Source: Candidatus Babeliales bacterium
GTDB lineage: Bacteria > Babelota > Babeliae > Babelales > RVW-14
DNA length: 64,000 nucleotides
Direction of reading: 5' to 3'
Assembly: GCA_041671765.1 (NCBI GenBank)
Contig: JBAZAX010000006.1
Coordinates: 2,231-66,230, forward strand
This document shows, one piece after another, positions 1 through 64,000 of this stretch (position 1 is the first letter of the stretch; every line of letters begins with the position of its first letter). Both the position numbers and the translations under genes were made by a program. The notes under the pieces were generated by a model. The model saw only the letters and a list, made by a program, of their open reading frames with translations. It had not been told where the DNA came from and did no database searches.

Positions 1-19925: not shown

Positions 19926-21062
19926 ATGAAAAAATTTATTCACTTCCAATTAAAAAAAATCATTCTAGTTTTTATTCTCTTTTTTAACGCAAATAATGCA
20001 ATTTCAGCCGATTGCACAGGTTCTGAAATTTCTGAAATTGCATGCGCATCTCTTGGTATGATTTCCGGTTTAGCTGCAAATAATATTCAAGATCAGGATT
20101 CTTTAAAAGCATCTAAATTCCATATCATACACGACCTAATCAATCTTACTAATGACTGCATTACTATTTATAATGACGCAAACAAGACAACTAAATTTTT
20201 ATCAAAATATGGTTACAGCTATACTGTTTATCACGACACAACAAATATATTTATTTGGGAATTATTAACCCTTGATGCAACAAGTCTTTTTACCGAAGTT
20301 AAAAATTATATTAAATTAAAAAAAAAGAAAAAAGTTATGATCAACAATGATCCCGACTTAGAATTCGAATTAGAAGAAAAAACACCAACGGAACCTTCTG
20401 TACAACCGCACATTGTCAAAATGCTCAAAATAGTACTACCGCTTGCGCAGGGTGCAGCTAGAATTGCGGCAAGTCTAGACAATGATGGCGTCGAAAAACT
20501 CGATTGCTTAAAACACGAAAAATTGCAGGGAATTGCTGCAATTGCTATGCTAATTGAATTATTAACAAAAACAAAAGTCAAATCTATTCAAAATGCTATC
20601 GCAATATTAATTATTTTAAACACCATAAAAATTTATAACACTTTTGCATCATACGACGCAGAGAAAGATAACATTAGCCGCCAACAGATTTATGAAGGTC
20701 AAGAAAATTTAGCTAAACTCAGACAAACTTTGCAAGAAACTCAAAGAACGCATCGGCAAGAATCCGATCAACTTAACGCAAAATTACGACGTATGGCAAC
20801 GGAACTCTTTACATCATCCCAACAACGCACGCAACTCGATTTGCTTAAACAAAACGCCGAAGCCGAATTAAGAAATGCAAAAATTGCAGTAAAAGAAGAG
20901 CACATGGCACGAACAAGAGCAGAAAATGTCGTTAAAGAATCCGGTGAAAACAGACGCTATGATATCTTTGGTATAACCAAGGGTAAAAAAGCAACTCAGG
21001 AAGAGCTAAAAGCTGCTTACGAAGCATTATTGAGTGAAAATGCAATTCCGGTAGATGATTAA
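19926..21062 (+). CDS. Hypothetical secreted protein: helical N-domain plus Q/E/R-rich coiled coil; paralog of 23390..24694
   Basis: Leader KKIILVFILFFNANNAISA. KFHIIHDLINLTNDCITIYN...KYGYSYTVYHDTTNIF aligns by eye with KYHHILNLTVDVLRLANEVLSIIN...KYDYLWAVYDTASLI of the 23390 protein. The C-terminus is a J-domain-like helix (YDIFGITKGKKATQEELKAAYEAL) without HPD. Confidence 0.6.
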   Translation: MKKFIHFQLKKIILVFILFFNANNAISADCTGSEISEIACASLGMISGLAANNIQDQDSLKASKFHIIHDLINLTNDCITIYNDANKTTKFLSKYGYSYTVYHDTTNIFIWELLTLDATSLFTEVKNYIKLKKKKKVMINNDPDLEFELEEKTPTEPSVQPHIVKMLKIVLPLAQGAARIAASLDNDGVEKLDCLKHEKLQGIAAIAMLIELLTKTKVKSIQNAIAILIILNTIKIYNTFASYDAEKDNISRQQIYEGQENLAKLRQTLQETQRTHRQESDQLNAKLRRMATELFTSSQQRTQLDLLKQNAEAELRNAKIAVKEEHMARTRAENVVKESGENRRYDIFGITKGKKATQEELKAAYEALLSENAIPVDD

Positions 21063-22431
21063 AATGGATATTTTTCAGTACCAAAAACAACAAAACTTGG
21101 ATTCTGGGAAATCGAGTTCTCATAAACCCGAGCAACCCGAATCGCCCAGAAAGAACCCAATTCCACTGGCGGCTCGCATGCGACCAAAAACTCTCTCCAC
21201 CTACATCGGGCAAGAACATATTTTAGGTCCGGGTAAATTGTTGCGCAAAGCCATTGAAAACGACAGGTTGTTTTCTTCCATGATTTTATGCGGCCCTCCA
21301 GGTACCGGAAAAACCACTTTGGCAACAATCATTGCAAACTCTACCAAATCAAATTTTGAGATTATCAGCGCAGTATCGGCGGGCGTGGCAGAAATAAGAC
21401 AGTTGGTTGCAAATGCAAAACAAAAACTCGAGATTTATAACCAAAGAACAATTGCTCTTGTTGATGAAATTCATAGATTCAATAAATCCCAACAAGATGC
21501 ATTGTTACCACATGTTGAAAATGGAACAATAATTTTAATCGGCGCCACGACTGAAAACCCATATTTTGAAGTTATATCGGCGTTAATATCCAGATCACGC
21601 GTTTTTAATCTAAGGCCCTTAACTCAAGAGCAACTTATACAATTACTAAACCAAGCAATTAACGACAAACAAAATGGATATGGCGACAGACAGATAAAAA
21701 TTACTACTCAAGCGCTTGAACATATCGCAAATATTGCCGGAGGTGATGCACGCTCAACTCTGAACGCCTTAGAACTTGCAGTTGAAAGTGCCAACGAAGA
21801 TGAAAACGGAATCATCAACATTGATCTTGAAATTGCACAGGAAGCAATGCAACAACGTGCTGTAAGATATGACAAAAATGGTGACGGACATTACGACACC
21901 ATCAGTGCATTTATAAAATCAGTTCGCGGATCTGATCCCGATGCAGCACTGTACTGGCTGGCAAAAATGATTTACGCAGGAGAAGATCCAAAATTTATCA
22001 TGCGTCGGTTATTTATCTTGGCATCAGAGGACATTGGTCTTGCCGATCCACTTGGAATAGTAGTTGTTTCCGCTTGTGCTCAAGCTCTTGAATGGTGCGG
22101 GTTGCCAGAGGCTCAATATCACCTGGCACAAGCAACTGCTTATCTTGCAACGGCAGCAAAGAGTAACTCCATGAAAAGCTATTTTGATGCTTTAAATACT
22201 GTGCAAAAAGAGGGAAAAATACAAGTCCCAACACATCTCCAAGATTCAAGCAGAGATGGGAAAAGAGAGGGGCATGGGCAAGGATACAAGTATCCGCACG
22301 ATTTTCCTGGTCACTGGGTCGAACAACAGTATTTGCCCGAAAGCTTACAAGGTAAAAAGTTTTATAACCCAAGCGATCAAGGGTATGAGAAAAAAATTGT
22401 TGAGAGGTTAAAAAAACTTGGTCAAGAATAA
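21055..22431 (+). CDS. rarA: Replication-associated recombination protein A (AAA+ ATPase RarA/MgsA)
   Basis: LAARMRPKTLSTYIGQEHILG, Walker A GPPGTGKTTLA, Walker B/sensor VDEIHRFNKSQQDALLP and the MgsA C-terminal AQYHLAQATAYLA. Start is either ATG 21055 or ATG 21064. Confidence 0.9.
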   Translation: MIKMDIFQYQKQQNLDSGKSSSHKPEQPESPRKNPIPLAARMRPKTLSTYIGQEHILGPGKLLRKAIENDRLFSSMILCGPPGTGKTTLATIIANSTKSNFEIISAVSAGVAEIRQLVANAKQKLEIYNQRTIALVDEIHRFNKSQQDALLPHVENGTIILIGATTENPYFEVISALISRSRVFNLRPLTQEQLIQLLNQAINDKQNGYGDRQIKITTQALEHIANIAGGDARSTLNALELAVESANEDENGIINIDLEIAQEAMQQRAVRYDKNGDGHYDTISAFIKSVRGSDPDAALYWLAKMIYAGEDPKFIMRRLFILASEDIGLADPLGIVVVSACAQALEWCGLPEAQYHLAQATAYLATAAKSNSMKSYFDALNTVQKEGKIQVPTHLQDSSRDGKREGHGQGYKYPHDFPGHWVEQQYLPESLQGKKFYNPSDQGYEKKIVERLKKLGQE

Positions 22432-22475
22432 TATCATTCTGGCAGAACAACTCGATTGAAACGCTTCTAATTAAC

Positions 22476-23162
22476 TTATTGGGCTTCACGTTCAAATCGT
22501 TTAAAGCGATAAAATTTTTCCTTAGCACATTCATCCGAGCTCTCGCCGCAATCTGCATCATCTGCACCCTGGATTATTTTTTCGCCAATATATTCATTAA
22601 TTCCATTTACAATAAGCTTCCCACAGAAACGACCTAAAAAAACCGCTATCAACTCACCTTCTCTTAAATATTGATTATTATAGGAATTGGAATTTGAAAA
22701 GAAAAAACTATCTATAAAAGCGAATATAGCAGCTCTAAAAACTCTTCTCTTAGTTCTATGTTTTTGTTCAGGATATGTCTTCATAATAATGACATGTAGA
22801 ATGCTTACCAAAATATTACGTAATATCAGGTATTTAGGATGTGATATCCCAACCGTTCTGGAAAATTCAGGATTAGCACACAATTTTAATATTATAATTA
22901 AAGCTTTAATACATGATATATATGAATTATCAGCTTCTAATGCACAGCTAACCCATCCCTTTACTAATGTTGCAGGGTATGGTATCTGTAAAAGTTCCAC
23001 CGAAGGTTTATTGCTTAATATAAATGGCAAAGATAATACTGTTTCAACAATAGCAACGTTGGTTTTAAAGGTTTCCAAATCTTTTCTAGCATAGGCTTTT
23101 ACAGAAAAATTTAATGTCAAAAAAAGAACTAATAATGTACAAAATCGCGAGCACTTTTTCAT
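22476..23162 (-). CDS. Hypothetical secreted protein
   Basis: The ORF track starts at a TTG at 23168. ATG at 23162 gives MKKCSRFCTLLVLFLTLNFSVKAYA, a canonical signal peptide. No family recognised. An antisense ORF 22687..23094 also exists. Confidence 0.5.
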   Translation of the reverse strand: MKKCSRFCTLLVLFLTLNFSVKAYARKDLETFKTNVAIVETVLSLPFILSNKPSVELLQIPYPATLVKGWVSCALEADNSYISCIKALIIILKLCANPEFSRTVGISHPKYLILRNILVSILHVIIMKTYPEQKHRTKRRVFRAAIFAFIDSFFFSNSNSYNNQYLREGELIAVFLGRFCGKLIVNGINEYIGEKIIQGADDADCGESSDECAKEKFYRFKRFEREAQ

Positions 23163-23271
23163 ATTCAAATCAAGCCTTTTTAATTTATTTGACTAATGAA
23201 TTTTGCAAATTGAATGCTCAATTATTGCATAGCAATTTTAAAATGCAATGGTCGAAAATTATTAATTCATA

Positions 23272-23405
23272 AAAAAGCCCCAGCACTTTTTACCTACTGG
23301 CACACAAACAACTACATTTATTGCTTTAATTATTTTCAAATCTTGTTATCATTCATCAAAGCAATTTTATTTAATTCAAAAGGATTTTCATGCTTAAAAA
23401 AATAG
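23272..23405 (+). repeat. Copy A of a ~130-bp conserved 5' module (upstream region, SD and first 5 codons)
   Basis: aaaaagcccc..cacacaaacaactacatttattgctttaattattttcaaatcttgttatcattcatcaaagcaattttatttaattcaaaaggattttcATGcttaaaaaaata aligns at roughly 85 percent identity by eye with 25875-26010. Confidence 0.8.
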
Positions 23406-24694
23406 TTGTGCTGATTCTTTTTTTCAGCACAGGTACAAATTCTAATAATTTATTTTCTGAAGTTAACCTGAATAATGTTGAATCAATAGTTGCACTTTTA
23501 AGAGTTCCAACAATTGTAATTAAAAACAATTTAGACTCCAAATCCAGTAAAAAATATCACCATATATTGAATTTAACAGTAGATGTACTTCGACTTGCAA
23601 ATGAGGTGCTTTCTATAATTAATAAAAATGGAGAATCAGAATTTCATAAATACGATTATCTCTGGGCTGTCTATGATACAGCAAGTTTAATTTCACACAT
23701 TGCTGATCTGTTTGACAAATCTGAAGATATAATTCAAAACCCAAAAGATATACAAAAGCTAGAGGGATTACTAAGAGATTTTCATACAAAAATGATTCCA
23801 ATAATCGAAGGACTAACTGCATTTTTTGCTTCACTTAAAGAAGGTAACACAATTGAAGATGTAGATTTTAGATTAAAGTGTAAAGCACTGAATTCTGCTA
23901 TTCGTCTATTTGATAATATAATTATCAGTAAAAATAATAGTACAGAACAAATATTATACGCAGCATCATTAGTAATAAGCATTATTTTTTCAATCAAAGA
24001 TCTTTATGAAATTAGTAAAATAAAAGATATACGTTTTAAAGAAGAGACTGCTCGAATACAGGCAGAAGAAGCGCGACAGAAAAAAATACTAGAGGAAGAA
24101 CAAATGTGCAAACAAGCAGAAGAAACACGGTTGCAAAAAGTTAGAGCTGAAGAGTTTGCACGTAAACAAGTGGAGGAGTCTCGTCAAAGAAAAGTTAGGG
24201 AAGAAGAACAGGCACTAAGGCAAAAAGAAGAGGCTAGATTGCAAAAAATTCGAGATGAAGAGAATGAACGTATGCGAAGAAGAATGCTGGATGAACCGCA
24301 GCACAAAAGCACTACACAACGCCAGCAAGCAGGTAACCCTGTCATATTTTCTGAGGAAAGTTTAAGAGGCCTGCACATAGTTAAAAATCCTAGAGAGCGT
24401 CTTGATGCTATAAATGTCGAAATAAGGGTTACGGAAGAAGAAATACTGCGAAAATCCATTATGGATAGGTTTAAACACCCTTTTAGTGCAATGCAATCAT
24501 CCCCGCTAGATAAATATTTTCCTCGAGATTCGTTTTTTGGAGAAATTCGTGCCGAGCAGGCAGAAATAAATAGAATTAGAGAAATAGCCAGATACGAATC
24601 CGAACAAATGTCAGAAACAAATCGCTTGCAAATGAAATTGGCAGGGCTGAAGGAACAGGCTCAAGCTCTCCAATCACATGGATTTTTTTGGTAA
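23390..24694 (+). CDS. Hypothetical secreted protein: helical N-domain plus E/R/K/Q coiled-coil repeats
   Basis: Leader MLKKIVVLILFFSTGTNS. Imperfect repeats EEARQKKILEEEQ / AEETRLQKVRAEE / VEESRQRKVREEEQ / KEEARLQKIRDEE. The N-domain is paralogous to 19926..21062. Confidence 0.6.
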   Translation: MLKKIVVLILFFSTGTNSNNLFSEVNLNNVESIVALLRVPTIVIKNNLDSKSSKKYHHILNLTVDVLRLANEVLSIINKNGESEFHKYDYLWAVYDTASLISHIADLFDKSEDIIQNPKDIQKLEGLLRDFHTKMIPIIEGLTAFFASLKEGNTIEDVDFRLKCKALNSAIRLFDNIIISKNNSTEQILYAASLVISIIFSIKDLYEISKIKDIRFKEETARIQAEEARQKKILEEEQMCKQAEETRLQKVRAEEFARKQVEESRQRKVREEEQALRQKEEARLQKIRDEENERMRRRMLDEPQHKSTTQRQQAGNPVIFSEESLRGLHIVKNPRERLDAINVEIRVTEEEILRKSIMDRFKHPFSAMQSSPLDKYFPRDSFFGEIRAEQAEINRIREIARYESEQMSETNRLQMKLAGLKEQAQALQSHGFFW

Positions 24695-24764
24695 ACATTT
24701 TTATTCTGAATGAATTTATCCATTGAGCTATTGTTATCTTAATTTTAGAACTATCGAGTTAGTG

Positions 24765-25805
24765 TTAAAATATAAAATTGATACGCATAGGATCTACAAC
24801 ATTAATGGGTTTTCTACAAAATGGACACGTGTTTCCATTAAGACAATCACTGTTATGCCATTCGACCATGCATTTGATACATAGCTTATGATTACAACCT
24901 GGCCATGGTACAAGAAATTTTTTATTCAGGCATATTGGACAATCTTCAAAGCATTTCGGATTATTTGCTATATGTTCCATTAAATACAAGGTAAATAAGT
25001 AATCAGGATACTTATTTTTAAGAATATAAATTGCGCTTTGTCCATAGCTATTCTGGATTGTTGGGTCTGCACCATAACTTAACAATAATTGGATAAGATT
25101 TGATCTAATTGGATAAAAGACAGAAATTAAAGGTGTGCATTTATTTTTGTCTTGCATATTAGGATTTGCGCCATTTTCAAGTAGCAGGCGTGTAATGTGA
25201 TAATTACCAGAATAAACTGCTGAATATAGAGCGGTGTCACCGTTTTCATCGGCTGCATTAACATCAGCGCCTTTTATTATTAACGCCTCCGTTGCTCCTG
25301 AATTTTGAATTGATACGGCAGTCTTCAATAGATATTCTGAAGATGTCTCTGAAGAGCGTTTGATAATACAAGCATTAGGATTTGCTCCTGCTTCAATAAT
25401 AGCTGTGAAATAAAGACAATCTTTTTTGGTTTGTGTTTGAATTTCGTTTAAAAGAAATATATCAATAGGTCGATTATCTTTTGAATATTTTCGCTTAAAG
25501 CTACGAGATGACGTAGTCGATAAATAACCTAACCCATCTGAAAATCCGACGGTAACTTCAGCTCTATGTTGGAGTACATGTTTTGATTCACTTCCCAAAT
25601 CTGCTTCGTCATCCGATGGATCAAAATCATCATCGCTGTAATAAAAGTCTGTCCAACGTTGCTGTATTTCACGTTGTATTTGTCTTTGGGTAACTTGGGT
25701 GTCTGTAGATTCAGAATGCTCATCGGATTCTTGCATTGCAAAAAGATCAAAATTTAACAAAGCAAACAAAATTAAAATTTTAAACGTGTAAAACTTCTGA
25801 TTCAT
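24765..25805 (-). CDS. Ankyrin-repeat protein with C-terminal RING-HC (C3HC4) finger: eukaryote-like E3 ubiquitin ligase candidate
   Basis: Ankyrin repeats (GADVNAADENGDTALYSAVYSGNYHITRLLLENGANPNMQDKNKCTPL). RING CPICLNKKFLVPWPGCNHKLCIKCMVEWHNSDCLNGNTCPFCRKPI. Leader MNQKFYTFKILILFALLNFDLFA followed by Met24. Confidence 0.8.
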   Translation of the reverse strand: MNQKFYTFKILILFALLNFDLFAMQESDEHSESTDTQVTQRQIQREIQQRWTDFYYSDDDFDPSDDEADLGSESKHVLQHRAEVTVGFSDGLGYLSTTSSRSFKRKYSKDNRPIDIFLLNEIQTQTKKDCLYFTAIIEAGANPNACIIKRSSETSSEYLLKTAVSIQNSGATEALIIKGADVNAADENGDTALYSAVYSGNYHITRLLLENGANPNMQDKNKCTPLISVFYPIRSNLIQLLLSYGADPTIQNSYGQSAIYILKNKYPDYLFTLYLMEHIANNPKCFEDCPICLNKKFLVPWPGCNHKLCIKCMVEWHNSDCLNGNTCPFCRKPINVVDPMRINFIF

Positions 25806-25874
25806 AACAATATATCCTTAATCATGAAAAAACAACACGTACTTTATAGCGTAAATACAGGGCAAAGTCAATTT

Positions 25875-26010
25875 TAAAAAGCCCATAGTTTTTAACTTGC
25901 TGACACACAAAATAACTAAATTTATTGCTTTAATCATTCTAATTTCTTGCTATCCTTCATCAATGCAATTTCATTTAATTCAAAAGGATTTTTATGTTAA
26001 AAAAAATATA
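25875..26010 (+). repeat. Copy B of the ~130-bp conserved 5' module
   Basis: See copy A. It ends with aattcaaaaggatttttATGttaaaaaaaata. Confidence 0.8.
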
Positions 26011-26719
26011 TTTTTTTTCGATTTTAATAACAATTTCAACAACATGTCTTGTAAGCAATTTATCTGCAACGCAGAATCCAGCAGAACAAAAAACAGAAGC
26101 ATTAACACCAAAAACAGAAGACGCTTTTATTAAAGAGTTTGTGGATAAAATGAAAAGTGACAAAATAAATTATGATGGAAAAACTTTAACTTTATATGCC
26201 TCTTCAAATTTATATGAATATATTGTTGCCATTTTTGATTTAGTGATTTTTACATCGCTTCTAGGTAAGAGTCTAGATAACAATGATAAAGATATCCGCT
26301 TGGTTTGTGGCTCTATATTTCTGATATTCGATTTGATCGGGATATTCCTTTTATACCAAAATTTACACTATGATCGAAGTAAGGTTCCTTTCTTAATAAT
26401 GAATGATAATGAAATTAAATTTTGGGATGGGAAAAGTATAAAATGGGAATATGTTGATAAAGTTTTATACAAAAATATTTTTGAATCAAATGGACAGTAT
26501 CTTTCAAGTTACTATGTATTCGAATTATGTGACAAATTTTTAAATGTATTATTTAAGATATGTGATAGAAGGAAGAATTCGCCAATTTCTCCAAATAATT
26601 TATCTGTAATTTTGGAGCACTACCTCGATAAAAATAAAACAACATTAAAAAGTGAAATTGAAAAACTTACTCGTGAGGCAATAAAAAAGTATTCTTCTGA
26701 GGCTGCAAAATCTGCATAA
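25994..26719 (+). CDS. Hypothetical membrane protein (leader plus two central TM helices; possibly bacterial PH-like C-domain)
   Basis: ORF track. MLKKIYFFSILITISTTCLVSNLSA leader. Hydrophobic pair YIVAIFDLVIFTSLLG / CGSIFLIFDLIGIFLLY. No firm family. Confidence 0.55.
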   Translation: MLKKIYFFSILITISTTCLVSNLSATQNPAEQKTEALTPKTEDAFIKEFVDKMKSDKINYDGKTLTLYASSNLYEYIVAIFDLVIFTSLLGKSLDNNDKDIRLVCGSIFLIFDLIGIFLLYQNLHYDRSKVPFLIMNDNEIKFWDGKSIKWEYVDKVLYKNIFESNGQYLSSYYVFELCDKFLNVLFKICDRRKNSPISPNNLSVILEHYLDKNKTTLKSEIEKLTREAIKKYSSEAAKSA

Positions 26720-26731
26720 GCTTATTGATAA

Positions 26732-26771
26732 ATTAGTAGCCCTAGCATGTAAAAGTGCCAGGGTTACTAAT
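26732..26771. terminator. Imperfect ~16-bp hairpin between convergent genes
   Basis: attagtagccctagca / tgccagggttactaat, with one wobble and one mismatch. It lies between 25994..26719 (+) and 26788..27333 (-). Confidence 0.35.
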
Positions 26772-26787
26772 TTAAATTACGTAAAGA

Positions 26788-27333
26788 TTACTTATCGCAT
26801 ATGTTAAACAAATCCATAAATAATAAATGTTCAACGGTAACATTTGGACCAAAAATTGTTACACCACCTGGCATTTTAAATCCTTCTACGGTTTCGTGCA
26901 TATCAGCATATCCAATTTCATAATATCCATTTTTAATCAAAACTGATGAAATTTTTTCATGTAAAGCAAATTGTTTTTTAGTATATGCTTGATTATCGGC
27001 ATCGCGAAGAACCGGCGACATTCTATCTTCATCCATATTTTTAACTGAGTACTCATGTTGAATATAAAATAATGAAGCGACTTTTGAAATATGAAGTTTT
27101 GTTTCATATGAAATTTCAAATTCGCCTTTTTTATAATCGTCAAAATGAATGTACCAAATTTTAGATGGGTTATCTGGATAATCTTGTATTTCTTCTAATT
27201 TAAATTCTTGTTTATCGATATATTCCCTTATTTTATCAAACAGTTGTATTTGCTTACTACAACATATCTTGAAAGCACTATAATCATTTTTTTTATAAAA
27301 TTTGTCTATTGCATTGAAAACAATATCTATCAT
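26788..27333 (-). CDS. Hypothetical 181-aa cytoplasmic protein; positional candidate for the immunity protein of the upstream rRNase toxin
   Basis: Starts 16 nt downstream of the toxin stop on the same strand. No signal peptide. No similarity that I can recognise to colicin E3 immunity (about 85 aa) or other immunity families. Function is inferred from position only. Confidence 0.45.
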   Translation of the reverse strand: MIDIVFNAIDKFYKKNDYSAFKICCSKQIQLFDKIREYIDKQEFKLEEIQDYPDNPSKIWYIHFDDYKKGEFEISYETKLHISKVASLFYIQHEYSVKNMDEDRMSPVLRDADNQAYTKKQFALHEKISSVLIKNGYYEIGYADMHETVEGFKMPGGVTIFGPNVTVEHLLFMDLFNICDK

Positions 27334-27349
27334 TATTATTAAACCTTTC

Positions 27350-30300
27350 TTATTTCATCTTTAAATCATGCCGGCCTGATAAATCAGCTTTCTTTGTTTG
27401 TTTAAAATCAAAATCAACTTCGCCCAAATGTTTTCCATTTCTGTTTAGAGCTTCAAATCTTCCATGTTGAGAGTCTACAGAATAAAACATACGAGCATTC
27501 TCGTCTTTATAAACATCTCGTTTATTAATTCTTGATAAGTCTCTGTCAAATTTTAAACCACTTGCTTGAGCAACTCTTTCAGCCTCAGTTTTTATCGCCG
27601 CAACTCTTTCACCCGGTGGCATTCTAGAAATTCTCTGTTCAAACTCAATTATTCTAGCAGATCTTCCTGATGCTTGAACAGGTTCAGTTGGAATTTGTCT
27701 GCCGCCATCACCTCTTCTAAAACTTCCCAAGTCTTCAGCAGCCGCTGCGCCTTCGCGCTCAAAATCACCTACAATTCTTGCCACGGCTCCATCAAAAGAG
27801 CCTTCTGTTATAACCAGCTCTGGATTTCTTTGAAGCGCTTCTGCAACCTTTCTCGCAAAATCTTGCCCTTTTTGCTGTGCAATCTTTCTAAATTTACCTA
27901 AATTTTCAGATATTGTTGAAGTTGGTGTAAAAATATTTTTGACTGCTGCTGGCAGGTTTGCAAAATTTGGAATACTGTGTGCAATTTCCTGCTCTCTAAT
28001 TACAAGTTCGCCACATTCTTTTATGGCTGTGGCTGCCAATTGAAGGTTATGTACTCTTGGCAATGTTGTTGCAAATGAAACTTCTAATGCAGGAGTTAAA
28101 TATCTACAAGAAAAAACATGACATAATCCATAAAAAATTAATTCTGTTCTTTCCGGACCTGTCATTGCTTCAAGCTTGTCAACCATCGGCTTAATAATTG
28201 GCTTTAATTCTCTGTTAAACGTTTCTATTCCTAACTCAGGGTTTTCTTCAATCATGCCACCAATTAAAGCCATTTTTGTGCTTAAAATTGTAAGCGCTTT
28301 GGTTCCTTCTTTCAATTTGGCCAAAGTTTCGGCAGGATGTGTAGCAATGTCTGTAAAGAATTGAAGATTTTCAAGCCCGAAACGCTGTAATCCTGCGGCT
28401 GCTCGTTGAGCATGATTTCCAAATATTTTTGCCGTATTTTGCCCGTATTTCACCATGTATCGTGCAGCAAACCTTAATGCATATGCACTTCCATCATCCC
28501 CATCGGTTTGCGCATAGAGATCTGCAAATTTATTTAACACACCCACAAATTCACACGTGCTTTTCAAGGTTGTATCACTACTGGCAATTCGAGCTAGAGC
28601 CTCATTGTAGCTGCTTGTTTTTTCTGTGAATTTTTTAAACTGACCTGGAGTTAAACCTCCACTTTGTGTTGTTGCCGCAGGTTCTTCCATGCCGACGACA
28701 GAGTGCGGAATTACAAAAGGTTCGTCTATCACCGTAGGACTAGAAGAAAAATCTCCTGTCCTTTTTATTTTTAATGGACGAGCTGTATCATCAAAAATAA
28801 TTGGAAAAGCTGATGTCCCAGCAGAACATGCTGCAGATTCCGGATCTTGTGGAACATCTCGCATTTCAACATCATGAGGCAATGTAGTCCGTAAATTTAA
28901 TAGTGGTCGGTCTAAATAAGGAGTGTATCTTGTTTCCTCTGGTCCTTTACCAAAAAAATGTGCACCGTCCATTGGAGGAGGGGACGCAAAAAGATATCTT
29001 AAAAGATGGTCTGTGCCGGCCGTTGCAACGGCCCTTGCTGCTCCAAAGCTAAAATCTCTGGCCGCTACTTTGGATCTTTCAGCAACGGCAGTTGTTGTCC
29101 TTGAAAAAAATTCCCGAACTCTTTCTCCTAATGTTGGTTGTTGTGGTACTGATTTTTCAACTGAGGGTTGAGGTGCTGCACTACTTATATCAGGTCGTAG
29201 ATCATGAGTTTCACCTGAGCGTCTTCCTAGGGATTCTTGCCGTAATCTCTCAAATCCTTCGGGATCATTAACAACAAAATCAGCAATATCCTCAGGTATA
29301 CCAGCACTAATTAAAGATTGCTTTTCTCTGGCCTTACTCTCTTGTTCCAATTGTGCTTGTTGTTGTCGTGGTCTTTGACAAATTCTTTCAAATTCTTCAG
29401 GTTCATATGCCGCCCAATGTGCAATATCTTCAGGAATTCCAGCACTAATTAATCGTTGCATATCTTCGGTTTTATCTTGAGCGCCATCTCCACTACCAGC
29501 AACATTTCCAAGTAACTCTTCAGCTCCCGGACTAGAAGTATAATATCTTATTTTCGTATCAGTTGATAACCTTATTAAATCTAAATCATTCACTTGATCA
29601 GGAAATTTAATTACCAATTTAGGGTCACCATTCTTTGACGAATCTACTGTAGCATCTACAACATAATCACGTTTCTCAGAAGATCCACCAACCCATGTCC
29701 TTGGATTAAGAACTTTAACAACTTTTTTAGTCCCATGAAGAACAGCTTTGGTTCTATAAAATCGTTTTTTTCCGTCTTTAGAAGTTCCTACACATTCAAA
29801 ATCACTTGATAAAATAAGCTCCTTCGACATTCCACGTTTATTTAAAAGATCCGAGAAACCCATATCTTTTGATATAAAATCTTTTATATTTTTTAAATCT
29901 TTTTCAACCTGTTTGGACAAATTTATTGCCAAATCTCTTTGAATGTAAAAAAGATATGTTTCACCATTTGTGCATAATTTGGGAAATTGATTCTGTTTTA
30001 AGGATACAATATACCCAGCAATTTCCTGCTCCCCTATTTTATGAAGTATTGCGGCAGGAACTGCTGCCACGCTATGCAATCGCCCAATAAATTCCTCAGC
30101 TAGTGCTTCCAATTCTGGCACAGTGATCCCTGGTTTTAATTCAAGACGAAGCCTCAACAAATTCTTTAAATCGGTTACTAATAATTCCGTATAATATTCT
30201 ACCGATTGTCCTCCTCCTAGACACGCCTGAGTTAATAAATGTGCATTACGAAAGGCCGAAGCACTGGCTATATTGGCTACAATAACTCCCTTTTGTTCTA

Positions 30301-30877
30301 TTTCACTCAATTTGTCAAATGCTGCGCGTTGTTTTGCCGCAATAATTTTTGCAACAGGAAATGGGTCTATAAGAGACCGCTCAAAAGTCTGGTTACCAGG
30401 ACTCTGTCTAATTTGTATCCAATAATTTTCACCACAGCTCTCAGATTCCACATCTCTGCCGCCTCCACCGCTAGATCCATTACCCCCACCGCCAGATGCA
30501 TCATGACTTCCAGAAGATCCCTCATGAAAACCATCTGAGGCAGCTCCAATTTTACTTGAATGGCGTAACACAAACAACATATATTCATCCTCTGGCTGTA
30601 TTAGATGAAACACCGCTGTCCCATCTTCGAGATTACCAGTTTGAACACAGTAATTTCCTTGTGCATAATTGTGTTTCGCACGTATTTTGTCCCATCTTAC
30701 TATAGATACGTCGTATTCGGTTTTTGTTATTCCGGGATATTTTGAAGCTTCGGTCCAAACCCTATCATACAAAGCCCTTCTATATTCAGGGATTTTATCC
30801 ATTCCATTTGAAAGACCAACCTGATTTACAACAAAAAGATAAATCAAAATATTTTTGAATTTCATGATAACCTCCAA
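27350..30877 (-). CDS. 1175-aa leader-bearing polymorphic-toxin-like protein with C-terminal colicin E3-type cytotoxic rRNase domain
   Basis: C-terminus ...NKRDVYKDENARMFYSVDSQHGRFEALNRNGKHLGEVDFDFKQTKKADLSGRHDLKMK aligns with colicin E3 ...GRKIYEWDSQHGELEGYRASDGQHLGSFDPKTGNQLKGPDPKRNIKKYL as I recall it. The catalytic D, H and E of DSQHGxxE are conserved; DSQHG is at nt 27461-27475. Leader KFKNILIYLFVVNQVGLSNG. Gly-rich tract GSSGSHDASGGGGNGSSGGGG. Confidence 0.8.
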   Translation of the reverse strand: MEVIMKFKNILIYLFVVNQVGLSNGMDKIPEYRRALYDRVWTEASKYPGITKTEYDVSIVRWDKIRAKHNYAQGNYCVQTGNLEDGTAVFHLIQPEDEYMLFVLRHSSKIGAASDGFHEGSSGSHDASGGGGNGSSGGGGRDVESESCGENYWIQIRQSPGNQTFERSLIDPFPVAKIIAAKQRAAFDKLSEIEQKGVIVANIASASAFRNAHLLTQACLGGGQSVEYYTELLVTDLKNLLRLRLELKPGITVPELEALAEEFIGRLHSVAAVPAAILHKIGEQEIAGYIVSLKQNQFPKLCTNGETYLFYIQRDLAINLSKQVEKDLKNIKDFISKDMGFSDLLNKRGMSKELILSSDFECVGTSKDGKKRFYRTKAVLHGTKKVVKVLNPRTWVGGSSEKRDYVVDATVDSSKNGDPKLVIKFPDQVNDLDLIRLSTDTKIRYYTSSPGAEELLGNVAGSGDGAQDKTEDMQRLISAGIPEDIAHWAAYEPEEFERICQRPRQQQAQLEQESKAREKQSLISAGIPEDIADFVVNDPEGFERLRQESLGRRSGETHDLRPDISSAAPQPSVEKSVPQQPTLGERVREFFSRTTTAVAERSKVAARDFSFGAARAVATAGTDHLLRYLFASPPPMDGAHFFGKGPEETRYTPYLDRPLLNLRTTLPHDVEMRDVPQDPESAACSAGTSAFPIIFDDTARPLKIKRTGDFSSSPTVIDEPFVIPHSVVGMEEPAATTQSGGLTPGQFKKFTEKTSSYNEALARIASSDTTLKSTCEFVGVLNKFADLYAQTDGDDGSAYALRFAARYMVKYGQNTAKIFGNHAQRAAAGLQRFGLENLQFFTDIATHPAETLAKLKEGTKALTILSTKMALIGGMIEENPELGIETFNRELKPIIKPMVDKLEAMTGPERTELIFYGLCHVFSCRYLTPALEVSFATTLPRVHNLQLAATAIKECGELVIREQEIAHSIPNFANLPAAVKNIFTPTSTISENLGKFRKIAQQKGQDFARKVAEALQRNPELVITEGSFDGAVARIVGDFEREGAAAAEDLGSFRRGDGGRQIPTEPVQASGRSARIIEFEQRISRMPPGERVAAIKTEAERVAQASGLKFDRDLSRINKRDVYKDENARMFYSVDSQHGRFEALNRNGKHLGEVDFDFKQTKKADLSGRHDLKMK

Positions 30878-30892
30878 ATTTTTTATTTTATA

Positions 30893-31879
30893 TCATTTAT
30901 CACATGCCCCAGCGGCTGCGCTAGATGCTACAGCTCCCGCTACAGGTGCTAATGGTGGGCAAAAAGATCCTACAAAGGCGAAAGCTCCTAAATAAGCTAA
31001 CGATGGCCATAGTTGTGCAAAAAATTTCTTACAGTAATGGGTATCAAATTTATCCCAGTATTCTTTGTCTGTAATCCATTCTCCATTAACCTTTGCCCCA
31101 TTAGCTTTTAATTTTTTGGCAAAAATTTCTAAGTCATTTGGATTAGTAAACGCAATATTGCTAAATAAACTTTTTGTTGCCCAAGAGACTTGGTCTAAAT
31201 TTGTGCAGTTATCAAAATTTAGGTTTAAAAAATAGCTGTTTTTAAAAATAGTTCCAAAAAAGTTGGCACTTGTTACTGAACTTTTTTCATTTCTGCCTAA
31301 AAGACAGCACCTTGAAAAACTTGTTTGATCAAATATGAGACCATTACCAATCTGAACCGTTTCGTATATTTTTACTAAATCGAGTTTTGCTGCCCTAAAA
31401 TTTATATTTTCTAGGGTACATCCAGAAAAATTTACAGTATCCCACTCGCTGCTATCCATATTTATATTGCAAAGCCTAGATACCATAAAATCCGTTTCTA
31501 AGAGCTTTGCATTAGGCATTAGTGAATTACTTATTTCCGAAGAATCAAAAATAACTTTTGCAAAAATACAAGATGTTAAATTGGAATTGTTTAAAATTTT
31601 TGAATTGTTGAATACCAAATCGCAGTATGTAACGGTTGATAAATTACATGAATCAAATGTAACATTTGTAAGCATTGAATTATGAAAAAATGCACCGGTT
31701 AAATTTACGTTTGCAAAAGTAACATCTGACAAATCCATATTTTCGATTTTTGCTTTTGACAAATCTGCATTTTCAAACTTTTTCCCTCCTGCAAGTAATT
31801 CTTTATATACCTGTTGGTCATATGCAAATAAGTTTGCGATATTTAAAATTAAAATAAGTGAAAAAATATATTTCTTCAT
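30893..31879 (-). CDS. Pentapeptide-repeat protein with signal peptide and C-terminal hydrophobic/Cys-rich tail
   Basis: A(D/N)LxX repeats: ADLSKAKIENMDLSDVTFANVNLTGAFFHNSMLTNVTFDSCNLS. Leader MKKYIFSLILILNIANLFA. Tail LGAFAFVGSFCPPLAPVAGAVASSAAAGACDK. Confidence 0.85.
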   Translation of the reverse strand: MKKYIFSLILILNIANLFAYDQQVYKELLAGGKKFENADLSKAKIENMDLSDVTFANVNLTGAFFHNSMLTNVTFDSCNLSTVTYCDLVFNNSKILNNSNLTSCIFAKVIFDSSEISNSLMPNAKLLETDFMVSRLCNINMDSSEWDTVNFSGCTLENINFRAAKLDLVKIYETVQIGNGLIFDQTSFSRCCLLGRNEKSSVTSANFFGTIFKNSYFLNLNFDNCTNLDQVSWATKSLFSNIAFTNPNDLEIFAKKLKANGAKVNGEWITDKEYWDKFDTHYCKKFFAQLWPSLAYLGAFAFVGSFCPPLAPVAGAVASSAAAGACDK

Positions 31880-31889
31880 GATAAATCTC

Positions 31890-33182
31890 CTAATTAGCTT
31901 TTTGTCTTTTTATCTCTGCAGCTATAAAATCCCTAATTTTTGCCTCTTGTTGCTGTTGTCTACCTGTTATACGTTCTTCAGCTCTTGATATGATGCTTGA
32001 TATTGTTCCTTGTGCGGCACTAGATGCTAACGTAATAAAAAAATCTTTCCAATCTTTTTCTGTTGTAGGCCAAAGTACTTTAAATTCGTCTGCAGGAACT
32101 TCATTTACGCAAGCACCCTTGTGTCTTAAATCATCCAAATCTCTTGGATTGCTGCTCACAATGTTATCAAATAGAGTTCCAACTGCTTTTCTAATTCTTC
32201 CAATATTCGTACAATTACCAAGCTTTACATGTTGTATAAGCACATCTTCTAATGATGCTCCATAAAAATCAGAATTTAGTAGAATGCTGTTGATATTTGA
32301 AATACCAAAATCTCTTTGCCAGTCCAAAAATTTAGAATAAGCAAAATTTAAAACTGTAACAGATGGGGAAATCTCACACTCAAATTTTAATAAGTCACCA
32401 TAGAACAAACCAGGATCTTTTCTTATTGCTGGAGAATATTGGGCAAGCTTACTCAGTACACCCATCTTGTTAAAAGAAATGCGAGCGGCCAAATCATCTC
32501 TCTCTGTGATACCATCGGTTCTTTCACCAGATTTTGGAGTTCTGGAAATGGTCTTCCCTCTAATACACCCAGTTTTTATTGTGGCATACCTGAAATTCAA
32601 ATTGGTACCTATGATCGTTGCATTACTTATATCAAGGCCTACGATGTAAGCCCTACTGAAATCTATGTTCATTAGCAAAGATTCGTTAAAATATAGTTCT
32701 TCAGCTTGTATGTGCACCATATTTACATGATCAATTACGGAGGTTGAGAATCTGACATTTTTTAACTTTGCATTAGCAAAAGAAACATTCTGAATTGCAA
32801 CATCTTTTAATATTAGCGAACTTATTGTTGCGTTTTCGAATTTTGTACCATCTGTGATAGCTATGTTATGAGCTGTTATATTTGTTATTGTTGAATTACT
32901 TAAATCCGTGTTCTTTAAAGTTGCGTTACATAATTGAACATTCGAAAGAATTGCATTATTTAACTTTGCATTTGTTAAATTTGCACCATTCAATTTTGTC
33001 CCAATTAATTTTGCGCCTACCAACGATGCTCCTGTTAAATCTGCCCCATTCAAATCAAAGTCGGTTAAATCGGCTCCATCCAACTGAGCATTAACTAAAT
33101 TTTTATCAGAAGATTGAGCTAGTAGTTTTGCACGTTGGAGATCTAATTCTTGTTGTTTTTTGATACCACAAATCTTTGCCAT
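31890..33182 (-). CDS. Pentapeptide-repeat protein (no leader)
   Basis: AQLDGADLTDFDLNGADLTGASLVGAKLIGTKLNGANLTNAKLNNAILSNVQLCNATLKNTDLSNSTI. The C-terminal non-repeat module is paralogous to that of 30893..31879. Confidence 0.85.
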   Translation of the reverse strand: MAKICGIKKQQELDLQRAKLLAQSSDKNLVNAQLDGADLTDFDLNGADLTGASLVGAKLIGTKLNGANLTNAKLNNAILSNVQLCNATLKNTDLSNSTITNITAHNIAITDGTKFENATISSLILKDVAIQNVSFANAKLKNVRFSTSVIDHVNMVHIQAEELYFNESLLMNIDFSRAYIVGLDISNATIIGTNLNFRYATIKTGCIRGKTISRTPKSGERTDGITERDDLAARISFNKMGVLSKLAQYSPAIRKDPGLFYGDLLKFECEISPSVTVLNFAYSKFLDWQRDFGISNINSILLNSDFYGASLEDVLIQHVKLGNCTNIGRIRKAVGTLFDNIVSSNPRDLDDLRHKGACVNEVPADEFKVLWPTTEKDWKDFFITLASSAAQGTISSIISRAEERITGRQQQQEAKIRDFIAAEIKRQKAN

Positions 33183-33255
33183 CTGGTCAATTATTTTTTG
33201 CTGCGCTTCTTTATATTTTTGGCTTTGCTGTATTGGAAATAACCCTACATGGCAC

Positions 33256-35370
33256 TCAGATTCTTTTAATGCGTAAAATAAAAGGACAACCTAAAATTCT
33301 TTGCACCATAGCTGAAGTACCAGCTTGATGACAACGCTGACATGCATAACTTTTATCAAAAAATGGTGCGAAGTGTGCCTCTAAAATTTCTTGAACACTT
33401 TTTAACTGGTTAGGACAAATAGTCGTCTTGGGTTGCACTACCCCACCTTTATCTGAAGTATATTCGCAGCCTAATATATCTTTTCTTTTTAAACACTGAG
33501 TAATTATATTAATACTCAGATTAAGAGGTTGTTTATCTTGGGCATGTAACTGACCAAGTAACAAATTTAAAAATTCATCTGCAACTTGAAAAGCCACTTC
33601 ATGATTTTTACTTTGTTCGATCAATATTTTTGCTTGTTCTACAAGATTTTGATCAGTCACTGGCTCACTCGAGGTTTTTAATTTTTTTATAAGATTAATA
33701 AGACTGAAGACGAAAAAATTATCTTCATAATTATTTTCACTTGAAACCAATTGTGTCTTAAAGTTTTTAAGATTAGAAAGACACTGAACGACTGAATTCA
33801 AATATGGAACTATACTAACTTGCATAAGCCCAACATTTTGACGTTTTTCTAATGCCTCTGCTTGAATTCTTAACTCTTCTTGACGTTTCTTTATCGCCTC
33901 TTCTCGTAGTCTAGCCTCTTCCTGATTTCTCAGGGCCTCTTCTTTTTGGCTGCTATGAGTAATCCAGTCATAAAATTTTCTAAAAAAACTTTTATATTCT
34001 TGTTCCTGTAGTTGCTGAATAGAAGGCAAAGTACCTGCCATACTTGCTGCAGCCTCAGGGTCCTGTAAATCGACGACCTCTTTTCTTTTTTGGCTTGAGG
34101 GTTCCGACAGGTCTGCATCATCATCATTTGGATTAAAACCTCTGGCTTCAGGTCTAGCTCCAGATTGTTGTGCTGCCGGTTGGGCAGGTGCTTGCGCCGT
34201 TGGGCGCTTTTTTTGATAAAACAGAATGTAGGGAGTAAAATTTTGAAAACTTAACGGAAAACTACCTGCTTTAACAATACCTTGTATAACTTGCTCATTT
34301 ATTTCGCTGACGGATGAATCATTGTATACATACCATTTTCCATTTTCAAAATCTTTAACGATAGAGATATAGTGGTTGCAACCGTGACAAACAAAACCCG
34401 CTAATTCATACAAAAGATTTACACCTTCTCGGTTTTTGAGTTCATCTGCTGCATAAGGTTTTAAGTCGAGTTCCATAGTGAATGAGACAGGATTGATTAT
34501 CTTGCGACCATCTGCAGTAAATCTTTTTAACGACATGATTAAAATATCGTGATCTTCTAAAATTTCTGAAGATTTAAAAGATGTGTTAACTTTGTTACAG
34601 CTACCACATTGATAGCCGTTTGCAAGTGATGGATGAAAGAAGTCTGTCAATAACTCCTGTAATTCAGTAAGTGTGTTATGTCTCTCAATTTTATCAAGCG
34701 GCAATGCAATTGTTTCATACGTTTCATGTTTTTGGGACTCGAACGGACATACACTTATACCATCAGTCGCTAAGCATTTAACTTTCTGATTAAGCTTTAA
34801 CTCTAAAGAAATTTTGTCCGGTTCATGAATTTGGCTTAATAGTAAAGTTAAAAATTCATCAGCATCCTGAATAGATTTTCCTTTATTGGCAGGAATATCC
34901 TCAATTAACTTTTTTGCCCGCTCAGTAAAGTCTTTATCTTTTACCTCTGATGCACTGGTTGTTCTTAAATTTTCAAATAATTTTATTAAATTTAAAACAA
35001 GAATTTTTTTAGCACGATTTTCTGGCGTATCGTCAATACGTTCTTGTTGATAAAATGCTTTGTTTCCCAATAATGTTGATCTGAAAACTTTAAGATTTGA
35101 AAGACACTGAACAACGGCATTTATATAACAAATGTTACGGCCGCCATTTTTTAAGCCCACATTCCTATGACTTGCAACAGTTCTTGTTGAACTTACTGAA
35201 TCAAATGTCCTTTTTTGGCCCTCTGGAGTTCGAGAAGCTTGAGTACTTTCAGTTTCGGGTTGATCATCCTCTGCATCTCGCATTGCGTAAAGATTAACTT
35301 GTAAAAGTGCCTGAAACAGCACAAACAGCATCGAAAGAACATGAAAATTCTTCTTCACGATAACCCCCAT
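33256..35370 (-). CDS. Tandem USP protein: one intact USP/UCH (C19-like) deubiquitinase domain plus a degenerate, truncated second copy
   Basis: Domain 1 has Cys box GLKNGGRNICYINAVVQCLSNL (Cys81, nt 35128-35130) and His box CHGCNHYISIVKDFENGKWYVYNDSSV. Domain 2 has NVGLMQVSIVPYLNSVVQCLSNL, where Pro replaces the catalytic Cys, and ends at ILRIKRI before any His box. Leader VLSMLFVLFQALLQVNLYA followed by Met30. Confidence 0.8.
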   Translation of the reverse strand: MGVIVKKNFHVLSMLFVLFQALLQVNLYAMRDAEDDQPETESTQASRTPEGQKRTFDSVSSTRTVASHRNVGLKNGGRNICYINAVVQCLSNLKVFRSTLLGNKAFYQQERIDDTPENRAKKILVLNLIKLFENLRTTSASEVKDKDFTERAKKLIEDIPANKGKSIQDADEFLTLLLSQIHEPDKISLELKLNQKVKCLATDGISVCPFESQKHETYETIALPLDKIERHNTLTELQELLTDFFHPSLANGYQCGSCNKVNTSFKSSEILEDHDILIMSLKRFTADGRKIINPVSFTMELDLKPYAADELKNREGVNLLYELAGFVCHGCNHYISIVKDFENGKWYVYNDSSVSEINEQVIQGIVKAGSFPLSFQNFTPYILFYQKKRPTAQAPAQPAAQQSGARPEARGFNPNDDDADLSEPSSQKRKEVVDLQDPEAAASMAGTLPSIQQLQEQEYKSFFRKFYDWITHSSQKEEALRNQEEARLREEAIKKRQEELRIQAEALEKRQNVGLMQVSIVPYLNSVVQCLSNLKNFKTQLVSSENNYEDNFFVFSLINLIKKLKTSSEPVTDQNLVEQAKILIEQSKNHEVAFQVADEFLNLLLGQLHAQDKQPLNLSINIITQCLKRKDILGCEYTSDKGGVVQPKTTICPNQLKSVQEILEAHFAPFFDKSYACQRCHQAGTSAMVQRILGCPFILRIKRI

Positions 35371-35398
35371 TATTAAATAATTGTTTTGTAAAAAAAAT

Positions 35399-35444
35399 AA
35401 ATTACAACTATTTGTAATTTAATATATTAAAAGCGCTTAGTCAA
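35399..35444 (-). promoter_or_regulatory. Candidate sigma70 promoter with overlapping 9-bp inverted repeat (operator-like) for the USP/pentapeptide/toxin operon
   Basis: Minus strand: TTGACT (35439-35444), a 17-nt spacer, then TAAATT (35416-35421). The inverted repeat aaattacaa-ctat-ttgtaattt (35399-35420) overlaps the -10. It lies about 30-75 nt upstream of ATG 35370. Confidence 0.35.
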
Positions 35445-35450
35445 AGGCCT

Positions 35451-35459
35451 GGGGGGGGG
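35451..35459. repeat. Homopolymeric G9 (C9 on the minus strand) tract immediately upstream of the candidate -35
   Basis: ggcctGGGGGGGGGtataaag read directly from the sequence. This is the longest G/C run I noticed in the window. Confidence 0.9.
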
Positions 35460-35587
35460 TATAAAGTTTTCATGCTGAAACAAATTTTAATGCGTCGACG
35501 GGAAAGATCGGCATGGCTGAAATAATTGTCTCAAAAAACTGTAATTCGCGTAAATCAATGCCTCAAAAACGGTAAAGCTCGGACGGA

Positions 35588-64000: not shown

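Follow-up and report, generated by a model that had tools for sequence, protein, structure and literature searches.

The five consecutive genes described here, found in a 64,000-nt stretch of DNA (the window) from a metagenome-assembled genome of an uncultured Candidatus Babeliales bacterium (Dependentiae/TM6), are read, with moderate confidence, as a Sec-dependent toxin-immunity pair serving competition between bacteria and co-transcribed with secreted host-interaction proteins. The reading is based on the anatomy of the genes, homology, predicted fold, synteny, exchange of the toxin tip between related loci and arrays of immunity genes in relatives. The members of this phylum are intracellular parasites of protists.

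Locus and operon layout

All five ORFs lie on the minus strand, exactly at the coordinates given in a preliminary description of this DNA, which was also borne out in the gaps of 73, 10, 15 and 16 nt between them and, by a Pfam profile search, in its domain calls for UCH, Pentapeptide (two ORFs) and PF09000 Cytotoxic. They probably constitute one chromosomal operon with a single conserved sigma70-like promoter and a strong hairpin at the end. The five ORFs evidently derive from four ancestral genes, since an out-of-frame deletion split an ancestral USP-ψUSP-PRP fusion (PRP, pentapeptide-repeat protein). An ankyrin+RING protein is encoded next door. The features were as follows (in window positions).

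35399..35480, minus: conserved upstream control region, aligning nearly base-for-base with the region 5' of the L012 orthologue
35451-35459: C9 tract within the upstream control region
35439-35444, minus: -35 element TTGACT, followed by a 17-nt spacer
35416-35421, minus: -10 element TAAATT, part of the TTGACT-17-TAAATT site 35444-35416
35399-35420, minus: palindrome AAATTACAA-ATAG-TTGTAATTT with perfect 9-bp arms
33256..35370, minus: USP-family deubiquitinase gene (Pfam UCH 1.8e-48, two stretches)
35101-35142 and 34351-34383, minus: Cys box and His box of the active-looking USP domain 1
from about 33816, minus: USP-like domain 2, cut short and without catalytic Cys
33183..33290, minus: deletion scar
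31890..33182, minus: PRP1, pentapeptide-repeat protein, 430 aa (Pfam Pentapeptide 2.6e-25)
30893..31879, minus: PRP2, pentapeptide-repeat protein, 328 aa (Pfam Pentapeptide 3.9e-11)
28688..30865, minus: toxin constant region, residues 1-726 of the 1171-aa form
30803-30865, minus: signal-peptide-like start of the toxin, MKFKNILIYLFVVNQVGLSNG (hydropathy; conserved)
30458-30517, minus: Gly-rich tract of the toxin
29372-29452 and 29234-29314, minus: two 27-aa LISAGIPEDIA repeats of the toxin
28892-28960, minus: conserved motif HFFGKGPEETRYTPYLDRPLLNL of the toxin constant region
27353..28687, minus: toxin exchangeable region, residues 727-1171, junction EEPAATTQSG
27353..27658, minus: colicin-E3/pyocin-S6-type rRNase domain, residues 1070-1171
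27452-27475, minus: DSQHGRFE, in which the D-x-x-H-G-x-x-E motif is kept
27419-27436, minus: GKHLGE, in which the G-x-H motif is kept
26788..27333, minus: immunity gene, 181 aa, of a family without annotation that follows the E3-type toxin domain
26730-26773, minus: stem-loop between convergent genes, probable terminator (dG -23 kcal/mol, z = -6.0)

According to hydropathy, the N-termini of the USP protein, PRP2 and the toxin were signal-peptide-like, while that of the immunity protein was not.

Promoter region and probable terminator

The sigma70-like promoter and the palindrome of the preliminary description both exist, but the consensus match is no better than chance, the region containing 29 promoter-like sites against 31.9 +/- 5.1 expected. 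Stronger evidence for a real promoter comes from conservation: a stretch of about 110 nt upstream is kept in the relative L012, although the proteins there are only 52-70% identical. Two changes in the right arm of the palindrome in L012 indicate that the sequence is conserved and the symmetry is not. The hairpin 3' of the operon, initially placed at 26732-26771, proved real, as none of 200 shuffles folded equally well; lacking a T-run, it was passed over by a strict terminator scan.

Toxin gene with a constant and an exchangeable region

For the toxin, the most likely start codon is the ATG at 30865 (1171 aa rather than the 1175 aa of the ORF), because the TTG falls within the GGAGG ribosome-binding site and the L001 gene call concurs. 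No Pfam domain was found in its constant region, which, among the matches listed from 1.84 billion representative proteins, was common to only three relatives. The loci carrying it number three (the window, L012 and L024), two of them from one long-read survey, and L024 has frameshifts that are possibly sequencing errors.

The exchangeable region of about 445 aa begins with a helical pre-toxin part and ends in the rRNase tip. The assignment of the latter to the colicin E3 type, made in the preliminary description, was upheld by several lines of evidence: PF09000 Cytotoxic matched residues 1119-1165 of the 1175-aa ORF at 6e-06 and 26.9 bits (cut-off 22 bits), colicin E3 chain 1e44_B aligned with the rRNase motif, the family invariants were D, H, G, H, H / D, H, E, H, and in a Foldseek search with the AlphaFold model of the tip (pLDDT 86) the best five PDB matches were all colicin E3, followed by the CdiA-CT of Enterobacter cloacae. 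The toxin was matched by 325 clusters, and nearly all of the 150 listed matched only at residues 1067-1171. Among the matches listed, the tip stands at the C-terminus of proteins of 68-2662 aa, and its carriers elsewhere have TPS/haemagglutinin (CdiA), RHS, PT-HINT, LXG, eCIS or Hint domains. By these comparisons, the tip is evidently a shuffled module.

Immunity gene

The 181-aa protein had no match in Pfam, NCBIfam or PADLOC, and its model (pLDDT 76) matched no PDB fold. Seven homologues with 50-62% identity were located after E3-type tips or in arrays, and the family adjoins the E3-type toxin domain in five Babeliales-type loci, including L007, L010, L012 and the P0013 contig. More distant homologues (33-35% identity) are present on at least seven Bacillus plasmids, 20-24 nt after genes annotated as 'colicin E3/pyocin S6 family cytotoxin'. 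This adjacency to the toxin domain, both in Babeliales-type loci and on Bacillus plasmids, supports the earlier suggestion that the last gene is a putative immunity gene. The identities of toxin tip and immunity protein drop in parallel (63/61%, 66/59% and 52/50%). Immunity genes also occur in tandem arrays of two or three, a toxin remnant being the only toxin among them.

Conservation in relatives and exchange of the tip

The order PRP1-PRP2-toxin recurs in two relatives, L012 and L024, so that the neighbourhood is conserved; the USP part is visible in L012 only, the L024 contig being too short to show it. Gene order, gaps of 10-27 nt and the upstream control region are kept between genomes at 50-70% protein identity that do not share the flank upstream of the operon.

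The toxin of L012 ends in another tip with another immunity gene; downstream of these come a displaced E3 tip and an E3-type immunity gene that is still intact. From the junction on, the L012 main toxin and this orphan share a near-identical stretch of about 80 aa before they diverge, and the orphan is 48% identical to residues 721-1135 of the window toxin. An IS broke the displaced toxin and left its immunity gene intact. In L012, tip and immunity gene have thus been exchanged together by recombination at the conserved junction. No orphan cassette is present in the window, such evidence coming from the relatives.

The preliminary description had offered two readings, a polymorphic toxin cassette captured inside a host-manipulation operon or a host- or organelle-directed translation toxin with accessory effectors. 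The polymorphic toxin fits better, because orthologous operons have different tips, L012 has a displaced E3 cassette and immunity genes form arrays. The word 'captured', however, is misleading, since exchange concerns only the last ~445 aa, whereas the N-terminal ~725 aa are lineage-specific and stand beside the PRP genes in 3/3 loci.

USP gene, deletion scar and pentapeptide-repeat proteins

The USP gene most likely starts with the GTG at 35358, preceded by GGGGGTTATC, which gives 700 aa and agrees with the MKKIFHV start in L012. Human USP47, USP2 and USP36 match the USP domain at about 2e-14, the Cys and His boxes being aligned. A 'tandem USP' had been proposed: two UCH stretches are indeed present, but the catalytic triad is in the first only and the second is a dead truncated remnant, in which the catalytic Cys is replaced by Pro according to comparison with the L012 fusion. 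The scar between the USP and PRP1 genes was recognised by tblastn of residues 560-830 of the L012 fusion against the window and by three-frame translation. The second USP-like domain has lost about 91 codons, with a change of frame, and a relic of the end of this domain (LLFYALKESECH) persists in the PRP1 frame upstream of the PRP1 ATG. The 73-nt gap is evidently the scar of an out-of-frame deletion that divided one ancestral gene.

PRP1 is the counterpart of residues 773-1195 of the 1196-aa USP-ψUSP-PRP fusion of L012 (66% identity). Hydropathy and frame checks demonstrated that it has no signal peptide in the window and has lost the hydrophobic segment of L012 and L024; inspection of the start site revealed no ribosome-binding site before its ATG. 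PRP2, a paralogue of PRP1 as judged from the similarity between both, is preceded by a GGAG ribosome-binding site, has a hydrophobic C-terminal tail at residues 293-318 and is 68-71% identical in L012 and L024. A natural nonsense variant of PRP2, at 31205, was present in another metagenome. The hint that the pentapeptide proteins might be DNA mimics gained no support, the scores being far under the Qnr/MfpA cut-offs.

Proposed function and alternatives

In the favoured competition between bacteria, the toxin would be exported by Sec via its signal peptide, and its last ~100 aa would, by homology, cut the small-subunit rRNA at the decoding centre and stop translation. The 181-aa protein would remain in the cytoplasm and protect by binding the nuclease, thus shielding the producer and its kin. 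Targets would be rival bacteria, for example other Dependentiae in the same protist host. The first ancestral upstream gene would have encoded a secreted fusion protein with a membrane anchor, in which an active USP, a dead USP and a pentapeptide-repeat region were joined and which the deletion divided in the lineage of the window, and the second a secreted, tail-anchored pentapeptide-repeat paralogue, both presumably host-interaction proteins (ubiquitin removal) co-regulated with the toxin. Dependentiae depend heavily on Sec-exported proteins (PMC6561590), and Sec/T2SS-dependent polymorphic toxins and Tox-ColE3 are recognised classes (PMC3482391). Against this reading, the toxin has no recognisable domain for crossing the outer membrane or entering a target cell, no dedicated secretion genes are present in the window, the contact with rivals may be limited by the presumed obligate intracellular parasitism of the bacterium, and an operon shared with a eukaryote-type DUB would suit a host target equally well.

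The rRNase might accordingly be exported to the protist, its mitochondria or plastids, halting translation there with the DUB and pentapeptide proteins as co-effectors, the immunity protein guarding the producer's ribosomes before export. We regard this as unlikely, yet worth serious attention, since the phylum consists of protist parasites with very large sets of Sec-exported proteins (PMC6561590), the operon is kept together with a eukaryote-type USP with an intact triad and adjoined by the ankyrin+RING protein, cleavage of 18S rRNA in isolated eukaryotic ribosomes has been reported for colicin E3 (PMC4639596), and a nuclease acting on bacterial ribosomes requires an immunity protein regardless of its final target. 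It accounts less well for the turnover of tip and immunity gene between orthologous operons, the displaced immunity gene left intact after an IS broke its toxin and the arrays of two or three immunity genes with a toxin remnant only, all of which are expected for protection from toxins of other cells and not for self-protection alone. Moreover, the tip occurs elsewhere on Bacillus plasmids and in CdiA, Rhs, LXG and eCIS proteins, of which the CdiA, Rhs and LXG types usually act between bacteria. Effectors that amoeba symbionts direct at their hosts typically have no immunity genes (Zhang et al. 2012, PMC3482391).

A functional coupling, in which PRP2 and the USP-PRP fusion would serve the toxin constant region as dedicated partners and not act as independent effectors (e.g., membrane-anchored beta-helix proteins holding, presenting or releasing the toxin, with the papain-fold USP as a possible processing peptidase), seems quite doubtful. 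PRP1 and PRP2 do accompany the constant region in 3/3 known loci with very short gaps, in L012 also with the USP, while the E3 tip and immunity gene on other carriers have no USP/PRP neighbours; the ancestral PRP proteins had a signal peptide and hydrophobic anchor segments, and papain-like peptidases occupy processing positions in polymorphic toxins (Zhang et al. 2012, PMC3482391). However, USP-type or pentapeptide accessories have no precedent ('pentapeptide' is absent from the same 2012 survey, PMC3482391), the toxin shows neither a ubiquitin-like domain nor any other recognisable one on which a USP could act, and three related genomes are too few to separate function from inheritance. With the fusion split, PRP1 deprived of signal peptide and anchor and a PRP2 nonsense allele circulating beside an intact toxin pair, the PRPs appear dispensable for that pair. 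Chance juxtaposition on a shared strand, or a toxin-antitoxin or anti-phage (Menshen-like) module instead of an exported toxin, is highly improbable. The lack of enrichment in promoter-like sites would suit chance, but the conserved order, short gaps and control region next to differing upstream flanks argue against it. The toxin tip does match PADLOC models of NsnC (best 6.9e-14), which serves the Menshen anti-phage system as its polymorphic RNase effector (PMC12065111); this match is limited to the shared C-terminal nuclease domain, 0/5 operon proteins match an NsnA or NsnB model, and a 1171-aa toxin with a conserved signal-peptide-like start is unlike the cytoplasmic effectors of toxin-antitoxin or Menshen systems.

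Comparison with known systems

The closest known systems are Sec/T2SS-dependent polymorphic toxins with a Tox-ColE3 tip (Zhang, Aravind et al. 2012, PMC3482391), which have in common with the window a signal peptide, a lineage-specific constant region, an exchangeable C-terminal toxin, an immunity gene directly 3', displaced tip and immunity cassettes downstream (here in L012) and the same tip on many unrelated carriers. In contrast to them, the constant region here contains neither a pre-toxin nor a repeat domain of a known type, the immunity family is outside Pfam and NCBIfam, and the toxin is the third gene after a USP/pentapeptide fusion and a pentapeptide paralogue, a composition absent from that survey; the literature searched gave no match for Dependentiae together with 'polymorphic toxin'.

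Colicin E3/ImmE3 (also pyocin S6 and cloacin DF13) is similar in the C-terminal nuclease fold with its D-x-x-H-G-x-x-E and G-x-H motifs and in the small immunity gene directly 3' of the toxin, while the Gly-rich tract near the toxin N-terminus recalls the translocation domain by low-complexity resemblance only. The operon differs in lacking a lysis gene, in the signal peptide of the toxin, in unrelated receptor and translocation domains, in an extra N-terminal helical hairpin modelled in the nuclease domain and in the 181-aa protein, whose different predicted fold matched neither ImmE3 nor any PDB chain. The contact-dependent inhibition pair CdiA-CT/CdiI of Enterobacter cloacae (16S rRNase; PDB 4ntq) likewise combines an E3-like rRNase tip with a non-ImmE3 immunity protein, exchanges both as a cassette and has orphan modules, but its TPS domain, haemagglutinin repeats and CdiB partner are missing here and its structural match is weaker than that of colicin E3 (E 0.4 vs 0.005).

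In plasmid pairs of the Bacillus cereus group ('colicin E3/pyocin S6 family cytotoxin' plus a 181-aa hypothetical protein), the tip is 45-50% identical and the downstream protein 33-35% over the full length, in the same order and with gaps of about 20 nt; the carriers, however, are short or are S-layer-homology/SH3 proteins of Gram-positive bacteria, without USP or pentapeptide neighbours. Finally, the USP/UBCH-type effectors of amoeba symbionts (Amoebophilus, Protochlamydia, Simkania, Waddlia) are comparable as secreted eukaryote-type USPs of intracellular bacteria of protists with presumed removal of host ubiquitin, but they were reported without immunity genes or polymorphic-toxin linkage, whereas the USP here was ancestrally fused to a dead USP copy and a membrane-anchored pentapeptide beta-helix and heads a toxin operon. 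The toxin part is thus of an already known kind, and it is its conserved pairing with host-type genes that is unusual.

Operon organization and surroundings

The five minus-strand open reading frames of the preliminary description, together with the gaps of 73, 10, 15 and 16 nt between them, were recovered exactly in the ORF list:

33256-35370 (-), USP-family deubiquitinase (DUB), here USP
31890-33182 (-), pentapeptide-repeat protein PRP1
30893-31879 (-), pentapeptide-repeat protein PRP2
27350-30877 (-), toxin
26788-27333 (-), putative immunity protein of 181 aa

The domain calls were borne out by Pfam, with UCH (1.8e-48) in two stretches of the first ORF and Pentapeptide families in both middle ORFs, while NCBIfam added only sub-threshold pentapeptide matches for the operon proteins. 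The GC content was about 35% throughout the window, without a compositional island, and neither tRNAs nor Rfam families were found in it. DNA 99.9-100% identical to the locus was present in at least six metagenome assemblies; the strain occurs in groundwater and soil samples (ERZ27249449, the Rifle ANAN16 set, SRR1658473, JGI 3300025154).

The hairpin described 3' of the operon was strong (dG -23 kcal/mol, z = -6), and no ORF between it and the immunity gene was present in the ORF list. Of the proposed sigma70-like promoter region, both the TTGACT-17-TAAATT element and the palindrome were found, but promoter-like sites were not enriched regionally. Because the consensus scan did not rise above chance, the case for the promoter rests on cross-genome conservation instead: the ~110 nt 5' of the USP start were nearly base-for-base identical in L012, a relative with an orthologous operon. 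A run of nine C on the coding strand (35451-35459), located six bases 5' of the -35 hexamer where L012 has CTCCCACAT, could represent either a slipped-strand switch or a mere homopolymer.

Two further genes in the surroundings were recorded:

24765-25805 (-), 346-aa protein with ankyrin repeats and a C-terminal RING finger, two genes downstream of the operon
38048-41854 (-), uncharacterised 1268-aa ORF near the operon, with weak DUF5848 and YezG-like immunity matches, neither a clear domain

The domain order predicted for the ankyrin protein is a eukaryote-like E3 ubiquitin-ligase architecture. Its gene was missing at the corresponding position in L012 and in L008 (a relative sharing the downstream flank), the two flanking genes being adjacent there.

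Toxin tip and carrier

The assignment of the toxin to the colicin E3 type was upheld by PF09000 (Cytotoxic), which matched residues 1119-1165 with 26.9 bits against a cut-off of 22 (E 6e-06); the E3 tips of the relatives likewise scored above the PF09000 threshold. Colicin E3-type rRNases cleave 16S rRNA between A1493 and G1494. The C-terminal tip of about 100 aa (DSQHGRFE...GKHLG) aligned with DSQHGELE...GQHLG of colicin E3 and kept the active-site set, i.e., the Asp, His and Glu of D-x-x-H-G-x-x-E plus the family-wide second His; in an alignment of 36 family members D, H, G, H and H were invariant and E nearly so. The second His of Tox-ColE3 has been stressed by Zhang et al. 2012 (PMC3482391). 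The AlphaFold model of the tip (pLDDT 86) had colicin E3 chains as its five best PDB matches (E 5e-03 to 1e-02, probability 1.00, rmsd 1.6-3.5 Å, 48-69 columns), followed by CdiA-CT of Enterobacter cloacae, and the predicted structure has the fold of an E3 RNase.

When 1.84 billion representative proteins were searched exhaustively with HMMER, 325 clusters matched the toxin at E <= 0.001. Among the 150 matches listed, nearly all covered only residues 1067-1171, placed at the extreme C-terminus of proteins ranging from 68 to 2662 aa. The long matches that were sampled carried TPS and haemagglutinin repeats (CdiA type), RHS with PT-HINT, LXG, or an eCIS core domain, while Hint domains were found on E3-tip matches in the loci L007 and L010. 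The same tip is thus mounted on unrelated carriers (TPS, RHS, LXG, eCIS, Hint), as in polymorphic toxins.

The TTG start of the 1175-aa toxin ORF sits within a GGAGG ribosome-binding site, five bases 5' of an ATG at 30865. The resulting 1171-aa form was also the gene call in the near-identical metagenome contig L001, and its start, MKFKNILIYLF, was kept in the relatives. Lys-rich, hydrophobic, signal-peptide-like N-termini were present in USP, PRP2 and the toxin, and not in the immunity protein. Beyond the window and the loci of L012 and L024 (a second relative with an orthologous operon), the library of 1.84 billion proteins contained essentially no match to the constant region of the toxin (residues 1-726), which defines a Sec-dependent carrier specific to this lineage and is followed by an exchangeable region (727-1171). 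Metagenome-contig scans with the constant region and with PRP2 were both without matches, and a word-index search with the whole 1175-aa toxin returned zero matches, probably due to swamping by low-complexity words.

Within the carrier, residues 472-544 (29234-29452) contain two copies of a 27-aa motif, LISAGIPEDIA......PE.FER..Q, which was also duplicated in the L024 toxin and had no Pfam match. The Rifle scaffold L002 breaks and differs precisely at this area, so that the repeat probably disturbs assembly. A UBA/CUE-like identity of the repeats was considered and dropped, having no Pfam support even at E 5; the same outcome was obtained for the N-terminal ~95 aa of the toxin as a ubiquitin-like substrate of the USP. 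These ~95 aa were not conserved in L012 or L024.

Orthologous operons and exchange of the tip

The locus in L012, a 226-kb contig of a Microflora Danica MAG, shared 50-70% protein identity with the window, synonymous sites being saturated, and was organized as follows.

Gene order of the orthologous L012 locus
Gene 1: fusion of USP, a second, Cys-less USP-like domain (ψUSP) and PRP1
Gene 2: PRP2, 68-70% identical by the alignment used
Gene 3: toxin of 1332/1336 aa, same signal peptide, central region 33% identical including HFFG.GPEETRYTPYLDRPLLNL
Gene 4: 112-aa gene, one base 3' of the toxin
Gene 5: 408-aa orphan, 48% identical to window toxin residues 721-1135
Element 6: IS with an rve-family transposase
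Element 7: last 41 aa of an E3 tip, 66% identical
Gene 8: immunity homologue, intact

The tip of the main L012 toxin was unrelated to E3 and gave no PF09000 match, so the two orthologous carriers share the signal peptide and the central region and end in unrelated tips, as polymorphic toxins do. The main toxin and the orphan were almost identical for ~80 aa from the junction MEGPTATTQTG and divergent beyond, as would be expected if recombination had replaced the tip. An orphan tip/immunity cassette was present in L012, with the orphan broken by the IS and the immunity gene intact, and none was found in the window. Within L012 11007-15357, the stretch of this toxin and the 112-aa gene, the alternative tip contains EFID...WDVK, nuclease-like by eye only. 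Neither this tip nor the 112-aa gene had a Pfam, NCBIfam or PDB sequence match; a PD-(D/E)xK-like assignment was therefore rejected and the tip is called only "different". The two may form a further undescribed toxin-immunity pair.

The short L024 contig contained the C-terminal end of PRP1, PRP2 at 71% identity, and a toxin with 75% identity across residues 598-813. Frameshifts at ~320-400 in PRP1 and ~3633 in the toxin are possibly sequencing errors, and the integrity of the L024 genes should not be over-read. The order PRP1-PRP2-toxin in both L012 and L024 speaks against a lone juxtaposition in the window: PRP1 and PRP2 accompanied the toxin constant region in all three loci, and the USP part was present in both loci long enough to include it. 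The downstream flank had two genes common to the window and L012, and the upstream flank was not shared. Elsewhere, PRP/USP genes did not adjoin the tip/immunity module.

Immunity gene family

The 181-aa ORF, located 16 nt after the toxin, belonged to no Pfam family and was identical to an NCBI protein from a "Candidatus Babeliales bacterium" MAG. Seven homologues with 50-62% identity were found, and the family occurred 3' of the same tip in five Babeliales-type loci and at least seven Bacillus plasmids, a recurrence that agrees with the earlier proposal of a putative immunity gene.

Other loci with immunity gene homologues
L007: homologue immediately 3' of a Hint-domain toxin that bears an E3 tip and belongs to a Hint-toxin array
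L010, L011: homologue after a 421-aa E3-tip protein, then a second paralogue
P0013 contig: gene matched by its 181-aa size alone, after a 1049-aa signal-peptide toxin with E3 tip
L025 1-1620: cut immunity gene, 31-aa toxin-tip remnant, then two more immunity genes

Two further short contigs had runs of two or three genes, matched by size alone. The small-toxin array of L007 (860-7127; GCA_001468855.1, LDIV01000003.1; GC 23.5%) also held other tips, including Ntox17, and orphan tips. Common to its toxins are an N-terminal Hint domain, a hydrophobic stretch rich in Gly and Val, and the junction YQFFKSQDKSQNSFYIERA, after which come Ntox17, E3-type and two unknown orphan tips, each with a different small gene behind it. 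The L007 Hint family is a second, unrelated carrier family for the E3/immunity module.

Plasmids of the Bacillus cereus group yielded 19 records with a full-length homologue (33-35% identity). In those common to both result lists (7 of 7), 20-24 nt separated the homologue from a gene whose annotation reads "colicin E3/pyocin S6 family cytotoxin"; such a pair is found on the Bacillus wiedmannii plasmid p536 (L026; NZ_CP036072.1 245186-246345). The 181-aa homologues of this group are all listed as "hypothetical protein" despite adjoining annotated cytotoxin genes, which is an annotation gap.

The identities of toxin tips and immunity proteins fell in parallel across the loci. The structural model of the immunity protein (pLDDT 76) had no Foldseek match in the PDB below E 0.1, so that the folds of the colicin E3 immunity protein, CdiI or SUKH cannot be claimed for it. 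The contexts of the homologues, the parallel identities and the lack of a PDB match together point to an unannotated, cross-phylum family of predicted immunity genes for the E3/pyocin-S6 nuclease subfamily.

USP and pentapeptide-repeat genes

The probable start of USP is the GTG at 35358, preceded by GGGGGTTATC, its counterpart in L012 being GGAGGTTATC-ATG with the start MKKIFHV. The "tandem USP" of the preliminary description held for one domain only. Domain 1 could be aligned to three human proteins (USP47, USP2 and USP36), its Cys box and His box both being in place (NICYINAVVQCL and NHYISIV...YNDSSV align with the USP47 catalytic motifs), and it alone had the Cys/His/Asp-Asn motifs of USP/UBP peptidases (family C19, Pfam UCH). 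Domain 2 has Pro in place of the catalytic Cys (VPYLNSVVQCL) and no C-terminal half; the His position is Tyr in L012.

In L012 the USP, ψUSP and PRP1 parts constitute a single 1196-aa ORF. Compared to this fusion, domain 2 of the window was ~91 codons short and followed by a frame change, a relic of its end (LLFYALKESECH) persisted in the PRP1 frame 5' of the PRP1 ATG, and this ATG had no ribosome-binding site. What looked like a 73-nt "gap" is therefore the scar of a deletion, and the operon has five ORFs where there were originally four genes. The hydrophobic segment of PRP1 was also lost in the window, and kept in L012 and L024.

A natural nonsense allele of PRP2, a C-to-A change on the coding strand at 31205, results in a 224-aa form, and this position was the sole difference between the window and L001 over 8.8 kb. 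The truncated form is the one annotated at NCBI as "pentapeptide repeat-containing protein", and it was the only match in a search with the PRP2 C-terminal region. L012 was the only true relative in the genome-contig scan with PRP2. The hint that the pentapeptide proteins are DNA mimics was not substantiated, the best Qnr/MfpA scores being 25-33 bits against family cut-offs of 240-480. Judged by their sequences, they are generic pentapeptide-repeat proteins with a predicted signal peptide and membrane segments, of which PRP1 of the window has kept neither the signal peptide nor the hydrophobic segment.

Possible target and role of the upstream genes

Dependentiae (TM6) are widespread protist parasites, almost entirely uncultured, and to our knowledge their effector biology is essentially unknown. 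The 3' pair of the operon is well supported, by homology and predicted fold, as a Sec-dependent polymorphic toxin-immunity module of the Tox-ColE3 kind. The evidence favours a role of this toxin in conflict between bacteria, since its tip was exchanged between orthologous operons, the displaced immunity gene was kept intact and immunity genes occurred in arrays, and since CdiA, Rhs, LXG and eCIS carriers, as well as Bacillus plasmids, bear the same tip. A toxin directed against the host or its organelles would suit the lifestyle of a phylum of intracellular protist parasites (PMC6561590), the conserved presence in the operon of a eukaryote-type USP that looks active, the ankyrin-RING protein nearby and the reported cutting of 18S rRNA by colicin E3 in isolated eukaryotic ribosomes (PMC4639596); weighed against the exchange of tips and the maintenance of immunity genes, such a target appears rather unlikely. 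The locus indicates classical exchangeable toxin-immunity cassettes in Dependentiae, and this implies that bacteria truly compete with one another even where the lifestyle is presumed to be obligately intracellular.

The partnership of the PRP/USP genes with the toxin is compatible with two explanations, joint regulation of secreted proteins and a direct accessory function. The decay of the fusion and of PRP1 and the circulating nonsense allele of PRP2, next to an intact toxin pair, argue mildly that these genes are not strictly required by the toxin. We regard it as unlikely that the DUB/pentapeptide membrane proteins and the exchangeable rRNase form one weapon of the host-cell stage. Such a weapon could possibly act by release of the rRNase into the host cytosol or organelle, where it would cut small-subunit rRNA while the DUB would deubiquitinate the bacterium or its vacuole; another possible form is a toxin that the PRP proteins hold where bacterium and host meet, and that kills co-infecting rivals in the same host cell there. 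If the linkage were functional, a single transcription unit would combine manipulation of the host with warfare among bacteria; its accessory genes would be of a class not yet described for polymorphic toxins, and it would be the first such system to be characterised in Dependentiae. The locus is open to simple tests, such as toxicity and rescue in E. coli, cleavage of 16S versus 18S rRNA and ubiquitin hydrolysis. The immunity family, pairing with colicin-E3/pyocin-S6 nucleases in Dependentiae and Bacillus, could be named and added to annotation pipelines.

Comparison with known systems

In contrast to contact-dependent inhibition systems (CdiB/CdiA/CdiI), the toxin and its neighbours had no TPS, haemagglutinin-repeat or CdiB matches in Pfam. 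The operon also differed from colicin operons in having no lysis gene and an immunity protein matching neither Pfam families nor PDB folds; furthermore, colicin toxins lack a signal peptide, in contrast to the signal-peptide-like start of the window toxin. Likeness to the Menshen system was limited to NsnC, an effector with polymorphic RNase tips and an inactive-PIN N-terminal domain (PMC12065111): the PADLOC matches covered only NsnC model positions 197-292, corresponding to the toxin tip, and none of the five operon proteins matched the NsnA or NsnB models. An anti-phage Menshen or toxin-antitoxin reading was rejected, as the nuclease domain alone matched.

Tox-ColE3 and Sec-dependent polymorphic toxins were catalogued by Zhang et al. 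2012, in whose survey pentapeptide repeats are never mentioned (PMC3482391), and a literature search found no paper joining Dependentiae with polymorphic toxins. Precedents exist for the toxin tip, for the cassette logic and for USP effectors of symbionts; new are the lineage-specific carrier, the DUB and pentapeptide partners conserved with it, the phylum, and an immunity family that lacks annotation.

Follow-up and report, generated by a model that had tools for sequence, protein, structure and literature searches.

Colicin E3 is known to cut between A1493 and G1494, and colicins have no Sec leader, unlike the toxin described here, for which one is predicted. RNases of this type, which include those of cloacin DF13 and pyocin S6, are collected in the Pfam family PF09000. 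The published signature of the corresponding class, Tox-ColE3, is an Arg, a Dxx[HK] motif, a Glu and a His, and a second His is conserved fold-wide (Zhang et al. 2012, PMC3482391). The same work describes a class of polymorphic toxins that use Sec and have N-terminal domains specific to a lineage (PMC3482391). Classical polymorphic toxins have adjoining immunity genes and cassette displacement, whereas the host-directed toxins of endosymbionts typically have no adjoining immunity gene (PMC3482391).

Here we analyze a locus from a MAG of an uncultured member of the Babeliales (phylum Dependentiae), a parasite of protists. The window, by which we mean the whole stretch of DNA analyzed, is 64 kb long. 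Dependentiae are a poorly known phylum, studied almost wholly from metagenomes, and have been described as host-dependent intracellular parasites with Sec as their sole export system; the cultured members are intracellular parasites, and their signal-peptide proteins have been proposed as effectors (PMC6561590). In the literature that we searched, we found nothing relevant on polymorphic toxins, or on toxins, in Dependentiae or Babeliales. We propose that the locus is a chromosomal pair of genes forming a toxin-immunity module of the polymorphic type. The joint reading, which we consider probable, is a polymorphic toxin-immunity module with an E3-type rRNase most likely aimed at competing bacteria. 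It would show that members of this phylum carry toxin-immunity systems of the classical polymorphic type, cassette displacement included, and would imply that these parasites meet and fight bacterial competitors.

The toxin gene lies at 27350..30865 on the minus strand and encodes 1171 aa plus a stop. The list of open reading frames gives it as 27350..30877 on the minus strand with a TTG start, which is the 1175-aa reading. The TTG at 30877 falls inside the ribosome-binding site GGAGG, and we take the ATG at 30865 as the start. This ATG is the true start, 6 nt past the GGAGG; the Shine-Dalgarno-like GGAGG itself (30871..30875, minus strand) is read from the sequence at 5-6 nt upstream of the ATG, and a separate gene call on an identical contig (L010) also gives 1171 aa.

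From its N-terminus, the protein consists of a predicted signal peptide, a lineage-specific carrier, a swappable C-terminal cassette, and an E3-type rRNase domain. The predicted Sec signal peptide (aa 1-21, MKFK / NILIYLFVVNQVGL / SNG; 30803..30865, minus strand) has, by sequence, a basic n-region, a hydrophobic core of ~14 aa and a c-region of small residues. No 19-aa segment in the predicted leader reaches transmembrane-level hydropathy, and a lipobox is absent from the protein. The initial annotation had proposed a Sec-type leader, which is plausible: the leader MKFKNILIYLFVVNQVGLSNG is kept in a syntenic relative, L002, with 77% identity over aa 1-22, and the ~550 aa that follow can barely be aligned. 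With this leader, the 1171-aa protein would be exported via Sec, and the carrier, of ~1000 aa and without a recognisable domain, would present or deliver the C-terminal cassette.

The carrier has a conserved core at aa ~600-800 (28466..29068, minus strand), which contains PPPMDGAHFFGKGPEETRYTPYLDRPLLNL and was delimited by its windowed identity to the L002 relative; that identity is 47-65%, and tblastn gives 52% over 213 aa. The swappable cassette, aa 726-1171 (27353..28690, minus strand), consists of a pre-toxin region of ~340 aa and the toxin domain. For aa 1-505, an exhaustive phmmer search finds no homologues beyond two proteins of uncultured bacteria, and by the same search the carrier family occurs so far in only two or three Babeliales-like contigs. 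The locus defines a lineage-specific carrier, predicted to be exported by Sec.

This architecture, in which the signal peptide is a predicted one, resembles that of Sec-dependent polymorphic toxins such as MafB of Neisseria, Microscilla-N, and APD1/APD2 of Amoebophilus, with their signal peptide, lineage-restricted region and variable C-terminal toxin (PMC3482391); an immunity gene directly downstream, and orphan tip/immunity cassettes nearby in relatives, are further likenesses that we describe below. Unlike MafB, the locus has no MafB-N (DUF1020) domain, or any other named N-terminal domain, at E ≤ 1 (Pfam), no MafA-like partner that we recognise, and no lipobox. The absence of PAAR, Rhs, CDI and type VII markers noted in the initial annotation is borne out, as Pfam reports none of the Rhs, CDI (TPS/FHA repeats with VENN), PAAR or LXG/WXG domains in the toxin protein at E ≤ 1. 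And unlike colicins and S-type pyocins, the toxin has no similarity to their translocation or receptor domains; full-length E3 chains align to it over the C-terminal ~40 residues only.

The end of the cassette is a colicin E3/pyocin S6-type rRNase domain (Tox-ColE3) at aa ~1065-1171 (27353..27673, minus strand), assigned by profile, homologues and structural model. The initial annotation had placed such a domain at 27353-27640, which is the right place and somewhat too short. Its quoted peptide, ending in MFYSVDSQHGRFEALNRNGKHLGEVDFDFKQTKKADLSGRHDLKMK, is the C-terminus of the toxin, whose open reading frame is on the minus strand (no strand had been given). The Pfam profile PF09000 ('Cytotoxic'), the HMM search that had been suggested as a check, matches aa 1119-1165 of the 1175-aa reading with 26.9 bits against a gathering cutoff of 22 (E = 6e-6), and it also matches the relatives in other loci. 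In a database of 5.8 billion proteins, there are ten homologues with 44-61% identity and a best E-value of 2.6e-27, several of them named 'colicin E3/pyocin S6 family cytotoxin'. An exhaustive phmmer search gives 325 matches at E ≤ 0.001, nearly all limited to aa ~1065-1171 of the query and, in the matched proteins of 86-2662 aa, found at the very C-terminal end; the long ones are CdiA (TPS, FHA repeats, PT-VENN), Rhs and LXG toxins.

The predicted structure agrees. The AF2 model of the domain has a pLDDT of 82 overall, and 90-94 over the folded part, and its topology is three helices followed by five beta-strands. When the model is compared to the PDB using Foldseek, a comparison also proposed earlier, the five best matches, with prob 1.00 and E from 2.5e-3 to 9e-3, are without exception colicin E3 RNase. 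The fit is specific but modest (rmsd 2.7 Å over 64 columns; TM 0.40-0.51, being 0.51 by the target), and the sixth match, with E about 0.9, is CdiA-CT of E. cloacae, which cleaves 16S. Searching PDB sequences with the subfamily profile gives a marginal E3 match (E = 0.04) together with spurious matches to 'Cake' repeats. On profile, homologues and predicted fold, the C-terminal ~105 residues are a genuine colicin E3-type rRNase domain, with a likeness far beyond chance, and the family assignment of the initial annotation stands. The toxin domain is well understood, and its name had already been given by NCBI automatic annotation: an exact look-up finds an NCBI entry identical to the toxin sequence, 'colicin E3/pyocin S6 family cytotoxin [Candidatus Babeliales bacterium]'. 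The locus is thus a fresh member of an established toxin type, ordinary in kind and newly placed.

The catalytic core is D1131-S-Q-H1134-G-R-F-E1138 (27452..27475, minus strand), as given by translation, conservation, and alignment to the colicin E3 chain 1e44_B. The DSQHG stretch had been located exactly, at 27461-27475, translated from the minus strand, and the colicin E3 sequence given in the initial annotation matches 1e44_B over KRKRWTGDKGRKIYEWDSQHGELEGYRASDGQHLGSFDP. In the alignment, D1131, H1134 and E1138 are the equivalents of D510, H513 and E517 of colicin E3, and among 153 subfamily representatives they are conserved at 99%, 98% and 99%, so that the catalytic Asp, His and Glu claimed for this core are all present. 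The toxin has the D-x-x-H-G-x-x-E core and the G-x-H-x-G block of colicin E3, cloacin DF13 and pyocin S6 at identical spacing, as had been claimed with respect to colicin E3. H1146, in the G-x-H-L-G-E block (27428..27430, minus strand), is 97% conserved in the 153 representatives, and in the pair R1165-H1166 (27368..27373, minus strand) the His is 99% and the Arg 14% conserved. R1165 does align without gaps to R90/R545 of E3, so the late Arg of the initial annotation is indeed there, but it is not a conserved residue of the subfamily, in which Gly is the most common at that position. Conservation of H1146 and H1166 rather than R1165 agrees with the published Tox-ColE3 signature (PMC3482391). 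In the 153 representatives the signature residues R1116, D1131, H1134, E1138 and H1146 are 96-99% conserved, and the family-invariant residues (these five and H1166) are all kept. We propose a putative active site of D1131, H1134 and E1138, aided by H1146 and H1166. By homology, the rRNase would cut the decoding centre of the small-subunit rRNA at A1493/G1494 (E. coli numbering) and stop translation.

Like colicin E3, the toxin has its RNase domain at the extreme C-terminus with a gene for immunity, here a candidate one, after it, and its high-probability fold matches are solely E3 RNase. On the other hand, identity to E3 is only ~30%, and the subfamily of the toxin differs from E3 in an extra N-terminal helical segment (FE...LPPGERVA.IK), in an invariant C-terminal D-x-S-G-x-H, and in that the equivalent of R545 is not conserved. 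The same subfamily tip is found, with 45-60% identity over the domain and an adjoining immunity gene, on CdiA-CT, Rhs-CT and LXG toxins. Those relatives have TPS/FHA/VENN, Rhs or LXG scaffolds, which the studied toxin does not, and their immunity proteins are Imm45 or of 108 aa.

A homologous C-terminal RNase-type effector domain is also found in NsnC of the Menshen defence system. The PADLOC NsnC models match the C-terminal ~90 residues of our toxin with E = 7e-14, and NsnC effectors bear polymorphic C-terminal RNase domains (PMC12065111). One could then imagine an intracellular defence or addiction module, a toxin-antitoxin or abortive infection system in the manner of Menshen, in which the cell would keep the RNase in check internally until phage attack freed it. 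We give this very little probability. The match is confined to the shared effector domain, positions 200-290 of a model of 291, and for being domain-only we reject an identity with NsnC; the neighbours scanned include no recognisable NsnA or NsnB. Moreover, the toxin has a predicted secretion leader and a carrier of 1000 aa, that is, it is predicted to be secreted and not cytoplasmic, and orphan cassettes and carrier exchange suit exported polymorphic toxins.

Such orphans and exchanges are found in the relatives of the locus. The protein L002_1332 of L002, which is syntenic, has the leader and the core in common with the studied toxin, and an unrelated C-terminus. The order in L002 is a full-length gene with that different C-terminus, a gene for 112 aa, and then an orphan E3 cassette. 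The orphan cassette (408 aa) is split by an IS inside the catalytic motif, VD|TQHG, and the orphan immunity gene is intact. The C-terminal cassette studied here is 48.5% identical over 410 aa to this displaced orphan (P0020), and over the initial 90 aa of the cassette region the full-length gene of L002 and its own orphan share 81% identity, after which they diverge. Neither the alternative C-terminus in L002 nor its 112-aa partner matches anything in Pfam, NCBIfam or the PDB; a PD-(D/E)xK-like motif seen by eye was not confirmed.

Exchange also reaches other carriers. In L004, the E3 tip sits on a carrier with a Hint-like domain and a Gly-rich membrane segment (TM), a carrier that in L001 bears Ntox17. 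L001 has in addition a stand-alone E3 tip of 89 aa with its immunity gene, plus further cassettes, and L017 has a cassette array whose last member is an immunity homologue of 180 aa. Elsewhere within our 64-kb window there are no carrier paralogues, extra E3 tips or orphan immunity genes. From these comparisons, the toxin behaves as a polymorphic toxin, in which the C-terminal cassette and the immunity gene appear as exchangeable units.

The L002 cassette equivalent to ours is dead: it has been displaced and an IS interrupts it. Moreover, R1165, variable in the subfamily, is the sole 'catalytic' residue of E3 that fails conservation. Both facts would suit a toxin cassette that was acquired horizontally, is decaying or inactive, and now serves no function. 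It is highly improbable that the studied toxin is such a relic: its open reading frame of 1171 codons is intact and has a good ribosome-binding site, none of the 11 positions conserved at 93% or more in the subfamily has been lost, and the gene is found at 99.9-100% identity in several independent metagenome assemblies, with the immunity gene intact.

That second gene (26788..27333, minus strand) encodes a protein of 181 aa without a signal peptide, of an unnamed family, and its candidacy as immunity gene comes from its homologues and their linkage. It is separated from the toxin stop by a 16-nt spacer (27334..27349, minus strand) with a GAAAGG ribosome-binding site, and so short a spacer suggests that toxin and immunity gene are co-transcribed. 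The junction TAAGAAAGGTTTAA.ATAATG is common to the locus and to L002. We find eight homologues of the 181-aa protein, at 50-62% identity, in numbers that make for small linkage statistics (three GTDB loci). A member of this family, of 181-183 aa, lies directly 3′ of an E3-type domain in four independent contexts (L001, L004, L005, L006), and in L002 one lies downstream of the IS-split E3 cassette, such that every intact related locus has a gene of the 181-aa family after the E3-type domain. The identities of toxin and immunity protein to the studied pair co-vary (64/61, 60/59, and 52/50%). Immunity paralogues occur in tandem in L004-L006, and orphan immunity copies in L002 and L017. This linkage makes it likely that the 181-aa protein is the immunity protein of the toxin. 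As cognate immunity protein in the cytoplasm, it would bind the RNase and so block it.

The 181-aa protein matches no Pfam, NCBIfam or PADLOC family, and a sequence-profile search of the PDB with it returns nothing meaningful. Its structural model is of moderate confidence (pLDDT 76). Foldseek matches it best to Crl, with E about 0.1 and an rmsd of 6-10 Å, which we judge non-significant, and the PDB fold matches listed include no immunity chain of colicin E3. It is unrelated to Im3/cloacin immunity proteins (Im3 has ~84 aa), and kinship with Imm45 was rejected as well, since hhalign against the Imm45-type neighbours of related toxins gives a probability of 0.2%. The locus thus defines an unnamed family of 181-aa candidate immunity proteins for E3-type rRNases, beside Im3/cloacin immunity and Imm45. 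We note, as points against the main reading, the modest structural match of the toxin domain (Foldseek E about 2.5e-3), the small size of this immunity family, and the pLDDT of 76.

Neither the immunity candidate nor the cassette swapping was part of the initial annotation, and together they shift the likely target toward other bacteria and away from the host. Competition between bacteria is, on this comparative evidence, the most likely use. The module would serve to kill or inhibit rival bacteria, including Babeliales strains in the same host or niche.

A host target deserves to be weighed, given where the locus is found. In this alternative, the toxin is a host-directed effector that is exported by Sec and cuts the 18S or the mitochondrial small-subunit rRNA of the protist, halting host translation. 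The genome belongs to a Babeliales/Dependentiae MAG, and cultured members are intracellular parasites with proposed signal-peptide effectors (PMC6561590). The neighbouring genes are eukaryote-like, bear signal peptides and resemble genes for effectors directed at eukaryotes (Ank-RING, a UCH deubiquitinase, and pentapeptide-repeat proteins, the last encoded upstream of the toxin). The decoding centre is a universal target, and a review reports that colicin E3 cuts 18S rRNA in isolated eukaryotic ribosomes (PMC4639596). Bacterial contact-dependent delivery domains were not found (Pfam, E ≤ 1). The 181-aa protein would then merely guard the ribosomes of the producer from toxin that folds before export.

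Yet a dedicated immunity gene, tandem paralogues, orphan immunity genes and cassette displacement are hallmarks of inter-bacterial toxins, reported to be absent from the host-directed toxins of endosymbionts (PMC3482391), and the closest relatives of the toxin domain are on CdiA, Rhs and LXG antibacterial toxins. In addition, a Sec toxin crosses the membrane unfolded, so a cytoplasmic immunity protein would best suit an incoming toxin. We therefore think a host-directed effector unlikely, if worth keeping in mind, and the full host-ribosome reading, a secreted E3-type rRNase cutting the cytosolic or mitochondrial decoding centre of the protist with the 181-aa protein for self-protection only, a little less likely again. 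If true, this would be, as far as we know, the first time that an intracellular parasite is described with an effector that cleaves the decoding centre; it would also be a case of a polymorphic-toxin cassette system turned to manipulating a host, and a fresh kind of host-translation shut-off. As for the antibacterial reading that we prefer, points against it are the carrier without a recognisable delivery domain (Pfam, E ≤ 1), the lifestyle of a Sec-only intracellular parasite (PMC6561590), with its doubtful chances of delivery between bacteria, and the neighbouring genes that resemble those of eukaryote-directed effectors.

Two features of the surroundings were also looked for: the 64-kb window has no tRNA gene that could be an integration site, and there is no island of base composition around the toxin locus. 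Finally, the carrier contains an internal duplication, LISAGIPEDIA...(E/D)PE(E/G)FER, with two copies starting at aa 472 and aa 518 (29282..29452, minus strand). The duplicated region coincides with the position of an assembly gap in scaffold L011, and the 666-aa 'representative' from that scaffold (P0019), considered as a natural truncation of the toxin, is an artefact of the N-gap in the assembly.

The resemblance of the C-terminus of the window toxin to colicin E3 is real. The peptide with DSQHG at 27461-27475, which the initial annotation had quoted, is indeed the toxin's C-terminus, translated there on the minus strand, and the Pfam family PF09000 'Cytotoxic', against which that annotation had proposed a search, matches the protein above its curated cut-off (26.9 bits vs. 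22, E=6e-6). When PDB sequences are searched using phmmer, ...YSVDSQHGRFEALNR.NGKHLGEVD of the window aligns to ...YEWDSQHGELEGYRASDGQHLGSFD of colicin E3, and D1131, H1134 and E1138 fall on D55, H58 and E62 of the E3 RNase domain (D510, H513 and E517 in the full protein), which are the catalytic Asp, His and Glu said to be kept. Modelled with AlphaFold2, the last 126 aa reach a mean pLDDT of 82 (90-94 over the folded part), and their predicted fold is three helices followed by five strands. A comparison with the E3 rRNase structure had also been proposed at the outset: the top five Foldseek matches in the PDB are all colicin E3 RNase (1e44_B, 1jch_A, 4udm_B, 4v5k_AY and 2b5u_A; probability 1.00, E 2.5e-3 to 9e-3, rmsd 1.8-3.5 Å), followed at rank 6 by the 16S-rRNA-cleaving CdiA-CT of Enterobacter cloacae and, below that, by noise. 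A search of a 5.8-billion-protein database with the same 126 aa brings up ten proteins that are 44-61% identical, the best of them with E=2.6e-27. Several of these carry the name 'colicin E3/pyocin S6 family cytotoxin', which the NCBI pipeline already gives to the window toxin itself. The tip is thus a clear member of the well-studied colicin E3 rRNase family. Colicin E3 cuts small-subunit rRNA in the decoding centre, at A1493/G1494, arresting translation. By analogy, the window tip would make the same cut and likewise stop translation.

The signature of the tip is intact. In an alignment of the C-termini of 153 subfamily representatives, twelve residues stand out, R1116 (conserved in 96%), Y1119 (95%), D1131 (99%), H1134 (98%), G1135 (96%), E1138 (99%), G1144 (100%), H1146 (97%), E1149 (93%), D1161 (95%), G1164 (93%) and H1166 (99%), and the window toxin carries every one of them. 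The published Tox-ColE3 signature is 'R, Dxx[HK], E, H', including a second His conserved fold-wide (Zhang et al. 2012, PMC3482391), and the window residues agree with it, second histidine included. The late Arg to which the initial annotation pointed does exist, as R1165, aligned without gaps to E3 R545, but only 14% of the subfamily have an Arg there; the conserved residue is its neighbor, H1166.

An exhaustive phmmer search of the whole toxin against 1.84 billion representatives reports 325 matches at E<=0.001. Nearly all of them span only window aa ~1065-1171, at the extreme C-terminus of proteins of 86-2662 aa, and the long ones that we scanned are CdiA proteins (TPS domain, haemagglutinin repeats, PT-VENN), one Rhs-repeat protein and one LXG protein. 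Because the matches are C-terminal only, and on CdiA, Rhs and LXG proteins, the tip is a widely shared polymorphic-toxin module. Such Tox-ColE3 tips have been known since 2012 (PMC3482391). PADLOC matches to NsnC could suggest a defence or toxin-antitoxin module instead, but this is unlikely, since what the window toxin has in common with NsnC is limited to the effector domain.

The toxin ORF is listed at 27350..30877 on the minus strand. Its start is an ATG at 30865, preceded by GGAGG at 30871-30875, and since the gene was called independently from this ATG on an identical metagenome contig, the product is 1171 aa. The protein begins with MKFK-NILIYLFVVNQVGL-SNG, which looks like a Sec signal peptide, as had been read earlier, so the toxin would be exported through Sec. 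After this leader, a hydropathy scan finds no transmembrane-grade hydrophobic segment, and a Pfam scan at E<=1 finds no Rhs, CDI, PAAR or LXG scaffold, in line with the initial reading, which recognized no delivery marker. Residues 1-505 have essentially no relatives in the exhaustive phmmer search save two uncultured-bacterium proteins. One stretch of the carrier (LISAGIPEDIA...) is duplicated, with copies from aa 472 and from aa 518 (29282-29452, minus strand). In a public scaffold, an N-gap falls on this duplication (L011:3844-3966); the gap gave rise to a truncated 666-aa entry, which is the cluster representative in protein databases. A putative Sec-type leader followed by a lineage-specific region places the window toxin close to an already described class, that of MafB, Microscilla-N and Amoebophilus APD1/2 (PMC3482391).

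The candidate immunity gene encodes 181 aa without a leader (26788-27333, minus strand), and starts 16 nt downstream of the toxin with a GAAAGG ribosome-binding site ahead. By analogy with colicin E3, its product would neutralize the toxin by binding. Eight homologues are 50-62% identical to it, and the toxin-immunity pairing is conserved. In L001, a 183-aa homologue (61%) comes right after a stand-alone 89-aa E3 tip (64% to the window tip). In L004, L005 and L006, a 421-aa protein has a C-terminal E3 tip (52%), and behind it are two 181-aa homologues in tandem (50% and 48%). In L002, which is syntenic with the window, the E3 cassette ahead of the homologue (59%) is broken. Measured against the window pair, toxin and immunity identities drop together (64/61, 60/59 and 52/50%), and the stop-RBS-start junction between the two genes is conserved between the window and L002. 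E3-subfamily toxins elsewhere are partnered by Imm45 or by a 108-aa protein, whereas the window toxin has the 181-aa family, and a profile-profile comparison of this family with those partners gives a probability of 0.2%. The family has no match in Pfam, NCBIfam or PADLOC, and a PDB search with the model of the candidate (pLDDT 76) gives nothing convincing, with no colicin E3 immunity chain among the matches listed. When GTDB is scanned with one genome for each species, only three loci with the family turn up. In one of them, L017, a 180-aa homologue closes an array of orphan toxin-tip cassettes. That array (L017:1132-6543) has at least 4 cassettes with the common junction ...QQPEITSVGDI..L..PGECFNDFEKLS.EV, and adjoins genes that by eye resemble ATP/ADP translocases, in a record labelled 'uncultured Pseudomonadota'.

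The comparison with L002 shows a displaced cassette. A pentapeptide-repeat gene is directly upstream of the large gene in both loci, and the 1332-aa L002 protein has a leader in common with the window toxin (77% identity over 22 aa) and a core matching window aa ~600-800 at 47-65% identity. Its C-terminus of ~330 aa is unrelated to the window toxin, and an unrelated 112-aa gene comes next (L002:485-4823). Neither has a match in Pfam, NCBIfam or PDB sequences, and they may be an undescribed toxin-immunity pair. A possible PD-(D/E)xK-like motif (FID...WDVK) can be seen here by eye. Downstream, a 408-aa orphan ORF is 48.5% identical to window aa 726-1131, and over the first 90 aa it matches the corresponding part of the L002 main gene at 81% identity, which is the homology that cassette exchange needs. 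The orphan E3 domain ends ...LYSVD, then comes an insertion sequence (HTH and rve transposase genes at 6222-7806, within L002:4913-8546), and the frame resumes as ...TQHGRFEILNEEGKHLGEVDFDF...HDLNTR*, followed by the immunity homologue. The insertion sits exactly between VD and TQHG, so the displaced cassette is inactivated in its catalytic motif, with the toxin 3′ remainder and the orphan immunity gene intact. The pre-toxin part (aa 726-1064, ~340 aa) travels with the tip and, speculatively, could be an entry module like CdiA-CT entry domains.

A second carrier, with a weak Hint-like N-terminus, a Gly-rich membrane segment and a Lys-rich linker, bears either an E3 or an Ntox17 tip (L001:860-7681 and L004:6720-9107). 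L001 also has a 160-aa carrier fragment with another tip of unassigned kind and an unrelated 181-aa partner. Tip swap and cassette displacement are defining behaviors of polymorphic toxin systems. In the literature that we searched, a Tox-ColE3-type toxin system in Babeliales/Dependentiae, the lineage-specific carrier and the 181-aa candidate immunity family all appear to be unreported.

Other bacteria are the probable target. Cassette displacement is a mark of bacterial conflict, as are immunity genes that are dedicated, duplicated or orphaned; host-directed endosymbiont toxins typically come without immunity genes (Zhang et al., PMC3482391); and with a toxin exported unfolded via Sec, a cytoplasmic immunity protein would be chiefly useful against incoming toxin. 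A toxin aimed at the eukaryotic host is rather unlikely, even though Dependentiae are intracellular, with proposed Sec-borne effectors (PMC6561590), colicin E3 is reported to cut the 18S rRNA of isolated eukaryotic ribosomes (review PMC4639596), and the gene neighborhood is effector-like. The window is rich in eukaryote-like, leader-bearing genes (ankyrin-RING, UCH deubiquitinase, pentapeptide-repeat and several ankyrin proteins). On either side of the toxin locus lies a eukaryote-like gene of the ubiquitin system, one for a UCH-family deubiquitinase of 704 aa (PF00443, E=1.8e-48; 33256-35370, minus) and one for a leader-bearing ankyrin and RING-finger protein (24765-25805, minus).

That the locus is a dead relic is also unlikely, because the toxin has an intact ORF and intact motifs, and several metagenome assemblies, at least one of which is from groundwater, contain the locus unchanged (99.9-100% identity). 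Proteins identical to the toxin and to its downstream neighbor have NCBI entries that come from MAGs named 'Candidatus Babeliales bacterium'. Housekeeping genes (sigma-70, DnaG, MurG, DciA, MgsA, MurJ, Lon and BipA) identify the window as bacterial chromosome. It is AT-rich (31-39% G+C), base composition across it shows no island at the toxin locus, and it has no tRNA genes.

Directly upstream of the toxin gene are two tandem pentapeptide-repeat proteins (30893-33182, minus), and the order of pentapeptide gene and large toxin gene is kept in L002. The 328-aa pentapeptide-repeat protein has, by eye, a leader-like hydrophobic N-terminus. Two leader-bearing ORFans without a Pfam match adjoin the locus on the plus strand, one of 434 aa with a charged, coiled-coil-like E/R/Q-rich middle (23390-24694) and one of 241 aa (25994-26719). 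Further away, a 1268-aa leader-bearing protein (38048-41854, minus) has only a weak DUF5848 match; it shows an S/T/Q-rich region and a (QLQAQ)n tract, and then several repeats of ~110-130 aa (AEMTRVNNIL...YDSQL...FWTALT.LHNARP...). Three tandem ankyrin-repeat genes of 282, 255 and 269 aa are at 52404-54886 (plus). The primary sigma-70 homologue (9323-11743, minus) is unusually long, 806 aa, and its region 1.2 begins only at aa 317.

Follow-up and report, generated by a model that had tools for sequence, protein, structure and literature searches.

The locus described here raises the question of why a bacterial reading frame should hold a USP domain followed by a second copy that has lost its catalytic Cys and ends halfway. 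The frame lies on the minus strand of a 64,000-nt stretch of DNA (the window) from an uncultured, protist-parasitic Dependentiae (TM6)/Babeliales bacterium, and the initial annotation had left a choice between a ubiquitin-binding pseudo-enzyme module, a decaying duplicate and an assembly error. As to the taxonomy, the best named matches of TypA come from TM6, Dependentiae and Babeliales. The comparisons below indicate that the ORF is very probably the front part of a host-targeting effector with three modules and Sec-dependent export, split by a 314-nt deletion.

Architecture of the locus

The features of the locus, all of them on the minus strand, are the following:

33256..35370 (-), 704-aa ORF, putative 5′ fragment of an ancestral USP1/dead-USP2/pentapeptide-repeat effector gene
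35284..35358 (-), Sec-type signal-peptide-like N-terminus VKKNFHVLSMLFVLFQALLQVNLYA, read from the sequence
34186..35163 (-), USP1, a USP domain with the full catalytic set (Pfam UCH, catalytic columns, matches to solved USPs)
33961..34185 (-), linker, Pro/Ala/Gln-rich and then acidic (sequence reading)
33838..33960 (-), charged helical, coiled-coil-like segment (tandem duplication and AF2 helix)
33283..33837 (-), USP2N, the N-terminal half (thumb and zinc-ribbon fingers) of a dead USP domain (alignment, profile, AF2)
33282..33283 (-), deletion junction ...GGTTGTCCT / TTTATTTTACGC..., where the intact ortholog has 314 nt more
33256..33282 (-), eight out-of-frame codons (FILRIKRI) and a TGA stop
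33183..33284 (-), +1-frame relic of the last USP2 strand and of the USP2-to-PPR linker (LLFYALKESECHVGLFPIQQSQKYKEAQQKIIDQ), open into the next ORF
31890..33182 (-), 430-aa pentapeptide-repeat (PPR) ORF, putative detached C-terminal module of the ancestral effector (Pfam, ortholog identity)

The start codon of the 704-aa ORF is probably a GTG at 35358, which gives a protein of 700 aa (P0002, 700 aa), and a GGGGG motif is found 5 nt upstream. By eye, the N-terminus shows a KK n-region, a hydrophobic core of ~17 residues and an LYA/M site, all conserved in the orthologs, and counterparts of this signal-peptide-like stretch are present in 3 of 3 of them. The Pro/Ala/Gln-rich and GC-rich linker described previously was recovered, with 49% G+C at 34111-34185 versus 35% over the whole ORF. 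In the charged segment that follows, 42 nt are duplicated in tandem (33838-33879 and 33880-33921, 74% identical), and AF2 models this segment as a single long helix (model residues 3-40) with high pLDDT. An Rfam search of the window gave zero matches, and a scan for promoters and terminators gave counts at chance level, with no terminator between the USP ORF and the PPR ORF.

Two USP copies in one reading frame

The USP domain with Cys and His boxes that the initial annotation placed at residues ~70-395 matches Pfam UCH (PF00443) at residues 71-385 (E 1.8e-48, 165.8 bits versus a cut-off of 23.9) and spans positions 1-254 of 254 of the profile, as a member of the USP/UBP family (MEROPS C19). 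When aligned with eukaryotic USPs, Cys81 (NICYINA, codon 35128-35130), His333 (34372-34374), accompanied by the gatekeeper Tyr334, and Asp351 (34318-34320) fall in the respective catalytic columns, and the solved structures of USP47, USP36, USP2, USP15 and USP21 are matched, down to E 4e-15. This first copy (USP1) would be a catalytically competent USP domain, with deubiquitination as its predicted activity.

The presence of a second copy (USP2) in the same ORF was confirmed by pairwise protein alignment, which gives 35% identity between both halves over 204 columns (E 9e-27). Taken alone, the second half scores 35.1 bits against Pfam UCH (cut-off 23.9) and covers positions 2-151 of the 254 in the profile. 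In the alignment with eukaryotic USPs, its nucleophile column is occupied by Pro522 (SIVPYLNS), encoded by CCA at 33805-33807, just as the initial annotation had read it, and the DNA similarity that it had noticed between the copies maps to 33766-33804 versus 35089-35127 (39 nt, 85% identical). Homology with the first copy runs out at ...RILGCP, residue 696. In the window, the second copy has neither the catalytic Cys, replaced by Pro522, nor the His-box region, which is deleted, and does not form a complete thumb-fingers-palm domain. In the AF2 model of the remnant (USP2N), thumb helices and the strands of the fingers are retained with confidence (pLDDT 85), the last ~20 residues are at pLDDT 53-73, and all 4 of the 4 zinc-ribbon Cys positions precede the break. 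The loss of both Cys and His suggests that USP2 is inactive, and some ‘pseudo-USPs’ have later been reported as active (PMC10919355).

Intact orthologs

A full second domain does exist in other genomes. Two orthologs, P0004 (1196 aa, same genus; MAG MFD01231.bin.2.11, CAVXAT010000002.1) and P0201 (1250 aa), are each encoded by one ORF, in which pentapeptide repeats come after two full Pfam UCH domains. In P0004, USP2 spans positions 2-254 of 254 of the UCH profile (E 9.8e-29), and its AF2 model (pLDDT 89.4, pTM 0.88) superposes in Foldseek on USP47, USP2, USP12 and USP7 with TM values of 0.75-0.79. Both orthologs share with the window the order of modules, the leader, the Cys to Pro replacement and 52% overall identity, as well as the downstream neighbours, a second pentapeptide gene and then a large toxin-like gene. 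Unlike the window, they keep single ORFs, a complete USP2 and a hydrophobic segment, and their USP2 shows a His to Gln replacement in the region whose equivalent is deleted here. The Cys to Pro replacement is present in USP2 of all four lineages and the His to Gln one in 2 of 2 complete copies, whereas a third relative has the N-terminal half of USP2 as far as its contig extends. The only closer relative (P0003/L004, 83% identity, sample ERZ724100) says nothing on the junction, because its contig stops 10 codons before it and its last seven residues (EIGRAHV) correspond to Illumina adapter sequence (AGATCGGAAGAGCACACGTC).

The 314-nt gap and the frameshift

Relative to the 1196-aa gene, the window shows a gap of 314 nt, a length of the 3n+2 type (blastn and manual alignment), with an exact break position that is free by 1-2 nt either way within a T run. 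The right flank of the gap is identical to the ortholog (...ILFYELKESECH) at 32 of 39 nt, in the +1 frame, and this frame stays open for 34 codons from the junction into the PPR ORF. The tail FILRIKRI* results when the last USP2 strand (…ILFYALKESECH) is read out of frame, as the +1-shifted translation of the DNA for the C-terminal USP2 motif LLFYALKESECH. The equivalence of the ORF end with LIMSLKRF, as proposed in the initial annotation, has to be abandoned, as no KRF box is found there; the resemblance to such a box is an evolutionary artefact of the frameshift, and serves as a warning for annotation.

Six other assemblies (NCBI, ENA, Logan, JGI) have exactly this junction, with 0-1 mismatches over 2.8-6.5 kb, which excludes an assembly error as the source of the truncation. 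The seven assemblies, including that of the window, are essentially one clone and count as a single evolutionary observation, and a metagenome scan for relatives returned only another copy of this same clone. Samples that contain the strain include those of the runs SRR18595301 and SRR6484324. The missing half of USP2 was not found elsewhere in the 93%-complete genome, where the sole match was the C-half of USP1. The gene carries a frame-disrupting lesion with respect to its intact orthologs, reproducible across assemblies, as in a split or disrupted gene. Altogether, the alignments indicate that the truncation is a single 314-nt frameshifting deletion and not the slow decay of a duplicate. 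The opposite polarity, with the 314 nt as an insertion in the orthologs and the short form as the ancestral one, is unlikely, because a canonical part of the fold, the palm with the His box, is encoded by this stretch.

The detached pentapeptide-repeat ORF

The 430-aa ORF matches Pfam Pentapeptide (PF00805; E 2.6e-25, 88 bits versus a cut-off of 20.2), with tandem A(D/N)LXX repeats, and shows 65-69% identity with residues 726-1194 of the 1196-aa ortholog; the initial annotation did not link this C-terminal domain to the USP gene. A homologous-protein search with the ORF gave no matches beyond the protein itself and distant pentapeptide proteins. The ORF is free of stops and frameshifts over its 430 codons and has a dN/dS of 0.26 versus the ortholog. 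A signal peptide is absent from it, and no SD-like motif precedes its ATG (58% of the long ORFs carry one, with a background of 10%), while the neighbouring PPR2 has an AGGAGA motif. Its maximal 19-aa Kyte-Doolittle window is 0.77 versus 1.86-1.89 in both orthologs, reflecting the loss of the hydrophobic segment (~32313-32495). A frameshift was considered for the divergent middle of the ORF and rejected, as the other frames are unlike the orthologs and the GxFYG anchor is still in frame. As for PPR2, a nonsense SNP was seen segregating in two assemblies of the same clone.

The polarised changes of the window branch in USP2N are three nonsynonymous to four synonymous which, within so few data, give no sign of relaxed constraint. 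An unrelaxed remnant and an uninterrupted PPR ORF imply either a very recent deletion or two pieces that continue to be used. Continued use could take the form of a functional gene fission, with a shortened secreted DUB, whose stub would bind ubiquitin or a partner, and a separately translated PPR protein that would serve in a new role, perhaps within the bacterial cell. Such a fission would fit with the integrity of both ORFs (704 and 430 codons), the lack of a replacement excess in USP2N, the dN/dS of the PPR ORF and a remnant that keeps thumb, fingers and the four zinc-ribbon Cys in a model of good pLDDT. However, it seems quite unlikely for a PPR ORF that has neither SD-like motif nor leader and has lost the hydrophobic segment of both orthologs, next to a remnant whose last ~20 residues are poorly modelled; moreover, the nonsense SNP in PPR2 suggests an eroding locus, and the low dN/dS values were for the most part shaped before the deletion took place.

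Age of and selection on the dead copy

The dead copy has a long history, and purifying selection has acted on it no less strongly than on the active copy. In the tree, the USP1 clade has a support of 100/99 and the dead-USP2 clade of 100/100, and dN/dS values are 0.23 and 0.18 for USP2N versus 0.26 and 0.30 for USP1, where the USP2N segment comprises residues 527-680/695 and starts 15 residues inside a domain that begins at residue 512. An independent tandem pair from another genus shows a dN of 0.155 for the dead copy versus 0.284 for the active one. Dead USP copies beside active ones have arisen independently at least three times in the bacterial family, and each time the dead copy has been conserved. 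Among the proteins sampled, dead copies are confined to those with more than one USP domain. The ancestral module has lost its catalytic residues and has been kept by purifying selection across lineages, as in a conserved pseudo-enzyme, and the comparison of sequences indicates that the recurrent and conserved pairing of active and dead copies is the signature of a functional pseudo-enzyme.

Of the two options put forward in the initial annotation, the pseudo-enzyme module holds for the ancestral gene, given its completeness in two orthologs, its 100/100 clade and its dN/dS, with ubiquitin binding as a proposal. The other option, a functionless duplicate that was first inactivated and then eroded, would account for a replaced nucleophile and for the loss of half of the domain in the window. 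It is nevertheless very unlikely, since two orthologs keep the dead copy at full length, with shared substitutions in a well-supported clade, its dN/dS (0.18-0.23) is not above that of the active copy, the pair from another genus follows the same pattern, and a neutral copy would not remain open and conserved over a dS of ~0.9 or more. No gradual erosion is observed, but one single deletion in the strain.

Proposed history of the gene

The ancestral protein would have contained, in this order, a signal peptide, an active USP1, the linker and helix, a complete dead USP2, a pentapeptide beta-helix that includes a hydrophobic segment and, at the C-terminus, a conserved module. A single duplication of the USP domain within the gene would have given rise to USP2 before the split of the four sampled lineages, and USP2 would have been retained as a pseudo-enzyme ever since, most likely for the non-catalytic binding of ubiquitin or substrate, or for the regulation of USP1. 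In the window strain, a deletion that begins immediately ahead of the ‘KRF’ strand and reaches the last USP2 strand (PYILFY) would have taken the palm/His-box half and shifted the frame, with the ORF stopping eight codons on and the pentapeptide module left in a separate downstream ORF. The strain would still export an active USP1 with a thumb-plus-fingers stub, although the contribution of the complete dead domain would be lost or impaired. The pentapeptide targeting module would no longer be delivered with the enzyme, because its ORF has neither leader nor ribosome-binding motif. Export of the effector into the host would be expected from the biology of the Dependentiae (PMC6561590).

One T less in the T4 run of the junction would rejoin the frames; the lesion may have begun as an in-frame deletion that slipped later, and rare ribosomal frameshifting may occur. 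That the split itself is a homopolymer error at CCTTTTATTTTA, or is bypassed by programmed +1 frameshifting on the ribosome, so that in either case a single fusion protein with a shortened, in-frame USP2 is made, is extremely unlikely despite the 34 open codons of the +1 frame and the fusion of frames upon removal of one T, as the same junction is present in seven assemblies, a T4 run is not error-prone in short-read data, and no known +1 shift signal can be recognized by eye (neither an upstream SD-like element nor a shift-prone stop context). A more ambitious reading of the whole family would regard dead USPs as recurrent functional in-cis partners of active USPs, for ubiquitin binding or for the choice of substrate or linkage, arisen by at least three independent internal duplications, and the stub and the detached PPR protein as both working after an adaptive fission; taken as a whole, it is rather unlikely. 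In the preferred history, that of an ancient pseudo-enzyme broken in one strain, the window allele is an ordinary gene-disruption event within one clone.

Relation to known systems

Bacterial USP-type deubiquitinases are few, namely the Burkholderia TssM and the Simkania negevensis SnUSP1-3 effectors (PMC10643670). Similarly to USP1, they are eukaryote-like USPs (C19) of intracellular bacteria with canonical Cys, His and aromatic gatekeeper and, similarly to the ancestral gene, they are large proteins with hydrophobic regions and a presumed action on host ubiquitin. They have, however, a single active USP, whereas the predicted ancestral protein adds a dead USP and a pentapeptide module. The phylum is also a different one, the Dependentiae, and the gene is split in the window strain.

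Among other deubiquitinases, MPN- subunits are the pseudo-DUB partners of MPN+ enzymes and, as in the USP1/USP2 pair, a dead copy adjoins an active paralog. Eukaryotic pseudo-USPs, such as USP39/Sad1 and USP52/PAN2 (PMC10919355), resemble USP2 in a protease fold conserved without the catalytic residues and in a presumed scaffold, binding or regulatory role. Pseudo-USPs and MPN proteins are, in contrast, separate proteins or domains of eukaryotic complexes, and not an in-cis tandem that arose by internal duplication in a bacterial effector, as would be the case here. With regard to the C-terminal module, Salmonella PipB2 is a pentapeptide-repeat effector with type III delivery and no DUB domain. 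PipB2 (named in PMC6313403) and the ancestral effector have in common a pentapeptide beta-helix in a host-delivered protein, plausibly for targeting or protein binding, a likeness that lies in the type of repeat.

In a full-text literature search, neither a pseudo-USP from bacteria nor a tandem of deubiquitinase-type USPs came up; the matches for tandem USP domains corresponded to universal stress proteins. The tandem of an active and a dead USP with pentapeptide repeats is a new architecture among bacterial USP effectors, represented here by a broken allele and with a function that we infer. For DUB biochemists, this family offers a natural set of constructs in which the dead domain is whole, halved or absent. 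For annotation, the deletion explains why a leaderless pentapeptide ORF lies behind a ‘truncated’ USP gene.

A catalytically complete and a truncated USP domain in one ORF

The gene under study and its neighbours lie in the following order along the minus strand of the window:

33256-35370 (-): ORF of 704 aa with a predicted active USP domain (USP1) and the N-terminal half of a dead second one (USP2N)
34186-35163: USP1
33838-33921: 42-nt tandem duplication in the charged helix that follows the linker and precedes the dead USP domain
33805-33807: codon CCA (Pro522), at the nucleophile position of the second copy
31890-33182 (-): pentapeptide-repeat ORF of 430 aa (E 2.6e-25)
30893-31879 (-): PPR2, a second pentapeptide gene

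Gene callers start the first ORF at a GTG four codons inside it, with a GGGGG motif 5 nt upstream, giving a protein of 700 aa (P0002). Residues 71-385 match the Pfam UCH profile (PF00443, E 1.8e-48), and alignment with eukaryotic USPs places the catalytic columns at Cys81, His333-Tyr334 and Asp351; the solved domains of USP47, USP36, USP2, USP15 and USP21 are matches of this copy, which is intact in this strain. The first part of the linker that follows has 49% G+C, as compared to 35% for the whole ORF, and the units of the 42-nt duplication, 74% identical, encode two 14-residue stretches of the helix, EEARLREEAIKKRQ and EELRIQAEALEKRQ. A second USP-like stretch starts at residue 512 (35% identity to copy 1, E 9e-27) and clears the Pfam cut-off by itself, but only over profile positions 2-151 of 254. 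At the DNA level the two copies share a 39-nt stretch of 85% identity. The initial annotation, which had described a GC-rich linker and a truncated second USP copy with proline for the catalytic cysteine and residual DNA similarity, is borne out on all these points. The remnant retains the thumb helices and the four zinc-ribbon Cys positions; its model (pLDDT 85, pTM 0.64, last ~20 residues poorly defined) is a partial match to solved USP domains, with target-normalised TM-scores of only 0.32-0.48.

A deletion splits the ancestral gene

The full second domain that the initial annotation proposed to look for in orthologs exists in two proteins: P0004, a single ORF of 1196 aa from the genus of the window (loci L003/L005/L017, MAG contig CAVXAT010000002.1), 52% identical across 99% of the window protein length, and P0201 (1250 aa), a newly recognised full-length ortholog retrieved by exhaustive search. 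Both begin with a putative signal peptide and an active USP1; after a linker come, in this order, a complete USP2, pentapeptide repeats that include a hydrophobic segment, and a conserved C-terminal module. In both USP2 domains the Cys column holds Pro and the His column Gln. The USP2 of P0004 covers the whole UCH profile (E 9.8e-29), and its model (pLDDT 89.4, pTM 0.88) superposes on USP47, USP2, USP12, USP46 and USP7 at TM 0.75-0.79.

DNA alignment with the ortholog shows that 314 nt (3n+2) are absent from the window between ...GGTTGTCCT and TTTATTTTACGC..., a stretch that encodes the KRF strand together with the palm and His box and was found nowhere else in the genome (93% complete). Right of the junction, 32 of 39 nt match the ortholog's ...ILFYELKESECH, but in the +1 frame, which reads LLFYALKESECHVGLFPIQQSQKYKEAQQKIIDQ-MAKICG... 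and stays open into the pentapeptide ORF, whose counterpart is residues 726-1194 of P0004 (65-69% identity). By this alignment, the terminal FILRIKRI before the stop is therefore the last USP2 strand read out of frame, and its likeness to LIMSLKRF, where the initial annotation had placed the end of the ORF, is coincidental. That this gene is an allele split by a deletion, with a spurious 'KRF' ending, is a new finding.

An assembly error, which the initial annotation had named as a possible refutation, is dismissed by the identical junction found in six other assemblies (NCBI GCA_041666385.1; ENA ERZ28564009 and ERZ27249449; Logan SRR18595301 and SRR6484324; JGI Ga0209417_1035682), with 0-1 mismatches over 2.8-6.5 kb. 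The deletion event is real, although the seven assemblies, including that of the window, represent essentially one clone and the junction is a single-lineage observation. Over window positions 28890-35600, the six other loci (L036-L041) are 99.98-100% identical along up to 6.5 kb; such near-identical contigs in NCBI, ENA, Logan and JGI assemblies mean that a single clone of the bacterium, a member of the Dependentiae, occurs widely in the datasets that were sampled.

The detached ORF begins at a Met internal to the ancestral protein, and has neither a leader nor an SD-like motif; 58% of long ORFs carry such a motif (background 10%), as does PPR2 next to it (AGGAGA). The hydrophobic segment of both orthologs has been lost, with a maximal 19-aa Kyte-Doolittle window of 0.77 vs 1.86-1.89 and 15 charged residues vs 7-8. 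The middle of this ORF is hypervariable (32313-32495 (-), approximately; residues ~230-290): the orthologs carry there a bilobed, membrane-like hydrophobic segment, and the window a charged, non-hydrophobic one of similar length, with no frameshift. Moreover, one base at 31205 distinguishes two same-clone assemblies, GCA_041666385.1 (L036) and ERZ27249449 (L038), from the window: Cys225 of PPR2 (TGC) becomes TGA, and the protein is cut from 328 aa to 224. This nonsense polymorphism segregates within the same operon. The sequence state of all the pieces taken together favours, short of proof, ongoing loss of C-terminal functions at this locus.

Origin and conservation of the dead copy

In maximum likelihood trees of USP domains (IQ-TREE, LG+C20), the USP1 domains of the window, its closest relative L004, lineage G027 and P0201 group together (100/99), and the dead copies of the same four lineages make up a clade of their own (100/100), both nested in a 100/99 group with P0203, a single-USP plus pentapeptide protein. 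Therefore, one internal duplication predates the split of the four lineages, the dead state having been kept since. The initial annotation had also considered a decaying duplicate. However, dN/dS values are 0.23 for USP2N and 0.26 for USP1 between the window and L004, and 0.18 and 0.30 between the window and G027, and in tip-branch length the dead copy does not exceed the active one, which is not how a neutral relic would behave. On the window's own branch, the polarised changes in USP1 number 21 nonsynonymous and 9 synonymous, as compared to 12 and 16 for the sister lineage (Fisher p = 0.06), at most a hint that selection on this active domain relaxed or changed once the lineages had split; for USP2N (3N:4S) the changes are too few to judge.

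PF00443 matches occur in 28 of 35 genomes of the bacterial family (1-12 each) and in none of 14 control genomes. In a sample of ~40 domains, Cys and His are both retained wherever a single-domain USP is complete at the two catalytic boxes, and all dead domains come from multi-USP ORFs.

Multi-USP proteins with dead domains
Window group: dead copies C->P, H->Q
L018 (G003:C16, 847-aa ORF) and L019 (G002:C34, 853-aa ORF), tandem of another genus: first domain active (NTCFLN, GGGHY), second dead, C->R, H->E (NTRFLN, GGGEY)
L027 (G022:C17), 3751-aa ORF in a genome with 12 PF00443 matches: five USP domains, two dead, C->S, H->R or V

In the L018/L019 tandem the dead copy is the more conserved (dN 0.155 vs 0.284 for the active one), and a 793-aa tandem protein appears to have both copies active, judging by catalytic residues. 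Every dead copy clusters in the tree with the active domain(s) of its own protein on starred branches; active/dead USP tandems therefore have at least three independent origins, a new finding. Since a single USP is likewise fused to pentapeptide repeats in P0203, P0216 and a 902-aa ORF from another genus, USP-PPR looks like the older architecture, into which the duplication would have been inserted, the three-way branching behind this ordering having support of 82/63 only.

Proposed role

The window organism has a genome of 1.45 Mb with about 35% G+C, and its TypA is closest, among named relatives, to those of 'candidate division TM6', 'Candidatus Dependentiae' and 'Candidatus Babeliales' bacteria (70-77% identity). 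The Dependentiae in culture live as parasites inside protist cells and use Sec to export much of their protein complement (PMC6561590). Alongside the established domain order, catalytic-residue status of each copy, deletion with frameshift and conservation of the dead copy, a pathway may be proposed in which the protein would be Sec-exported and reach the host, where USP1, in the manner of TssM and SnUSP1-3 (PMC10643670), would strip ubiquitin from targets of the host or on the bacterial surface. A complete dead USP2 could assist USP1 without catalysis, by binding ubiquitin or substrate or by regulating it, and the pentapeptide helix and hydrophobic segment would serve to target the enzyme. 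Of these functions, this strain likely keeps the USP1 activity alone. Some eukaryotic 'pseudo-USPs' have been reported as active (PMC10919355, PMC12037411); protease activity of the dead USP2 is very unlikely, because nucleophile and general base are both replaced.

TssM and SnUSP1-3, the nearest described bacterial USP effectors, have a single and active USP, whereas the proteins described here carry an active/dead tandem, whose dead USP2 resembles eukaryotic pseudo-DUBs in concept. The active/dead tandem fused to pentapeptide repeats is a new variation on bacterial USP effectors.

In the L004 contig (ENA ERZ724100 NODE_17204; 83% identity), the last ~21 nt of the called gene are Illumina adapter (AGATCGGAAGAGCACACGTC), and the C-terminus ...EIGRAHV of its protein P0003 is translated untrimmed adapter, an artefact in a public assembly. 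Finally, the MAG encoding P0020 and P0115 (G021) is labelled 'Epsilonproteobacteria bacterium' at NCBI, yet GTDB places it in one family with the window genome; the two TypA proteins share 73% identity, in the range of the Dependentiae/TM6 matches, and the label is probably a taxonomic mislabel.
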